A stretch of 64,000 nt of DNA, taken from the NCBI GenBank assembly GCA_963848135.1, contig CAWKCK010000018.1, forward strand, positions 386,938-450,937, written 5' to 3'. How positions within the stretch are numbered: position 1 is the first letter of the stretch; each line of letters starts with the position of its first letter. Below, piece after piece: positions 1 to 64,000 of the stretch. Source of the stretch: an uncultured delta proteobacterium. GTDB lineage: Bacteria > Desulfobacterota > Desulfobacteria > Desulfobacterales > SG8-13. Both the position numbers and the translations under genes were made by a program. The notes beneath the pieces were generated by a model. The model made no database searches. It saw nothing but the letters and a program-made list of their open reading frames with translations, and was not told the origin of the DNA.

Positions 1-328
1 GCGCCGGGTTGATTTCAGGTCCGGAAAAAAGGAGCTGGATCGCCATGACCCTGGGACTGAAGTCCGACAGCTGATTGACAGCTTCTGCGATTATCGATCG
101 CGGCCAAGGCGGTGCACCAATCGCGCGCAGAGTGTCGTCATCGATCTTGACAACGACCACCGCATCCGATGCGGAGGAGCTTCGCAAACGGCAAAGAGAA
201 TCATAGGCCTTGTGCTCGATGAACTGCAAAGGATAAAAATTCACCAACATCCCCGCTATGATTCCTGCGGTCAAGATGGTGCATATCAACCAATTAGAAA
301 GAAGGATTTTCTTTAAGTGATATTTCAT
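1..328 (-). CDS. CHASE2 domain-containing membrane sensor protein, N-terminal part (runs off window start)
   Basis: Not in the ORF track; translated by hand from ATG at 328: MKYHLKKILLSNWLICTILTAGIIAGMLVNFYPLQFIEHKAYDSLCRLR...VVVVKIDDDTLRAIGAPPWPRSIIAEAVNQL. TM helix followed by the CHASE2 'IDDxxL...PWPR' signature. Confidence 0.8.
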   Translation of the reverse strand, partial: MKYHLKKILLSNWLICTILTAGIIAGMLVNFYPLQFIEHKAYDSLCRLRSSSASDAVVVVKIDDDTLRAIGAPPWPRSIIAEAVNQLSDFSPRVMAIQLLFSGPEINPA

Positions 329-919
329 CTTGTCATAGCACCGTTATATTTCAAGATCATGACCCATAAGAAAGAAACAACCCTGATCCGCAGTGAGCCG
401 GTTGAAACGGATTTCAGTCATCGCAGAGTGATATGTTATTGGTGTATTATATTTGTATCACTTTGTAATTCATTGCCCCAAAAAAAATGCCAGCAAATGA
501 TTAGCCAGCAAAAACCCGGGCAATGTGCTCATTATTATACGAAACAATCGCCGTTCATGTCAAAAAAAAGCCACTGGGCGTCGCTCCGCATTTTTCACTA
601 TTCGCATTCGTTCATTTACAAGGCATTCAGTGGCGCAGCTGTACTTTGGTACCGCAACCCTCTGATAACGCAGTAAATGGGCGAATGCGATTGGCCCCAC
701 GGGTGAATATTTTTTAGCCTTTTTTCAGATCGTTGGAGTACAAAATGTACACTAAAATTTAGCGGCAGGATAAGGTTTATGTCACTTGTTTTATGTTTAA
801 TTTACAAGTTTGCTGAAAAATATCCATCGCGGGGTAGCCCCACCTGTTAATTACCAAGCTTGCATGAGAATTTTTCACCAAGGTCGAATTTGGATACCAC
901 CATATAGTGTATAAGTATT

Positions 920-1069
920 ACCTAAAGTGAGCGTTTCAAATTTTAAATGGAGCGGGAACTGCTTTATTTATAAGGAATTCTATCATCGTTTGATTATAAA
1001 ATTTGAACCCCATCGGGATGGCATTTGACGCCGTAGATGCGGCAAAATCGGCAATCCCTCAAATTAGGT
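920..1069. repeat. MITE-like repeat family A, copy 1 (short; internal segment inverted)
   Basis: ACCTAA...TTAGGT ends; first ~100 bp nearly identical to 3694-3904 and 8477-8716. Confidence 0.85.
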
Positions 1070-1285
1070 ATTATTGATAATCAAACGAGCGGGTCACCTT
1101 GTATCATTGCCAAACTGCATCTTTGAAGAATATTATCGACCCTTCGGACGCGTCCACTGCGTCCCTTGCATGATTCGACAGACCGATTCAGGACCGGTAG
1201 TTGACTGGAAAAACGGACCAGGGCCGAAAGCCTTTACTTCCACTCGATTTAATGGTTTCATGGGGTGAGAAATGGACCGGTGAAT

Positions 1286-1618
1286 ATGAGCAAAGAAAAT
1301 GATATCGTATTGATATATCTCGAAGATCAGCCGCTGAGCTTTGCCCGGATAGAGGAAATCCTACCGGATTCAAAACCCGATTGGTATCATGTGCGATTGT
1401 TGCTCCTGCATGTGCCTTTGCAAGTGGTCACATGGATTTTAAAAGACGTTTATATCAACGGTGACGAATTTACCATGAACGGCAAGCGGATGCGCTTGGA
1501 GGCGGTTAAGGCGCCAGAAGAAGATGATATATCGGATAATCCGAACACCGGAGATCATCTCGAAAAAGGACCCCACGAGGGTAAAGTGATTTCCTTCAAA
1601 GACTTGAAAAAAAAGTAA
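1286..1618 (+). CDS. conserved hypothetical protein
   Basis: Protein-like ORF (track 1265..1618; ATG at 1286 preferred) co-oriented with the next gene. Confidence 0.75.
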   Translation: MSKENDIVLIYLEDQPLSFARIEEILPDSKPDWYHVRLLLLHVPLQVVTWILKDVYINGDEFTMNGKRMRLEAVKAPEEDDISDNPNTGDHLEKGPHEGKVISFKDLKKK

Positions 1619-1644
1619 CCAAACAGCATGCGAATACATTTAAA

Positions 1645-2589
1645 ATGGTTGAAATCACGCTCAAAATCCCCCAGATCGTCCTTTCCGCCTCCAGGAGAAC
1701 AGACATTCCGGCCTTCTATTTATCGTGGTTCATGAATGGAATTGACCGGGGCTACTTTGATGTGACCAATCCATACAATCAAAAGGTTAGACGCATACCG
1801 GCCGGCCCGGACGCAGTGCATACGATCGTCTTTTGGTCCAAAGATTTCAGCCGCTTTCTGGCAGAAAATGCCGGAGAGACATTACAGCGTAGAGGATACC
1901 ACCTCTTTTTCAATTTTACCGTCAATTCCGAATCACCGTGGCTCGAACCGCACGTCCCACCGCTGGTTAACCGGTTAGATCAGTTTGATGAGCTCAGCCG
2001 CCGGTTCGGATCGCAATCGATCAACTGGCGTTTTGACCCGGTTTGTTTTTATCGCTTTAATGGTGGACCGATAGAAACAAATCTGGCTGATTTTGCACGC
2101 ATAGCGAAGAGAGCTTGCGTATCCGGTATCCGGCGGTGCGTTACAAGTTTCATGGATCAATATACAAAAATTTCGCGTCGCTTGTCGGCCATCCCGGGCA
2201 TGTCTTTTTGTGATCCGCCACAGGACCGAAAGTTGGAAACCCTTTTGGGGATGAACACCCTTTTGCGCGCTAAAAAGATCGTTCTTCATACCTGCTGTGA
2301 AAAAGATATCACCGATCGGTTGCCAGAAGGTTCGGGCATCATCGAAAACGCATGCATTCCTAACAGCCTGCTGGTAGAACTCTACGGCGGACAACTATCC
2401 CTGAAGAAGGACCCGGGGCAGAGGCAGCGGATGGGCTGCCGCTGTCAGGTCTCGGTAGACATAGGATCTTACCGGAAGCATACCTGCAGCCACAGCTGTC
2501 TCTATTGCTATGCCAACCCGGCCCCAAGCACCCCTGTCCCGACTCCGGCGGGGAATTGCGGAAAAAGGCCATTTATGGATGGGCACTAA
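1645..2589 (+). CDS. DUF1848 domain-containing protein
   Basis: N-terminal SASRRTDIPAFY, VFWSK, WRFDP and C-terminal SVDIGSY..TCSHSCLYCYA motifs. Confidence 0.9.
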   Translation: MVEITLKIPQIVLSASRRTDIPAFYLSWFMNGIDRGYFDVTNPYNQKVRRIPAGPDAVHTIVFWSKDFSRFLAENAGETLQRRGYHLFFNFTVNSESPWLEPHVPPLVNRLDQFDELSRRFGSQSINWRFDPVCFYRFNGGPIETNLADFARIAKRACVSGIRRCVTSFMDQYTKISRRLSAIPGMSFCDPPQDRKLETLLGMNTLLRAKKIVLHTCCEKDITDRLPEGSGIIENACIPNSLLVELYGGQLSLKKDPGQRQRMGCRCQVSVDIGSYRKHTCSHSCLYCYANPAPSTPVPTPAGNCGKRPFMDGH

Positions 2590-2613
2590 CTCATCAACCG
2601 GTATTCGACTGCA

Positions 2614-3648
2614 ATGAAAATTGGTACGCTGATATGTGACAATACCGCGGTTCTGGCCCCACTTGCCGGTATAACCGATCTACCCTTCCGCCTGCTCGCA
2701 AAGGAGGCCGGCTGCGGCCTGATGTATTCGGAGATGATCAGTGCCAACGCGCTGGTGAGACGGTCGGTCAAAACACTGAAGATGCTTGACAGCTGCTCTG
2801 CAGACAAACCTCTGTGTGTTCAAATCTTCGGCGCAGATCCGTCCATCATGGCCGATGCCGCTCAAATGGTTGAAGGTTCGGGTGCGGATATGCTGGATAT
2901 CAATTTCGGATGTTCGGTGAAGAAAATACTTAAATCCGGCTCCGGTGCGGCCTTGATGAAGGAAACTAAAATCACGGAACAAATTCTGCGAAAGGTTCGC
3001 CGCTCGATCAATATCCCCCTTTCGATCAAAATCCGTTCCGGATGGGACAATTCCGGTCACCAGGCTGTGGCCACCGCCCGAATAGCTGAAGCGTGCGGTG
3101 TCGATGCCATCGCCGTGCACCCCCGGACCGCCACACAGGGATTTCGCGGTCATGCCGACTGGTCCATCATCACCGCGGTCAAAAAAAACGTTTCAATACC
3201 GGTTATCGGCAACGGGGATATCAATACCGCTGAGGACGCGCTGAGGATGGAAGCCGACACAAGGTGTGACGCAATCATGATCGGCAGGGCCGCAATCGGA
3301 AATCCGTGGATATTCGCCGGCTACCTGGCTCATAAAGATGGTCGGTCGGCCCCCGTGGTCAATATTTCAGACCGCCTCGACACGATGAAACGGTTCCTAA
3401 AAGCGATGATAGACTACAGGGGAGAGCTGGGAGCGTGTCGTATGATGCGCAGTCGATTGGGGTGGTTTGTCAAGGGGTTGCCTTTTGCCGCCGCATTCCG
3501 GGAATCGATCAAATCCATTGCGTCTGAAGCCGAAGCCATTGCAGCGATTGAAACTTTTCGCACGGCAATTGAAAACCGCCGCCCCGCCCCGGCGGCCGAT
3601 GTATCGGGCTCAGATGTCCAGCCACCCCATTTTAGTCAGGAAATTTGA
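2614..3648 (+). CDS. dusB: tRNA-dihydrouridine synthase B
   Basis: LAPLAGITDLPFR, VQIFG, DINFGC, KIRSGWD, VHPRT, GNGDI, GRAAIGNPW motifs. Confidence 0.93.
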   Translation: MKIGTLICDNTAVLAPLAGITDLPFRLLAKEAGCGLMYSEMISANALVRRSVKTLKMLDSCSADKPLCVQIFGADPSIMADAAQMVEGSGADMLDINFGCSVKKILKSGSGAALMKETKITEQILRKVRRSINIPLSIKIRSGWDNSGHQAVATARIAEACGVDAIAVHPRTATQGFRGHADWSIITAVKKNVSIPVIGNGDINTAEDALRMEADTRCDAIMIGRAAIGNPWIFAGYLAHKDGRSAPVVNISDRLDTMKRFLKAMIDYRGELGACRMMRSRLGWFVKGLPFAAAFRESIKSIASEAEAIAAIETFRTAIENRRPAPAADVSGSDVQPPHFSQEI

Positions 3649-3693
3649 AGGCATCTCGTGCATGTCTTCTTATCGACTCGATGAAGATTATTT

Positions 3694-3904
3694 AACTAAA
3701 GCGACCGTTTCAAATTTTAAATGGAGGGGGAACTGCTTTATTTATAAGGGATTCTATCAGAGTTTGATTTTAAAATTGTGAAACCCATCGGGATTGCCGA
3801 TCTTGCCGCATCTACGGCGTCGTATGCCGTTCCGCATAGCTGACTATAGCGGAACGACATTTTCCTTGTATCTGCGGCAACCTCGACAATCGCTCAAATT
3901 AGTT
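3694..3904. repeat. MITE-like repeat family A, copy 2
   Basis: AACTAA...TTAGTT ends; homologous to 920-1069 and 8477-8716. Confidence 0.85.
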
Positions 3905-3951
3905 AAAGCCCCCAGCGGGCTTATGGTTTGACGGGCCCTTTTCAGGGTCCG

Positions 3952-4935
3952 CTATTTTTTTATACCAACGGCTTGCCCGGCCTGAAATCCGCTGCCAGTC
4001 AGTGGAACAGCCCGGGCACTGTCCTCAAGGGAATCGGTGACCTCTATCTCGCCGATCTTTTTACCCGTAAAGGTAAAGCGATGATCGCCAAAGCCTTCGA
4101 TAGTCGGCCCGTTTTCATAGACATTGAAAATGGTGCCGACACGGATTCCCGAACGGCTGCCGGATGCGATCTGGATGTCGTCGCCATTGGTGGAAACAAT
4201 GTAACTCTTCCAACCCATTGATTTTATTGAATAGCATATACCACCTTTCAGGTCGTCAATGATCTCTTTCAGAGCCTTCTCTATGAAGGACTGATCGATT
4301 TTGTTCTGCGAACGAATCAGGTCAACATCGGTTTCATCTATTTTTACCCGTTTTGCCACAGCGCGATCGAAAATTTTGACAGCGGTCTCCATACCGTAGA
4401 GTTCAACCAGGGCTTCCACCTGGATATAGTAATCGGTTCTCCTTAAGAACCAGAACCCTTTGTCCTTGGAATCGACATTGATGCTGGTGACCGTTGCTGT
4501 CAGGATACCAAAGAAACCGGAGGGCCGTCCGTCCATCGCCAGTCGGAAATTATCGATTTCCCCGGAGGGGAGTTTCGGTATCTGTGATAATACTTCAGGG
4601 TAGAGGCCTTCAGCGGGCGTAACGAAGATATTATTGGGGCAATCCGCATCTACCGCTTTGACCAAGTTGTCCTGGAAAACGCTTTTGGTATTTGGATCAC
4701 CATACTGGCTCGTTATCTGGAATGGCACGACGCCAATTTTTTTGCGAAATCCGCCATCGGGTGAACTCGACTTGAAGGTCCTGGACAAAAGGCTCGGTTC
4801 ATAGGGCATTCTCGGTCCGCCGCCGGACCATTTTGAACAACCGGCGATGAACATCAGTATGAGGATAATAGATATCCATCCGGTTCCATACTGACCTCTC
4901 CGTTTCCGAAAAGGTATAGCATGAAATTTCAACAT
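3952..4935 (-). CDS. putative lipoprotein (CsgG/FlgT-like organisation)
   Basis: Hydrophobic signal with lipobox IAGC; C-terminal 'SGSRSGIRVGTIFNVY...IGEIEVT' resembles the FlgT C-terminal beta domain. Confidence 0.65.
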   Translation of the reverse strand: MLKFHAIPFRKRRGQYGTGWISIILILMFIAGCSKWSGGGPRMPYEPSLLSRTFKSSSPDGGFRKKIGVVPFQITSQYGDPNTKSVFQDNLVKAVDADCPNNIFVTPAEGLYPEVLSQIPKLPSGEIDNFRLAMDGRPSGFFGILTATVTSINVDSKDKGFWFLRRTDYYIQVEALVELYGMETAVKIFDRAVAKRVKIDETDVDLIRSQNKIDQSFIEKALKEIIDDLKGGICYSIKSMGWKSYIVSTNGDDIQIASGSRSGIRVGTIFNVYENGPTIEGFGDHRFTFTGKKIGEIEVTDSLEDSARAVPLTGSGFQAGQAVGIKK

Positions 4936-5240
4936 ATAGATTCTCCAGTTTCAAAGGGCCCAGGTTTTTCGCTTTTAGCGGTTGTCAATGAATGTTCCCC
5001 TATTCGAATATTTTCTCACCAATGGCTTAACTCACCCTTCGGTGCTACGGAATATATTCTTGAAGAGCGGTATAATTAGGATCCTCAGCTGCCTGCGGCG
5101 AAGATTGCAAATCTAAATAATTGATTCAACTGTCAAAGTCAATCAGCAGATGCCAGAGGGCGGTGAGAGTTGATTGACAGGCAACGCTCTTTTTGTTAAC
5201 ACTTCAAAATAATTATTAATTTTTATGAATGGAGACATCG

Positions 5241-5423
5241 ATGGCCTCGATCGAAGAGCAGATTCTCAAGGCAACCAAAGAAATCATTGTGAAATTTATC
5301 GAAACTGGCCGGCTTTCTCCCACCGGTTTCAGCGATACCTTCAAAAAGGTCTATCGTACGGTCGAAAAAACGGTCAGGCAGACAAAGCCGCAAGACGCCG
5401 AACCACCGAAAAAGACCAAATAG
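5241..5423 (+). CDS. small conserved hypothetical protein
   Basis: GGAG RBS before ATG 5241; MASIEEQILKATKEIIVKFIETGRLSP; TTGACA upstream at 5175. Confidence 0.75.
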   Translation: MASIEEQILKATKEIIVKFIETGRLSPTGFSDTFKKVYRTVEKTVRQTKPQDAEPPKKTK

Positions 5424-5600
5424 CCCCGAAGTCTGAATGATGGTGATGTTCCCGACCGGAACCCGGGGTGGTTTCAAAGCCTCAGATCACGCCAGGAAAG
5501 CGGCGCGGACCGACGAAAAAACAGCATACACGAACGTATTGACTCCAGTGACCGGGGTCGGTTCCTTCTGGCACTGACTGAGGAGGTTCACAAGCCATTC

Positions 5601-8273
5601 CTAATGGATTTCGGCCCAGTTATCCCCCCAGCCAATATTCACTTTCAGTGGCACTTTGAGTTCCCAGACGCCTTCCATGAGGCCCCGGATCATTTCTTTC
5701 ACTCGGTCGAGTTCTTCAGGGGGAACTTCGAACACCAGTTCGTCATGAACCGAAAGAATCATGGCCGTTCTGAGATTCTGTGCCTGCAGTTTCTCATCAA
5801 TCCGTATCATGGCGATTTTAATCAAATCGGCAGCGGACCCTTGAATGGGTGTATTGACGGCCGTCCGTTCCGCAAACTGACGGATATTTGCGTTCGCACT
5901 CCTTATGTCGGGCAGCAGCCGTATCCGATTCAGAAGCGTACTGGTCCGCATGGTATCGAAAGCATCAATTTTGGTTTTCTCCACAAAGCGCTGAACGCCC
6001 TTGTAGCGGGCGAAGTAATTGTCGATATACACTTTCGCCATTTTCTGGCTGATGTCGAGCTGACGGGCCAATCCGAATGGGCTCATACCATAGATGATGC
6101 CGAAATTAATCGCCTTGGCCTGGCGGCGCAGTTCAGATGTAACCGAATCCGCTGATACCTGGAACACCTCAGCCGCCGTTCGTGTATGGATGTCTTCTCC
6201 CTCCCTGAACGCCTGGATGAGGATCTCGTCGTCCGAGCAATGGGCCAGGATGCGCAATTCTACCTGAGAATAATCGGCCGATAGCAGTTGCCACCCTTTA
6301 CGGGCGACAAACGCCCGCCGGATCTCCCGCCCTTCCGCTGTACGAATGGGAATGTTCTGCAGATTGGGGTCGGAACTGCTCAGGCGCCCGGTGGCCGTAA
6401 TGGTCTGGTTGAAAGAGGTGTGGATCCGTCCGGTCCGCGGATTAATCAGCTGAATCAGCGCATCGGCGTATGTTGATTTAAGTTTTGACAATGTCCGATG
6501 CTCCAGCACCAGAGCCGGGAGTTCATGTTGGCGGGCAAGCACGGTCAGCACGTTGACATCCGTCGAATAGCCGGTCTTCTTTTTGGTCTTTTTCTGCACC
6601 GGAAGCTTTAGCTTTTCAAAAAGGATCCGGCCCATCTGCTGTGGAGAATTGATATTGAATGATTCCCCGGCAAGTGCATGGATGCCGCTCTCCAACTGCT
6701 CGAGCCGATGCTCAAAACTCTTCGACAGATCCCGCAATTTATCGTCGTCGACCGCAACGCCCCTTTGTTCCATGCGCATCAACACGGGCACTAACGGCAT
6801 CTCCACTGTATGAAACAACTCTGTCAGGCCGATCTTTTCGAGCTCACGGTCCAGCACCGACTGGGCCATGAGAGTGATATCGGCATCTTCGCAGGCATAC
6901 GGAACGGCCTTTTCTAAGGAAACCTGGGCAAAACTACTCATCCCCTTGTCGAAGACTTCCGCAAAGGTGGTTGTTTTATGATCCAGAAAATCAAGGGCGA
7001 TTTGATCAAGATTGTGGGCCCGTTTGGACGGATTGATGAGGTATGAGGCCAGCATGGTGTCAAATACAACACCATTGAGTTCAACACCGCTCTGGCTGAG
7101 TACAATCAAGTCGTACTTGATGTTCTGGCCGGCTTTCTTGATTTCCGAAGACTCGAGAATCGGCTTGAGGGTGTTTAGCACCTCGTCACGCGCGAGTTGG
7201 CCCGACGCATCCGGAGCGGTATGACCGATGGGAATGTAAAACGCCTGATCTTCTTGCACCGCCACAGAGAGCCCGACCAGATCAGCTTGCATCGCATCGA
7301 TGGCGGTTGTTTCGGTATCCAGGGCTATGAGGTCGGCAGCCTCGAGGGCGTCAGCCAACTCAAGCAGCTCCGCCCTCCGCATCACGGCCCGGTAATCCTT
7401 CTTGCGCGGTTTGCGTGTCGTGCCGAAAGCCTTCTGGAGTTGGTTGAATTCAAGTTCCTTGAAGAGGCTCGCCAGCTTTCCTTCATCGGGTCCAGCCAAA
7501 CAAAAGTCGTCAGGAGTGAATATCACCGGAGCCCCTGTATCGATTCTAACCAGATCTCGGCTCAGAAAGGCCTGTTCTTTAAATTGAATCAAATTTTCTT
7601 TCTGTTTTTTCTTCGTGATCTGCTCCACATTTTCGTATAGCACATCCATGCTACCGTAAGTTTTGATCAGGTCTAGAGCCGTTTTCAGCCCGATCCCCGG
7701 CACCCCGGGCACATTGTCGGACTTATCCCCACACAGACCCATGACTTCCGTCATCTGGCCGGGGGTTAGGCCGAACCGCTCGTGCACGACAGCCATATCG
7801 ATCGTGTCCTCCTTCATGGGATCCCAGATACTGGCCTTTGCCGTCACCAGTTGCACGAAGTCCTTGTCGCCGGTCACCATTACGACGGTATAACCGGCCT
7901 CTTCCGCCAAACGCGCCACCGTGCCGATAAGGTCGTCGGCCTCATAACCCGATTGTTCGATAACCGGCAGCTTGAATCCGCGGGTAACCTCCTTGATGAT
8001 CGGAATTTGTAATACCAGGTCTTCGGGCATTTGCGGACGATTGGCCTTGTATGCCGCATACATATCATGCCTGAAGGTCGGACCTTTGGCATCGAAAAAC
8101 ATGGCCCCGAAGGCGGGTGAGCGGTCATCGATCAACTTGATCAACATGCGGGTAAATCCGAAAACGGCATTTGTTGGCATTCCCTTGGAATTCGACAGTC
8201 CGCGAATAGCGTGGTAGGCTCTGTAAATATAGGCGCTGCCGTCTATCAGATACAGTATCTTTTTTTCTTCCAT
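5601..8273 (-). CDS. polA: DNA polymerase I
   Basis: 5'-3' exonuclease (LIDGSAYIYRAYHA), 3'-5' exonuclease (ALDTET), polymerase motifs ADYSQVELRILAH, AKAINFGIIYG, VHDEL. Confidence 0.99.
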   Translation of the reverse strand: MEEKKILYLIDGSAYIYRAYHAIRGLSNSKGMPTNAVFGFTRMLIKLIDDRSPAFGAMFFDAKGPTFRHDMYAAYKANRPQMPEDLVLQIPIIKEVTRGFKLPVIEQSGYEADDLIGTVARLAEEAGYTVVMVTGDKDFVQLVTAKASIWDPMKEDTIDMAVVHERFGLTPGQMTEVMGLCGDKSDNVPGVPGIGLKTALDLIKTYGSMDVLYENVEQITKKKQKENLIQFKEQAFLSRDLVRIDTGAPVIFTPDDFCLAGPDEGKLASLFKELEFNQLQKAFGTTRKPRKKDYRAVMRRAELLELADALEAADLIALDTETTAIDAMQADLVGLSVAVQEDQAFYIPIGHTAPDASGQLARDEVLNTLKPILESSEIKKAGQNIKYDLIVLSQSGVELNGVVFDTMLASYLINPSKRAHNLDQIALDFLDHKTTTFAEVFDKGMSSFAQVSLEKAVPYACEDADITLMAQSVLDRELEKIGLTELFHTVEMPLVPVLMRMEQRGVAVDDDKLRDLSKSFEHRLEQLESGIHALAGESFNINSPQQMGRILFEKLKLPVQKKTKKKTGYSTDVNVLTVLARQHELPALVLEHRTLSKLKSTYADALIQLINPRTGRIHTSFNQTITATGRLSSSDPNLQNIPIRTAEGREIRRAFVARKGWQLLSADYSQVELRILAHCSDDEILIQAFREGEDIHTRTAAEVFQVSADSVTSELRRQAKAINFGIIYGMSPFGLARQLDISQKMAKVYIDNYFARYKGVQRFVEKTKIDAFDTMRTSTLLNRIRLLPDIRSANANIRQFAERTAVNTPIQGSAADLIKIAMIRIDEKLQAQNLRTAMILSVHDELVFEVPPEELDRVKEMIRGLMEGVWELKVPLKVNIGWGDNWAEIH

Positions 8274-8476
8274 CACTTGAAAAATCCTCGTCTTTGTTTA
8301 CCGGTGTAGAACCGGTATTCGTTCTGAATATCGATTGACGGCCATGAGACCGACCGGCGCACGGCCGTCAGGGGATGCAAAAGTATGGTGCGCCTGCAGG
8401 TTCACAGCCTGCATACCACCAACGACGGTAAACAACAAGGAGGGGGAATCGTTCTATCCGTCGAGAAGAGAATATA

Positions 8477-8716
8477 ACCTAAAGTGAGTGTTTTAAATTT
8501 TAAATGGAGGGGGAATTGTTTTATTTAAAAGGAATTCTATCATCGTTTCATTTTAATATTTGAAACCCATCAGAATTGCCGATCTTTATCCGCCTCTGGA
8601 GGGTCGCCGCATCTAAAGCTTCATATGCCATCCCGCATAGCTGATCCCGCCAGCGGCGGGACGAAACGACATCTTCCTTGTGCCTGCGGCAACCTCGACA
8701 ATCGCTCAAATTAGGT
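8477..8716. repeat. MITE-like repeat family A, copy 3 (with small hairpin insertions)
   Basis: ACCTAA...TTAGGT ends; homologous to copies 1 and 2. Confidence 0.85.
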
Positions 8717-8850
8717 ATAAATCACGGTGGATGGCGCCCTTGACGGTCGCTGCAGGTGTGTTGATATTATTAAGGTCTGATTTGTCGACATTAGTTTCCA
8801 GGTGTTAAAAATCGAAGGCATGTGCCTGTTCAGAAACAACGGAAGCTGTC

Positions 8851-9072
8851 ATGGAAGAAGAGAAACCCACAACGCGGTATAAACGGCGCTGGCGCGAAAA
8901 ACAGTCGGTCTGCCACTTATGTGGAACAACCGTTCGTTTCTGCTGGCGGTGCCGCTGCGGTTTCAGGATCTGTCAGGCCTGCATGAATGAAAACTACTGG
9001 GGAATGTCCTGTAACGGCATCACATGGGAGTGCCCGGAATGCGGCGACCAGAACGGCTATGGCAACCAATGA
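8851..9072 (+). CDS. small Cys-rich (zinc-ribbon-like) hypothetical protein
   Basis: 73 aa with CHLC, CWRCRC, CQAC, CPEC motifs. Confidence 0.75.
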   Translation: MEEEKPTTRYKRRWREKQSVCHLCGTTVRFCWRCRCGFRICQACMNENYWGMSCNGITWECPECGDQNGYGNQ

Positions 9073-9105
9073 AAACGGGGCGCCCTATGCCGCCAAGGAC
9101 TAAAT

Positions 9106-9236
9106 TGCTGTTGAAAAACGATTGGGCTTGACGATACGGCGCATCTGCATCAAGGTGCGCCTTTATTGTCCATAAACTGTGCTTACCGGATTTTGCCGTG
9201 CCGCGCCGGCGCTCGTGAGGTTTTTCAGCAACCTGC
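9106..9236. repeat. MITE-like element with imperfect terminal inverted repeats
   Basis: TGCTGTTGAAAAAC ... GTTTTTCAGCAACCTGC between convergent genes. Confidence 0.5.
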
Positions 9237-9243
9237 GGGCAAT

Positions 9244-9903
9244 TTATTCCACCTGCCGACGAAATACTGCGCCGGAGGCGGTTCCATCGAGGATATCTTT
9301 GACCTGCCGCAAACGGCTGATGTGATATTGAGCATCCAGCTTCCGATTGGCATAGGCTGCAAAGGGCACACCGGCCGCGCCGGCGGCAGTAGCATCCAAT
9401 TCCGAGTCGCCGATAAATACAGCCCGCGCCGGTTTGAGGTTGAAATGGGAAAGGATCTTGTGCAACTGATCCGGATAAGGTTTGGGTTTCGTCACGTCAA
9501 GGGCGGTGACAACCAGATCGAAAGCATCCGTCAGGCCATTGGATTGGAGCACACCCTGCATGGTATCCGTCCGGTTGGTTGCAATGGCTGTTCGAACGGC
9601 TGGTCGAAGGAACGCGAGCAAAGAAATCAGATCGGGCTCAATCTCCATGAATCGCAAAAACGGAAGATAACTCATCTGGTTGCGAAACGCGATTGCTGCG
9701 GCATATTCGGCGTCATCATCAAACAGATGGGCCAGCGATTCGTCGACGGTGTGCATATGGGTATAGGCAAACTGCTCCGGTGTCATCAAGGGTTTTCCGA
9801 AATGCGCCAGGATGTGGTTGTAGTATGCCGTGTTGGCTTTGGTGGTATCAAACATAACGCCGTCGCAATCGAAAACGACGGCATCGTATTTTAAATCATT
9901 CAT
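9244..9903 (-). CDS. HAD family hydrolase (phosphoglycolate phosphatase-like)
   Basis: VFDCDGVMFD motif I, ATNR, KPKPYPD, FIGDSELD; AGGAG RBS before ATG 9903. Confidence 0.92.
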   Translation of the reverse strand: MNDLKYDAVVFDCDGVMFDTTKANTAYYNHILAHFGKPLMTPEQFAYTHMHTVDESLAHLFDDDAEYAAAIAFRNQMSYLPFLRFMEIEPDLISLLAFLRPAVRTAIATNRTDTMQGVLQSNGLTDAFDLVVTALDVTKPKPYPDQLHKILSHFNLKPARAVFIGDSELDATAAGAAGVPFAAYANRKLDAQYHISRLRQVKDILDGTASGAVFRRQVE

Positions 9904-10013
9904 TACACTCCTAACGACGAACCCATCCATAAATGATTGATGGCGATTTTGAGTAACCAGCTATGATTGAGAATTGTTCCCGCCGGGAAAATCCACACAA
10001 CCCGAAAGCGCAG

Positions 10014-11081
10014 TTAATTGGCCTTTGGTGATACGGGTTCGCTAATTTTACCATAGACCCGAATACTAATTTTCGGTTTAATCCGGCTGTCGGTCGTCAG
10101 GTAAATTGTATCGTAGAAGCGTCCGGTCGTCTGCTTCAAATTCTCCACTGTCAACAGGTAGGCGTTTTGACGGGACTGCTTGTCCTCGCTGACATGATAC
10201 CGGATCTCTTTTCCCATCTGCGCCTTTGTATCGATTATCTTGAACGGATAGTTTTCTTCGGGAACAATCCTCACCGTTTCTTTCACTGCCGCACCAATCG
10301 TACCAAAAAGCTTCACATTTTGAGGCGTTATGGTTGCAAATACCTTGACTGGCCCGCTGATGGACAGCTGTGTCTCGGCACGCCGGGGATCGTTGGTTAA
10401 CACCCGGATGGTTTTGTGGAGTGCTTTTCCGCCGTATCCGTCGGTGTTGACCTTAATCGCAATTTTACCCTCGCCACCGGGAGGGATTTGTCTCGAAAAA
10501 GAGACCGCCGTGCACCCTCACCCGGTTTTGACCTCTTTGATAAGAAGCTCCGCCGTCCCCGTATTCCGGACGACATAATCGTGGCGAACCTCCATCCCAT
10601 CCACAATCGGTTCAAACTCATGGCGGGTGGAGAGAAATTCCGCAACCGGATAGCCCGATCTGGATTTAACGATTTCGATCCGGTCGTTATTGACTGTCTC
10701 ATCCTTTGTTTTTCTCTCAACAAGGGGCCGCGTGCTGCCATATCCCACCGGGTCGATACGGCTGGCCTCAACCCCATGGGCGACAAACCAGTTGAAAATA
10801 GCCTGGGATCGACGACGTGTGAGACGTAAGTCATTGTCCGGTTCAGCGGTAGCATCGACATGACTTTCGATAGTCATCCGCAGTGACGGATCCGATTGCA
10901 TTTGTTCCAGAAGCGGCTGCAACGAGGGGATTGCCGCTTTCTCCAGCATGGTTGATTCCTTGTCGAATGTGACCCCTTCGAGGATGGTTCGATCACCGAT
11001 CGATTGGTCTGCAAATGCACCGATGGAGGATATACTGGCAAAACAACAAAAGATGAAACTGATCAAAACGATTCGCATCAA
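10014..11081 (-). CDS. OmpA-domain / DUF1573-domain fusion, probable selenoprotein (Sec at TGA 10518-10520)
   Basis: Track ORFs 10518..11081 and 10014..10403 are in one frame separated by a single TGA; readthrough gives VKTG-U-GCTAVSFSRQIPPGGEGKIAIKVNT, the DUF1573 CGC motif; hairpin GTCTC-TTTTTC-GAGAC 3' of the TGA; signal peptide and OmpA C-terminal motifs upstream. Confidence 0.85.
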
Positions 11082-11110
11082 CTATCTCCTTGGTTCGTCC
11101 GTATTCCGGA

Positions 11111-13567
11111 TCACATCATAAAATAGGGGTCGACGTCGACGGCCACGCTGAACCCCCGCTGATTGAACATCGCCGGGTTTTCAGCCAACAGCCGGCGGGT
11201 AAACCGGTGAAGCGTTTTTACGTGTTGACCTTTGAGCAGAATCTGCCAGCGATATTTGCCGGCAATTCGGGTCAATGCGGCTTCGATCGGCCCCATCACC
11301 TCAACGGTATTTTGAAAACGGCCCTCGCGCCGCCGCAATCGATGGCAAATCTGGCCGATCGATCCCGCCAGAGCCTCGGTTTTCCGTTTGTCACGTCCAG
11401 CAATTTTCAACTGTATTATCCTCGAAAATGGCGGATAATTCAAGGCGCTTCGGAAACTGATCTCCTGTTCGTAAAAAGATTTGAAATCCTGCTTTTGCGC
11501 AGCGAGAATACTGAAATGCTCGGGATTGTATGTCTGAAGTATCACCCGGCCGGAAGCATCGCCCCGCCCGGCCCGTCCGGAAACTTGGGCCAGAAGTTGA
11601 AACGTTCGCTCGCTGGCTCGAAAATCCGGAAAACTCATGGAAAGATCCGCACAGATAATCCCTACCAACGTAATATTTGGGAAATCATGGCCCTTGGCCA
11701 CCATCTGGGTACCGACAAGAACATCGATGCCTCCGTTTCTGAGTTCCTTCAGAAGGCGAACAATGGCACCTTTGCGGGTGGTGGTGTCCCGGTCCATTCT
11801 GGCCACACGCGCCTCAGGAAACAGTTCCCCAACGGCGGACTCGATTTTCTCTGTCCCCAGACCCAAATGGCTTATGCGATTCGAGCCGCAGGCATCGCAG
11901 GCGAGCAGTGCCGGACGGCTGAAACCGCAGTAATGACATCGCAGGGCATTAGCCTTCTGGTGCAAAGTCAGGGAAATGTCGCAGTGTCTGCATTTGACCG
12001 TTTGGCCACAGTCCCGGCAGACGGGGAAATTGGCAAATCCGCGCCGATTCAAAAAAAGCAACACCTGCTCTTTCCGAATCAGACTCTCCGCCATGGCCTG
12101 GCGCAACTCGGTTGTGATGAATCGCCCGATTCCCCGCAAATCCCTGTTTTTACGCATATCAACCACGGTGATCTCCGGCAAGGATCGTTCTTTTACCCGT
12201 TTATCCATAGTGAGCTCGACAAATTTATTCCGACGGGCATTGTAGTATGACTGAATCGAAGGCGTGGCCGATCCGAGCAGGGCGATGCCCTGGTCGAGTT
12301 TGGCCCTGACCATCGCCAAATCTCGCGCGTTGTAACGTAAGCTTCCCTCTTGCTTGTAAGATGTGTCGTGCTCCTCATCGACAACGATTAGCCCCACACG
12401 GGAAAAAGGAGCAAATATTGCTGATCGGGCGCCAATGGCAATGGTCACCTCTCCGCGTTGAATCCGCAACCACTGGTCATAACGCTCACCATAGGACAGA
12501 CCGCTATGAAGTATCGCCACTTGCTCTCCGAATCGCGCACGAAAACGCCTTTCCATCTGGGAAATCAGGGCAATTTCGGGAATGAGGACAATAACCGGCA
12601 ATTTCCTGCGGACAAACTCGGCGGCCAGCTGCATATATACCTCGGTTTTGCCGCTGCCCGTAACGCCGGCGAGAAGAAAGGCGCTGAATCCTGTTCCGAT
12701 GGCACCGATCACCCGCTCTACGGCCGTGTGTTGGCCTTGGTTGAGAAAAAACGGTGTGTCTGCCGTGACGGTATCGCCGAAGGGGTCGCGGTAAACCGAC
12801 TTGCGCGTAATCGATAGATATCCCGCATCAACCAGAGCGTTGATGGTGTGGTTGGTCGTCCGAACATCAGCTTTCAATGCCTTGGCCGAAATCTCACCGG
12901 CAGCGATCACCCATTCGCAAATTTTTTTTCGCTGTCCGGTAAGGACGTTCGGTTCCGGCGGCGACTGTCCGAATGTCACAAACGGTTCGGTTCGGGGCCC
13001 GATCCGGTCACCTTTCAATTCGCGGGTGATGGTAATCCAGTTACGGTCCTGCATGGAATCGAAAAACCTGCGTGACACCCTGTGCGGCAATGCGGTGCGA
13101 ATGTCTTTCAACCGCCTGTCTCCGTTTCCCAAGAGCGTGAGGACCGCTCTTTCGGCATCCTCCAGTACCTCTGTTTCGAGCGCTTTTCGTCCGGCGTCGG
13201 TAACGGAAAGCATAATAAAGTCATTAATATTCAACCCACCGGGCAACGCACACTTTATGACCTCGCCGATGGGGTGGATATAGTAATCGGCGACCCAACG
13301 GAAAAAAGGAATCATCGACGGCGGGAAGAGGGCGGTGTCGTCCGGTATATCCAAAATCGGTTTGATATCTTTTTGCGGCGGCGGCAGATGCGCGCCGAGC
13401 ACGTAGCCTGTAACACGCCGCTTCCCGAAAGGAACCAAAACGCGCATACCGGTTTCGATGCCTTCGGCGAATTTTTCCGGTATACAGTATGTAAAGGTCT
13501 GGTAAACGGGAAGGGCTATGGCGACTTCTATGAATCGCTGCTCGTGGTGCATATAAAAATCCATCAC
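11111..13567 (-). CDS. priA: primosomal protein N'
   Basis: GVTGSGKTEVY, DEEHD, SATPS, LNRRGF, Cys-rich zinc motifs, GTQMVAKGHDFP, GRAGR. Confidence 0.98.
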   Translation of the reverse strand: MMDFYMHHEQRFIEVAIALPVYQTFTYCIPEKFAEGIETGMRVLVPFGKRRVTGYVLGAHLPPPQKDIKPILDIPDDTALFPPSMIPFFRWVADYYIHPIGEVIKCALPGGLNINDFIMLSVTDAGRKALETEVLEDAERAVLTLLGNGDRRLKDIRTALPHRVSRRFFDSMQDRNWITITRELKGDRIGPRTEPFVTFGQSPPEPNVLTGQRKKICEWVIAAGEISAKALKADVRTTNHTINALVDAGYLSITRKSVYRDPFGDTVTADTPFFLNQGQHTAVERVIGAIGTGFSAFLLAGVTGSGKTEVYMQLAAEFVRRKLPVIVLIPEIALISQMERRFRARFGEQVAILHSGLSYGERYDQWLRIQRGEVTIAIGARSAIFAPFSRVGLIVVDEEHDTSYKQEGSLRYNARDLAMVRAKLDQGIALLGSATPSIQSYYNARRNKFVELTMDKRVKERSLPEITVVDMRKNRDLRGIGRFITTELRQAMAESLIRKEQVLLFLNRRGFANFPVCRDCGQTVKCRHCDISLTLHQKANALRCHYCGFSRPALLACDACGSNRISHLGLGTEKIESAVGELFPEARVARMDRDTTTRKGAIVRLLKELRNGGIDVLVGTQMVAKGHDFPNITLVGIICADLSMSFPDFRASERTFQLLAQVSGRAGRGDASGRVILQTYNPEHFSILAAQKQDFKSFYEQEISFRSALNYPPFSRIIQLKIAGRDKRKTEALAGSIGQICHRLRRREGRFQNTVEVMGPIEAALTRIAGKYRWQILLKGQHVKTLHRFTRRLLAENPAMFNQRGFSVAVDVDPYFMM

Positions 13568-13694
13568 CGGTTTTTCTTTAGGAACCGGCTTCAGGTTATT
13601 ATTTGCTAACCGTCTGACAGTATAGTATAATAATTAAAAATCGACTGGATGCCAGCAAAGGTGCCAGCACCGCAATACGCTTAAGGAGGACTAT

Positions 13695-13997
13695 ATGCAT
13701 AAACTCGTCAAACATTCCATCGTTCTTTTGATAGCCCTTTCCGTAGTTATCGTTCCCCTCAGCAGCCAGGTCCTGGCCCAAGCCGAGGTGGACACCAAGG
13801 AACCCAGTGCCGGTTCCATGACATACGACTTGATCGTCATGCGGCCTCTGGGTGCTGCGGCCACCATCCTTGGCGCCGGAGTGTGGGTCGTTGCACTTCC
13901 ATTTACCGCCATTGCCAAAAACATCCCGATAGCATCCCAAAAGCTGGTAAAAGATCCCTTCCATTTTACCTTTAATAGACCGCTGGGAACTTGGTAA
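13695..13997 (+). CDS. secreted/membrane hypothetical protein
   Basis: AAGGAGG RBS; signal peptide; 'DLIVMRPLG...ALPF...FTFNRPLG' pattern. Confidence 0.8.
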   Translation: MHKLVKHSIVLLIALSVVIVPLSSQVLAQAEVDTKEPSAGSMTYDLIVMRPLGAAATILGAGVWVVALPFTAIAKNIPIASQKLVKDPFHFTFNRPLGTW

Positions 13998-14022
13998 GCA
14001 CCATCCAGCCCCATTTGCGTTC

Positions 14023-14049
14023 TTGACAAAACGGCGTTTTGCGTATAAT
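14023..14049 (+). promoter_or_regulatory. sigma70-like promoter upstream of upp
   Basis: TTGACA 14023-28 and TATAAT 14044-49; spacer is only 15 nt. Confidence 0.45.
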
Positions 14050-14383
14050 CCATGCCCCAAAATAAGCAGGGAGCCGGGCCACGGTTACGTGTGTCCGCGC
14101 CCTGCCCTTCCGTTTTTCAATTAATTCAAAAAGTTCAACGCATTATCAAGTGCCCATCCCCTCATGTTTGATGGCACCAATGAGTTGGCCAACGCATTGG
14201 TGAGATTTTTTACTGGGCACATCCGCACAAAGATTTGTGGTGTGACGGACTAAACGTCGACCACAACCGGTAACCGGCAGAATGACATCCAACGTTTTTA
14301 AGGGTATTGGATGGCCACGAACTCGTTTCGTCACGGCGAAACGCACTTACACGGGTAACCGTGGACAACAATAAGGAGGCGCT

Positions 14384-15010
14384 GTGTCAGTTCACGTGGT
14401 GGAGCATCCTCTTATCAAGCACAAATTGGGGCTGATGAGGGAGCACAAAATTACGACCAAGGACTTTCGGGATCTTGCCTCCGAACTGGGTAATTTACTC
14501 ACCTACGAGGCGACCAAAGACCTGGAAACTGAAAAAGAGGTTATTCAGGGATGGGCCGGACCGGTGAATGTCGAGAGAATAAAAGGTAAAAAAATCACCG
14601 TTGTGCCAATCCTGCGGGCAGGTATTGGCATGCTTAACGGGGTCCTTAACCTGATCCCTTCGGCCCGGGTCAGTGTTGTCGGCCTCTACCGCAACGAAGA
14701 CACCCTCGAACCGGTCAGATATTATGTCAAACTGACCGGAGCCATCGAGGAACGGATTGCACTGATTCTCGACCCCATGTTGGCCACCGGCGGAACCGTG
14801 GTAGAAACCATCAGCTTGTTAAAGCAAGCCGGGTGTAAGGTTATCAAAGGTTTATTCCTGGTGGCCGCACCGGAGGGTATCCGGCGGGTTGAGGAGCAGC
14901 ACCCTGATGTGGATGTTTACGTGGCCGCAGTTGACGATGCACTCAATGATATCGGCTACATATTGCCGGGGCTCGGAGATGCCGGCGATAAAATATTCGG
15001 CACAAAATAG
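14384..15010 (+). CDS. upp: uracil phosphoribosyltransferase
   Basis: [54 protein letters not shown] start. Confidence 0.98.
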
Positions 15011-15368
15011 CTTCGGTGCAACTCTTTACGAGGGTACTGCTGCCCGTTCGATCATTGGTTTCCGTCCCCAGGCGGCCGATTCACACAATTTCAGCGTCAA
15101 TCGCGCCCAAGGCGGGCACATCGGCAGAATCTTTTGTGCGGCGTTCCCGAGTAAGCCTTCACGCATATGATTGCTTGCCTTGAATTTGAAGGAAATTGCA
15201 CCTTTCTGGACCAAAAACTGCTCAGTGCTCTTTATAAAACCGCGGATGGTCAGCAATTAACCGCGACTTGACCGCGCCGCCGCCTCTTGAAACTGGATTT
15301 TCAGCCGACCCTCACTGCTGTTGAGAAGTCACTCACCGAACAGAGAACCGAGAGAGGAGAAATACGCC

Positions 15369-16604
15369 ATGCCCCAAGATCCTGCATCCGCAGAAAACCG
15401 TTTCAGCCTGAAGATTCCCATCGTCGGCGCCCAGATTCTCTTTGTCGCCTTCGGTGCGCTGGTGCTGGTTCCGCTACTGACCGGTTTGGACCCAAACGTT
15501 GCCCTGTTCACGGCTGGGGCCGGTACCCTGGTGTTTCAGTTGGTAACAAAGCGGATGGTACCGATATTTCTGGCCTCTTCCTTCGCTTTTATTGCCCCTA
15601 TCATCTATGGTGTTCAAACGTGGGGGATTCCATCGACGCTTTGCGGTTTGGCTGCAGCCGGTGTAGTTTATGTTTTACTGAGCCTCGGTATAAAATTGTT
15701 CGGAAGTGAATTTCTGGAACGCGTGCTGCCCCCTGTGGTCGTTGGCCCTGTTATCATGGTAATCGGGCTGATCCTGGCGCCTGTGGCCGTCCACATGGCC
15801 ATGGGCCGGACCGGCGATGGGTCGGCAGTCCTGGTACCGGAAAAAACCGCCCTGATCATTTCAATGGTGACCCTTGCCACCACAATCCTCGTCTCCCTTC
15901 TCGGCCGCGGAATGCTGCGCCTGATACCCATCCTTATCGGAATAGGCGCCGGTTACATCATCAGTATCGCCTTCGGATTGATCAATATGACACCGGTTAC
16001 CGAGGCCGCGTGGCTCGCGATGCCCAATTTCGTCTTCCCCGAGTGGAACCTGAAAGCGGTCCTTTTCATCGTCCCGGTGGCCATCGCACCGGCCATCGAA
16101 CACTTCGGAGACATCCTGGCCATCGGTAACGTCACCGGCAAGGACTACATCAAATCACCGGGTATTCATCGCACCATGCTTGGTGACGGATTGGCCACCA
16201 TGCTTGCTTCGTTCCTGGGCGGACCGCCGAACACGACTTATTCCGAGGTGACCGGTGCTGTTACCCTCACGAAAATGTACAACCCGGTTGTCATGACATG
16301 GGCCGCTGCGATTGCCATTCTGCTGGCCTTCGTAGGTAAGCTGGGCGCTCTGCTCCAGACCATCCCGGTGCCTGTCATGGGCGGTATCATGCTCTTGCTC
16401 TTTGGAGCGATTACGGTCGTGGGCCTGAACACCCTGGTCAAAGCCGGCAATGACCTTACCGAAGCCCGCAATCTGATTATCGTTGCAGTCATTCTGGTGT
16501 TCGGAATTGGGGGCATGTCCCTTTTTACTCTCGGGGGTATCGGACTGGCCGGGATCGTTGGGGTCCTTTTGAATCTTATACTGCCGAGACCAAAGCGGGA
16601 TTGA
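15369..16604 (+). CDS. uraA: uracil/xanthine permease (NCS2 family)
   Basis: GAQILFVAFGALVLVP, ASSFAFI, EHFGD, GGPPNTTYSE; downstream of upp. Confidence 0.93.
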   Translation: MPQDPASAENRFSLKIPIVGAQILFVAFGALVLVPLLTGLDPNVALFTAGAGTLVFQLVTKRMVPIFLASSFAFIAPIIYGVQTWGIPSTLCGLAAAGVVYVLLSLGIKLFGSEFLERVLPPVVVGPVIMVIGLILAPVAVHMAMGRTGDGSAVLVPEKTALIISMVTLATTILVSLLGRGMLRLIPILIGIGAGYIISIAFGLINMTPVTEAAWLAMPNFVFPEWNLKAVLFIVPVAIAPAIEHFGDILAIGNVTGKDYIKSPGIHRTMLGDGLATMLASFLGGPPNTTYSEVTGAVTLTKMYNPVVMTWAAAIAILLAFVGKLGALLQTIPVPVMGGIMLLLFGAITVVGLNTLVKAGNDLTEARNLIIVAVILVFGIGGMSLFTLGGIGLAGIVGVLLNLILPRPKRD

Positions 16605-17342
16605 CGGCGAATATGCCCGCCTATGAATCATAGAATCGCGTTCATAGCCGATATCACCCATAAGCCTCGCGGTTTCTGCAACACATTCGTGCCCATCCAA
16701 GAATTGGAGATGGCAATGTCGGGTGTCTATCGATAGCCACCAAAATGGGTGGAGAAGGTTGAAGCATGGTGATTTGAAATTCTTTTTTACAAAAAAAGGG
16801 CGACCACTTCTGCTGCTATCACCCTGCATATCAGGATAAGATTTGTCTATCTCAAAACAATCGACTTTATGATAGCTGCAAGACCATAGCAACACGCTGT
16901 CGATCATATATATATGATACTTTGAAGTAATCTTGATTTTTTTTGACACAATTCCGGTGCAAGTAGATTGATCTAATACGTAACAAATCCTGATTTTTCT
17001 ATTATTATTGATATCTTATAGCCTATTTACCTGCCTCAAAATTTACTGATTGTCAAGGACATTCTGCCGGCCCTCCATCATCCAGGGCTTCGTCAGGTAA
17101 TGGGGAGTTTGCTGAGCCGACCGCTTTATGATCTTCTGCATGGCCTGGTAGTTGGCCTTCTTTGTTTCTGAGTTTTGAAAAGTTTCACTTAATAGATAGT
17201 AACGTGACGAGTAAACAATCGTGTGGTATGCTCTTACTATCGTTAAGATCCTTATAATTTATAGATTGATGGCCGGCGGTGGCCCCCAACTTATCCAGTT
17301 CATCATGAGCGGTAGGAGTCCTTTGGCGAGTCGGTAATGCGC

Positions 17343-18458
17343 TCAACCGCCCAGCCATCTGGAAAAGAAAACCACGGGTTTGTATCTCCAGCCGCTGTCT
17401 CTGACAATCTGCATAACGGGGCTCTTCATTTCAGCACTGTTGAATGTATACCGGTAGGCATTGTCAATTGCCAGGCGGCCCTCTTTATAAACCAATCCAT
17501 AATGGGTCTCATATTCCTTTTGGAAAAAAACAATTCCCCGGAAAAAACTAAAACTGAAGCCAAGGTGCAAGGTACCCGCATCTGCTGAACCGCGGACCGT
17601 CTTTGAAATATCGATTGCACGGCATGCTGCATCTTCCCCGGAGAGTTTAATGCGTATTATCTGAGTGCGTTTTATCTTATTCAGGGTCAGGAGCCCTGCC
17701 CATTTGGCATCAGCCAGACGCCAGACAATGTCCATCTTCCCTTTTTTCCCCTCGATAACCTGCAGCGGAGAATCCGTTTCGTTAATCGCCAGCAACCGCT
17801 GTCTGAGTTCAGATTCACTGACAGGCTCAATGCCGGGCGTTGGTAGTACTGTTGCCGACCAGGAGGCTACCCGACCCCATAGGGGAACGAGAAGAAGGAC
17901 ATACAATAAAATAGAAATTACGATTTGCGGTATGTACTTGTCGGTATAGGCGATATCAGTAAAGATATTCGCTTCAGGGTTGCGAATCATCAATGCCGAT
18001 CTGTTGATCGCCTGATCAACTGACGGATAATTCTTGCCTTCAACGTGGACGATAATCCCATCCAAGAGTTTAATTCGGCCCGCAACTCCCAATTCCTTCT
18101 TTTTATAGTTGTAATAACCGATCCCGCTACTGCGAGATAAAATCTCTTGTAGATATTGCTCGGCATAATTCTTAAATATGGATTTAGCCTGCTCCGCATC
18201 GCGCGGAACCATGACAAAAGCAGTCGTGTTGGTATCTTTTGCCTTCAGGCCGGCCTGCATTTCGGGGTAGCTGTATCGGTTTTTCATTGGCAAATCGGGA
18301 AAGATTTTTTCAGGATATCGGAAGTTTCCAGCGGAGATCTCTGCCACACGTTTATCAAGTGTATATTTCGCTGGCGCCAACAGAAAACAAATTAAAAACA
18401 GGACAAAAACAAGAAAAATTGAGCCAAAGAAGAAACAGAAGGCGAGAAAAACTTTCAT
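17343..18458 (-). CDS. hypothetical membrane protein (two TM segments)
   Basis: Long ORF (track start 18602; ATG 18458 preferred) with two hydrophobic helices; downstream of the OmpA gene. Confidence 0.75.
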   Translation of the reverse strand: MKVFLAFCFFFGSIFLVFVLFLICFLLAPAKYTLDKRVAEISAGNFRYPEKIFPDLPMKNRYSYPEMQAGLKAKDTNTTAFVMVPRDAEQAKSIFKNYAEQYLQEILSRSSGIGYYNYKKKELGVAGRIKLLDGIIVHVEGKNYPSVDQAINRSALMIRNPEANIFTDIAYTDKYIPQIVISILLYVLLLVPLWGRVASWSATVLPTPGIEPVSESELRQRLLAINETDSPLQVIEGKKGKMDIVWRLADAKWAGLLTLNKIKRTQIIRIKLSGEDAACRAIDISKTVRGSADAGTLHLGFSFSFFRGIVFFQKEYETHYGLVYKEGRLAIDNAYRYTFNSAEMKSPVMQIVRDSGWRYKPVVFFSRWLGG

Positions 18459-18629
18459 TTTGTTTTTCCAGGTAAAGAGGACCAAAATTGAGTCATTGCC
18501 GACTAACCTGCCATTCGTAAATCTCACGGGTATTTTTTTGCAGATCATCCTCCGGTTGCCGCAGGGTCTCGGCACATCTGCCGGACGTAAAGCGTATCCC
18601 ACAGATTAAAGTTTGATGGAAATAGCACA

Positions 18630-20027
18630 TCATTTCATTTTAACTTTCGTTGTAAACTTCGTGCTTTGACCAGAATTCTGATCGTGGACCACCGTCTGCA
18701 CGTCATAATCCCCCGGTGGGGCATCGGTAAGCCAGTAGGTCAACTCAAGCTGGAAGTCCGTTTTCTGCATGGGTGAAATGAGTTCAAACTTCCCGAAATT
18801 CTGCTGACCGGCTAGTATTTCACCTTCTCGAAGGAAATAAACATCCGTCGTGATATTAATAGAATAGGAATCTCCAACCGGCTTCATTTTGTAGCCGACA
18901 AGATGCGCAATGAAATGCATCTTTTCTCCGGAACCAAATGTGTTGTTCTTCCTGGTTTCGTAGATCTTCATGTCTTCAACAAGTCTTACATTCTTTATGG
19001 TCAGAGGCACCTCATCCCATATAGATAAAACTCCAATTCTTAAATTATCAACCGCTTCAACCGTGTCACCCTCCCTGAAAGATACTATTGCGGCATCCAG
19101 CAGAGTCTCAAATTCACTACCTGGCTGAACCCCAGCGGTATGTTTCTGCACAGACGATGGAATTAAAGTTTGTACTGCGTCCTGGCTACCCATCTCCACC
19201 AACTCCACTCTCCGATTAAGCGCTTTCCCTTCCTCTGTTCTGTTCGTGCTAATTGGCGATAAAGGGCCAACGCCCTCCGCCTTGAGACGCTTTGGAGAGA
19301 TACTGTATTTCTTAATTAATTGATCTGCTATCGCTTGAGCTCGTTTGCGGGATAGCTCCAGATTGTATGCTGGCTCGCCGGTGGCGTCGGTATGGCCAAC
19401 CACATAAACATTAAGATTCTTGTTCGCCTTCAGCATTTTTTCGATCACTTCAATGGCAGGTTCAGACTCGGGTTTAACAACATAGCTGTCATGGTCAAAG
19501 TAAATCCCGTAAACAGTGAAATGCCCAGTTGTGTTAATGTCACTTGCCATGGCATCGGGGTCCGCTATCACCTCTTGCTCCATAACAGCGGTTTGAACAA
19601 TGATTAAACTATAGTTGTCTCCGGTAGTAGTAGTTGCGGTGTTCAGTTCAATCCAAGTTTGCCTGCCTGCTTTGTCAACTTTCATGAAGCAATGTCCGCC
19701 TTCTTTAAGAACATGGCCACCGATTTTCTTGACTGCATTGATATAGTTTTTCTTAATTTTGAGTACACCCGCTGGCGCAAGACCTTTTTTGATTTTATAA
19801 CTTATCTGCCATTTATGACCCTCGATGACTTGCTTTCTCCCCTTTTCATCGTAAAAATTGTGAGAATCGTATTCAACTTCCTGGCAGCTTGAGATATAAA
19901 AATTCTGTATTCTGGAAAGCATTGGATGATCTCTGCATCCCTTATAGTCGTCCTGGGCGTAGGATAAGCCCAGCATGATAAGAAGCACAATTGTCATAGC
20001 CATTTGTAATATTTTGATTGTCCTCAT
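18630..20027 (-). CDS. OmpA family protein (signal peptide, DUF4892-like N-domain, OmpA domain, extra C-terminal domain)
   Basis: AGGAGG RBS; DHPMLSR; GIYFD..GHTDATG..NLELSRKRAQA..NRRVELVE. Confidence 0.88.
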   Translation of the reverse strand: MRTIKILQMAMTIVLLIMLGLSYAQDDYKGCRDHPMLSRIQNFYISSCQEVEYDSHNFYDEKGRKQVIEGHKWQISYKIKKGLAPAGVLKIKKNYINAVKKIGGHVLKEGGHCFMKVDKAGRQTWIELNTATTTTGDNYSLIIVQTAVMEQEVIADPDAMASDINTTGHFTVYGIYFDHDSYVVKPESEPAIEVIEKMLKANKNLNVYVVGHTDATGEPAYNLELSRKRAQAIADQLIKKYSISPKRLKAEGVGPLSPISTNRTEEGKALNRRVELVEMGSQDAVQTLIPSSVQKHTAGVQPGSEFETLLDAAIVSFREGDTVEAVDNLRIGVLSIWDEVPLTIKNVRLVEDMKIYETRKNNTFGSGEKMHFIAHLVGYKMKPVGDSYSINITTDVYFLREGEILAGQQNFGKFELISPMQKTDFQLELTYWLTDAPPGDYDVQTVVHDQNSGQSTKFTTKVKMK

Positions 20028-21920
20028 TGCATGCCTCCTTGTTAAGAAAAACTCAAAAGACTCCTAAAAATACTACCAATAGTGTCACTTTCACGCAGAA
20101 GAGAGTGCGGTTATAACCGCTTTGATCATATTGATTCCCGCAATCGCAGGAATTACATGAAAGAAGGTTTTTCGACTCTCTACGGATACATCAAGCGTGG
20201 TTTAAAAAAAATGGCACCCTATTATCAATCATTTCATTGTCAGAATAATTGGGGTCTTGAGCATGCTAAAGCCGATTCAACAATCAAGAAGGGAGAGGTC
20301 AACTTGAGATTTAAGTAATCACCGCTATTCTATAAGAATTGGAAGGGGAATGTGAACAAACACTCTAAAATATTAATAGAATGGATCTGCTAAGAGGGTC
20401 AAGTGCCAATCCTAACCGGTATCTGAGTTTATGCTATTTCAAAGTGCTCAGATTAAGCTTGTGTCCTTGAAATCTGTAGTTACGGTGACCAATGAAAACT
20501 GATTGTGCCTATCCATTTTTTGGAACGAGGGTTCAATAAACGGCAAATCAAGATATTTTGTCTGATTGGAACGCTTTCCGAGCGGTGATTACATGCCAGT
20601 TTCTTTAGAAATACAATAATTCTTATAGGTTGTAATGAATTGAGATCATCCTACCTCGAGCGAAAGTTATGATACTTAAAGATTTTGATGAAAATTTGAT
20701 GTATTTTGGACTTGCACTTTCTTGGGACTGCAGCGGTGATCTTTACATACTGGTGGTTAAAATCCCCATTTCTTGGTTGGCCACCGCTGCACTCCCTCCA
20801 AAATAGATTCAGGCGGGTGTCCGCTTTTTCGATCTGCCCTTGTCATAAGCTCGCAATGGCTGGCCCGAAAGGAGCCCTAATTCTTGCAACAACCAATTGG
20901 CTTTGACAAGGTACCGATCTTTTTCTGGGGTCCGGTATCGGACCAGGGGCCTTAGAAATTCTCTCTTTGGCCTTGATCCTGATGGGTGCCTGTTAGCAGA
21001 TTAAGTGACGCTGCACAGCAAACAAAAAGAAATTTCGGGAGCAGGTAAAGGAATAGGACGTAAGCCGTACTGAAATTTTTTCCTGCAAAAAAAAGTATCC
21101 CTTTTGCGATGGTGTGGTGTTTTTTGTTGACTGGAGCCTTTTAATGGGTGCCAGTACCTTGAAGTGAGAATATGAACGGTTTTGATTTGGACATCTGAAG
21201 CCCTTCATCACTGCAATGGCAAACCCGGCCGCAGGCGGGTTGGCGAAACATGAAACTAAAATGTGGGCGTCGGATGGGGTACTGATCACTTCACAATCGG
21301 GCACGACTCACCACGATTAAGCAAGCTGCCCAATTCAATCTTCGATAATCTTAGGTTTTGATGCCCGTCAATCGATCTTTATCGATTGTATTTAATAATT
21401 CCGTTTTATTTATGTAATTCTTAATGGCAACGTAATCAGGCATACATGACCATCCGACAACAGGTTTGCTCATATCAGGCTTTTTACCTCTTTTGGGCCA
21501 CCTTGGATCGGCTTTGGTTATTATCGAAGATTCAAAGCCGAATGTACCCATTGGTTTTACAAGAACAATTTTTAACAAGCGATTATATACGCATATACGT
21601 TTTTTGTAGCAGTATCGTTTTTGCTTTAAATCTGTATCTTTTTCAGTTTCGACTGTAGGTCCTTTCTTAAAGATTCATGATATTCGCTTTAGAAGAAGAA
21701 TTTTTATAAAATTCGGAATAAAAACTTCCGCGTAAAATACATACTTAATAATACAAAACCATAACCATAATTCATCGTATGGTACTTTTTCTTGTTCCCC
21801 ATGATTACCTCCCGTACGGTAAATCTTGGACTCAGGGGGATGTTACGGGTCATCCCCCCTCAGACGGTTCGGCCGAACCGTGTCCAAGATGATTAAAAAA
21901 CTACCTTCCTCTAAAAGCAG

Positions 21921-21957
21921 AAACGGCATCCGGGTAATTAATCCTTGATGCCGTTTT
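21921..21957. terminator. intrinsic terminator-like hairpin downstream of the dehydrogenase gene
   Basis: AAACGGCATC ... GATGCCGTTT 10-bp stem with T tracts. Confidence 0.6.
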
Positions 21958-22004
21958 ACGTTTATAATCGATCAGTGAAATTACGTTAATCGGTATTTTT
22001 AGAT

Positions 22005-23033
22005 TTAGTCGATCCTTAAAACTTTCGCACCCTTTATCCGTCGCTCTTTGAGATCGATCAGGGCCCGGTTGGCTTCTTCGAGTGCATATTCCTGAATTTC
22101 GGGGCGGAAGGACATCGCTGCGGCCAACTTCAGGAATTCGCCAACATCCCGCCGGGTGACGTTGGCCACACTCTTGATCTCCTTTTCCATCCAGAGGTCC
22201 TTCGGATAATCTATTTTCAGAAGTTCGCCCTTATCGTTGTCTTCTTTTCGAATGGCATTGATCACCAGGCGTCCCCCGGCAGCAAGGTTTTCAAGGGCTG
22301 CCACCACCGGCGCCCAAGCCGGGGTCGTGTCGATGATGCTATGAAGTTTCTCGGGCGCCGCGTCCGTACTGCCACCGGCCCAAACCGCTCCGAGCTGCCT
22401 GGCAAACTCTCTTTCCTGCGCGCTTCTGGCAAAGACGAAGACCTTGACGTTCGGGTACTTGCTGCGAACGGTTTTCAATACCAGGTGACCGGATGCGCCG
22501 AATCCGGTCAACCCGAAGTTCTGCCCGTCACGAAGCCCGGTCAGCCTCAAAGACCGGAGACCGATGGCACCGGCACACAACAGCGGCGCCGCCTCGATAT
22601 CGGTAAAGACATCGGGTAATCGGTGGGCAAAGGTTTCCGGAACTTTGATGAACTGGGCATAGCCGCCGTCCACGTCCCGCCCGGTGGCTTTGAATTCGGG
22701 GCACAGGTTCTCTTCCCCGGCCAGGCAGTACGTACAGATTCCGCAGGCCGAGTGAATCCAGGCGACGCCGACACGATCCCCCAAGCAGAACCGCGCCGCA
22801 CCGGCACCGGTCTCAACTACACGGCCGACCACCTGATGGCCGGGCACAACCGGCAAAACCGGCGGCGGCGTGCGGCCTTCAATTTCATCCAACTCGGTAT
22901 GGCACACACCACAGGCGGTCACTCTAATCAATATGTCTTTTTCGCCAGGTACCGGCCGGGCGATCTCGGCTGACACCAGCGGTTCGCGGTTCTTATTCAG
23001 GTCGGTTATCTGGTGGCAAATCATGGCTTTCAA
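22005..23033 (-). CDS. zinc-dependent alcohol dehydrogenase family protein
   Basis: CGVCHTELD, PGHQVVG, CGICTYC..ENLC, APLLCAG, GFGASG. Confidence 0.93.
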   Translation of the reverse strand: MKAMICHQITDLNKNREPLVSAEIARPVPGEKDILIRVTACGVCHTELDEIEGRTPPPVLPVVPGHQVVGRVVETGAGAARFCLGDRVGVAWIHSACGICTYCLAGEENLCPEFKATGRDVDGGYAQFIKVPETFAHRLPDVFTDIEAAPLLCAGAIGLRSLRLTGLRDGQNFGLTGFGASGHLVLKTVRSKYPNVKVFVFARSAQEREFARQLGAVWAGGSTDAAPEKLHSIIDTTPAWAPVVAALENLAAGGRLVINAIRKEDNDKGELLKIDYPKDLWMEKEIKSVANVTRRDVGEFLKLAAAMSFRPEIQEYALEEANRALIDLKERRIKGAKVLRID

Positions 23034-23165
23034 GGCTGCACCGATGGATATTTTAGAGCATAAATGCATAGTCGTCGCAGACAACTATTCGTGCCAGTGA
23101 CGTGATTCCGTTCACGTTGAAGCGCCGGGTCTGTTTAATCAATGAGAAGAATACGTCACAGCTTG

Positions 23166-23933
23166 TCAACGACCACCCGCAGTCAAAGGGTTATCCGCCA
23201 ACGTAAAACGCCAGGCGCAATAATATTCATCCGGGTGAGAATCAGGCGGACAGCTGATACACTCTGTAGTAATACGCGAATCGATCGATCGGGCAAAATA
23301 GGTATACTCTACCAAGCCGCCTGATTTGCAAGGATAATCCTCGAGCCCCTTACGGTTGCGCGCCGCCTGCACGCGGCAGGCGTTCATCTGAAAAATGAGG
23401 TCGGACCCTTCTTCGATGAAAGACTGGGTGTTAATGCGGGCATAGAGCCGATACTGCAGGGCTTTCTTCAGACCATGCAGCCCTGGTTGTGCAGGGAGAT
23501 CGAGAAGTTTTTTAATCGACCAGGCCTCAAAAGGTGAAAAATGGGCCCAGCAAGAATCATTGCAGCGTTTGGCGTCATTCATTCCATGGTCGAATTCTAT
23601 GGCCTGAAACCAAACCCCGTCGTTGGCCAGCCAGTTTACCGCCACACTGTCCAGGAGAGCGAGCAGAGAATCTTTGGGCATATTCAACAACGGTTCGGGA
23701 ACGCCGTCTTGCATTCGAAATCCGAGTTGTTTGGATAGCCTGTTTAGTTGAATGGCCAAACTGCGTTCCGAAACCGCACCGAGGGCTTTTAGTGCCGCGT
23801 CCATCCCCATCTGGTGTCGCACCTCGCCGAACCACAGGCCATAATGGACGATGATCCTATGGAACATGTCCAATACTAGCCGTGAGAGTTCTTCCTGCGA
23901 GAGATCTTCGACTTTTCCCTGGGTGAATGTCAT
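23166..23933 (-). CDS. DUF6125 family protein
   Basis: HYGLWF, NWLANDGVWFQ, CRVQAARNRKGL..YPCK, CPPD.HP..YYCAWRF motifs. Confidence 0.82.
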   Translation of the reverse strand: MTFTQGKVEDLSQEELSRLVLDMFHRIIVHYGLWFGEVRHQMGMDAALKALGAVSERSLAIQLNRLSKQLGFRMQDGVPEPLLNMPKDSLLALLDSVAVNWLANDGVWFQAIEFDHGMNDAKRCNDSCWAHFSPFEAWSIKKLLDLPAQPGLHGLKKALQYRLYARINTQSFIEEGSDLIFQMNACRVQAARNRKGLEDYPCKSGGLVEYTYFARSIDSRITTECISCPPDSHPDEYYCAWRFTLADNPLTAGGR

Positions 23934-24015
23934 CAACACCTCCCTGCCTGTGGAAGAGAAAAGGTGCCCTCAGGCCTGTCACTCTCCCTTGTTGTAACGG
24001 CTTTTCAAAATTCAA

Positions 24016-24058
24016 TGACCTCCGGCCAAGCCGGGGGGGGAACCCGATGATTATTATG
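24016..24058. repeat. palindromic repeat family B, copy 1
   Basis: CCTCCGGCCAAGCCGGGGG...CCGATGATTATTAT; related to 37257-37294 and 47207-47248. Confidence 0.7.
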
Positions 24059-25220
24059 GTTGAAACCGTTCCGGTAACACGGTTTCGGGAGGCCAATCAG
24101 CGGGCACGTTTTGGCGCGGTTTTTCCCCCAATTTTTCTTTGCGTTTGCTGAGGCCGGGCCGCGCGAATTCGGGGTGTCCCTCTTTCAATGTCCGCCCGTT
24201 GATGGCTGCCTCGCTGCGAAGCCTCTTGCCAACGGTCCGCTCGATTTGACGCCCCAGCCAGAGCACCCTGTCAACGTCATAACCGTGGGTGATACCCATT
24301 TCGTCGACCTGAACCAGCATATCCTCCAGACATGTCAACCCCACGTAGCGTGGATCTTCGTAGTAGTAATCTCCAGTGCCCGGAACGGGGCAATCGTCCA
24401 GAAAATTTGCCGGTTGACCACCCATACCGCCCAGGGTCGCTTCGAAATGGGTGATCCCGGCCTGCAGTGTGGCTAAAACCGAAGCAGAAGCCACCCGTTT
24501 GGTTTCGTGAAAATGGGCAATGTGAACGGATGTATCCGGTATCTGATCCAGAATCATGGAGAAGTAACGGTACACTTCCGGGGCCGAGGCACTGCCGTCG
24601 TGGTCGGCATGCTCAATGTCGGATGCACCGATGGACAACCAGCGTTTGGTAAACTCCACCGCATCCTGTAATTCTGTGGCCCCGGCAATCGGGCTACCCC
24701 AAATGGTGCTGACCGTACCGCACATTTTCAGGCCGGCGTCCCGGCACTTTTTAATGGCGCGTTCGGCTTCCTTCCAGTATTCGGGAAGGGTTAAGCCGGA
24801 ATTGGCGAAGTGGTGTTGCTCTTCCGTGGACACCATCATCAGGCAACGGTCGGGACCGACCCCTTTCTCTTTCAGCCGAATGGCCTGATCCACGGCCCCC
24901 TCCCGGATGGTTACGGCCGTCACACAGATGTCATCCGGATCGATACCGCGCTTGGAGCACCGTCTTTTGAACAGATCACTCCGCAAAGCGGCCAGAACCT
25001 CTTCGGCATCGCTGAATTGAGGCATGAGGAAAGGGTTGCCAAGGTTGGTCACCTCGATGTTTCGGCACCCGGCAAAGATCATTTCCTGGGCGTAGAAAAT
25101 TTTTGCGCGGGTTGAAATGAATCTTTCAAGATGCTGAAATCCGTCTCTGACCGTGATGTCGCCGATGGTCACTTTGCGGGGCATTCTCGGAAAAATTTTC
25201 CAATAATCGTATTCTGTCAT
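24054..25220 (-). CDS. HMG-CoA lyase-like / pyruvate carboxyltransferase-domain (DRE-TIM) enzyme
   Basis: DITVRDGFQH motif and HFH metal site; lies in an acyl-CoA degradation operon. Confidence 0.85.
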   Translation of the reverse strand: MTEYDYWKIFPRMPRKVTIGDITVRDGFQHLERFISTRAKIFYAQEMIFAGCRNIEVTNLGNPFLMPQFSDAEEVLAALRSDLFKRRCSKRGIDPDDICVTAVTIREGAVDQAIRLKEKGVGPDRCLMMVSTEEQHHFANSGLTLPEYWKEAERAIKKCRDAGLKMCGTVSTIWGSPIAGATELQDAVEFTKRWLSIGASDIEHADHDGSASAPEVYRYFSMILDQIPDTSVHIAHFHETKRVASASVLATLQAGITHFEATLGGMGGQPANFLDDCPVPGTGDYYYEDPRYVGLTCLEDMLVQVDEMGITHGYDVDRVLWLGRQIERTVGKRLRSEAAINGRTLKEGHPEFARPGLSKRKEKLGEKPRQNVPADWPPETVLPERFQP

Positions 25221-25358
25221 TTTTCCACCTCACTTGTAAAAAGGTTTGTTATCTGTCAATCAAGCCGAATACTCTATAAGTAACTTCTAATCAAAACAAC
25301 TCACTCCGAAACCGGTCAACGGACTAACGGACTTACGGACAAACCGGCCAACCGTCTC

Positions 25359-26141
25359 TTACTTCCCCTTGTACATCGGTTTGCGCTTTTCCCGGAAAGC
25401 CGTTAATCCCTCCAGACGGTCTTCGGTAGGAATGCAAACCCAGTAAGCATTTGATTCGATGGCCAGCCCGGTGTTCAGATCGGTTTCCAGCCCGTAATTG
25501 ATAGCATACTTGGCTTGCTCGATGGCGATTGGACCGGTTTCACAGATCATCGCAGCCATTTTCCGGCACTCATCGATCAATTCTCCCGGCTGACAGACCT
25601 TGTTCACCAAACCGATTTCGCGAGCCTCGGCGGCATCGACCCGGCGTCCGGTGAATATCAGTTCCTTGGCTTTACCCTTGCCCACCAGTCGCGGCAGCCG
25701 CTGGGTACCGCCGGCCCCCGGGATAATCGCCAGACGGGTTTCGGTCAACCCCATGGTGGCTGTGTCAGCGGCGATGCGAATGTCACTGGCCAAGGCCAGT
25801 TCGGTTCCACCGCCGAGCGCGAGCCCGTTCACAGCCGCAATGACCGGTTTGTTAAGAAACTCGATGGCCGTAAAGAGATTGCGGATTGTGTAAATATACG
25901 CCTTTACCTTTTGCGGGCTCAGACCGGCGCGCTCTTTGAGGTCCGCACCGGAGCAGAAGGCTTTCTCTCCACTTCCTGTGACGATCAACACGCGGATGTC
26001 CGGTCTGAATCGCACCGCTTCCACCGCATCCCTGAGTTCGTGGAGCAGTGGAAAATTCAAAGCGTTCATGACTTCCGGACGGTTAAGGGTAAGGATCAAT
26101 ATGCCGTCGTTTTCATCTTTCAAAAGATTCGGTTCACCCAT
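25359..26141 (-). CDS. enoyl-CoA hydratase/isomerase (possibly methylglutaconyl-CoA hydratase)
   Basis: LNRPEVMNAL, AFCSGADLKER, ALGGGTELALASD, IIPGAGGTQRLPR. Confidence 0.93.
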   Translation of the reverse strand: MGEPNLLKDENDGILILTLNRPEVMNALNFPLLHELRDAVEAVRFRPDIRVLIVTGSGEKAFCSGADLKERAGLSPQKVKAYIYTIRNLFTAIEFLNKPVIAAVNGLALGGGTELALASDIRIAADTATMGLTETRLAIIPGAGGTQRLPRLVGKGKAKELIFTGRRVDAAEAREIGLVNKVCQPGELIDECRKMAAMICETGPIAIEQAKYAINYGLETDLNTGLAIESNAYWVCIPTEDRLEGLTAFREKRKPMYKGK

Positions 26142-26151
26142 ATCATCCTCC

Positions 26152-26320
26152 CAGAGCGGCAAAGCCGCGTTACATATAATCGCGCACCTTTACCCCGTCT
26201 GACTGCACGATTAAATCTCGCTCAAGACTTGAAAGCCCCTTGACCTATCACTCGTTTTTCTTCCTTGTTTCTCTCAGAGCGGCAAAGCCGCGTTACATAA
26301 AATCGTGCAACGATTTTATT
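26152..26320. repeat. repeat family C, two copies (26152-26187, 26275-26320)
   Basis: CAGAGCGGCAAAGCCGCGTTACATA(A/T)AATCG; third copy at 34817-34860. Confidence 0.8.
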
Positions 26321-27469
26321 CTAGCACCCGATAAACCGCGATATCACGATGCGCTGTACCTCGGATGTGCCCTCCCCGATTTCGAGCAGCTTGTGATCCC
26401 GATAAAACCGTTCCACCTGATAATCCTTCATCAACCCGTATCCGCCATGGATCTGCACCGCGTGGTCCGCCACCGTTCCCATGGTCTCGGAACAGTATAA
26501 TTTAGCCATGGCAGCCTCCTTCTCGAAGGGGCGACCCTGGTCTTTGAGCCAACAGGCCTTGTAAAGCAGGTTCCGACTGCACTCAATTTCAACCGCGCAG
26601 TCGGCCAGCTTAAACCCCACGGCTTGAAATTTTGAAATCGGTTGCCCGAACTGAACCCGTTCCCGGGCATATTTGAGTGCCATCTCGTAGGCCCCCTGGG
26701 CGCCGCCGAGTCCCATGGCAGCAATCGAAAGCCGTCCGCCGTCGAGGGTTTTCAACATCTGGTGAAACCCGTCCCCTTGTTGCCCGAGCATGTTTTCTGC
26801 GGGGATACGGACATTGTCGAAGTAAAGTTCCGCCGTATTGGAAGACCGCCACATCATCTTACGATGCATGGGTACGGCTTTGAATCCCGGCGTTCCGTGC
26901 TCCACCAGGAAACAGGTGTATTCGGGTTTCCCGCCGGCGCGTTCCCCGGTCACCGCCTGAACGGTAACGCCCAGGGACATATCGCAGGCAGCATTGGTGA
27001 TGAAAATCTTGGATCCGTTAAGCACCCATGAATCCCCATCTTGAACAGCCGTCGTCTGGCTGCCACCGGCGTCTGAGCCGGCCGTCGGTTCGGTCAGGCC
27101 AAATCCCCACAGCGCTTCTCCACGGCAGAGTTTGGGAAGATATTTTTTTTTCTGTTTCTCAGTGCCGAAATAGTAAATAGGACCAATGCCGAGGGAATTG
27201 CCAGCAGCGACCGTCGCCGCCTGTGACCCGTCGATCCGGGCCACTTCTTCTACGGCGATGATATAGGAGATATAGTCCATCTCCTGCCCGTCATAGGCCT
27301 CCGGTACGAAAAGTCCGAAGAGGCCGATTTCGCCCATCTTGCGCGTCAGTTCAGGGGAAAACTCTTCCTTTTCATCCAGTTCGCCGGCCACAGGGGCGAT
27401 TTCACTTTGAGCGAAACGACGAACTTCCCTGCGGATCATCTCCTGCTCCCTGGTCAAATCAAAGTCCAC
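26321..27469 (-). CDS. acyl-CoA dehydrogenase (short/branched-chain type)
   Basis: FGLTEPTAGSD, NGSKIFITNA, RVQFGQPI, QIHGGYG, EIGEGTSEVQR; AGGAGG RBS before GTG 27469. Confidence 0.95.
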   Translation of the reverse strand: MDFDLTREQEMIRREVRRFAQSEIAPVAGELDEKEEFSPELTRKMGEIGLFGLFVPEAYDGQEMDYISYIIAVEEVARIDGSQAATVAAGNSLGIGPIYYFGTEKQKKKYLPKLCRGEALWGFGLTEPTAGSDAGGSQTTAVQDGDSWVLNGSKIFITNAACDMSLGVTVQAVTGERAGGKPEYTCFLVEHGTPGFKAVPMHRKMMWRSSNTAELYFDNVRIPAENMLGQQGDGFHQMLKTLDGGRLSIAAMGLGGAQGAYEMALKYARERVQFGQPISKFQAVGFKLADCAVEIECSRNLLYKACWLKDQGRPFEKEAAMAKLYCSETMGTVADHAVQIHGGYGLMKDYQVERFYRDHKLLEIGEGTSEVQRIVISRFIGC

Positions 27470-27668
27470 CACATCCTCCTTTCGAGGATCACCTCGGCTG
27501 AACCGAGAGTTTATAAAGGTTAAAACCTTGGGGGTGGCCGCGTTGTCATATGGGGCTCCGCTCCCTCGGTCCGGGTTCCACTTCGATAGGCTGCTGCGGT
27601 AACGGTTCGCAACCATCCGCAACCGCGTGTCGGCAAAATGACGCTCAGCTGCTGGCTGAAATCGTCAC

Positions 27669-27688
27669 TGAGCGAGCGCTCGTTCAGG
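27669..27688. promoter_or_regulatory. putative TetR operator 1
   Basis: Near-perfect palindrome CTGAGCGAGCGCTCGTTCAG in the divergent acyl-CoA dehydrogenase/tetR intergenic region. Confidence 0.65.
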
Positions 27689-27860
27689 TAGCTATAAAAT
27701 AACTGCATCCGCTGGGGTTTGTCAACAGGAAATTTATCCGTCCAGAAAGGACTCCGCGGATAAAAAGAGACATAAATAAGTATCATTTTCAGTGCGTTAT
27801 AAAATATTAAGTTCACGCCTTTCATCGTTCAAATGGGGGAAAAGAAACCAATGGAATAAC

Positions 27861-27911
27861 TTGACAAAAAACCGGTCGCCATGCTAAATATTCGAATGAG
27901 CGCTCGCTCGG
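27861..27911 (+). promoter_or_regulatory. tetR promoter with putative operator 2
   Basis: TTGACA-17 nt-TAAATA followed by CGAATGAGCGCTCGCTCG, the same motif as operator 1. Confidence 0.65.
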
Positions 27912-27989
27912 TTTTTCTCGGCGTTACAGCGGAAAATTTTGGTCACCTTTCTTCGTCTTTGTCGAAAACCCGACGGATGGAAACATGTC

Positions 27990-28634
27990 ATGCATGAGGG
28001 CAGTCGAACCCAGGATATCCCAACCCAGATAAAAAACCCCGAACTCGTCGAACGCCGGCGCAACCAGATCGCCAAAGCCGCTGTCAAGCTGTTTATCAAG
28101 AACGGATTTCACAAAACGACAACCCGCCAAATTGCCAAAGCGGCCGACTTTTCCATTGGCTCTCTCTACGAGTATGTGGCCTCCAAAGAGGACGTGCTCT
28201 ACCTGGTTTGCGACTCTATCCATGCCGAAGTCGAACGCCTGGTGACCGACACGCTCGCAAAGGCCACCGGCGGACGCGATGCGCTCGCCCAGATGATCCG
28301 CGAGTACTTTCTGGTGTGCAACCGAATGAGTGATTTTATTCTCCTTATCTATCAGGAAACCCGCTCCTTGCCGGCGCAATGGCAAAAAAGGGTTCTCGAA
28401 AACGAATTGCGAATAACCGGCTTGTTTGTAGCGGTCCTGGCCCGGATAGCATCAACCGGTGACCTGCCGAGCCTCAACGAGCGCTCCATTGAAATGGCCG
28501 CACACAATATTTCAGTTTTGGGACACATGTGGACTTTCAGGCGCTGGTTTTTCGGCCGCCATTATACTATCGATGACTATATCGACATGCAAACCGAGTT
28601 TATATTGCGAATGTGCACCGAAACGGTCCGGTGA
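27990..28634 (+). CDS. TetR/AcrR family transcriptional regulator
   Basis: AAVKLFIKNGFHKTTTRQIAKAADFSIGSLYEYVASKEDVL HTH. Confidence 0.93.
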   Translation: MHEGSRTQDIPTQIKNPELVERRRNQIAKAAVKLFIKNGFHKTTTRQIAKAADFSIGSLYEYVASKEDVLYLVCDSIHAEVERLVTDTLAKATGGRDALAQMIREYFLVCNRMSDFILLIYQETRSLPAQWQKRVLENELRITGLFVAVLARIASTGDLPSLNERSIEMAAHNISVLGHMWTFRRWFFGRHYTIDDYIDMQTEFILRMCTETVR

Positions 28635-28796
28635 GTTTCGACCATGCACCTCGCCCGGATATTTAAGCGAATTCAAACGAATATGCCCTAACGGACGGGG
28701 TATGAAAAATCACGCCACCCGCTGCAACCGGCAAGGCTATACAGATCGATTGGCTCTCTATTCGCCAAGTCCTTCAGCACCGAAACAGGAGGGAGT

Positions 28797-31700
28797 ATGA
28801 GCGCAGCTACCGAGGTCTACACACCTGAAAACAGCATCCGCGTGGTCACAGCGACGTCCCTATTCGACGGACACGACGCCGCCATCAATATTATGCGACG
28901 ACTTCTTCAAGCCACCGGCGTAGAGGTCATCCATCTCGGTCATAACCGTTCGGTGCAGGATATCGTCGATGCGGCCATTGAAGAGGACGTTCAAGGAGTC
29001 GCCGTATCCAGTTATCAGGGCGGACACATTGAATTCTTTAAGTACATGGTCGATCTGCTCAGGGAAAGAAACGCCGGTCATATCAAAGTATTTGGTGGCG
29101 GTGGCGGTGTCATCGTACCGCAAGAGATCCGAGAACTCGAATCCTATGGTATAACGAAAATATATTCTCCTGAGGACGGCGCCCGACTGGGTCTTCAGGG
29201 AATGATCAACCACATGGTGCGTCATCTCGATTTTTCCACTATTAAAGATTTCGATTTCTCCTTCGATTCCCTGAACCCTGACAACAAACAGCTGGTGGCC
29301 AACTTGATCTCCGCCGTAGAAAGGGCCAAGGCGCTGGAGAACGGGCATCTTGAAAAACTGAGGGCCCAACTTCAGGGTAAACTGCAGAAGCGCAAGGTGC
29401 CGGTCATCGGGCTCACCGGCACCGGCGGCGCCGGAAAGTCATCATTGACCGATGAACTGATTGTGCGCTTGCTCCATGACCTCAAGGATCTTCGTGTGGC
29501 CATCATCAGCTGCGACCCTTCCCGGCGCAAAACCGGTGGTGCCTTGCTGGGCGACCGAATCCGGATGAATGCCATTGGCAATCCCAGGGTATACATGCGC
29601 TCTCTGGCGACCCGCCGATCGCAAACAGAAATACCAATGGCCCTCGCCGAAGGCATCCTGGTCGCCAAGGCGGCCGGGTACGACCTGGTCATTGCCGAGA
29701 CCGCCGGCATCGGTCAGGGCGATTCGATGATCACCAACCTGGTGGATGTCTCTATTTACGCCATGACCAGTGAATTCGGCGCAGCCTCTCAGCTCGAAAA
29801 AATCGACATGCTCGATTTTGCCGATATCGTGGTGGTCAACAAATATGAAAAACGCGGCAGCGAAGATGCCGTCCGCGATGTCCGCAAACAGGTGCAACGC
29901 AACCGCAACGCCTGGGACAAAAACCCTGAAGACATGCCGGTTTTCGGTACCATTGCCTCAAAGTTCAACGATGACGGCGTAACGGCCCTCTATCACGCCC
30001 TGCTGGACACGGTCGCGGCAAAGACCGGGGTAAAATTCATCTCACATCTACCCCGAACGGCAACCAAGACGTCCACCTCTAAAACCATCATCATTCCTCC
30101 GGAGCGCACGCGCTATCTGTCTGAAATTGCCGACACGGTCCATAGCTATCACCAGCGTACGGCCACACAGGCGGAAAATCTGCGAACCGCGTGGCACCTC
30201 GAGGAAGTCATCAAGACGATCGGTGATTCGCCGGAAGAACTGCTCGCCCGTTTGAAAGAAGTTGATGCCACCGCCCGTGAAAACATACGTGAAGAGACCC
30301 GCAAGGTGCTTGACGAATGGCGGGACATTCAGGAAGCCTACGGGGGAGACGAACTGGTATACATGGTCAGAGGTCGTGAAATCCGGTTACCACTCTACAC
30401 CGAATCTCTCTCCCGCAAAAAAATCCCGAAAATCGTCCTGCCCAAGTTTAAAGATCCCGGCGAAATCTACCGCTGGATGCGTGAAGAAAACGTTCCCGGA
30501 AGATTTCCGTTCACAGCCGGTGTGTTCCCGCTCAAACGGGTGGATGAGGACCCCACGCGCATGTTCGCCGGTGAAGGTGACCCGGCCCGCACCAACCGGC
30601 GATTCAAACTCCTCTCGGCCGATTACGAGGCCAAACGTCTATCCACGGCATTCGACTCGGTGACGCTTTATGGTTATGACCCTGACCGTCGACCGGATAT
30701 CTATGGCAAAGTTGGAACCTCGGGCGTGAGTATCTGCACCCTTGACGACGTCAAGGTTCTCTACAGCGGCTTTGAATTGTGTGCTCCGGGCACATCCGTA
30801 TCGATGACCATCAATGGCCCGGCGCCGATCATGTTGGCCATGTTCCTCAATACCGCCATCGACCAGCAGGTGGAGAGATACACAGCCGAGAATGTTAAAC
30901 CACCGGAACCGGAGACCTATGGAAAGATTCGCGCCGAGGTTTTGTCCAACGTGCGCGGTACCGTTCAAGCCGACATCCTCAAAGAGGACCAGGGACAGAA
31001 TACCTGCATTTTCTCTATCGATTTCGCCTTGAAAATGATGGGTGATATCCAGGAGTATTTCATCGACAACAATGTGCGCAACTTCTACTCGGTCTCGATT
31101 TCCGGCTACCACATCGCCGAAGCCGGCGCCAATCCGATTTCACAACTGGCCTTCACCCTGGCCAACGGTTTCACCTACGTTGAATACTACCTTTCGCGGA
31201 ACATGCCGATCGACAGCTTTGCACCGAATCTCTCCTTTTTCTTCTCCAATGGCATGGATCCGGAATACACAGTCATCGGCCGGGTGGCCCGCCGCATCTG
31301 GGCCATTGCCATGCGCGACAAATACTCCGGTTCTCAGCGGTCCCAGATGCTGAAATATCACATTCAAACCTCGGGCCGTTCGCTGCACAGCCAGGACATA
31401 CAATTCAATGATATTCGAACGACTTTGCAGGCGCTTATTGCCATTTACGATAACTGCAACAGCCTTCACACCAACGCCTTCGACGAAGCCATTACGACAC
31501 CCAGCACGGAATCGGTCCGCCGCGCCCTCGCCATCCAGATGATCATAAACAGAGAGTGGGGGTTGACCAAAAACGAAAATTTCAACCAGGGAAGTTTCCT
31601 TGTGGAAGAACTCACGCGCCTGGTCGAGGAAGCCGTCCTGATGGAGTTCGACCGCATAACTGCCCGCGGCGGGGTTCTGGGTGCCATGGAAACCGGCTAC

Positions 31701-32060
31701 CAGCGCAGTAAAATCCAGGAAGAGTCCATTTACTACGAGACTCTGAAGCATACCGGTCAAATGCCCATCATCGGTGTCAATACGTTTCGCGACCCCAACG
31801 CCGAACACAACGTGCTGGTCGAAACCGTTGAACTGGCAAGGGCCACCGAGGAAGAAAAGGAATCGCAGATCAAGCGATTGAAAGAATTCCAACAACGTAA
31901 TGAAAGTGAAGCACCCGGGGCTCTTAAGCGGCTGCAGGAATCAGCCCTTAAAAGCGAAAACATTTTCGCCGAACTGATGGAGGCGGTACGGTATTGCTCG
32001 CTGGGCCAGATTACCCGGGCCCTTTATGACGTCGGCGGGCAGTATCGCAGAAACATGTAA
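28797..32060 (+). CDS. icmF: fused isobutyryl-CoA mutase / MeaB-like GTPase
   Basis: B12-binding [16 protein letters not shown] GTPase, mutase domain [20 protein letters not shown]-terminal GGQYRRNM; 1087 aa. Confidence 0.97.
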
Positions 32061-32195
32061 TTAATGATTCAAGAATGGCTCTTTGACCCAATCTCAGCGT
32101 CAATCTTCCCAATGATTGTTAGACTGAGTAGATACCCGGGTCCAGAGGGCCCGGCACTGGTTCCTACCTGAAAGGGAGTGTTGGTTTTATTACAT

Positions 32196-32328
32196 CAAAG
32201 TGACTAAAGTGAACTAAAATGAGCTAAAGTGCCTAAAGTTAAGGAATTCTATTCCTTTTTATAAACGACAGAGCGAAGCGATACATAAACTTTAGATCAC
32301 TTATAACTTTAGTTCACTCCACACTTTG
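32196..32328. repeat. inverted arrays of short CTAAAGT-type repeats (MITE-like)
   Basis: AAAGTGACTAAAGTGAACTAAAATGAGCTAAAGTGCCTAAAGTT ... AACTTTAGATCACTTATAACTTTAGTTCACT. Confidence 0.6.
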
Positions 32329-32415
32329 TATTATTTTCTTGGCAGAGCCCATTATCTCTGACCTGGCCCAAAGGACCAGGTGTTTGGATACAGAATAAAT
32401 AGAGGAGAATGAACC

Positions 32416-33591
32416 ATGAGAGAAGCCGTTATCGTCAGTGCGGTACGAACAGCGTTAGGTAGTTTCAATGGAACACTGGGACGCATTGGCGCCACCCAGC
32501 TTGGGGCCGCTGTTATCGAGGCCGCTGTCGGTCGCGCCGGTATTTCCAAGGATGAGGTCAATGAAGTCATCATGGGGCAGGTCCTTCCTTGCGGATACGG
32601 TCAAAACCCAGCCAAGCAGGCCGCAGTGAAGGCTGGCATGCCCTGGGATACGGCCTGCATTACGGTCAACAAGGTCTGCGGTTCGGCCCTCAAAGCGGTC
32701 ATGCTCGCGGCCCAGGCTATCCAGCTGGGGGATGCCGACGTGGTGGTGGCCGGCGGGATGGAGAACATGACCCTGGCACCCTATTTTCTGGATAAAGCCC
32801 GCTTCGGGTATCGCATGGGGCCAGGCAAGTTACAGGACCACATGATGCATGACGGGTTGTGGGATATCGTCAACGATTTTCACATGGGTATGTCCAACGA
32901 ATTGTGTGCGGAAAAATATTCCATCAGCCGCGAAGATCAGGACCAATACGCAGCCGAATCCTACCGCCGCACCCTTGATGCCATTGCCTCTGGACGTTTC
33001 AAGGACGAAATCGTTCCATTCGAAGTTCCCGGGCGGAAAGGCACAACGGTCCCGTTCGATACGGATGAATGCCCCCGGGAAACCCTTTACGATTTTTTGG
33101 CCAAAATGAAACCGGCTTTCAAGAATGGCGGTACGGGTACGGCCGGCAATGCATCGATCCTCAGTGACGGTGCTGCTGCCGTTACGGTCATGGCCCGCGA
33201 AAAGGCGGAATCCCTGGGTTGCCAGATCCTTGCTTCTATTGGCGCCCAGGCATCATACGGTATCGACATGAAATACGTCCTGGTCGCGCCGATCTGGGCC
33301 ATTCCCCGGTGTCTCGAAAAGGAAGGCATCGGTGTAAAAGATGTCGACCTGTATGAGATCAACGAGGCTTTCAGCGGCTCAACCGTAGCCGTCTTGCGCG
33401 AGCTTGACCTCGACCCAACGCTCGTCAATGTCAACGGCGGCAGTGTCGCCCTGGGGCATCCGATCGGTGCCAGTGGTTGCCGTGTGCTGGTAACGCTGAT
33501 TCACGAAATGATCCGGCGGAACAGCAAGACCGGTCTGGCCTCCCTCTGCCTGGGCGGCGGCGAGGCCGTGGCGATGGTCGTTAAGAGATAG
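32416..33591 (+). CDS. acetyl-CoA C-acetyltransferase (thiolase)
   Basis: NKVCGSAL, EINEAF, GHPIGASG, SLCLGGGEAVA. Confidence 0.96.
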   Translation: MREAVIVSAVRTALGSFNGTLGRIGATQLGAAVIEAAVGRAGISKDEVNEVIMGQVLPCGYGQNPAKQAAVKAGMPWDTACITVNKVCGSALKAVMLAAQAIQLGDADVVVAGGMENMTLAPYFLDKARFGYRMGPGKLQDHMMHDGLWDIVNDFHMGMSNELCAEKYSISREDQDQYAAESYRRTLDAIASGRFKDEIVPFEVPGRKGTTVPFDTDECPRETLYDFLAKMKPAFKNGGTGTAGNASILSDGAAAVTVMAREKAESLGCQILASIGAQASYGIDMKYVLVAPIWAIPRCLEKEGIGVKDVDLYEINEAFSGSTVAVLRELDLDPTLVNVNGGSVALGHPIGASGCRVLVTLIHEMIRRNSKTGLASLCLGGGEAVAMVVKR

Positions 33592-33595
33592 AAAT

Positions 33596-33646
33596 CGGGT
33601 TGCGGGTTGCGGGTTGCGGGGTGCGGGGTGCGGGGTGCGGGGTGCG
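33596..33646. repeat. heptamer tandem repeat (CGGGTTG)3(CGGGGTG)4
   Basis: Seen directly after the thiolase stop codon. Confidence 0.85.
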
Positions 33647-33725
33647 AGTTGGTAGCTGCACATTTTATACTACTTTTCAAAATAACTACATCAATTAGAT
33701 GGGTCAATAGACTTAATTCTTAGGA

Positions 33726-33849
33726 GTGGTTTCGTAATAGTGCCAAGGTCAAGGCGTGTAAGCTTATGCGGCGTGAGGCGTACTGCCCGTATGCCGCAGC
33801 GCCTGCGAAGCGCAGCACAACGAAGAGATTGGCTCTATTACGAAACCAC
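33726..33849. repeat. MITE-like element with 15-bp terminal inverted repeats
   Basis: GTGGTTTCGTAATAG ... CTATTACGAAACCAC. Confidence 0.75.
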
Positions 33850-33871
33850 CCACCCCCTTGAAGGAGGAAGA

Positions 33872-34726
33872 ATGAGCATCAATACCTTCGGCGTCATCGG
33901 TGCCGGGCAGATGGGCAGCGGCATCGCGCAGGTCGCGGCCGCCAGTGGACTCAACGTCATTATGAACGACATCAAACCGGCGTTTGTCGAGCGCGGTCTG
34001 GCCGTCATCGATAAGATACTGGCGCGGAGCGTTGAGAAAGGCAAGTTGAGCGCCGAAGAAAAGGCGGCCCTACTGGCCCGAATTCATACCAGCGTTACCT
34101 TGGAGGACATGGCCGAAGCCGATTTTATCGTCGAGGCGGCGACCGAAAACGAGCCGCTCAAGTTCCAGATCTTCAAAGATCTGGACCGGGTTTGCAAGCC
34201 ATCGGTCATATTGGCGACCAACACGTCCTCTATTCCCATCGGTCGTATCGCCGCTCAAACGGGGCGCCCTGACAAGATCATCGGCATGCACTTCATGAAC
34301 CCGGTCCCGCTCATGAAACTGGTGGAAGTTATCCGGGGTATTGCCACATCGGAAGAAACATTCAAGCTGACCTGGGAACTATCTGAAAAATTCGGCAAGA
34401 CGCCGGCAGAAGCCAACGATTACCCCGGTTTCATCGCCAACCGGGTCCTGATGCCGATGATCAACGAAGCGATTTTTTGCCTCTATCACGGGGTGGGAAA
34501 ACGCGAAGACATCGACACGGTGATGAAGTTGGGAATGAACCATCCCATGGGCCCACTGGCGCTGGCCGATCTGATCGGCCTGGACACCTGCCTGGCGATC
34601 ATGGAAACCATCTACAACGGATTCAGTGACTCAAAGTATCGTCCCTGTCCCTTACTGCGTAAATACGTCGAAGCCGGCTGGCTTGGCCGCAAAACCGGAC
34701 GCGGTTTCTACGAATACGTCAAATAA
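33872..34726 (+). CDS. hbd: 3-hydroxybutyryl-CoA dehydrogenase
   Basis: GVIGAGQMGSGIA, NTSSI, GMHFMNP, NHPMGPL, GRKTGRGFY; AGGAGG RBS before ATG 33872. Confidence 0.95.
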   Translation: MSINTFGVIGAGQMGSGIAQVAAASGLNVIMNDIKPAFVERGLAVIDKILARSVEKGKLSAEEKAALLARIHTSVTLEDMAEADFIVEAATENEPLKFQIFKDLDRVCKPSVILATNTSSIPIGRIAAQTGRPDKIIGMHFMNPVPLMKLVEVIRGIATSEETFKLTWELSEKFGKTPAEANDYPGFIANRVLMPMINEAIFCLYHGVGKREDIDTVMKLGMNHPMGPLALADLIGLDTCLAIMETIYNGFSDSKYRPCPLLRKYVEAGWLGRKTGRGFYEYVK

Positions 34727-34816
34727 AATCGTGCAACTCCTAATGGAAAAGGTGTAAAGCCCGTGCGTCCACACGCTCACCCCTGCTTCAGATGCAAGCG
34801 TAAGCTCTCTCTTCCG

Positions 34817-34860
34817 GAGCGGCGAAGCCGCGTTTCATAAAATCGTGCAGCGATTTTATT
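34817..34860. repeat. repeat family C, copy 3
   Basis: GAGCGGCGAAGCCGCGTTTCATAAAATCGTGCAGCGATTTTATT. Confidence 0.8.
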
Positions 34861-34861
34861 T

Positions 34862-35341
34862 TTATTTAAATATCCGGGCGGCCAGTTCGACATCTTCGGG
34901 GCAAAAGACAAACAGACACTTTTCTTCCGGCGAAGAGACAGAGCCATAAACGTAGTTGATGTTGATGCCCTCTTCGCCGAATTTGCTGGCGATTCTGGCC
35001 AATTCACCGGGGCGATTGTCAAGCTCGAGGGCGATGACCGGCATGATGTCGAACAGATAATCGTTCTTCGACAACAGATCGACAGCCTTGTCCGTATCTC
35101 CGACAAGAAGGCGGATAAGCGCAAATTCGGCCGAGTCCATCCGCATTGAATTGTAGCTGGCCGCCGATGCTATCCGCTTGAGCGCTTTTCCTCTGGCTTG
35201 AAAGAGCTTCTGAACATAGGATGAAGCATCTTGAATAGTGAGGGCGTCGATGTTGATATCCGCCTCGGAAAACAGCAATGTCAGCTTGCCGAGTTCGCCG
35301 GGTGCATTCTTTAAAAATAGGGAGATCTCTGTTCTGACCAT
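34862..35341 (-). CDS. ACT domain-containing protein (tandem ACT)
   Basis: ISLFLKNAPGEL..INI and LDNRPGEL..ININYVY. Confidence 0.88.
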   Translation of the reverse strand: MVRTEISLFLKNAPGELGKLTLLFSEADINIDALTIQDASSYVQKLFQARGKALKRIASAASYNSMRMDSAEFALIRLLVGDTDKAVDLLSKNDYLFDIMPVIALELDNRPGELARIASKFGEEGININYVYGSVSSPEEKCLFVFCPEDVELAARIFK

Positions 35342-35696
35342 GATAAGCTCCTGATCTGATGCGTCTTTGGGAATGGTTCCGTTATCGATTCCTATAAAAA
35401 ATAGCGACTGAAGTCAACCGGCCTCAAAAATACGAGCCCGACCATAAAACCGCTTAATTTGTCGCATTTGCCATTGGAAAAGCACACACATTAGCGGTAC
35501 TGAAAAAAATCATGAATTTTGCGGGTGAACCCGGTCGATCAACCATAGCATATCCGCTTGTTCAGTATAGCCCTGAAAACAAATTCCCCCTGCATCCTCC
35601 ATTTTTGAAATCGGAAGGACAGGGGGTTCATTGTGCTAAGATAGCGGTCCGCAGGCGGCTCCATGCGGCCTCGGTCCGTGGCAACCTATTTCGAAA

Positions 35697-37229
35697 CTAT
35701 TCCTTAGCCTTTCCGAACATTTCTTTGATTTTCACCCGGTCGGGCGATCCGTCCTCCGACAGCGGCAATTCCTGCGCAAATTCGACATGACGCGGTTTTT
35801 TGAATCGCGCAATCCGTTGGCCCACAAACTGAATCAGTTCATCGGAATTAAGGTGTGCGCCCTCTTTCAACTGGCAGACCGCCATGATTGCTTCTTTCCA
35901 TTTCGGGTCCGAAACCCCAAAGACAACGGTTGCCGCGACAGCCGGATGTTGCAAAATCACCTTTTCCACTTCGGCGGGATAAACATTTTCTCCCCCGGGT
36001 TTGATCAACTCTTTTTCGGCTTTGCGGCCGGCGTACCACAAATAGCCATCGGAATCGAAACGCCCCAGGTCGCCGGTGTGATGCCAGCCTTCCCTGAAAG
36101 TGAAAGCGTTATCTTCAGGCAAGTTCCAATACCCTTTGAAGATCATGGGGCCTTTCATGACGATCTCACCCACCTGCCCTGTTTCAACGGGTCGATCGTA
36201 GTCATCGAACAACTGAACCTCGGCCAATTGGATGACCGTGCCGGCCGAACCCGGCTTCTCGTTGTACTTTCCGAGCGTCGCCAGGCAGGAAGTCTCCGTC
36301 TGTCCGTACATGCTGTAAAACGTCCCGCCGGTCGCTTTCTGATATTTCTCGATGGTCTCGGGTGTGTCCAGCCCCAGCACACCGCGCAGTGCACTGATAT
36401 CCCGGCCGGTTTTCTCGGCTTCCTCCACGATGGAACCCAGAATGGGAGAAAAATCGAACATGATGCTGGCCTTGCGGTGCACGATCATATCGACCGCACG
36501 AGCGGCATCAAACTTGCTCATGTTCGCACTGGGAGCCCCGCTGTGAAACGCACTGGTGATCATTACCAACCCGGCGATGTGAAACATCGGCAGCAGATTC
36601 AAATGAACGTCGCGGGTGGTCAAGTTGAAAAGCTGGATCAAATGCATATTGGCGCAGATGACATTGTTGTGACTCAGCAGGGCGCCCCTTGGCCTCCCGG
36701 CAACAGCAGCCGTATGGATGATCACCAAACCGTCGCTGGACGAAACCTCCGCGATCGCAGCATCAAAACCTTCCTCATCGGCCAGCAGGGAAGTAAAAGT
36801 CGTAAATTTTCCCGTGTCGGTTTTCAGGTTGTAAAAAGCCGTCACGCTTTGCAGCCGGCTTTTATTATCATCGATCAGCTTCTGATACTCCTGATCGACG
36901 AAAAGCACGACCGGTGTGCCGTCGTTGAGATTGAAGCAGACCTCCTCGGCCGAAAGCCGCCAGTTGACCGGCAGGACGATGGCGCCTAGTGCGGCTGCAG
37001 CACCATAAACCAGGAAACATTCAAGGCTGTTTTTACCGAGAATACCTATCCGGTTGCCTTTGGTTACACCGGCCTTTCGCAGCCCCTGGGCCAGGCGGTC
37101 AACGGTCACCTTGTAATCTTCGAAGGAGAGTGTCCGGTCGTCATCAATCTCATACCAGGCGGGATGTCCCGCGAATACCCGCGCATTGCGATTGATCAAA
37201 TCATAAAAAGTAAAGTCGTATAGACCCAA
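35697..37229 (-). CDS. AMP-binding acyl-CoA synthetase family protein with atypical P-loop
   Basis: YGQTE, HTGDLG, IKPGGENVYPAEVE; P-loop reads HTAAVAGRPRG. Confidence 0.88.
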   Translation of the reverse strand: MGLYDFTFYDLINRNARVFAGHPAWYEIDDDRTLSFEDYKVTVDRLAQGLRKAGVTKGNRIGILGKNSLECFLVYGAAAALGAIVLPVNWRLSAEEVCFNLNDGTPVVLFVDQEYQKLIDDNKSRLQSVTAFYNLKTDTGKFTTFTSLLADEEGFDAAIAEVSSSDGLVIIHTAAVAGRPRGALLSHNNVICANMHLIQLFNLTTRDVHLNLLPMFHIAGLVMITSAFHSGAPSANMSKFDAARAVDMIVHRKASIMFDFSPILGSIVEEAEKTGRDISALRGVLGLDTPETIEKYQKATGGTFYSMYGQTETSCLATLGKYNEKPGSAGTVIQLAEVQLFDDYDRPVETGQVGEIVMKGPMIFKGYWNLPEDNAFTFREGWHHTGDLGRFDSDGYLWYAGRKAEKELIKPGGENVYPAEVEKVILQHPAVAATVVFGVSDPKWKEAIMAVCQLKEGAHLNSDELIQFVGQRIARFKKPRHVEFAQELPLSEDGSPDRVKIKEMFGKAKE

Positions 37230-37256
37230 TGTTGTCACCCTGAAATTAGATTCAAT

Positions 37257-37294
37257 GCCCACCGGGAAAGCCGGGGTTTAACGATGATTTTTAT
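37257..37294. repeat. palindromic repeat family B, copy 2
   Basis: CCCACCGGGAAAGCCGGGGTTTAACGATGATTTTAT. Confidence 0.7.
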
Positions 37295-37300
37295 TGGCGT

Positions 37301-37693
37301 TTACTTTGTCGTCGTCACCGGGCACGGTGCTTTGAGGATAATGTATTGAGCGGTGGATCCGAGAAGCATCTTCCGGGTTTTGGATTTCTTCTCGATGCCG
37401 ACAAAAATATGGTCGATGTCATTCTCCTCGGCGAACCTGACGATATCTTCTCCCGGCGATAGTCCCCTTGCAAAGTGCTGACTCTCGCAGTCGATACCTG
37501 CCTCTTCGATGAACTTGCATGCCGTTTTCAACTCATACTCGACTTGGCCGATCTCATCGAATGATTCGCCTTTGCCTCCTTCCATCGAGGTCATCACAAC
37601 GACTTTTGCACTGTGAATCTGTGCAAAATCCCTGACAAGCGCCAGCGCGGCTTTTGATTCCTTGGAACCGGTATAACCGAGCAGAAATTTCAT
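37301..37693 (-). CDS. universal stress protein
   Basis: KFLLGYTGSKES, LLGSTAQYIILKAPCPV. Confidence 0.92.
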   Translation of the reverse strand: MKFLLGYTGSKESKAALALVRDFAQIHSAKVVVMTSMEGGKGESFDEIGQVEYELKTACKFIEEAGIDCESQHFARGLSPGEDIVRFAEENDIDHIFVGIEKKSKTRKMLLGSTAQYIILKAPCPVTTTK

Positions 37694-37750
37694 TCCGTAC
37701 TCCTTTTCGCGTCTGCGACCAAACACGTGCCATTCATCGTACAGACAATA

Positions 37751-38572
37751 CTACATCCACCGCTTACGTCTTTTGTACGATTTGACATTCTTGAAAGATT
37801 TACGCCGCCCGCCCTTAGTGATACCCATATAAAATTCTTTGACATCTGGATTGTTTTTCAGTTCCTTGGACGGTCCCTCCATCACAATTTTACCGGATTC
37901 CATGATGTAGGCATAGTTTGATACTTCTAACGCCACTTTGGCGTTCTGCTCGACAACCAGGATTGTTGTCTCCATCTCCTGATTGATGCGCTCGACATTT
38001 TCGAAAATCTCCTTGACCAGCAACGGCGCCAGACCCAATGACGGTTCATCGAGCATCAGCATTCGGGGAGATGCCATAAGTGCCCGTGCAATCGCGATCA
38101 TTTGCTGCTCACCGCCCGAGCAGTAACCGGCAAGCCGGTTGGTCACGCGCGCCAGACGGGGAAAATGCTTATACATCAGCTTCAGGTCTTTTCGAACTGA
38201 TGCGGCACCATCTTTGCGTGTAATCGAGCCGGCCCGAATGTTTTCATCCACCGTCAGGTGCTTGAACACGCGGCGACCCTCCGGGACCATCACCGCTCCG
38301 TGCCGGACCACTTCGGTACCCAGCCGGTTGGTAAGGTCCGCACCTCGGAAGTGAATATAGCCTTCCTTGATGAACCCGTTCTCAGGCTTGAGCAGCCCAC
38401 TGATCGCCCTTAAGGTCGTGGTTTTGCCGGCACCATTTGTTCCGAGAAGCGCAACGATGCCCCCTTCCGGTACGTTGAGGCTGACGCCCCGCAGGACCTG
38501 TATGATGTCGTGATATACCACCTCGATGTTGTTTACTTCGAGAAGATAATCGTTTTTCTCCGTCGCACTCAT
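37751..38572 (-). CDS. Liv-type ABC transporter ATP-binding protein (LivF-like)
   Basis: GTNGAGKTT, VPEGRRVF, SGGEQQM, LDEPSLGLAP. Confidence 0.95.
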   Translation of the reverse strand: MSATEKNDYLLEVNNIEVVYHDIIQVLRGVSLNVPEGGIVALLGTNGAGKTTTLRAISGLLKPENGFIKEGYIHFRGADLTNRLGTEVVRHGAVMVPEGRRVFKHLTVDENIRAGSITRKDGAASVRKDLKLMYKHFPRLARVTNRLAGYCSGGEQQMIAIARALMASPRMLMLDEPSLGLAPLLVKEIFENVERINQEMETTILVVEQNAKVALEVSNYAYIMESGKIVMEGPSKELKNNPDVKEFYMGITKGGRRKSFKNVKSYKRRKRWM

Positions 38573-38726
38573 ACTACCATACCTTCCCGCCGGATCCACC
38601 CGCGATCTGGGTATTCATGTTATCGAAGTGTTGAACCGGGAGGCCGGCGATTTATTAGAACCGCCAGCCTCCGTTTTGCAGCCAGGCAATCAAGATACAC
38701 CTGTCGGTATTTTACCACATCAGCAG

Positions 38727-39953
38727 TTATTTAATTTTTTTAGCATACTCGGGGGCATACGGTTTTCCAACTGCCCGAAATACGCCATCTTTTACTGCAT
38801 AGAGTTGCAGGGTATCGACGCCTTCCTTGTCGGTTTTGGAATAGGTGACCGGACCCACGGTCGTAAATGGCGTATAGGCGTTAGCACCGTTCATGGCCAG
38901 AAGTTCCTCGTAGAGCGCGGCACGGTCGATTTTCTTTCCCTTTTCCTTGGCGCGTTTCATGGTTTCAACGGCAATTTGGACCACCATGACGCCGCTGGTG
39001 TAGTTATGAGATTTGGCCGTTTTATCGTCGCGGCCGTAACGCTTTGCCAGGGCCAGCTGCTGGTCTGTCCAAGGTCCCGGTTCGGAGGTCAGTTTGTAAG
39101 ATGTCGTCCAATAAAAGTTTTCCGCCGCCGATCCGGCCAGATCGATCAAGTCGTTGCCACCGGTGTAATGTGCGCCCAGGAAGGTCAGTTTCTCCGGCTC
39201 ACCAAAGGATGAGGCCGCCACACCCAGGCGTTGGGCATCGTTAATCAGCGTCGCCACTGGAGATTGGACGGTATGGCTGATAACATACTGGACGTCCTTG
39301 TTTTTCAGGCGCTGTAAGGTGGCGCTGTTGTCCAGATCCTTGCCGTGCTCGACCACTTCGACGATTTCGACGTTCAAACCGGCCGCAACCGCCTTTTTTA
39401 GATCTTCCACGGGCCCGCGACCAAATGCCGAGGGATGGATGAACAGGGCCACTTTGGCTTTTCCGTCCTTATGGTTGTTGGCCACGTATTCGGCCAATCC
39501 AATAACCTGGCTGGAGTAAGACGCGATGGGCAGGAAGATGTAGTTGGAATCCTCTAAGTTGCCGCGATGATAAGAGGCCGGGAGCACGGCAATTTTCTCT
39601 TCTTCGAAATCCCGTTTCAAACCCAATGTGCTGCCGGTGGAATAATTCAGGTAGATCACGATGCCTTCATCGAGAAATTCTTCGAAATTCCGTTTGGTGA
39701 CATCGGTCTTATACTGATCGTCCCGAATGTCGATCGTGACCTTGTCATCGCCCAATAGTTTTTCATCGTTAGCGTAGCGAATGAAGTCTTCCATACCCTT
39801 CGAATACGGGTTCCCAGCATCGGATGTCGGGCCGGTAATCGCCAGGGACGAAGCGATTTTGTGGGTATCTGCAGCCTGAACGTTCATGGCACAGATCACA
39901 AGAAACAGCGCGGTCAATACCACAGTGAAGCCTGTCCATTTTTTGGTGCTCAT
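38727..39953 (-). CDS. Liv-type ABC transporter substrate-binding protein
   Basis: Signal peptide; ITGPTSDAG, DDQYK, STGST; position in the operon. Confidence 0.9.
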   Translation of the reverse strand: MSTKKWTGFTVVLTALFLVICAMNVQAADTHKIASSLAITGPTSDAGNPYSKGMEDFIRYANDEKLLGDDKVTIDIRDDQYKTDVTKRNFEEFLDEGIVIYLNYSTGSTLGLKRDFEEEKIAVLPASYHRGNLEDSNYIFLPIASYSSQVIGLAEYVANNHKDGKAKVALFIHPSAFGRGPVEDLKKAVAAGLNVEIVEVVEHGKDLDNSATLQRLKNKDVQYVISHTVQSPVATLINDAQRLGVAASSFGEPEKLTFLGAHYTGGNDLIDLAGSAAENFYWTTSYKLTSEPGPWTDQQLALAKRYGRDDKTAKSHNYTSGVMVVQIAVETMKRAKEKGKKIDRAALYEELLAMNGANAYTPFTTVGPVTYSKTDKEGVDTLQLYAVKDGVFRAVGKPYAPEYAKKIK

Positions 39954-40062
39954 TTTTTTCCTCCCATTCATTTTGGTTGTGGTTGGCTGGGCAATACAAT
40001 CGATTTTCAATGCCCTAATCAACTGCCGGCTCATACTGTCAGTCGGCGATGGCGCAGCCATC

Positions 40063-41157
40063 CTAATATCGGAACGGCCACAGCTTGAAATATGATCGCG
40101 CAATTCGCCACCAGTTGGCGATTCCGCGCGGCTCGAACATCAGAAACAAAACGATAACCAAGCCGAAAGTCAATGGGCGCAAGGCTGTTGCCAGATTCAT
40201 CGTTTCTGAAAATACGATGCTCGCAAGCTCAGCCACATGTTCGACCTGCAGGTCGAGCAGGTAGATGGCCGCCGGACCGAAAAAAGATCCGACCAGGGTG
40301 CCCAGGCCGCCGACGATGGCCATGGCCAGGTACGTGATGGAATGGTGCAACGTAAAAGATTCAAAACCGACGCCACGAAAAAGATAGGCGTGCAACGCGC
40401 CAGCCACCCCGGCAAAAAATCCGGCCAGGGCAAAGGCATATACTTTGGTCAGCCCGGGATGCATCCCCATCGCATCGGCGGCGCGGTCATTGTCGCGCAC
40501 CGCAACCAGGCAGCGGCCGTAGCGGGTGCGCATGAGGTTGCGGACACCAAAACCGAGTATCACGACAATTACCAGCGTAACATAGTACCAGAAAAGGTAG
40601 TGGTCGCGCCGAGACACTTCCCCGGTAATCCAATAGGCCCGTCCGATAAAAATGGTCTGTCCCTGGTTGAAAAAAGTCGAAAAGTTGATGATCCAAAGAA
40701 AAATCATCTGGAAAGAAAGTGTCGCAATCGCCAGGTAGAGGTGTTTGAGCCTCAGCGCCGGCAAACCGACAAAGGCGCCGATAACAGCACCGACCCCCCC
40801 GGAAACCAGCAGCATCAGCGGCCAAGCGTGCGTAATGAGCACATGCGAGTCGCCGAGAACCCGCGAGAAAGAGGCCAGTGTATAAGCACCGACGCCGACG
40901 AAGGCCGCATGTCCGATGGAAATCAGCCCAGCAAATCCGGTCAGAAGATTCAAACCCAGTACCGCGATAATGGCAATAAGAATGTTGTCGATAACCAACA
41001 TGTACTTATTGCTGACCTCAAATAATAAAGGCCAGATGAAAAAGACAGCCAGGAAAGCGATGAATATCATTCGATCGAGGTGGGTCTGGAATATGCGCTG
41101 CTCTTCCTCGTATGTCGTAAAGTAGTTACCGGTTGCCAGCCATCGGTTTACAGCCAT
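40063..41157 (-). CDS. Liv-type ABC transporter permease (LivM-like)
   Basis: GLNLLTGFAGLISIGHAAF, LYLAIATL, AVRDNDRAA. Confidence 0.93.
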   Translation of the reverse strand: MAVNRWLATGNYFTTYEEEQRIFQTHLDRMIFIAFLAVFFIWPLLFEVSNKYMLVIDNILIAIIAVLGLNLLTGFAGLISIGHAAFVGVGAYTLASFSRVLGDSHVLITHAWPLMLLVSGGVGAVIGAFVGLPALRLKHLYLAIATLSFQMIFLWIINFSTFFNQGQTIFIGRAYWITGEVSRRDHYLFWYYVTLVIVVILGFGVRNLMRTRYGRCLVAVRDNDRAADAMGMHPGLTKVYAFALAGFFAGVAGALHAYLFRGVGFESFTLHHSITYLAMAIVGGLGTLVGSFFGPAAIYLLDLQVEHVAELASIVFSETMNLATALRPLTFGLVIVLFLMFEPRGIANWWRIARSYFKLWPFRY

Positions 41158-41160
41158 GAT

Positions 41161-42054
41161 CTACACCCGTTCAATTTCGTGGATTCCGAACAATCCGTGC
41201 GGTTTGAATAACAGAATTATCAACAGAATGATGTAGGGCAGCAGGTTTGCCGTCCCATGTAACCCCCAGAGGCCGTCAAGGTAACCGGCAGCAAACTGCT
41301 GAATAAGCCCCATGATAATCCCCGCCACCACGGCGCCGATAATCGAATCGAGCCCGCCGAGAATGACCACTGGAAACACGGTGATACCGAACGCGTGAAG
41401 GGTGTCAAAATTCAGCCCGGTAATATTTCCGATAATGGCCCCTGCTGCCGCCGCGCTGAAACCGGCTGCCGCCCAGGCCAGGCCGAACACCCGCGGAATG
41501 GAGATTCCGATGGACATAGACGCCAGCTGGTCATCGGATACGGCCCGCATGGAGATCCCCAGCGTTGATTTTCTGAAAAACCAGGAGAATCCGCCGATGA
41601 GGATAGCTGTAATAATCACACCGACCAGTTGGGTCCAGCTAATGGAAACTCCGCCCATCCTGATGGGAGTGGTCGGCAGAAATTCGGGAAACGAAAGGTT
41701 GTAGGTTCCGAAAGGCGTCAGGTAGATCAGACCGTCCAGAATGGACATCAGTCCAATGGTCACCATGATGACCGAGATGATCGGCTCGCCGATGAGCCGA
41801 CGCAGAAACACACGTTCCACACTCATGGCAATGAAAAAGGTAATGACCATACTCAAAAAGAAGGCGAGTGCAATGTGAATACCGACCCACACGGCCAACG
41901 CGTAAGTTATGAATGCACCCGTAGCGATGAGCTGCCCATGGGCAATGTTCAGAACGCGGCTCGACTTGTAAATCAGCACGAATCCCAATGCAGACAGCGC
42001 GTAGATCGATCCGACCACTATGCCGCTAACGACCAATTGCAGAAAGTAAGTCAT
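41161..42054 (-). CDS. Liv-type ABC transporter permease (LivH-like)
   Basis: GSIYALSALGFVLIY, NIAHG, MRAVSDD, ILGGLDSI. Confidence 0.93.
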   Translation of the reverse strand: MTYFLQLVVSGIVVGSIYALSALGFVLIYKSSRVLNIAHGQLIATGAFITYALAVWVGIHIALAFFLSMVITFFIAMSVERVFLRRLIGEPIISVIMVTIGLMSILDGLIYLTPFGTYNLSFPEFLPTTPIRMGGVSISWTQLVGVIITAILIGGFSWFFRKSTLGISMRAVSDDQLASMSIGISIPRVFGLAWAAAGFSAAAAGAIIGNITGLNFDTLHAFGITVFPVVILGGLDSIIGAVVAGIIMGLIQQFAAGYLDGLWGLHGTANLLPYIILLIILLFKPHGLFGIHEIERV

Positions 42055-43979
42055 GTCACCTCATCCATGGTGTAAAACTTAATCGTGGTTTGAACATTTG
42101 TTGTCTGTCCGTCCTGATACTGGAAAAATGCCTCTACCTGCTTCTCACAGACACCTTTATCGTACAAGGCTGTGTATAGGTCTTCGTATTTTTCCCGGAT
42201 GTGCTTGCGGCGGATCTTGCCGGTCTTGGTCAACTCGCCGTCATCGACGTCCAGCAACTTGTAGAGAATGGCAAAGCGGTGAATTTTGAAATGCTCTTTT
42301 TCTACTGTCCGGTTAAATTCGACCACCTGCTTTATCATCAGATCGGCGACCTCCGATCTGGCGGAAAGATCCATAAACGTCGTGAAGGATATCCCGCGAT
42401 CCTCGGCCCATTTACCGACCACGATCGGATCGATATTGATTAAGGCGGCAACGTACTCCTTTTGATTTCCGAAGATGACCGCCTCTTTGACGTAAGGACT
42501 AAATTTGAGCTTGTTTTCCAGAAACATCGGACTGAACATGTCGCCGGTCTTGCTGTGCATGACATCCGACAGCCGGTCTATGACCACCAGATGACCGTCA
42601 TGGTCGATGAAACCGGCGTCACCGGAATGCAGCCATCCGCCTTCGAGCAGTTCTTCGGTCTTGTCGTCCAACTTGTAATACCCGGCGGTGACGGACGGAG
42701 AACGGGAAAGTATTTCCCCCTCTTCGGATATTTTGCATTCGGTTTCCGGCAGGGGAACCCCTACCGTATCGGGACGCACGTCGCCGTCGTGATGCATATA
42801 GGCAATGCCGGTAATTTCCGTCTGACCGTAAATCTGCTTTAAGTTGACGCCAATGGCCTGATAGAATGTGAACAGATCCGGGCCAAGAGCCGCACCGCCG
42901 GTGTAAGCCCTGCGCAGTCGCAACATGCCGATCTGGTTGATCAGCGGCACGAATACCATGACGTTACCCAACCAGGACTTGATGCGGAGCGCAAAAGGCA
43001 TCTTCTTCCCGGCCATACGGTAGACGGCGGCACGCTCACCGACTTTCATGAAATATTCGTAAAATCGTCGATTCAGCCAGTACGAATCGTCGATTTTCAA
43101 CCAAATCTGGGATCGAAGGGTCTCATAGATACGGGGGGCACCGAACATGAAATGCGGACCGATTTCCTTCAAATCTTCCATGGCCGTCTCGACCGACTCT
43201 GGGAAATTGACCGTAATGCCGGAGGCCATGGCCACACCGAAAGAATTCATCTGTTCACCAATCCACGCAAACGGCAAAAATGACACATATTCGTCGCCTT
43301 CATCCAAATTATCGACTTTGGTGATCTGCACCCCCATATTGATGTAATTACGGTGCGTCATCATGGAACCCTTGGGCAACCCGGTCGTCCCTGAAGTCTG
43401 GCAAAAATGACACACATCGTCCGGCCGCCCTTGTTCGATCATTTCATTGAAACGTTCCGGGTTGTCTTTGAGGACTTCATCACCCAACGCATACAGATCA
43501 TCGATAAAGATAAACCATTCATCCGTACGGTATCCACGCATGCCTCGCGGGTCTTCGTAGATCACCTTTTTGACCTTGGGTATCCGGTCGCGCACCTCGA
43601 GGAGTTTATCCACCTGCTCCTGATCGTCGCAGAAGACGATACTAACGTCCATGTAATTAAGGAGGTCGGCAATTTCATTCGGCAGGCTCGATTGGTATAT
43701 CCCGGCAGAAATGCCACCGATAGCCTGCGCCCCAATGGCCACCATGAGCACCTCAGGTATGTTGTCGGCGATGAGCGCCAGTTTATCGTCCTTTTTCAGC
43801 CCGATTTTCTCGAGTCCAGCAGCTGTTCTGCGGACATATTCGTAATATTCATGCCACGTATAGCTGATCCAGCGGCCGAAATCTTTCTCCCGCAGGGCGA
43901 TTTTATCGCCCGAATGCTGAACCCGCCAGCGGAGCAACTGAGGAATCGTGTAATCACGAATATCTTTCTTCTCTTCCAT
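42051..43979 (-). CDS. long-chain fatty acid-CoA ligase
   Basis: TSGTTGLPKG, YGQTE, WLHSGDAG, LTKTGKIRR; embedded in the ABC operon. Confidence 0.92.
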   Translation of the reverse strand: MEEKKDIRDYTIPQLLRWRVQHSGDKIALREKDFGRWISYTWHEYYEYVRRTAAGLEKIGLKKDDKLALIADNIPEVLMVAIGAQAIGGISAGIYQSSLPNEIADLLNYMDVSIVFCDDQEQVDKLLEVRDRIPKVKKVIYEDPRGMRGYRTDEWFIFIDDLYALGDEVLKDNPERFNEMIEQGRPDDVCHFCQTSGTTGLPKGSMMTHRNYINMGVQITKVDNLDEGDEYVSFLPFAWIGEQMNSFGVAMASGITVNFPESVETAMEDLKEIGPHFMFGAPRIYETLRSQIWLKIDDSYWLNRRFYEYFMKVGERAAVYRMAGKKMPFALRIKSWLGNVMVFVPLINQIGMLRLRRAYTGGAALGPDLFTFYQAIGVNLKQIYGQTEITGIAYMHHDGDVRPDTVGVPLPETECKISEEGEILSRSPSVTAGYYKLDDKTEELLEGGWLHSGDAGFIDHDGHLVVIDRLSDVMHSKTGDMFSPMFLENKLKFSPYVKEAVIFGNQKEYVAALINIDPIVVGKWAEDRGISFTTFMDLSARSEVADLMIKQVVEFNRTVEKEHFKIHRFAILYKLLDVDDGELTKTGKIRRKHIREKYEDLYTALYDKGVCEKQVEAFFQYQDGQTTNVQTTIKFYTMDEVT

Positions 43980-44206
43980 AAGTTGTTACCTGGATTTTGC
44001 ACGAGTCGGAGGGTTTCATCTGCAAACCCTTAATAACGCAGCAGATGGAAGCCTCCGGCTAGCCCGAAGGGTGAAAATTAAAAAGACAAAATGACTTCCA
44101 TCATTTTTACCCATTTAGCATTTTGAATTACTTATCAATATCGCGCGAACTGTCTTTTTTATGATTGGTACACATTTCTTTTTAATTTTCATGCAAGATT
44201 CTGGTG

Positions 44207-44968
44207 TTAATCTTCCCCGATATAGGCCTCAATGACCTTTGGATCTTTGGCGACCTCATCCGGTTTTCCAGCACCGATCAGCTCACCGAAATCGAGAACA
44301 TAGACATAGTCCGAGATGTCCATCACAACCCCGAGGTCATGTTCAACCAGTACGACAGTCGCGTGGCGTTCTTTTTTTATATCCATTATGAAGCGGACAA
44401 TGTCTTCTTTTTCCTCGACGTTCATACCGGCCATGGGTTCATCCAGCAGCAGCAAATTCGGTCCGAGGGTCAGTGCGCGCGCAACCTCGACCCGCTTTTG
44501 AATACCGTAAGCCAGACTGCCGACCGTCTTTTTGCGATATGGTTCGAGTTCCATAAAGTCGATCACATCTTCGACAAAATGCCTGTTTTCAGCTTCCTGT
44601 AGAGACGCCCTACCGAAGAAAATGACGGCTTGAAAGAAATTGTATTTAAGATTCTGGTGGCGGGCGAGCATCAAGTTGTCAAGCACTGTCATACCGCGAA
44701 ACAGCTCAATATTTTGAAACGCCCGGGCAATACCAAGGTTGGAAACCTGGTGCGGTGACGACCGCGTAAGGCGGTGTTCACCGTAATAGATATCTCCCGA
44801 ATTGGGGTGATAGAAACCGGATATACAGTTTAGCAAACTGGTCTTTCCGGCCCCATTCGGCCCAATGATTGACGTAATGAGACCCGGTTCGATATTCAAA
44901 TCTACGTCGGACAGTGCATTCAGGCCGCCGAAGGAGAGGGTAACATCTGAAATTTTCAAAGTGTCCAT
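44207..44968 (-). CDS. Liv-type ABC transporter ATP-binding protein (LivG-like)
   Basis: IIGPNGAGKTS, RAFQN, LLLDEPMAG, VEHD, VIEAYIG. Confidence 0.95.
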   Translation of the reverse strand: MDTLKISDVTLSFGGLNALSDVDLNIEPGLITSIIGPNGAGKTSLLNCISGFYHPNSGDIYYGEHRLTRSSPHQVSNLGIARAFQNIELFRGMTVLDNLMLARHQNLKYNFFQAVIFFGRASLQEAENRHFVEDVIDFMELEPYRKKTVGSLAYGIQKRVEVARALTLGPNLLLLDEPMAGMNVEEKEDIVRFIMDIKKERHATVVLVEHDLGVVMDISDYVYVLDFGELIGAGKPDEVAKDPKVIEAYIGED

Positions 44969-45572
44969 GTTCTTCCGTTGGGCTCCGGGAAATCTCAATT
45001 GAGGCGCAATGGCTTCGGTTCAAACAAAAAAAAGGCCTTTGCTTTAGACCTTGCTTATCTATTCCAAGTGTATGGCTTCACTATACTCGTGCCGCTCGGT
45101 TTCAGGCTGAAGTTGATCAGGTAGTATCTCATACATGAATACAATTCATTCCATAAAGGGCGTTCTATGTTATGCCTATTATTTAGTCAAGTGGAAAAAG
45201 AACTTCCAAAATAACCGACATTACACCGGAAATTTTCGTCTTCTTCGATTCGGCGTTTAAAGCAATTAGAAAACTGGGTGAGCGTAAGGGCAGGCAGTGG
45301 TGGCCCGCCTGAGCTACAAAGTAGCTACTTAGTTTTTTTATAAATACAGAAACCTCTGGCGATGTCAAGTTTATAATATAGCGGTATAATAGTGGTATAA
45401 AACCGCTAATTTGTTCCCGGCCAGGCATGTGTAAATTTCTGTAAATTCAATGAAATCGAACAATTGAACGGGGACGTACTCTTTTACGCTGCACAAGCGA
45501 TTCTGCCGACCTGCCCGTCTTCGGCGTGATAAACACCGAAATTCTGGGCAAAGGCCACTTAACGGACGGAAG

Positions 45573-47177
45573 TTAATTATCGACAGCCATCAAGTGAGCC
45601 TGCAGATTTATTTTTTTGTTCTTGATTCCCAGTTTCTTACGGATGTTGTAACGGTGAAAAAGAATGGTGTTTTTGGAAAGGCACAGCAGGGCGGCAATCT
45701 CTTTGTTGGTTTTTCCCTCTTTGACCAGGTTTGCCACCCGGATTTCAGCGGGGGTCAAATTGATGTGCCGCGCTGCGAATTGGCTGATGAAAGGTGAGAT
45801 AATGTTGTTCAGGTTCGATTCGAGAATGCTGACGAGCGTCACTTGATCGGTGTTCAGGCGGCTTTTCCTAAGCCTTTCGAGATAAGGCCCGATCAGCTCT
45901 TTGACGTTGGACAGAACGTTGTCAGACAATTCTTTTTTGTCGTCTTCGCGCTGCTTCAACAACACTTTTAGGGCCGTATTGACTTCAGCGAGATGATGAG
46001 ATTGGGCTTTGAGCTCCACCTCGCGCTTGCGCAGCTTTTTCTCAACCCGTTTACGATCTTCGACTTCCCTCGCCAGGCGTGCATTGGTATTCGCCAGCTC
46101 GGCGGTTCGTTCGGTCACCAGTTCCTCCAACTGATCGCGGTATTGCCGCAACTCCTCCTCGACCTTCTTAGCGGCGCTGATATCCCGGAGGATCACGATA
46201 TTTCCGGCCGGTCTGCCATCGCGGTCGTTATAGAGCCGGGAACTGATCTGAACATCGAGTATCCGGCCGTCCTTGGTCGATCGCCTCGTTTCGAAAAGCT
46301 GGATAGTGTGCCCGCTCAGCATGCTCTCGATTGCGGCTCTTGTTTCCGGTAAGTTTTCTGCAGGCACAAATTCGATCGGCTTTCCCAGCAACTCCTCCCG
46401 CGCATAGCCGAAAGTGCGCTCGAAAGCGGGATTCACATGCGTGGCCCGGCCATCGATGTCGTAAACCGCCACCGGATCGGGGGAAGACTCCAGCAGGGAA
46501 CGGTATAACTTTTCGCTGTCTCTCAGAATGGCTTCAGTTTTTATTCTCTCTTCCAGTTCGCGGCGCGCATCGGTGATCAGCTGCGCTTTTTCAAGCGCCA
46601 GAAGCGCCAGTTCGGCAAAGCGACTCAGTATCGTAACATCCTCTTGCTGAAACCCTTTGTCATTTTCCACCCGTGCCAGCCCGATGACGCCCAAGACACC
46701 TTTTTCAGATGTTAATGGGATCCCCACAATGGGGCCTAATGGGTCGAGACTCCTGTCCGGCAACCGCCCGGGCCAGGATTGGTAGTCGTCGACCACAACA
46801 GGTTGTTCAGTTTGCCAGACCTTGCCACCCATACCTTCCCCGATTCGAACGCGCCGGCCAAGCTGACCCTTGAAAAATCCCATCCCGACCTGCATCTGCA
46901 TCCGGGTTTTGCTGGGTTCCAACAGATAGATATACCCATGCCCCGAACCGGTCAACAATGCGGCCCGATAGAGAATGGTCTCGAGCAATTCGTCCTTGTC
47001 AAGCAGGTCGAGCAGGCCGATGGCGGTTTCATGCAACGCGGTAAGGTACTCGTTGCGGCGCAGCAAGTCTGAACGGCCCTTTTTCATGTCGACAGCCGCC
47101 ACCGCTATTTTACAGGATCTTTTTTCGAGCTGTCGGCGGTGTAATTTATTCTGCAAATTTTTCGGCACCTGATTCAC
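45573..47177 (-). CDS. GAF-PAS-LuxR-type HTH transcriptional regulator
   Basis: GAF (GEGMGGKVWQT), PAS (NPAFERTFGY, TKDG), coiled coil, LTPAEIRVANLVKEGKTNKEIA..TILFHRYNIRKKLG. Confidence 0.9.
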   Translation of the reverse strand: MNQVPKNLQNKLHRRQLEKRSCKIAVAAVDMKKGRSDLLRRNEYLTALHETAIGLLDLLDKDELLETILYRAALLTGSGHGYIYLLEPSKTRMQMQVGMGFFKGQLGRRVRIGEGMGGKVWQTEQPVVVDDYQSWPGRLPDRSLDPLGPIVGIPLTSEKGVLGVIGLARVENDKGFQQEDVTILSRFAELALLALEKAQLITDARRELEERIKTEAILRDSEKLYRSLLESSPDPVAVYDIDGRATHVNPAFERTFGYAREELLGKPIEFVPAENLPETRAAIESMLSGHTIQLFETRRSTKDGRILDVQISSRLYNDRDGRPAGNIVILRDISAAKKVEEELRQYRDQLEELVTERTAELANTNARLAREVEDRKRVEKKLRKREVELKAQSHHLAEVNTALKVLLKQREDDKKELSDNVLSNVKELIGPYLERLRKSRLNTDQVTLVSILESNLNNIISPFISQFAARHINLTPAEIRVANLVKEGKTNKEIAALLCLSKNTILFHRYNIRKKLGIKNKKINLQAHLMAVDN

Positions 47178-47206
47178 ACCGAACCTGTTAAGATCTCATA
47201 AATTCA

Positions 47207-47248
47207 AAACCCTCCGGCAAAGCCGGAGGGTTTACCGATGATTATTAT
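47207..47248. repeat. palindromic repeat family B, copy 3
   Basis: AAACCCTCCGGCAAAGCCGGAGGGTTTACCGATGATTATTAT. Confidence 0.75.
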
Positions 47249-47308
47249 CGAAAAAAAACCTGGCCGGGACCGACCCCGGTGAATTCACGGCGGCAACCTG
47301 CCACCCGC

Positions 47309-47536
47309 CTAAACCCCTCAGGAATTGCCCTCCCAGCCGACAGTGACATCATCCGCGTCGACGATCACCGGCACCTTGCGCACCCCCTTGGAATACTTCA
47401 GCATGGTATCAAGATTAACGGTTGACGAATAGATGTCGATGTACTCGAAGTCTTTACCCGCTTTCGTGTGAGCTGCCCGAGCTTGAGTGGTGAACGGTCA
47501 TGTGTTCTTGCCAAAAATCAGGATATTGTCCCCCAT
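47309..47536 (-). CDS. glutaredoxin-like (Uxx-star type) selenoprotein with two in-frame UGA codons
   Basis: Missing from the ORF track. GGAGGAGG RBS, ATG 47536: MGDNILIFGKNT-U-PFTTQARAAHTKAGKDFEYIDI...GVRKVPVIVDADDVTVGWEGNS-U-GV*; TGA at 47498-47500 and 47318-47320, each followed by a hairpin. Confidence 0.85.
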
Positions 47537-47591
47537 CTTACACCTCCTCCATACGACCTATATTCGAAAACACGCTGGCAGTCCGGGGCAT

Positions 47592-47802
47592 TAGAAGCAG
47601 TCTCAAAATGAGGCTTTTCGGCCAAGATCGAGGCGGGACCGAGGATCCCTGCTTTGCGGGACGTCCCGCCTGATCGATACTTCCTTGTAATTCGCAACCC
47701 GCAGGCATCAAGAATGTCGAGGACTTGAGACGAGGACGCAACGCAGAGGCTCGTCCGCATCTTGCGGATCGGGCGGAAAAACGTTTTTTGGGATGGCTTC
47801 TG
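47592..47802. repeat. MITE-like element with imperfect terminal inverted repeats
   Basis: TAGAAGCAGTCTCAAAA ... TTTTGGGATGGCTTCTG. Confidence 0.6.
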
Positions 47803-48172
47803 GTCAAGGACCGCCCTGGCCGCTTTCTATTAATGGTCCCAGCGGCAACTGCTGGAGTGGTAGCAACATTTCCTATAGGTGTCAATGATTTGGAATTGAC
47901 AAGCCCTTATGGTGCTGCTAAGAATACCTGTTTTTGTTCCGGCAATACGATCTGCGTTCCCCGCACCCTGCCCGCTCATGCCGGCCACCATAAACCATGG
48001 CTTCCAGCATCACCTCACGCATGCAATTTCAATAAGGAGGCTCAGAAAAAAGCTGAACGGCTTGATTGACGGCGCGCAGCAGGCAGGTTTAAACGGCGAG
48101 ACAAACAGTTACACATCGTTGCCGATTGCATCGCAACACGAAACGGGGGCCGACGGAAAAGAACCGCAGACT

Positions 48173-48454
48173 ATGGTTGAGCATCAGAAAAAGATGTCCC
48201 GGGAAACGGTTATCATCAACGAACTTGGTCTGCATGCGCGGTCGGCCGCACAGATTGCCAAGTTGGCCAACCGGGCCAATTTTAAAGTTTGGTTGTCCAA
48301 AGGTGAGGCGTCGGCAGAAGCGACAAGCATAATGGATCTGCTGGCTCTTGAATGCCCGCGGGGAACAAAGGTGGTAATCACCATCGAAGACCCTTCAGAT
48401 ATGGAGGTTCTAAACGGAATTGCGCAGTTGATCGAAAACGGATTTGGAGAATAA
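48173..48454 (+). CDS. ptsH: HPr family phosphocarrier protein
   Basis: NELGLHARSAA (His15) and ATSIMDLL (Ser46 region); track start 47909 is too far upstream. Confidence 0.92.
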   Translation: MVEHQKKMSRETVIINELGLHARSAAQIAKLANRANFKVWLSKGEASAEATSIMDLLALECPRGTKVVITIEDPSDMEVLNGIAQLIENGFGE

Positions 48455-48460
48455 CGTTTC

Positions 48461-50230
48461 ATGCAGGAAACCAGCAAAAAGGAATTCAATCTCACAGGAA
48501 TCAGCGCCTCGCCCGGTATTTGCATCGGCAAGGCCTACTTGGTCGACAAGGAAGGTGTCGACGTCGTTTCCAGATATTCCATCCAGAATGAAAATCTAAA
48601 GGATGAAGTCAAACGCTTCAAAGCCGCTGTCAAGAAATCGCGCGACGAATTGCGGGCCATCATCGAAAACACACCCGATGACTTTCGCCAGCAGACCAGC
48701 ATTCTGGAAACGCAGGAAGTGCTCCTGAAGGATAAATTGCTTTATGGGAAAACCATCGAGGTCATCGAACAGGAGCGCGTCAATGCCGAATGGGCACTTC
48801 GACAGGTTGTGGCCCATCTTAAAACAATTTTTCAGGGCATGTCGGACCCCTATCTGAAAGAACGCGCAACGGATGTCGTCCATCTCTCCGAGCGTATCAT
48901 GGGCAATCTGGTAGGGACCAAGCAGGTCAATATCGGTATGATCGACAAACGGGTTGTTCTGGTAGCCAAGGATCTGTCCCCAGCGGAAACCAGCCAGATC
49001 CGACTGGAACGGATAAAAGGATTCATTACCGACAAAGGTGGCAAGACCTCTCATACCGGAATTATTGCCCGAACTTTAGAGATACCCGCCGTGCTGGCTC
49101 TGGGCAATGCCACAGCGACGATTCGCAACGACGATATCGTCATCCTTGACGGCAATACCGGCACAGTCATCGTACACCCGACTGAGGACACCTTACTCGC
49201 GTACGAAGAGCGGCGTATGCGATACGAACGTCACAAAGCGGCCATCAGCCGCAGCAGCCGTCATCCGGCCGAATCGCTTGACGGCCAAGGTGTAAAAGTA
49301 CTCGGAAACATCGAGCTCCCTGAGGAAGTCGTTTCGGTGGTAAACTACGGTGGCGACGGTATCGGCCTCTACCGTACCGAGTTTCAGTATATGAGCCGCC
49401 CCAGCTTTCCCAGCGAAGAAGAACTCTATGACAAATACTCCGATGTCATTCAGGTGATGGACCCCAAACCGGTAACGATCCGAACCCTCGATATAAATGG
49501 TGACAAATCGCTTTCAAACGGAAACGGGCTACATGAACCCAATCCGGCCCTTGGCCTGCGGGGCATTCGCTACTGCCTGCAGCGTCCCGCGGTGTTCCGC
49601 ACCCAACTGAGGGCAATCCTGAGAGCCGCGGTTCACGGGAATGTGAGGATCATGTTCCCGATGGTGGCCACTGTAAGCGAGGTTATCCAAGCCAAAGGGG
49701 CCATCGAAAAGGCTGCGGAATCCCTGGAGAAAGAAGGTGTCCCTTTCAATGCCGATCTGAAAATCGGTGCCCTGATTGAAGTTCCCTCTGCGGTCATCAT
49801 GGCGGATGTGATCGCGCAAGAGGTCGACTTTTTCAGTATCGGCACCAACGACCTCATCCAGTACACACTTGCCATCGATCGGGGCAACAAGAATGTGGCC
49901 CATCTTTTCCGGCCCCTCGATCCGGCAATTCTGCGCATGCTGAAACGACTTGCGGAAGTCGCCAGGCAAAACGGCATCCGGGTGTTCATCTGTGGTGAAA
50001 TGGCCGGTTATCCGATACACACGCCCCTTCTTTTGGGCCTCGGGTTAGACGAATTGAGCATGAACCCCCAGGCAATACCAACCATAAAGCAAATGATTCG
50101 ATCAATTAATATCAGCGATACAGAAGCCCTGGTGGATGAAGCACTCAAATTGATGTCGGCGGAGAAGGTCTTTACCCTCTTACGCGACACATACGGAAAT
50201 ATACTGTCCGAATTCGACCAGGCTGAATAG
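48461..50230 (+). CDS. ptsI: phosphoenolpyruvate-protein phosphotransferase (PTS enzyme I)
   Basis: GGKTSHTGIIAR, GIGLYRTEF, IRTLD, DFFSIGTNDLIQY, CGEMAG. Confidence 0.97.
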   Translation: MQETSKKEFNLTGISASPGICIGKAYLVDKEGVDVVSRYSIQNENLKDEVKRFKAAVKKSRDELRAIIENTPDDFRQQTSILETQEVLLKDKLLYGKTIEVIEQERVNAEWALRQVVAHLKTIFQGMSDPYLKERATDVVHLSERIMGNLVGTKQVNIGMIDKRVVLVAKDLSPAETSQIRLERIKGFITDKGGKTSHTGIIARTLEIPAVLALGNATATIRNDDIVILDGNTGTVIVHPTEDTLLAYEERRMRYERHKAAISRSSRHPAESLDGQGVKVLGNIELPEEVVSVVNYGGDGIGLYRTEFQYMSRPSFPSEEELYDKYSDVIQVMDPKPVTIRTLDINGDKSLSNGNGLHEPNPALGLRGIRYCLQRPAVFRTQLRAILRAAVHGNVRIMFPMVATVSEVIQAKGAIEKAAESLEKEGVPFNADLKIGALIEVPSAVIMADVIAQEVDFFSIGTNDLIQYTLAIDRGNKNVAHLFRPLDPAILRMLKRLAEVARQNGIRVFICGEMAGYPIHTPLLLGLGLDELSMNPQAIPTIKQMIRSINISDTEALVDEALKLMSAEKVFTLLRDTYGNILSEFDQAE

Positions 50231-50291
50231 GTTCCTATGTGAGCCTGATTCGTACTACCGGTCAAATTCAATCTGAAGTAAGGAAGGACCC

Positions 50292-50762
50292 GTGGGAAAA
50301 GGGCAGAAAAAGAATATTGCCGAGAATCGCAAAGCCCGCTTCAACTACCACATCGAGGATGTGTATGAGGCCGGCCTCGTTCTCATGGGGACCGAAGTAA
50401 AGTCACTGCGTCAGGGACGAGCCAACATCAAGGATGCCTATGCCAAGATTAAAAATGGCGAGGTGTTTGTCTATCAGATGCACATCAGCCCCTACCCTTT
50501 TGCCTACTATGACAATCACGACCCGCTGCGTCCGCGCAAGCTGCTGCTGCACAAAAGCGAAATCAAGCGTCTCTATGGAAAGGCAAACGAGCAGGGGGCA
50601 TCTCTCATACCCCTGAGACTCTATTTCAAAAACGGGAAAGTGAAAATTTCTCTGGCCCTGGCAAGGGGCAAAAGAAAATATGACAAGCGTGAATCGATAC
50701 GACGCCGTGACGAGCAACGAGTGTTGGAACGCGCGCGAAAGAAATATACCAGCCGTTATTAG
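50292..50762 (+). CDS. smpB: SsrA-binding protein
   Basis: NRKARFNY, GTEVKSLR, RKLLLHKSEI, GKRKYDKR. Confidence 0.98.
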   Translation: MGKGQKKNIAENRKARFNYHIEDVYEAGLVLMGTEVKSLRQGRANIKDAYAKIKNGEVFVYQMHISPYPFAYYDNHDPLRPRKLLLHKSEIKRLYGKANEQGASLIPLRLYFKNGKVKISLALARGKRKYDKRESIRRRDEQRVLERARKKYTSRY

Positions 50763-50983
50763 CCTTGAAGTCGAAAGGTAGCAAACACGACTCGCAGCCG
50801 CAGCCACAATGATCCACCTGGGACGCGGCTGGAGAATTTGAGCAACCACTTGACAAACCTATTGAAATCTCTTAGATTTTAGTTGAGACTTGTTCTTTGA
50901 AAAAGCTGCAAAAGCTTTTTATCCCAATACCATTTTCCTCTCCTTATTGAGCTTTGAGCTTTCGGCTTCGAGCTCTTCCATAT

Positions 50984-51334
50984 GGGGGCGAAACGGCTTC
51001 GACGGGGACAAAGAAGCTCAGGCTGCATACCGAGCATCCTGCCAGCTCGTAAATCCGGTGGGGCATAAACATAATCGCAGACGATTATGCATACGCTGTA
51101 GCAGCTTAGCTACCGTCCTGCCAGGCTACTCCCACGGGCCTGGTAAGGGCGTCGACTAGTGGGATAGCCGATCCTGGGTACCTGTAACGGGTGAGGCGAA
51201 ACTTTAGCAGGTTGGCTTTGCGGACATCCCGCCTGGAGGAGTTCCGCAAGGCGAGATTCAAAGTTCAGGATAAGTATGTAGAGGTCTGGGTGGAATGTTT
51301 TCGGACGCGGGTTCGACTCCCGCCGCCTCCACCA
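50984..51334 (+). ncRNA. ssrA: tmRNA; tag peptide (A)ADDYAYAVAA
   Basis: 5' GGGGGCGAAACGGCTTCGACGGGG, 3' GGGTTCGACTCCCGCCGCCTCCACCA; tag ORF 51077-51109; adjacent to smpB. Confidence 0.97.
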
Positions 51335-51574
51335 TTTTATTGTACTAATTACAATAAGTTATACCAATTTATAGCCTTCAACATGTTGTAGATATGTTGT
51401 AGGCTTTTTGTTTTTCAGGTATCTTTTGTCTATCGCTAATATTTTGTAATTTCATTTATCCATATAGATAGACATAATGTTTGAAAGAGTATGGTCTGCC
51501 CCTTGCGACGTGGGTTAAGCTGTGGGACCTAATTGGGTCATAACGGCTCAGAGCCATAACCAAGGAGGCAGACC

Positions 51575-52687
51575 ATGAAAAAGAAAATATTATATGTTGG
51601 TTTGGATGTCCACAAAAATACCATTGATGCAGCAATAACAAACAGCCGGTCAAATGGTAAGGTGAGATCCTACGGTAAAATTAACAGCACTCTCGATGCA
51701 CTGGACAAGCTGGTTGAGAAGTTAAAAGGCAACAATGTCGAGCTTCGATTTGTATACGAAGCCGGACCATGTGGCTACCAGATTTACCGGCACCTTGCTT
51801 CCAAAAACATCAGCTGCTCTGTGGTTGCCCCTTCCATGATTCCCAGAAGAAGTGGCGATCGGATCAAAACCGACCGTCGCGATGCCATCAACCTGGTAAG
51901 GTTATATCGGGCCGGTGAGTTGACCAGCATTTATGTACCGACCGTTGAAGATGAAGCCATCAGGGATCTTGTCCGCTGCAGGGATGACATCAGGCGCATC
52001 GAACGTAAAGCTCGCCAACGACTCCTATCATTTTTACTGCGTCATGGGCATCACTACAGCGGTAAGAGGCATTGGACAAAGGGCTTTTATAATTGGCTGG
52101 CAAAAATCAGGTATTCTCAGACGGCCCAACAAATTGCTCTTCAGGAGTATATCGATACGGCAAGTGAATGTAGCGAAAGGGTCAAACGAATCACCCAACA
52201 AATACAAGTGCATGTTGACCAGTGGAACCGGGCACCCTATGTGAGAGCCTATCAAGCCCTGCGAGGCGTATCGTTAATTGTTTCGGCCACCGTTGTGGCC
52301 GAGATTGGCGATATGAACCGTTTCCCGAACCCCAAGCAGCTAATGGCCTATCTGGGACTCATCCCTTCAGAGCATTCCAGTGGTAAAAAGGTCCGCCGGG
52401 GCTCGATTACCAAAACGGGCAACAGTCATGTGCGACGGGTTTTGGTCGAAGCGGCCTGGACCTATAAAATGCCAGCACGAAAATCTATAATACTTCTTAA
52501 ACGTCAGCAGGGATTACCCAAAAGCGTGTGCGATATATCCTGGAAAGCCCAAACACGCTTATGCGCCCGTTACCGGCGACTTATTGCCAGGGGGAAATCC
52601 AGACAGGCCACAGTGACCGCCATCGCTCGCGAATTGAGTGCTTTTATGTGGGCCATCGATAAACAAATGAAACTGACCATTTCATAA
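51575..52687 (+). CDS. IS110 family transposase (DEDD recombinase)
   Basis: YVGLDVHK, VYEAGPCG, KTDRRDA, AYLGLIPSEHSSG, ITKTGN. Confidence 0.96.
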   Translation: MKKKILYVGLDVHKNTIDAAITNSRSNGKVRSYGKINSTLDALDKLVEKLKGNNVELRFVYEAGPCGYQIYRHLASKNISCSVVAPSMIPRRSGDRIKTDRRDAINLVRLYRAGELTSIYVPTVEDEAIRDLVRCRDDIRRIERKARQRLLSFLLRHGHHYSGKRHWTKGFYNWLAKIRYSQTAQQIALQEYIDTASECSERVKRITQQIQVHVDQWNRAPYVRAYQALRGVSLIVSATVVAEIGDMNRFPNPKQLMAYLGLIPSEHSSGKKVRRGSITKTGNSHVRRVLVEAAWTYKMPARKSIILLKRQQGLPKSVCDISWKAQTRLCARYRRLIARGKSRQATVTAIARELSAFMWAIDKQMKLTIS

Positions 52688-52696
52688 AATACTTTT

Positions 52697-52882
52697 TTCC
52701 CGCTTCCCTGAAGAGGTGTGACTACGGAAAGGAGAATCCTCGTTTCTGCTATGGGAATATAAAACTCCCGCTTAATAGAGAGAGGCAGCTCCGCGACGAA
52801 CCTAAGTCATGCGGTAACCAACCCGCGTATATCAGCATGATCATCCGTCGCTAAAAAGTCGCGCCTCTTCAGGGAGCCGGGA
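52697..52882 (+). ncRNA. putative bridge/seek RNA of the IS110 element
   Basis: Long closing stem plus two internal-loop hairpins whose loops match the target and donor junction sequences (folded by eye). Confidence 0.72.
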
Positions 52883-52968
52883 GGATAAATTGCCCCATGT
52901 CAAAATAGGGATGGACCAGTATTTTCTAATTGACACTTTCAAACATATCAGCAGTAATCGTGAGTCGG

Positions 52969-53417
52969 TCAGACCTTATGTTTTGTTGGTGATAGTACAG
53001 GTTTCGAACCAGATTTCATCAGCCCAATATATTGTATGGTCAGAACTTTACGTGCAATATCCATGAACCCTTTCATGATAGGCGAAAGCCATTCCCCCTT
53101 ATGCCAGATCATTAGTTGAGTCGCTTCTATGTTAATTTCTGACCATGGTAAGGTTACCGAATATTTCAACTCAAGCTCACATCGATTTCAGGGATTAAAG
53201 TTACGCTAAATCCGGCGGCCACACATTCAATGATGGCTACAACACTATTAAATTCAAGAACCATTTTGGGCTCACACCGTGACTCCTGCAAGATTTGCTC
53301 AAGTATTCGCCGATAACTACAATCAACCCGCGAGAGTAAAAGTTTATGGTCAACCAACATGCCTAAAGCTGTACTGAAGATAAAATCCCAGGGACGGATG
53401 CCGCTCAATCCAGCCAT
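52969..53417 (-). pseudogene. LysR-family regulator remnant (substrate-binding domain only, frameshifted)
   Basis: CSYRRILEQ..EFNSVVAIIECVAAGFSVTLIPE and MIWHKGEWLSP split over two frames; no HTH. Confidence 0.75.
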
Positions 53418-53449
53418 GTAGCTAATAATATCTTCTCGTCTAAAAACAA

Positions 53450-53482
53450 AAAGCCCTGTCCACTACGATAAGACAGGGCTTC
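53450..53482 (-). terminator. intrinsic terminator downstream of hsp20
   Basis: AAGCCCTGTC ... GACAGGGCTT stem, U-tract on minus strand. Confidence 0.6.
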
Positions 53483-53538
53483 AACACAAATTGTGTTTTC
53501 CAGTCCAGTTATTAAAAACCTAACTCATTAGCGAGTCA

Positions 53539-53883
53539 TCAGGCGGCTTCAAGGCTTACAGTCTTGGCTTCCACCTTGCCAGCCTTAATGGCAACTTTCA
53601 CTGCATCTTCCATTGGATCCTTTAAAGGCACCTCGATTCGAAGCAATCCGTGCTCGTAAGTAGCTTCTGCTTTGTCAGGTTTTACAGGCCAACCCAATGC
53701 CAGTGCCGAAACGTACTCAATGTCCCTTGCTGGCGCCAATAAATAGACACTATCTTTTAGTACCTTCACATCGATGGTTTCCGTTGGCGCTCCTGGGATT
53801 GCGAACTCCACTATTAGCTTGTGCTGCTCCCCGTCTGCATACGCTACCGTAACGGGCGCTACCTTCATGCGATCTACCTGCAT
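53539..53883 (-). CDS. Hsp20/alpha-crystallin family protein
   Basis: EFAIPG, AEATYEHGLLRIEVP; AAGGAG RBS. Confidence 0.88.
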   Translation of the reverse strand: MQVDRMKVAPVTVAYADGEQHKLIVEFAIPGAPTETIDVKVLKDSVYLLAPARDIEYVSALALGWPVKPDKAEATYEHGLLRIEVPLKDPMEDAVKVAIKAGKVEAKTVSLEAA

Positions 53884-54565
53884 CTTTACACACTCCTTTA
53901 TGTCTTGATTCCCGATTAGTCGGGCCTATTGCCAATTAATCCATCGACTTTACGGAAATATAGCTTGGTATTCTAAAGTATGCACGATTGTAGTGAAGTA
54001 AAGGTTTTTCTATGTAACGTTATGTAATCTACACTTATTCTTTAGCATTTGAACTGGGAACTTATTGCCGTTGTGTGCCCTATTTATTATCAGGGTTTAA
54101 ACACAAAACATCTGTACCTAAAAAAAGCAGTGCCATTTCTGACCCTGCTCAATTTACTGCCTCCAAATGTGTCGTTATTCAGAGAGAAGATGCACGCACA
54201 CCCAAGAAGCTCCTTAAATGCTGCCCAAACATTCCTTTTTTGAAGTATAACCTTTGGGATGCTTTAAGGCATCCCATGGTTTATTATTGCTTATCTAAGT
54301 TGGGTTACATTTACATCTATATAATACGCACGAATTATAGAAATTCAATATCACATAGTGGATTTCCTAATAAAGGCTAAATGTCAGAACCCCGATTTAG
54401 TGGAATAGATATGATAATCTTCAAAATTTCAACGTCAGGTATACTATGGGAATATAGCCGTCGTGCAGTTTTCATATTGACCAGTTCGATACAAATACAT
54501 TGAGAGTAAGCTGCAATTTTGAGCTCTTAGAATATAGCGACAACCACTTCAATAAAGAAAAATGC

Positions 54566-54781
54566 TCATCTCATCTTTATGTTCTGCCCCCAAACATATC
54601 CACAGCTGCTGCAGCTCCATCTAAACACAGGACCACTTTCAGGCCGCAAGCCACCCGTCATTGCAAGCCCTTGTTTTATGCGTTCAGCTTCATCCCGTGT
54701 TGGGGCACCATAGATGATTTCTAAACTCTCGTGTTCAGAGCACTTAGGGCATATTTGTTTTCGAAATTTATCGGTAACCAT
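54566..54781 (-). CDS. small hypothetical protein with two CxxC motifs
   Basis: CPKC..IIYGAP..GG..WSCSSCGYVW. Confidence 0.65.
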   Translation of the reverse strand: MVTDKFRKQICPKCSEHESLEIIYGAPTRDEAERIKQGLAMTGGLRPESGPVFRWSCSSCGYVWGQNIKMR

Positions 54782-55132
54782 ATTTTCTCAGAACCCTTGA
54801 CTTATGGGTTTCAGGAATCTCTTTGAAAAAATCTTTCATTTTTTCAGATGAGCAGATCGGATTTCACAGGAAAACACATCAGTAAAATATTCATACAACT
54901 TGCCACTGTACGACATAAAAAGGTAATTGACTGAAAGCGTTACAGAGGTCATTATCTGCCTGTTATTTCTGCAAAAAACGAAAGGAGGCAGTGATGAACC
55001 TCGAACACGTTTCCGCAGAAACCCAGACCGATCAACGCTGTCCTAATTGCCAGTTAATGGCACAGCAAATCTGAGAAAATGGGGTGACACTCCCGAGTGT
55101 AAAAACCTATTACACAGAAAGGAGTGAGACCC

Positions 55133-56944
55133 ATGGCAAAGAAAAAGAAGAACCGTTCGGCCGGGGGGAAGAAAGCCACCCGGACCTGGGCCTATCCGGT
55201 TGAGTTCCGAGTCCGGATCGTTAAACTCTTCATGGAGGAGGGCTACAGCGCCTCGCTGATCAGTGAACAGCTCGGCATAAGCCATCATTCGATCCGCCGC
55301 TGGGTCAATGCGTACCGGCAGGGCGGTGTCCAGGGATTGGAGCCCAAGCCTCGCCCAGGAAGTAAATCCAGCGTAAAGCCTGAGGTCCGGCGGCGAATGG
55401 TGGCGGTCAAGAAGGCGCACCCGGAATACGGACCGCGACGAATCGCCGACGTCCTCAAACGGTTTTTCCTTATCCCTGCCAGCCAATCAACTGTCCATCG
55501 AACGCTGTCCGACAATGGATTGGTCAGCAAGGCCAAGCGCAAACCGGTAAAGAATCCTTCCAAGCCCAGGTTTTTCGAGCGCTCCCGTCCCAACCAGCTG
55601 TGGCAGAGCGACATCATGTCCTTCCGGCTGGCCGGACGCAACGCCTACCTGATCGGCTTCATGGACGATTACAGCCGCTACATCACCGCCCTGGGATTGT
55701 ACCGCAGCCAGACGGCCGCCCATGTGCTGGAGACCTATCGCCGGGGTATTGCCGAATACGGTGTGCCCAGGGAGATGCTCACCGACAACGGCCGCCAGTA
55801 CACCAACTGGCGGGGCAAGACGCGCTTCGAGCGGGAGATGAAAAAGGACCGTGTCAAGCATATCCGTTCGCGTCCCCACCATCCCATGACCCTGGGAAAG
55901 ATCGAGCGTTTCTGGAAATCGATCCTGGGCGAGTTCCTCCAGCGGGCCCAGTTCGACAGCTTCGAGCAGGCGGTGGAGCGAACTAATTTTTGGATCAAAT
56001 ATTACAATCACCGACGCCCTCACCAGGGTATCGGCGGCCTGTGCCCGGCCGACCGATTCTTCGAAATCGCCCACGAGCTGAAGAAGACCCTGCAGCGCGG
56101 CGTCGAGGAAAACGCACTCGAATTGGCGCTTCGGGGCCGCCCGGTGGACCCATTTTACATGGTCGGTCGCATGGGCGGCCAATCGGTGGTCATCCGTGCC
56201 GAAAAGGGCAAGGTCAGGATGCTGGTGGACGAGGCCAGCCACAAAAAAGAACTTGTGTACGACGCAAGAAAGGATATAGACCATGAAGACAAGCCAACGA
56301 ACCCGCAGAGTATTCGACCCGCAGCAGAAAATAACGGCCGTTTTGTCGATCTGGAGCGAGCGGCGCACCAGCGCCCAGGTTTGCCAGGAACTGGAGATCG
56401 AGGGCATGCTCAAGGCCCTGGACCCAAAGCAGAAGGACCCGCTGCCGCCGATCAACCAGCGGTTGTCCCGGCTGATCGCAAAGAAGCTGAACGATCCGGG
56501 CGGCAAACTGGAAAAACGTCTCCAATCCATCCAGAAGGCAGCGTCGGCCGGATAGGCGAGGAAGCCTATGGCAAAGCAACCATCGAATCAGCAAATGGCG
56601 CGGCTCAGGGCCGAGATGATCATGAAGGTCCGCTGCGGCCTGCTTACCGCCCGCCAGGCCGCCGATCGGCTGGGCGTGTCTCGCAAGACGTTCTACAAGT
56701 GGGAGACGCGGGGACTGTCCGCCCTTCTGGACAGTGTGACCGACCAGCCTCCCGGCCGCCCGTCTCATCCGTCGGACGACCATCGCCAATGGCTGGAGAA
56801 GCAGCTCCAGGACGCCAACCGGCAGATCGAACTGCTGAACCACAAAATGGCGCTGAAGGATGTGCTGATGGATTTGAAGCTTCCCCAAACCGGCAGCGAC
56901 CGGACGAAAAAAAAATGAACGCATCCGACAGGCGGTGGCCATGA
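55133..56944 (+). CDS. IS481-like DDE transposase (C-terminal ~190 aa probably spurious run-on)
   Basis: HTH; LWQSD, LTDNGRQY, GKIERFW, YYNHRRPHQGI; tail is low-complexity and overlaps two other ORFs. Confidence 0.9.
   Translation: MAKKKKNRSAGGKKATRTWAYPVEFRVRIVKLFMEEGYSASLISEQLGISHHSIRRWVNAYRQGGVQGLEPKPRPGSKSSVKPEVRRRMVAVKKAHPEYGPRRIADVLKRFFLIPASQSTVHRTLSDNGLVSKAKRKPVKNPSKPRFFERSRPNQLWQSDIMSFRLAGRNAYLIGFMDDYSRYITALGLYRSQTAAHVLETYRRGIAEYGVPREMLTDNGRQYTNWRGKTRFEREMKKDRVKHIRSRPHHPMTLGKIERFWKSILGEFLQRAQFDSFEQAVERTNFWIKYYNHRRPHQGIGGLCPADRFFEIAHELKKTLQRGVEENALELALRGRPVDPFYMVGRMGGQSVVIRAEKGKVRMLVDEASHKKELVYDARKDIDHEDKPTNPQSIRPAAENNGRFVDLERAAHQRPGLPGTGDRGHAQGPGPKAEGPAAADQPAVVPADRKEAERSGRQTGKTSPIHPEGSVGRIGEEAYGKATIESANGAAQGRDDHEGPLRPAYRPPGRRSAGRVSQDVLQVGDAGTVRPSGQCDRPASRPPVSSVGRPSPMAGEAAPGRQPADRTAEPQNGAEGCADGFEASPNRQRPDEKKMNASDRRWP
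56283..56555 (+). CDS. transposon accessory HTH-like protein (possibly internally deleted)
   Basis: RRVFDPQQKITAVL..SAQVCQELEI resembles an IS3 OrfA-type HTH start; AAGGA RBS. Confidence 0.65.
   Translation: MKTSQRTRRVFDPQQKITAVLSIWSERRTSAQVCQELEIEGMLKALDPKQKDPLPPINQRLSRLIAKKLNDPGGKLEKRLQSIQKAASAG
56568..56918 (+). CDS. HTH plus coiled-coil transposon protein (OrfA-like)
   Basis: TARQAADRLGVSRKTFYKWE..PPGRP followed by a leucine-zipper-like segment; ends in an A9 run. Confidence 0.82.
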   Translation: MAKQPSNQQMARLRAEMIMKVRCGLLTARQAADRLGVSRKTFYKWETRGLSALLDSVTDQPPGRPSHPSDDHRQWLEKQLQDANRQIELLNHKMALKDVLMDLKLPQTGSDRTKKK

Positions 56945-57981
56945 TCGAAGAGATGAAAACAGCCTATTCGCTCTCCTATACCCGCCTGGCGGACCAGGCA
57001 GGGCTGCGCTATCGAACGCTGATGCGCTGGAAACAGCGGCTTGCCAACGGCAAGGACGCCGTGGGAAAATGCGGCCCGAAGAAGGTCCGGCCGTTGAATC
57101 TCACCGAATTCAAGAAAAAGATCCAGGATTTGAATCACGGTCGCAAACGCAGCCGCGGCACCGGCAGGCTTCATGCTGATTACGGCGAATCGATCTCCCG
57201 CAGGGAATTGAACGTGCTGGTTCGCAAGGCCCGCCGTGAGACCCATCGTCATCGGAAAGCCGAAGCCTGTCACGTTCGTTGGCTACGACCGAACCTGGCC
57301 TGGGCCGTTGACGATTGCCGGAAAAGCGATACCGAAGCGACCGGAACGCTGCATCTACACAACCTGACGGACCTTTGTTCTCGCTATAAGCTGCCACCCA
57401 TCGCTTCCGGCAAGTTGCCCTGTGGAGAGGAGGTGGCCGGGCATCTGGCGCACCTGTTTGACCGCTTCGGTCCTCCTTTGTTCTGCAAGCGCGACAACGG
57501 TGGCAACCTGAACCACGCGACGGTTGACGAGGTGCTGGAAGATGCTTGGGTGATCCCGATTAACAGCCCGCAGTGCAGGCCTTCTTACAATGGTGCGATC
57601 GAACGGGCCCAACGGGAGTTCAAGGACCAAATCAAACGCTGGCAGTGGAAAGCCAATACGATGGAAGCATATTGTCTTTTGGCGGAAACTACGGCTCATG
57701 AGTTGAACCACAAACCCCGGCGCTGCCTGAATAATCGGACGGCCTACAATACCTATTTTGGAGATGGCCGCATTGGTTACACGAAACGCCAACGAAAATC
57801 CTTTTACCGATGGATACGGGACCTGGCAATCGAAATCGCGCTCCGGGCTGGCAAGCCTAAAATCACCAACGTGGAATGGAGAGTCGCTGCCAAGCAATGG
57901 CTGCTGAAAAATGATCTGGTCAAAATCGTAAGAGCGGGAAAAGTGTCACCCTATTTAAATCGAAACTTGTGCCATAATTAG
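56935..57981 (+). CDS. second DDE integrase/transposase (rve core)
   Basis: NLAWAVD, KRDNGGNL, YNGAIERAQREFK, LNHKPR. Confidence 0.87.
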   Translation: MAMIEEMKTAYSLSYTRLADQAGLRYRTLMRWKQRLANGKDAVGKCGPKKVRPLNLTEFKKKIQDLNHGRKRSRGTGRLHADYGESISRRELNVLVRKARRETHRHRKAEACHVRWLRPNLAWAVDDCRKSDTEATGTLHLHNLTDLCSRYKLPPIASGKLPCGEEVAGHLAHLFDRFGPPLFCKRDNGGNLNHATVDEVLEDAWVIPINSPQCRPSYNGAIERAQREFKDQIKRWQWKANTMEAYCLLAETTAHELNHKPRRCLNNRTAYNTYFGDGRIGYTKRQRKSFYRWIRDLAIEIALRAGKPKITNVEWRVAAKQWLLKNDLVKIVRAGKVSPYLNRNLCHN

Positions 57982-58139
57982 CGATGTCGTACAACTATGA
58001 TATCACCCAATGTGCCACGGTTTTAGCCGTCTGAGTTAAATGCTTGGTCAGCGGGAAATGTCCTTTTATAATACGGCTGGCCAAGTCACAAAATATAAAA
58101 TCTGGTTTGCCAACAGCTTCGGAAACGCATGATATAAAA

Positions 58140-58334
58140 TTAATGATATTGCTGTTTACGCACTGAATATGAATCTTTCAGTCTTTGCGTGAATTCAGCA
58201 TCGTTATCATAATGTGACTTTGGCATCTTCTGCATAACTTCATCAATATAGCAATCTTCGCACAATATTTTAGAATGAAATTCCCGCCCATCACCTTCCT
58301 TTATAGTTGATTTGCATTTTTCGCATTTTTTCAT
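58140..58334 (-). CDS. small Cys-rich hypothetical protein
   Basis: MKKCEKC...LCEDCYID; GGAG RBS. Confidence 0.75.
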   Translation of the reverse strand: MKKCEKCKSTIKEGDGREFHSKILCEDCYIDEVMQKMPKSHYDNDAEFTQRLKDSYSVRKQQYH

Positions 58335-58678
58335 TTTACTCCGCCAATTCCTTTAAAAGGGTCATTTCAAATTGCCCGTTAACAGGTATTATACAGAATC
58401 TGGTATATAAAATAGATTCTATATTAAAGAGTATCCCATATAAAAAGGGCTTCATAGAGTTTGGGGCTTTCTTGCCAAAATCTACATTAACATTTTCCTT
58501 GGATTCGTAAACAATACGTTCTGGCTATCTCAAGCAAATCGACCAGACGATAGCTCAAGGATCATAGCAGCAAGTTTCAGTTCACCCAAACGGTTGATAC
58601 GTTGGAGCTAATTTGGATAAAACAAGGACATCAGGTCTGGTAACTATCGCCTGGATGCCCTTGTTAACGGGTCTCACT

Positions 58679-60298
58679 TCACTTCACCAGCTCGATCTCA
58701 CCCGCACGCCATACCTTCGTAAAGAAGGATTCCAGCGGACTGTAGAGGCGCAGGATGGTGAACCAACCCTTGCCAGGCATCGTCTGGATCCAGTTGCCGC
58801 GTTCCACGCCTTCCGGCTGTTCGGGGCCGAAGTTGATGGTCGTGGAACCATCGGCACTCGCCACAGCGGCGGGCGAAGGATAGCTCTGGCTACCGGCGCG
58901 CGGGTAGCGCTGCGGCGTGTCGAGCATCGATCGGGACTGGTTGTCATAGACGGTGAACGACCAGAACGCTTCAGACGGGATGTCCTTCGGAAGCGTACAC
59001 TTGTAAGTCTTACCGCCGTCGAAGGGATTCATGTCCACGTCGAGGAAGCCCATCAGATACTGCGAGCCGACCTTTGGGACGCGCATGATCATGCCGGGGG
59101 AGTCCAGGGTGTAGGCGTAGTAGAAGGCGGTCCGTGAATCGAGTGTGCGCGCGCCGGTCGGCGGGAAAGGCTTGAAATAGCCATCCTTCGTTATCATCGG
59201 TGGTGGCGTCTCGAAGTTGTAGCCGCCTTCCCACAGCATGTTACCCCACATCGAATTCTCGTAGTAGAACCAATCGGGATGCATTTTAGCGAAGCGCCAG
59301 TTCAGGACGCGACCGGTGGCATTGCCGAACTTCGCCGCGTCGTTTAGAACCCTCTTCGTGTTGGTATCCGGCTTGAAGGGCTTTCCCTTGACGATGCCGA
59401 TGGCGGCAAGCTGGCCGGCGAGCTCGACGTCGTAGCTGGTGGCCGGCTCCTGCTGCACGTTCTCGTTAATCATCTCGAAGTAGGTGTAATCGCTCGGCGG
59501 GATCGTGTTGAAGACCTTGCCAGTTGCCTCGATGAACTTGGTTTCGGGAACCGGCGGATTCACTTCAAGTCGGACTTTGCCGTCCAGTGCCGTGGCAATG
59601 CTGGTACCGAAGCCACCCGGCGTATAGGGATAGACCTTCATGGTCTTTTTGATCAGCTCTACGGCTGGCTTCGGATCGTTGTCCTCCAGATAGGCACGGG
59701 CCCCGTAGAGGATCCGGTTGGTCTTCGAGTGTGCCACGTGAAAGCCGCTGTCCGGCAGTGGACCGTCGTAGCCGGGAGGCACAATCAGATACTTTCCGCC
59801 TTCGCCGCGATCGGGTCCGGGAAATCCGATGTCGATGATCCATGAGAACCACATGTCGTTGATGGTGCCCACGCTCTTCGGCGGCTGTTCGATCACCATC
59901 GGCCCCTTGGTCAGATCAAAGACCGCAAGGTAATAGACGGTGTCCGCGTTGGCGGTCAGGAAGAGCGACTTCGCATCCATCAGCTCGGAGAAGATGATGA
60001 TCGTGTTGTTGTCCTCCGCGCCGATGCTTTGGAAGCCCTTCTGTAGCGCGTAGGCCGAGGCTCCGCGAAAGCTGTTGTTATAGGCGTTCAAGCCGTTGGT
60101 AAAGATCAGGAAGTCGGCCACCTTCTTGGCGGTTTCCGGTGTCGGAGCGCCGTCGTTGAAGGTGAGCTTGCCGAGGCCGGTCTCGACCACGTCCGGGGTG
60201 CGCAGCGACTGCGGGATTGCATCGTTTGATTGGGCGGATGCGTTCGACAAGGCCAGCGCACTTACGAGCGTAGCGGCCAGTAGTGATTTTACATTCAT
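58679..60298 (-). CDS. DUF1254/DUF1214 domain-containing secreted protein
   Basis: Signal peptide; LTANADTVY, GPDRGEGGKYL, FWSFTVYD, NWIQTMPGKGWFTILRLYSP. Confidence 0.92.
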   Translation of the reverse strand: MNVKSLLAATLVSALALSNASAQSNDAIPQSLRTPDVVETGLGKLTFNDGAPTPETAKKVADFLIFTNGLNAYNNSFRGASAYALQKGFQSIGAEDNNTIIIFSELMDAKSLFLTANADTVYYLAVFDLTKGPMVIEQPPKSVGTINDMWFSWIIDIGFPGPDRGEGGKYLIVPPGYDGPLPDSGFHVAHSKTNRILYGARAYLEDNDPKPAVELIKKTMKVYPYTPGGFGTSIATALDGKVRLEVNPPVPETKFIEATGKVFNTIPPSDYTYFEMINENVQQEPATSYDVELAGQLAAIGIVKGKPFKPDTNTKRVLNDAAKFGNATGRVLNWRFAKMHPDWFYYENSMWGNMLWEGGYNFETPPPMITKDGYFKPFPPTGARTLDSRTAFYYAYTLDSPGMIMRVPKVGSQYLMGFLDVDMNPFDGGKTYKCTLPKDIPSEAFWSFTVYDNQSRSMLDTPQRYPRAGSQSYPSPAAVASADGSTTINFGPEQPEGVERGNWIQTMPGKGWFTILRLYSPLESFFTKVWRAGEIELVK

Positions 60299-61089
60299 GG
60301 TTATTTTCCTTTCAGTTATTTATGACGTTGCGATTTGCATTATGATGCGTTGCTGGTCTTGTCGCTGCTGAGTTCGTGGCCCAATCCTTGTCGGACATCG
60401 TCGGATGATTATCAAGAAGATATTTTCTTCGGATGGCGCATAATAAGTCCAATATTATTCAGATATATGCAAGGGTTTCAAAATTTAGAAACGATAGACA
60501 AACGCAAAAAGGGGGTGAGTGGGCGCTTAGATTAGCCAATATTTGGACCGAAATTTAATCCGGTGCACCCCAAGATGGGGTGGTCGGCAGGTTTGCTCGA
60601 ATATTTGTGATTACATATCAATATCACCGAAAAATCCGACCCCTAGTTTATTACCAACTATTTGAGCTATTTCAACTACTTTTGTACCGAAACTGGCGGT
60701 TATTGTAATTAAGGGCATTTTTGATCCTCCCTCAGTATTCCGAATTTTATAAAAAAATTATGTTGAATCTTTATCGTATCGAATACCATATACCCACCTT
60801 AAGACACGGGCGAAAATTATTAAATATGACATTGATTTCGTTTTCCATTCTCCGATGCGCCTTCATGCGAAATTCGCTTAGTAACTTTCCCGTTTGTATG
60901 AATGAGAAAGTAGGTGCCAGAATTACATGTAATCAATACTTGGGAAACGGTGGCTTAGTATTTGGAGAGAAAATGGTACTTGGGGCTAAAACTAGCCAAA
61001 GGCTATACTAACAGAAATTGCATCAACAGAATCGATGCGGTTCGGCTATCTCAAAGAAATCCTCCAGATGATAGCGTTGAGGCCATAGA

Positions 61090-61197
61090 GAGACTGTCGA
61101 AAAAGCCCAGAAAGAGCGATTTTGGCAATTTCGCATATAATGAAATCAATAGTTTAAAAACACCAACATCGCTGATCTATGGTTTTTCGACAGTCTC
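61090..61197. repeat. 108-bp MITE with perfect 15-bp TIRs
   Basis: GAGACTGTCGAAAAA ... TTTTTCGACAGTCTC. Confidence 0.8.
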
Positions 61198-61333
61198 AGC
61201 AGCAGGCGTGAGTCGGTCAGAGTTTGTCTATTGTTGGAGATACAACAGGTTTTGCACGGCTAAAAAAACTGCGGTACTTAGCAGCGATAGTAGATCTGAG
61301 CTGCGCAGACGGGGAAACACGTCGGCCGACTGA

Positions 61334-61717
61334 CTAGGCGGCGTCTCCTTCAGCCACAAATCCGAACGCCCGATCGTGCACATAGACGAGCTTGCAGGCT
61401 TCGACGTACTTGGCGGTGTGCACGCGCCCGGCTGCAATGTAACCCACCTGACCCTGCGTGAGTTCCAGCACTGGACCGTCGGGGAGCAGCTGCTCGTTTG
61501 CCCGCGTGAAGAACTGAATCAGAATTCTGCCTTCGACCACGACGGTCATGTCGTCCCCTGGGTGGCTGTGGGGTGGTTCTGAAGTACCGGCTTCCCAGCG
61601 CTCCAGCATCACCTCGACCCCGTCCGCGTTGTTCGGAAAAGTGGTTCGTACGGTGAACCCCGGAGTATTGGGGACAGCGACGTGGTCGCGCCAAATGGCG
61701 CTTTCGTTTGCGTTCAT
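61334..61717 (-). CDS. cupin domain-containing protein
   Basis: PHSHPGDDMTVVVEG ... IAAGRVH; AGGAGG RBS before ATG 61717. Confidence 0.85.
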   Translation of the reverse strand: MNANESAIWRDHVAVPNTPGFTVRTTFPNNADGVEVMLERWEAGTSEPPHSHPGDDMTVVVEGRILIQFFTRANEQLLPDGPVLELTQGQVGYIAAGRVHTAKYVEACKLVYVHDRAFGFVAEGDAA

Positions 61718-62352
61718 GCGACCTCCTGAATTGTGGCGTTGAGCGGGTGCGGTTGCTTGACCCTGGCACACAAGCGGACCGGCGTGGAAGGGTAAGTATA
61801 GGAATTATAAAAACCCTATTTCCATATAACAAGTTACGACATTTAATCCGACAATCTCTTAATTATCTGATATTAATTATAATTCCGGTATTGTCAACTT
61901 AATGCCCTTTCGTTCAGTATGTACGTCCACACAAAATTGTGGCCGACAAACTTCGCAGTTAAGTTGCCACCTTGTAGCATATTGCCAAGTGTGTTCCAGA
62001 ATTTGGTGTATCTGATTGGCAGCAAATTGATAAATCATGGAAAAATATTGAACTGTAATGGGAAGTGGATGACAATAAATATGTAAAGCACCTTGGCATG
62101 ATCAAAGAAAGGTTCAATTTCAGATATGTTCAAAATACTTGCAAAAATTCACATCTATAAAAACCTGTGATATAAAAAAATATCAAAACTTTCCCCAAAG
62201 TTGGGATATGTAAGATGAAATCACAAATATTATAGCGCTCCAAAATATTCAATTTTCTTACCAATAAAGTAACGGCGCCAAAGGTCAGAAAATATACCGA
62301 TACGATTCGGCTATACTGATCAAATTAATCAATGTTAGCCGCCGAACCTCAA

Positions 62353-63204
62353 TCATCCGATTTCAAAGGACGTCACTCCATAAAGACGATTTAACGGCAT
62401 ATCAGGCTTTTCCCCCTTATACATTCTGGCGGTCTCAAACGAAACATTCATATTATTGCGTTCTGCCAACTCTACAGCAGCCCGATTAACTTCTGGTGTA
62501 TCCAGATAAAATAGTTCTGATGGTTTGGCCTTGGATTTCAATGCCCAAAGAAGCAATTCAGCCAATTCCGGGTTTTCTGCAAAAAGGGGCCCTATTTTAT
62601 AACCAGAGCGGCACTGACGAATGACACCATAACCAGCAAGCTTGCCGTTTTTCTTAATTCCCAGAGCATCAGCGCCAGTTTGATTGATCCAAGATTTGAT
62701 AAAACGAGATCGGTTTGCAGGGAAAAATGGCCGATCGTATGAATCGATCGTTTCAAAAGGCAACGTGTACAACTTTACAATTTCAGCATTTTCAGGTGGA
62801 TTACTGCCGCCGACCCCTTCGTACCGAATGTTGCGATAGGCCAATTTGAAACCTGACTTTTTGTAGTTGGCCTGCTGTCCCACGACGCCATCAAGACCAA
62901 TATTACGCCCTTTAAGATATTTAAGGCCAGCGTTCCAAATTTGAATACCATAGCCTTTGCCGCGATATTCTGGTTTGACAATGTAGAATCCCAGAAAACC
63001 AAAAGTCATACCGTATTTGATCACAGAAATTGTGGCAATGGGTTCATCGTCAAGAAACCCAATAAGAAAACCATTCGGATCGGCGGTGTAGTAGCAGTCG
63101 GCGTCATGGAACCCAGGATTCCAACCTTCCTTTGCTGCCCATTCAATAGCAATGTCAATTTCCTTTCGGCTCATTGTTTTGATTATGTAGTCTTTGCCTT
63201 GCAT
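62353..63204 (-). CDS. GNAT family N-acetyltransferase (tandem GNAT)
   Basis: WAAKEGWNPG, FYIVKPEYRGKGYG, YKKSGF, YKIGPLFA, FETARMY. Confidence 0.92.
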   Translation of the reverse strand: MQGKDYIIKTMSRKEIDIAIEWAAKEGWNPGFHDADCYYTADPNGFLIGFLDDEPIATISVIKYGMTFGFLGFYIVKPEYRGKGYGIQIWNAGLKYLKGRNIGLDGVVGQQANYKKSGFKLAYRNIRYEGVGGSNPPENAEIVKLYTLPFETIDSYDRPFFPANRSRFIKSWINQTGADALGIKKNGKLAGYGVIRQCRSGYKIGPLFAENPELAELLLWALKSKAKPSELFYLDTPEVNRAAVELAERNNMNVSFETARMYKGEKPDMPLNRLYGVTSFEIG

Positions 63205-63588
63205 AGGATCGTCCTGAAAATTTTATGATCATTTATGGGCTAAAAAATTTTATACGGATCTGAGCATTATCACTTTTGTAATGTTACCCAACCAAAATGC
63301 GAATCGTGGTGCGATAAAGATACATTAAAACTATATGGAAATAATTCGGGAGGTCAATACTAAGGACAGCTTTCCAGTATGACAACTGTCAAAAATTATA
63401 TCTTCGGTGAAGGTATGATGTGGCTATGAGGACCATTTGAAAAATACTTACAGATGCTCTATATAGCAACTATCTTTAGTTAGCAGGTCTTACAGGTAGG
63501 TCGAGTCTATCGCATGTGAAAGCTTTTTAATTCATCGGTGTTCGCATTGGCGTGTTGTGCATCACCGTAGACGGTTCATATAAATCAA

Positions 63589-64000
63589 TCACCGTCCCTC
63601 CCATCTTTTCCCCAAAGTGTGTTGGTGGCGCGGACTATTCCGTCTCACCATGGTAATTGGCTTACCGACCACGCTCACTTCGCTTTTTTCGGTGGTACAT
63701 AAGGATCCGGTGTGCCGAGAAGTATGGGTGGCTCCGCTTTCAAGGTTTTTTAGAAATTCCACGACCCGTGACATCACGACCGGCAGTATCCATGTCGAGT
63801 CAGGGGCGATATCCATATTCTCTTTCGGGTCTTTTGTAAGGTTGTAAACCAACGGAATGTTGCGTTTTTGCGGAATGCCGAACATACTGTTTAACTCGAT
63901 AAAATGGACCTTCCAGTTGCGCCACTTGTACGCAAAAAGATCATCGTGGTTATAAACGGGAAATCCTTTACGCTTGCTGTGCCCGTTCATAGTGAAGAAA
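63589..64000 (-). CDS. arylsulfatase C-terminal part (enters from window end; frameshift near the 3' end)
   Basis: AYKWRNWKVHF..LVYNLTKDPKE; a natural-looking C-terminus continues in another frame to TGA at 63675. Confidence 0.7.
   Translation of the reverse strand, partial: FFTMNGHSKRKGFPVYNHDDLFAYKWRNWKVHFIELNSMFGIPQKRNIPLVYNLTKDPKENMDIAPDSTWILPVVMSRVVEFLKNLESGATHTSRHTGSLCTTEKSEVSVVGKPITMVRRNSPRHQHTLGKRWEGR

Follow-up and report, generated by a model that had tools for sequence, protein, structure and literature searches.

An IS1111-group insertion sequence beside a delta proteobacterial tmRNA gene and a putative guide RNA whose first loop co-varies with insertion sites

What directs a mobile element to the edge of a repeated hairpin, 135 bp downstream of a tmRNA gene, and does the element itself spell out that site? 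The question is raised by a locus in a 64,000-nt stretch of DNA from an uncultured delta proteobacterium (GCA_963848135.1 CAWKCK010000018.1:386938-450937; hereafter, the window), where smpB (50292-50762) and the tmRNA gene (50984-51334; 194 bits) lie just upstream of an insertion whose own features, given below in window coordinates, are all on the + strand. The insertion, at 51470-52951, is an intact member of the IS1111 group of the IS110 family, with an element proper of 1480 bp plus a duplicated AG. It combines the features by which that group is recognized: a DEDD domain, a PF02371 domain with its motif, a noncoding region downstream of the transposase gene (tnp), inverted repeats, and a repeated core. 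Specifically, the open frame at 51575-52687 encodes a 370-aa transposase with an N-terminal DEDD and a C-terminal PF02371 domain (Pfam PF01548, DEDD_Tnp_IS110, E 7e-15; PF02371, Transposase_20, E 7e-25). With the NCBIfam model NF033542 (“IS110 family RNA-guided transposase”), whose cut-off is 140 bits, the protein reaches 260 bits. Among solved structures, it is closest to ISCro4 (chain 9t56, E 7e-11) and IS621 (chain 8wt6, E 5e-10), and in the alignments to these chains, residues D11, E62, D100, and D103 lie opposite acidic residues, those of IS621 being ones that we take to be catalytic. Further, the transposase keeps the motif G261-L262-x-P264-xxxx-S269-G270, corresponding to the GL-P----S(T)G motif that the family description in PMC11187229 states for IS1111.

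The boundaries of the element were placed from within its own genome, where a BLAST search with the element returned 22 rows. All four left ends found there begin ATAGACATAATG, and all six right ends finish in ..CAGCAG, five of them reading CATATCAGCAG and the one belonging to the full-length copy on contig C17 reading CAAACCAGCAG. An uninterrupted paralogous site (G000 C1:68816) has its left flank in common with the copy at C18:603233. The empty site reads ..CGCTTAAT-AG-CAGCAGG and the filled one ..CGCTTAAT-AG-ACATAATG, with divergence setting in exactly after CGCTTAAT-AG, which is also where the four left ends part. Because AG alone is common to the left and right junctions, we take it to be the crossover core, with its left copy at 51470-51471 and its right copy at 52950-52951. 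AG is likewise constant in the counted junctions of related elements introduced below (30 left and 30 right, after two irregular junctions, L049, which reads AA, and L047, which has an extra AA, had been left out) and in the hold-out set (10/10 right, 4/4 left). A search with the left flank of the window insertion (51200-51469) found no orthologous empty site in 40 relatives, in which homology to this flank ends at or shortly past the tmRNA 3' end (query 135-204).

Between the two cores, the left end (51472-51574, 103 nt) carries a -10-like CATAAT (51473-51478), a sub-terminal inverted repeat (51477-51490), and a 5' UTR stem, while the right end (52930-52949) carries a -35-like TTGACA (52930-52935), the partner repeat (52933-52946), and a terminal ATC. 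The two repeats are 14 nt long and complementary at 13 positions (93%), within the 7-17 bp known for the IS1111 group, and are inset from the core by 5 nt and 3 nt, respectively. The noncoding region 3' of tnp is the longer one, at 264 nt (52688-52951) versus 103 nt on the left. Apart from the window copy, none in the genome is intact. A second full-length copy (C17:1249540-1251027) is 93% identical to the window copy; a 1-nt insertion disrupts its reading frame from about residue 176 onward, and its right end is mutated to CAAACC-AG. The others comprise a degraded copy (C18:602081-603233), a 5' fragment (C1:223507-224060), a 3' fragment (C17:1103143-1103686), and two short right-end remnants. 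An orphan copy of the 3' RNA with stem mutations lies at C17:1103457-1103584. An earlier note, made from the sequence of the window by itself, had described an intact IS110/IS1111-type recombinase with an AG core at both boundaries and, in its 3' noncoding end, a closing stem around two internal-loop hairpins. The domain matches, the NF033542 score, the DEDD residues, and the IS1111-type layout bear out the first of these statements, the own-genome ends and the paralogous empty site agree with the second, and the third holds to the nucleotide, as follows.

The 3' end carries a conserved, predicted RNA fold of 185 nt (52698-52882), a putative bridge RNA or seekRNA. Its closing stem pairs 52698-52723 with 52857-52882 (26 nt, 85% complementary) and encloses a target-binding hairpin (hairpin 1, 52731-52792) with stems GGAG 52731-52734/CTCC 52789-52792, CCTC 52738-52741/GAGG 52782-52785, and GGGA 52753-52756/TCCC 52766-52769, followed by a putative donor-binding hairpin (hairpin 2, 52793-52851) with stems GCGACG 52793-52798/CGTCGC 52846-52851 and GCGG 52811-52814/CCGC 52823-52826. 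The predicted fold of 52688-52951 has a free energy of -97.9 kcal/mol (z = -7.23), which none of 200 shuffles equaled, and no Rfam family matched the 3' RNA at E <= 1. The folding and alignment of homologous 3' ends, proposed in the earlier note as a check, was made possible by a scan that took a single genome from each prokaryotic species and gave 307 pattern matches, 40 of them encoding relatives. These relatives comprise 38 loci with protein identities of 47-92%, in hosts mostly labeled as Desulfobacterales or “delta proteobacterium” metagenome-assembled genomes, plus Desulfosarcina widdelii PP31 and a few labeled as Alphaproteobacteria, Gammaproteobacteria, or Nitrospinaceae. After 7 loci without a usable 3' region and 11 exact duplicates had been set aside, 20 loci and the window remained as an alignment of 21 distinct 3' regions (A1), across which the scaffold is conserved. 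The stems of both hairpins are invariant, and the most variable columns of the whole alignment are the two strands of the loop in hairpin 1. Over 48 pairs, 96.8% of the cells are paired, versus 36.9-47.1% with slid partners. Changes on both sides occur in 16 pairs, all in the closing stem, with a covariation score that none of 500 shuffles reached; here, the sequence differs between the clade of the window (n=7) and a distant clade (n=14) with pairing kept, and since most of this signal comes from that single division, the independent covariation events are few.

That the loop of hairpin 1 should be so variable within a fixed scaffold is what a target guide would look like, and the comparison of its strands with the DNA just outside each element supports this reading. 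The 5' strand of the loop, TTTCTGCT (52743-52750), is complementary to the top strand AG-CAGAAA and is the candidate right-target guide, while the 3' strand, TTAATAG (52772-52778), has the same sense as the top strand TTAAT-AG and is the candidate left-target guide. Loop strands were scored against flanks at loci with parsable guides and an AG-flanked end, and guide classes were permuted. Loci at contig ends or lacking the 3' region (L022 on its right side only, and L025, L027, L037, L041, L054, L056, and L058) were excluded, as were L047 for its irregular left end, L049 for its AA junction, and duplicates of the same guide and flank. On the right, 26 distinct events in 11 guide classes gave 4.27 of 6 matches, versus 2.15 +/- 0.50 when permuted, and on the left, 30 events in 14 classes gave 3.07 of 5, versus 1.86 +/- 0.23; the observed value was reached in 0 of 10000 permutations on either side. 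The distant clade by itself retains the signal (1/10000 and 4/10000 permutations reach the observed matches). Within the clade of the window alone, the guides do not track the flanks (6703/10000 right, 2740/10000 left); the sites there all read ..AT-AG-CAG.., and differences among the guides are confined to poorly matching positions. Individual loci also fit poorly, namely the first copy in L031 (1/6) and L042 and L036 (2/6 each).

The relationship recurs in a hold-out set, obtained by searching other genomes with R1, a covariance model built from both hairpins. In the genome of the window, R1 found three copies (the window copy, the full-length copy on C17, and the orphan at C17:1103457-1103584), and of 151 genomes sampled from the order, it matched 12, that genome included; of the 113 of good quality, it matched 10. 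Among the 11 newly parsed loci, one (L075), whose 5' guide was missed by the pattern, stayed outside the count and matches 5/5 by eye. For the right flank, 10 events in 6 new guide classes gave 3.5 of 5 matches versus 1.58, reached by 31 of 10000 permutations, with L091 and L087 as poor fits (2/5), and four left flanks match 3/3. The covariation of loops with insertion sites, which had been named together with the original reading as a way to check it, was thereby observed in two independent sets of loci, and the comparison indicates that the two strands of the first internal loop specify the insertion site. In orientation, the 5' strand complements the top strand of the core and right flank, and the 3' strand equals the top strand of the left flank and core, thus pairing with the bottom strand. 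The same order, top-strand complement 5' and bottom-strand complement 3', is described for IS1111 seekRNAs and is the reverse of that in IS110-type elements (PMC11187229, in its account of guide order); the terms right and left target guide, each including the core, follow the usage in Durrant et al. (PMC11208160).

How much of each guide is informative can be read from the matches position by position. Among 30 events on the right, the guide agrees with the flank 27-28 times at each of positions 1-3 and 19-20 times at positions 4 and 5. At position 6, it agrees 9 times, no more than background, leaving positions 1-5 beyond the core as informative. On the left, positions 1-4 match in 30, 26, 19, and 12 of 30 events, versus backgrounds of 0.66, 0.28, 0.30, and 0.35. 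Taken together, these counts give an informative guide that spans about 3-4 nt to the left of AG, the AG itself, and 5 nt to its right. The guides of the window copy predict (C)TTAAT-AG-CAGAA, and its own site, ATAGAT-AG-CAGTA, matches at 6 of 8 informative positions (TAGAT versus TTAAT; CAGTA versus CAGAA). Across the genome, TTAATAG is exact at two of four left junctions and AGCAGAAA at one of six right junctions. An expected target of about AT-AG-CAG had been put forward for further copies, and close-clade elements in other genomes do share ..AT-AG-CAG(T/A)A and nothing beyond it. The guide matches first noted in the window itself fared unevenly. In 2000 shuffles of the 3' region of the window, a 7/8 match to rc(AGCAGTAA), as seen for the right guide, arose in 8%, and a 5/7 match to TAGATAG, as seen for TTAATAG, arose in 96.8%. 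Being near-universal in shuffles, the 5/7 match and the 5/8 match discussed below carry no weight alone; the target-loop reading is solid because it draws on the comparison with relatives rather than on the window by itself.

The site that the window copy occupies consists of the first bases of a hairpin repeat (52950-52995), of which an nhmmer search found 16 copies in the genome at E < 0.001. The repeat forms a hairpin followed by a U-rich run on the + strand, and AGCAG is preceded by a T in 14 of the 16. In three other copies, a group II intron sits on the opposite strand (Pfam RVT_1 and GIIM; Rfam RF01999 and RF00029), ending one base from the core used by the insertion sequence. IS1111-attC elements and attC-targeting group II introns exist, and we considered the repeat as an integron attC site; a GTTRRRY-like word lies ahead of only one or two copies, and the 16 folds are without paired R''/L''-L'/R', so this identity was rejected. 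The repeat was also rejected as coding sequence, as the one frame that is open through some copies meets a TAA in about half.

The arrangement of the ends suggests how such an element may be expressed and moved. If the ends were joined, TTGACA (52930-52935) would be set 17 nt from CATAAT (51473-51478), and relatives, too, keep both hexamers. Known junction promoters of the family include Pjunc of ISEc11 (cited in PMC13626964) and that of IS621, whose -35 is in the right end according to the account of the IS621 junction in PMC11208160. By analogy with IS621 and ISEc11, the element would excise as a circle whose junction, CATATC-AG-ACATAAT, would act as a transposase promoter by bringing TTGACA and CATAAT together; the second loop would hold this junction, and the transposase-RNA complex would exchange strands at AG. 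In the inserted state, the 5' UTR stem (51491-51500/51567-51576) is fully complementary (MFE -50.9 kcal/mol) and covers the ribosome-binding site and start codon, and in the distant clade, it reads GACCTGCC/GGCAGGTC in place of GGTCTGCC/GGCAGACC, amounting to two compensatory pairs. An internal promoter for the RNA was sought with a promoter scan, which found no sigma-70-like site on the + strand in 51300-53100. Downstream of the RNA, a small hairpin predicted by MFE folding and followed by TATTTTCT (52889-52927) may mark the end of a tnp/RNA transcript; a hairpin and T-run occur at the same place in the distant clade, and a terminator scan did not flag 52889-52927. Contigs from four metatranscriptome runs in four studies cover mainly 51464-51634 and 52775-52888 at 90-95% identity and run into the sequence of relatives. 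As these contigs represent the most conserved stretches only, show neither ends nor levels, carry no information in their gaps, and could stem from DNA carry-over, they are at most a hint that related elements occur in RNA libraries. On this reading, the RNA would be made and the element would be programmable. Taken as a whole, an IS1111-group element with RNA-guided target choice, in which the circle and the second-loop steps are modeled on known systems, is very probably the correct explanation of this locus.

Part of that explanation concerns the second loop. Its strands, CTAAGTCA (52802-52809) and TATATCAG (52828-52835), are putative donor guides, and by likeness to the two-loop RNAs of the family, we infer that this loop would bind the donor. 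TATATCAG matches the right end and core, CATATC-AG, at 7 of 8 positions and occupies the position equivalent to that of the left-target guide in loop 1, and in 2000 shuffles of the same 3' region, a 7/8 match to CATATCAG arose in 10.6%. CTAAGTCA matches the complement of AG-ACATAA at 5/8 only, a level that shuffles attain against rc(AGACATAA) in 99.9% of cases. These observations can be read differently, with hairpin 1 as the target guide, hairpin 2 as a scaffold for binding the protein, and the protein recognizing the element ends through their sub-terminal inverted repeats. The chance-level match of CTAAGTCA to the left end would then be expected. The donor ends are invariant across the 21 sequences, every relative having identical element ends, so no co-variation backs the pairing, and the 5' strand of loop 2 varies (CCTAAGTCA, AACAAGTCT, GCTATGTCA) while the left end stays ACATAATG. 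Siddiquee et al., in their description of IS1111 seekRNAs, give target matches alone and state that the two families may differ in how the ends are recognized (PMC11187229). Against it stand the match of TATATCAG at a loop position that mirrors the left-target guide, the 5' strand of loop 2 in Desulfosarcina widdelii, TATGTC, which is a perfect complement of GACATA, and the donor loops that Durrant et al. predict in IS1111 elements, as set out in their survey (PMC11208160). On balance, we regard a loop 2 serving solely as scaffold as unlikely, and a donor-binding role for it remains our preferred reading.

The other alternatives concern the first loop and the state of the element. The right flanks in the genome of the window are clearly the hairpin repeat in two of six cases and weakly similar to it in two more, and the informative guide is short; on these grounds, the protein might choose its target by recognizing the repeated hairpin as DNA, with the loop matches incidental. 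In other genomes, however, the flanks are unrelated to the repeat and yet follow the loops through 17 guide classes, and we hold this alternative to be very improbable. The repeat, hit by this element and by the group II introns, may act as a shared landing pad: a recombinase with only about 8 informative guide bases beyond the core may also read the DNA hairpin, or the repeat may persist by absorbing mobile elements harmlessly, though we offer these ideas speculatively and regard them as unlikely. Finally, the anatomy could be right and the element no longer mobile in this host, whether as a recent arrival or as part of a decaying lineage in which the RNA or the protein is not made. This would accord with the single intact copy among fragments, the broken frame and CAAACC-AG end of the C17 copy, the burial of the ribosome-binding site and start codon in a stem, and the result of the scan for an internal promoter. 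Nevertheless, the open frame, catalytic residues, ends, inverted repeats, and stems of the window copy all fit the family consensus, and a buried ribosome-binding site with a junction promoter is the control expected for the family rather than a defect. Immobility is therefore a doubtful reading, and we retain that of an element with RNA-guided target choice that could still move.

Viewed in this way, the element joins a class that is already known, as that class was described in 2024 and as bridge RNAs were predicted in 93% of the IS1111 elements in ISfinder (PMC11208160, in its tally of predictions). The earlier note had called it an uncharacterised ortholog, which is true of this particular element; the class itself is named by NF033542 and widely predicted, and no concept is changed here, given that publications from 2024 already cover the class, its RNA, and its programmability. 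A literature search found nothing on IS1111 elements of Desulfobacterales, and the supplementary tables of PMC11208160 and PMC11187229 might list a relative. What the locus and its relatives offer is a clean, naturally occurring case of target choice by a guide RNA from IS1111, the branch that has been studied less: the scaffold and donor are fixed, the core is AG and not CT, and the strands of the target guide change with the site across many Desulfobacterales genomes. The empirical guide length of about 3-4 + 2 + 5 nt may aid the selection of orthologues for engineering and the correct annotation of such elements and their ends. Further, at least 17 natural right-guide classes on one scaffold, donor, and AG core would, if the reading is true, form a ready series for retargeting an IS1111-type enzyme by guide exchange.

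Among the systems described to date, the closest in kind are the IS1111 elements with a seekRNA (ISEc11, ISPa11, ISKpn4, and ISPst6; Siddiquee et al. 2024, PMC11187229), for which the element descriptions given there agree with the window element in the DEDD transposase, the GL-P----SG motif, the long noncoding region downstream of tnp, the sub-terminal inverted repeats, and the guide order. The transposase is somewhat longer, at 370 aa versus the 330-350 aa given in the same account for the IS1111 family, and, in a comparison by description and not by sequence identity, the AG core and the target at a host-specific hairpin repeat set the window element apart. IS621 (Durrant et al. 2024, PMC11208160; PDB 8wt6), as characterized in that work, likewise has a two-loop RNA, a core dinucleotide within each target guide, a left guide that pairs with the bottom strand and a right guide that pairs with the top strand, and the -35 of its junction promoter in the right end. 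In contrast to the window element, IS621 carries its RNA upstream of tnp, within the left end, and its guides come in the opposite order; CT serves as its core, and its inverted repeats extend over just 2-3 bp. Its protein is also distant (E 5e-10), with C-terminal residues 200-294 scoring well and the N-terminal stretch weakly. A third likeness is to ISPpu9 and ISPpu10 of Pseudomonas putida, IS110-family elements that, as portrayed in PMC12288879, insert into repeated extragenic palindromes and have a small RNA gene downstream of tnp, along with extra RNA copies without a transposase. Host and repeat family are different there, and the RNA copy that stands alone in the genome studied here, at C17:1103457-1103584, is one with mutated stems.

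The right AG core of the element lies at the edge of a hairpin repeat of ~45 nt, which reads T|AGCAGCAGGCGTGAGTCGGTCAGACC.. and has a U-rich tail on the + strand. The genome holds 16 copies of this repeat, located at window positions 52950-52995 and ~61198-61250, at positions 454340 and 592913 of contig C18, at position 220951 of contig C1, and at 11 other places; no Rfam match was found for it. The copy at C18:584233 reads ..GATTAAT-AG-ACATAA-GCGTGAGTCGG, in which the six bases past the core are those of the IS left end, in place of CAGCAG. This sequence may be a trace that an earlier insertion left behind, or the agreement may be due to chance. Three of the repeat copies also harbor a group II intron on the opposite strand (RVT_1 and GIIM; RF01999, RF00029), with an insertion point 1 nt off the IS crossover point. 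Separately, one locus scanned for the intron contained a c-di-GMP-I riboswitch match (RF01051, 52.8 bits; L012 2749-2831, - strand, corresponding to C18 near 594160-594245).

Elsewhere in the same genome, at C17:1103457-1103584 (locus L073), we identified an orphan copy of the bridge RNA that lacks a transposase gene, retaining target guides identical to those of the window copy in a context of mutated stems (GGAG to AGAG, and GCGACG to GCAACG). One relative has a tandem pair of element copies separated by ~70 nt (L031, ~600-2650); the sequence flanking the second copy on its left, GGGTTC-AG, agrees with the guide AGTTCAG. The 5' UTR of the transposase (window 51490-51578) forms a conserved stem, within which both the ribosome-binding site (51562-68) and the ATG are buried; at two of its pairs, relatives in the distant clade show compensatory changes.

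Immediately to the right of the IS, two short frames on the - strand (window 52969-53417) encode part of the LysR substrate-binding domain (PF03466, E 8e-11) and look like a broken LysR gene. An rve-type transposase lies farther right, at 55124-56944. The region downstream of the tmRNA varies among relatives, as would be expected for an island. Further, a 59-nt partial copy of the tmRNA 3' end (86%) is present at C5:356260-356318 and may represent an old island junction.

Follow-up and report, generated by a model that had tools for sequence, protein, structure and literature searches.

The element occupies positions 55039 to 57993 of the window (i.e. the whole 64,000-nucleotide stretch of DNA analysed), with a length of 2,955 bp and TGT...ACA termini. 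Its edges are set by a second copy, at locus L002 (G000:C1) of the same genome, that is 99.9% identical over exactly this interval and diverges outside it. Four diverged copies from other genomes begin and end at exactly these positions, and together with the own-genome copy they confirm the limits proposed in a preliminary description of the sequence. The GC content is ~0.57-0.63 across most of the element, compared with ~0.35-0.42 in the flanks. The element is intact and belongs to a widespread and apparently undescribed family of insertion sequences. Its features are as follows.

55039 to 57993, + strand: whole element; own-genome copy and diverged copies with identical boundaries, and GC contrast
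55039 to 55064, + strand: left imperfect terminal inverted repeat, TGTCCTAATTGCCAGTTAATGGCACA; Desulfobacterales and other phyla keep it as TGTCCTAA(T/C)...
55082 to 55091, + strand: left subterminal motif GGGTGACACT, positions 44-53 from the left end
55133 to 56290, + strand: core of ORF1, IS481-type DDE transposase (HTH and rve), from Pfam and NCBIfam; catalytic D160, D218 and E258
56291 to 56944, + strand: ORF1 tail, where the frame runs ~217-220 codons more, across ORF2 and ORF3
56283 to 56555, + strand: ORF2, small HTH_Tnp_1-type protein, from alignment with three homologues; wobble marks its frame as selected
56568 to 56918, + strand: ORF3, HTH and coiled-coil, OrfA-like upstream half of the second transposase; HTH_29 with E 1e-8
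56907 to 56915, + strand: slippery A9 run where ORF3 meets ORF4; an A run is kept in 80 of 82 distinct elements
56935 to 57981, + strand: ORF4, divergent DDE transposase (HTH and RNase-H core); GTG at 56935, in-frame ATG at 56941
57942 to 57951, - strand: right subterminal motif GGGTGACACT, positions 43-52 from the right end, inside the ORF4 coding sequence
57968 to 57993, - strand: right imperfect terminal inverted repeat (reverse complement TGTACGACATCGCTAATTATGGCACA), overlapping the stop of ORF4

The TG(T)...(A)CA termini with imperfect inverted repeats agree with those of the IS481 family. ATGGCACA lies at positions 19-26 of both ends (55057-55064 on the + strand and 57968-57975 on the - strand); taken alone it is not a rare 8-mer, with four matches in the window against 1.9 expected. 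GGGTGACACT has just two matches in the 64 kb, one at each end and inverted, where 0.05 would be expected; two or more were found in 0 of 100 shuffled sequences. In aligned copies from other phyla GGGT(G/A)ACAC is retained at both ends. The in-register motifs described earlier at the two ends are thus confirmed.

The reading frames

ORF1 contains the Pfam domains HTH_32, rve and rve_3. It scores 241.1 bits on the NCBIfam model 'IS481 family transposase' (NF033577), passing the cut-off of 224, and a lower 168.9 bits on the IS3 model NF033516. Its catalytic triad is invariant in 16 sequences, and variation within the core amounts to 63% at third codon positions compared with 14-21% at the others. 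The IS481-like DDE frame of the preliminary description therefore stands, but its full extent had been missed. The frame is free of stops from a GTG at 55124 to position 56944 (606 aa), and its TGA (56942-56944) overlaps the ATG of ORF4 as ATGA. Homologues of ORF1 have lengths of 587-636 aa in 115 of the best 120 clusters.

The ORF1 frame continues as an overprinted tail over ORF2 and, in the clade of the window, over ORF3. The tail has no stops in four diverged copies, for which synonymous resampling gives P <= 0.0006. A shuffle test of the tail covered 26 distant lineages, of which 8 had P < 0.001 and 14 had P < 0.05; we give this little weight because the region tested was defined by being open. 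Across 82 elements the ORF1-frame stop precedes ORF3 in 20, lies within it in 21, coincides with the A run in 25 and comes past the ORF3 stop in 16. Hand inspection of the Terriglobia and NC10 lineages shows that there the stop is a TAA built with the first bases of the A run. Since its end point varies by lineage, the tail has no single obvious role.

ORF2 is a small HTH frame, as noted earlier, although a 39-bp in-frame deletion had been overlooked. Alignment with three homologues places this after 56390, with the loss of 13 helix-turn-helix codons. On PF01527 (cut-off 24.1) ORF2 of an intact homologue (L008) scores 35.5 bits and that of the window 17.3. The deletion is common to both own-genome copies and lies within the helix-turn-helix, so that ORF2 may be a dispensable regulator.

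ORF3 and ORF4 contain the HTH and the divergent DDE core reported in the preliminary description, but ORF3 should not be counted as a separate gene. From their sequences the two are read as an IS3-style OrfA/OrfB split gene, whose halves meet at a conserved A run. ORF3 aligns to positions 3-81 of the IS3 profile and ORF4 to positions 93-346, and a natural in-frame variant with A8 (L036) gives a single continuous match over positions 4-328. ORF3 terminates immediately 3′ of the A run. In 79 of 82 distinct elements the run in the overlap comprises 7-10 A, with 6 A in one more; ORF4 is reached from ORF3 by a shift of +1 in 43 of the elements and -1 in 37, and lies in frame in two. The codons from the A run to the ORF4 ATG undergo synonymous changes in the ORF4 frame, which places that frame under coding selection from the run onward. 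Slippage on the A run would generate an ORF3-ORF4 fusion; given that +1 and -1 arrangements occur in nearly equal numbers across the family, such slippage is more likely to be transcriptional. According to PMC6211511, an A9 run in IS1447 (IS3 family) supports transcriptional slippage in both directions, with 7 A being sufficient. A giant fusion of the ORF1 tail to ORF4 by -1 frameshifting on A_AAA_AAA was also considered. In the clade of the window the phase is right and the fusion possible; as a family-wide mechanism it is rejected because the ORF1 frame ends before or in ORF3, or at the A run, in 66 of 82 elements.

The triad of ORF4 is D126/D187/E223 (numbered from the GTG at 56935), and does not vary among 125 sequences that share 30-80% identity; hhalign aligns the three catalytic residues with those of ORF1. 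ORF4 makes only faint matches to Pfam rve, and matches the IS3 and IS481 profiles with E values of 2e-13 and 7e-12 respectively. It scores 45.5 bits on NF033577 and 50.4 on NF033516 (cut-off 160), and the natural ORF3-4 fusion reaches 66.3 bits on the latter, still under the cut-off. An AF2 model made with the 125-sequence alignment has a predicted RNase-H-type integrase core (pLDDT 94.2), for which the best folds found by Foldseek are those of retroviral integrases and IS21 IstA. Pfam and NCBIfam scans of the four ORFs reveal no AAA+ ATPase, in agreement with the earlier reading.

Gene linkage and target sites in the family

The order ORF1 (IS481-type DDE), ORF2 (small HTH), ORF3 (HTH) and ORF4 (divergent DDE) recurs across many phyla, including Desulfobacterota, Nitrospirota, Verrucomicrobiota, Acidobacteriota, NC10 and Planctomycetota. 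The family is a large one, with 294 clusters at 50% identity at E <= 1e-30; no match to ORF4 was found in the plasmid collection. The four genes remain together from 80% down to ~35% ORF4 identity, and this was tested reciprocally. In loci found with ORF4, an ORF1 of at least 300 aa lies upstream in 55 of 61 that are testable (a count that includes some places fetched twice), the other six having a 5′-truncated ORF1 and none being without it. In loci found with ORF1, and counted only where at least 1,900 nt were present downstream, ORF4 follows in 54 of 55, the sole exception being a decayed copy. In none of the loci examined did the ORF1 or the ORF4 side occur by itself with its own ends. Over 64 distinct pairs, pairwise distances in ORF1 correlate strongly with those in ORF4 (r = 0.91; Mantel 0/999), with ORF4 evolving 1.55 times faster than ORF1. 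The conserved four-gene synteny with common ends that the preliminary description had proposed to seek is thus found, its suggested comparison of the two DDE proteins reveals co-divergence, and the autonomous halves that it named as counter-evidence were not seen in these loci.

The databases searched mostly give ORF4 as 'hypothetical protein' and ORF1 as 'IS481 family transposase', and these elements of ~3 kb would therefore be easily missed or mis-sized in annotation. Full-text literature searches turned up no account of an element with two DDE enzymes like this one, in keeping with the earlier suggestion of a poorly described class; the family may already have a name in ISfinder, which lay outside the search.

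The family inserts without the usual short target duplication. None was found in 35 insertions, comprising 12 analysed by script, 21 copies in multi-copy metagenome-assembled genomes (MAGs) analysed by eye and two in a complete isolate genome. The number of identical bases adjoining the insertions is 0-3, i.e. at the level of chance. Most of the copies come from MAGs, whose flanks are possibly chimeric; the genome of the window and the complete isolate genome agree with them in having no duplication. We note that this property was missed in the preliminary description. In searches for an empty site, the right flank of the window had no useful match in its own genome, the left flank of L002 matched relatives over only the first 275 of 601 nt and thus not to the junction, and the flank of a copy in a multi-copy MAG matched itself only. 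A clean blunt insertion is therefore indistinguishable here from one with an imprecise junction or with the loss of a few target bases.

Two DDE enzymes in one element

We read the window as holding a recently active copy from a family of ~3-kb elements related to IS481 and IS3, every member of which has two different, co-evolving DDE transposases within one pair of TGT...ACA ends. This reading, taken together with the mechanism set out next, is more probable than not. ORF1 and ORF4 may act as one heteromeric transposase, as suggested by their obligate linkage and co-divergence, by the conservation of the catalytic residues in both, and by the motifs common to the two ends. Both DDE proteins would cooperate in a single transpososome at both ends, and the steps of cleavage and joining might be divided between them, as they are between TnsA and TnsB in Tn7. 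A non-symmetrical assembly of this kind would account for insertion without a staggered cut. A bolder version is possible, and is offered tentatively. This would be a new IS family using an obligate hetero-oligomer of two DDE enzymes, each performing a different step or acting on a different strand at both ends, such that directly opposed target phosphates are joined. It would then be the first prokaryotic rve-type DDE element without target-site duplication, and the output of the two enzymes would be coupled by the overprinted frame and slippage on the A run.

Alternatively one of the DDE proteins could be the working transposase and the other a non-catalytic partner or regulator that has kept the fold (e.g. 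by inhibiting transposition, binding the ends as an architectural subunit or selecting the target). Transposase-derived regulators are common in IS elements, with IS3-family OrfA and the Tn5 inhibitor being established examples, and the faster evolution of ORF4 and its scores below the cut-off of every curated family are in keeping with such a role. Yet in a purely structural protein one would expect catalytic residues to be lost in some lineages, so the invariance of the ORF4 triad down to 30% identity, and likewise that of ORF1, counts against this, and we regard it as unlikely.

It is also conceivable that the two transposases are alternatives, each mobilizing the element alone, the conditions or the routes being different (e.g. 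copy-out versus excision). Both enzymes appear to be complete proteins that include a catalytic core as well as DNA-binding domains, and the two different conserved motifs at each end could serve two binders. However, genes that are redundant usually disappear from some lineages, and apart from truncated and decayed copies neither gene is missing at any testable locus. Strict co-divergence also fits better with co-operation, and independent action is distinctly improbable.

An origin by nesting or fusion of two insertion sequences with ends of their own can be virtually dismissed: the enzymes do come from different sub-lineages of the IS3/IS481 group and an end-like TGTACGAC is present at 56253, just upstream of ORF2, but the same arrangement persists in many phyla with reciprocal linkage, neither half is seen alone with its own ends in the loci examined, ORF1 runs across ORF2 and ORF3 in a different frame, and TGTACGAC is not conserved. 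In other copies the site undergoes only changes that are synonymous in the ORF1 frame (GTG/GTC/GTT, TAC/TAT, GAC/GAT), and it was rejected as an internal end. This upholds the earlier view that internal ends are absent and that the element is not a simple nested insertion.

DDE transposases are generally understood to act as homo-oligomers, where the two-fold symmetry fixes the staggered cut and hence the target duplication. Two distinct DDE enzymes that are never separated, together with a complete lack of duplication in the 35 insertions, contrast with this. If confirmed, the family would provide a natural system in which to ask how labour might be divided between two RNase-H-type active sites, what sets the stagger of strand transfer, and how overlapping frames and slippage keep the quantities of two enzymes in balance.

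Comparison with known transposition systems

The family resembles IS481 in the score of ORF1 above the NF033577 cut-off, in its TGT...ACA termini and in the HTH and rve architecture. However, members of the IS481 family are ~1-kb single-gene elements, unlike the 2,955 bp, four ORFs and second DDE gene found here, and the same holds for all the relatives examined. Target duplications of IS481 elements are given in PMC10045372 as 2-15 bp, mostly 6 bp, unlike the two-DDE family with none in 35 insertions.

Like the transposase of the IS3 family, ORF3-ORF4 is co-linear with the IS3 profile. IS3 elements have one transposase gene and generate short target duplications; in contrast the split gene here encodes the second enzyme of the element, and ORF3-4 scores 50-66 bits against the cut-off of 160. 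The meeting of ORF3 and ORF4 at a run of A7-A10 is like that in IS1447, which uses A9 (PMC6211511). The family differs from IS21, which has the DDE protein IstA and the AAA+ protein IstB, in the absence of the ATPase, IstA being only a distant structural match.

Spy elements are eukaryotic DDE transposons related to PIF/IS5 that are reported in PMC4122938 to insert without target-site duplication. They have a single transposase and belong to a different superfamily.

In Tn7, TnsA has a restriction-endonuclease-like fold, the AAA+ protein TnsC is required and 5-bp target duplications are made. By contrast both enzymes of the present family have the RNase-H DDE fold, and Pfam and NCBIfam reveal no TnsA-type endonuclease or AAA+ domain in the four ORFs. 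TnsA/TnsB is a working analogy only, in that two different catalytic proteins would likewise act on a single pair of TGT...ACA ends with repeated subterminal sites.

Boundaries, ends and the two DDE enzymes

With 55000-58040 as query, a second copy of the element was located on another contig of the window's genome. It extends over exactly 55039-57993 at 99.9% identity, with only about three differences in the whole 2,955 bp, and both of its flanks are unrelated to those in the window. Three copies from other genomes have the same first and last bases, with 77-79% identity over the full length. The GC content is about 0.57-0.63 along most of the element, compared with about 0.35-0.42 in the flanks. 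The window has just two occurrences of the motif GGGTGACACT, one per end in inverted orientation, 43-53 bases inside the end (0.05 expected; none of 100 shuffles reached two). ATGGCACA lies at positions 19-26 of left and right ends alike, although the 8-mer alone is unremarkable in frequency (4 in the window against 1.9 expected). Since boundaries, GC contrast and end motifs agree, the coordinates, ends and ORFs of the preliminary description are correct.

The left tip (TGTCCTAA...) is unlike the right tip (TGTGCGAC... or TGTACGAC..., both read in reverse complement), and each is conserved between lineages. The motif at positions 19-27 varies by lineage and is identical at both ends inside one lineage, while GGGT(G/A)ACAC at positions 43-52 is retained at both ends in aligned copies from other phyla. 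The right-end motifs double as coding sequence for the ORF4 C-terminus. Two motif classes per end would fit two DNA-binding proteins, each acting at both ends.

Features of the element discussed here (window coordinates)
Start ATG at 55133, + strand: ORF1, with Pfam domains HTH_32, rve and rve_3
56907-56918, + strand: 3′ end of ORF3, AAA AAA AAA TGA; the ORF4 frame is open through the A run
56935-57981, + strand: ORF4, with faint Pfam matches; IS3 profile E 2e-13, IS481 profile E 7e-12

ORF1 passes the NCBI curated IS481 model (241 bits, cut-off 224), and its residues D160, D218 and E258 are invariant in 16 of 16 ORF1 sequences. A profile of the ORF4 family built from 125 relatives matches retroviral integrase cores (E 1e-12). 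The AlphaFold model of ORF4 made on the 125-sequence alignment has a pLDDT of 94.2, and it most closely resembles the structures of retroviral integrases, IS21 IstA and a CAST TnsB. In profile-profile alignment D126, D187 and E223 of ORF4 fall opposite the ORF1 triad, and none of them varies among the 125 sequences, whose identity to the window's ORF4 is 30-80%. On these grounds ORF1 and ORF4 both look like active DDE enzymes, in keeping with the initial view of two different intact transposases.

Linkage of the two transposase genes

Seeding with ORF4 gave 105 loci (some places being fetched twice) from Desulfobacterales, Nitrospirota, Terriglobia, Verrucomicrobiota, Planctomycetota, NC10, Lentisphaerota and others. 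Ten held only an ORF4 fragment and in 34 the upstream DNA was too short, leaving 61 that could be tested. An ORF1 of at least 300 aa lies upstream of ORF4 in 55 of these; in the remaining six loci, representing four places, ORF1 is 5′-truncated, so that no ORF4 locus without any ORF1 was found among the 61. In the reverse direction ORF4 is present downstream in 54 of 55 ORF1-seeded loci with enough downstream DNA, the exception being a decayed copy. The ORF1-seeded set extends the range to Fibrobacterota, Cloacimonadota, Sulfuricurvum and other groups, and brings in Desulfosarcina widdelii PP31, an isolate whose complete genome has two copies. The gene order is constant, with ORF2 and ORF3 between the DDE genes, and the four-gene synteny is conserved in many phyla. 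Over 64 distinct elements ORF1 and ORF4 diverge in step, their pairwise distances being correlated (r = 0.91, not reached in any of 999 permutations), with ORF4 changing at 1.55 times the rate of ORF1.

The sole end-like sequence within the element is TGTACGAC at 56253. In other copies this site varies at synonymous positions of the ORF1 motif KELVYDARKD, i.e. only the coding is kept and the DNA is not conserved, and it was rejected as an internal element end. A simple nested insertion, already disfavored in the preliminary description, is ruled out by the linkage in both seeding directions together with the lack of a conserved internal end. The two-transposase arrangement is genuine, ancient and widely distributed. 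The best reading, which we consider rather more likely than not, is that ORF1 and ORF4 act together as one heteromeric transposase.

In a library clustered at 50% identity, 1,644 representatives match the ORF4 family at E ≤ 0.001 and 294 do so at E ≤ 1e-30; most of the 150 matches listed are 330-365 aa long. The family is sparse inside any single group: among 201 genomes from the window's order, only 4 gave a match.

Some loci depart from the common form. L111, L112 and L113 (D. widdelii PP31 and a Desulfobacteraceae MAG) are recombinant elements; their ORF1-3 are nearest to the window's (ORF1 distance 0.14) and their ORF4 is distant (0.44), lying near that of L126/L127. This is a module exchanged between family lineages, with a breakpoint near the A run. 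Four loci of one NC10 MAG (L097, L099, L100 and L104) have about 2.3 kb extra in either the ORF1-ORF2 or the ORF2-ORF3 interval, which other copies in that MAG do not have. L018 and L019 are two nearby copies in inverted relative orientation on one contig of a delta-proteobacterial MAG, one being truncated within ORF1, shortly before ORF2; an intramolecular event may have produced this arrangement.

Probable recoding of ORF3 and ORF4, and the ORF1 tail

The IS3 transposase profile is covered at positions 3-81 by ORF3 and 93-346 by ORF4. Among relatives the codons between the A run and the ORF4 ATG undergo synonymous changes in the ORF4 frame (e.g. Arg CGC/CGA/CGG/CGT and Ile ATC/ATA/ATT), and this frame is therefore translated starting at the run. 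In 80 of 82 distinct elements the ORF3/ORF4 overlap has 6-10 consecutive A, with at least seven in 79. Passing from ORF3 to ORF4 takes a +1 shift in 43 elements, where A9 is commonest (28/43), and a -1 shift in 37, most with A8; two elements are in frame. One in-frame variant with A8 (L036, the same as L011 and L115) has a single ORF of 471 aa that aligns unbroken to positions 4-328 of the IS3 profile; its sibling copy in the same MAG (L012, also L035 and L114) has A9. The A8 form may be a homopolymer sequencing error in a metagenome assembly, or a natural fused variant.

ORF3 and ORF4 are probably one recoded gene. Two small HTH ORFs had been proposed; ORF2 stands, but ORF3 is probably the upstream part of ORF3/ORF4 and not a separate gene. 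PMC6211511 reports that transcriptional slippage on the A9 run of IS1447, an IS3-family element, goes either way, about 16% each, and that a run of seven A is enough. Since one A homopolymer likewise serves both shifts in the present family, we infer that transcriptional slippage is responsible.

The ORF1 frame is open to 56944 (606 aa from GTG 55124), its TGA overlapping the ORF4 ATG as ATGA. Within ORF2 and ORF3, 49-52% of their third positions vary compared with 15-31% of the others, a pattern showing that protein selection over this region is on their own frame. The ORF1 frame nevertheless has no stops there in four of four diverged copies, the third frame having 10-12; zero stops arose in at most 0.06% of synonymous-codon resampling trials for every copy. 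ORF1 homologues are 587-636 aa long in 115 of the best 120 database clusters, and most span the whole query. When the tail, a region defined by its own openness, was tested by shuffling in 26 distant lineages, P fell below 0.05 in 14 and below 0.001 in 8.

Over 82 elements the tail has a median length of 225 aa. Its stop precedes ORF3 in 20, falls within ORF3 in 21, coincides with the A run in 25 and lies past the ORF3 stop in 16. As its end varies, a fixed ORF1-ORF4 fusion is not its general purpose. At a guess, it may couple translation of the downstream genes to ORF1.

Insertion, and comparison with known families

ORF1, ORF3 and ORF4 of the window copy are intact. ORF2 lacks 39 bp, i.e. 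13 helix-turn-helix codons present in three relatives, and scores 17 bits on PF01527 against 35.5 bits for an intact relative (cut-off 24.1). Given the near identity of the own-genome copies both should carry the deletion, and this suggests that ORF2 may be a dispensable regulator.

The element is inserted at about codon 16 of the first gene of another repeat family encoding tandem tyrosine recombinases, a 362-aa protein followed by a second. The left flank (54900-55038) is the start of this repeat, of which the genome has three more copies (L003, L004 and L005). Because the right flank does not continue the interrupted repeat, a rearrangement or deletion came with or after the insertion. The first bases of the repeat hold TGTACGACAT, a 10-mer of the element's right tip in reverse complement, which may be chance. 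One D. widdelii copy has ...AAAAATGGGTAACACTCC... in its left flank (L111, 3340-3403). This resembles a subterminal left-end motif such as a related element would carry, so the copy may have inserted into a relative's end. A second GC-rich island (GC 0.55-0.61) lies in AT-rich surroundings at 58600-60400, with one ORF:

58679-60298, - strand: 539-aa ORF with a signal-peptide-like N-terminus

In twelve distinct insertions for which both ends are present, among them the two from the window's genome, the flanks share 0-3 adjacent bases and no longer repeat. Inspection by eye of six multi-copy MAG sets (7, 4, 3, 3, 2 and 2 copies, 98-100% identical within each set) revealed no duplication; the boundaries are sharp with unrelated bases on the two sides, the position being uncertain by 1-4 bases in three sets. 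Neither copy in the complete D. widdelii genome has one. Overall, target-site duplication was found in 0 of 35 insertions. Flank searches recovered no empty target site, so insertion may involve a small target deletion.

The class had been thought poorly described, and full-text literature searches found no published description of this two-DDE family. IS481 elements are described in a passage of PMC10045372 as generating duplications of 2-15 bp, 6 bp in most, in contrast to the absence of duplication here. The element family departs from the defining features of both IS481 and IS3 in its gene content and target duplication.
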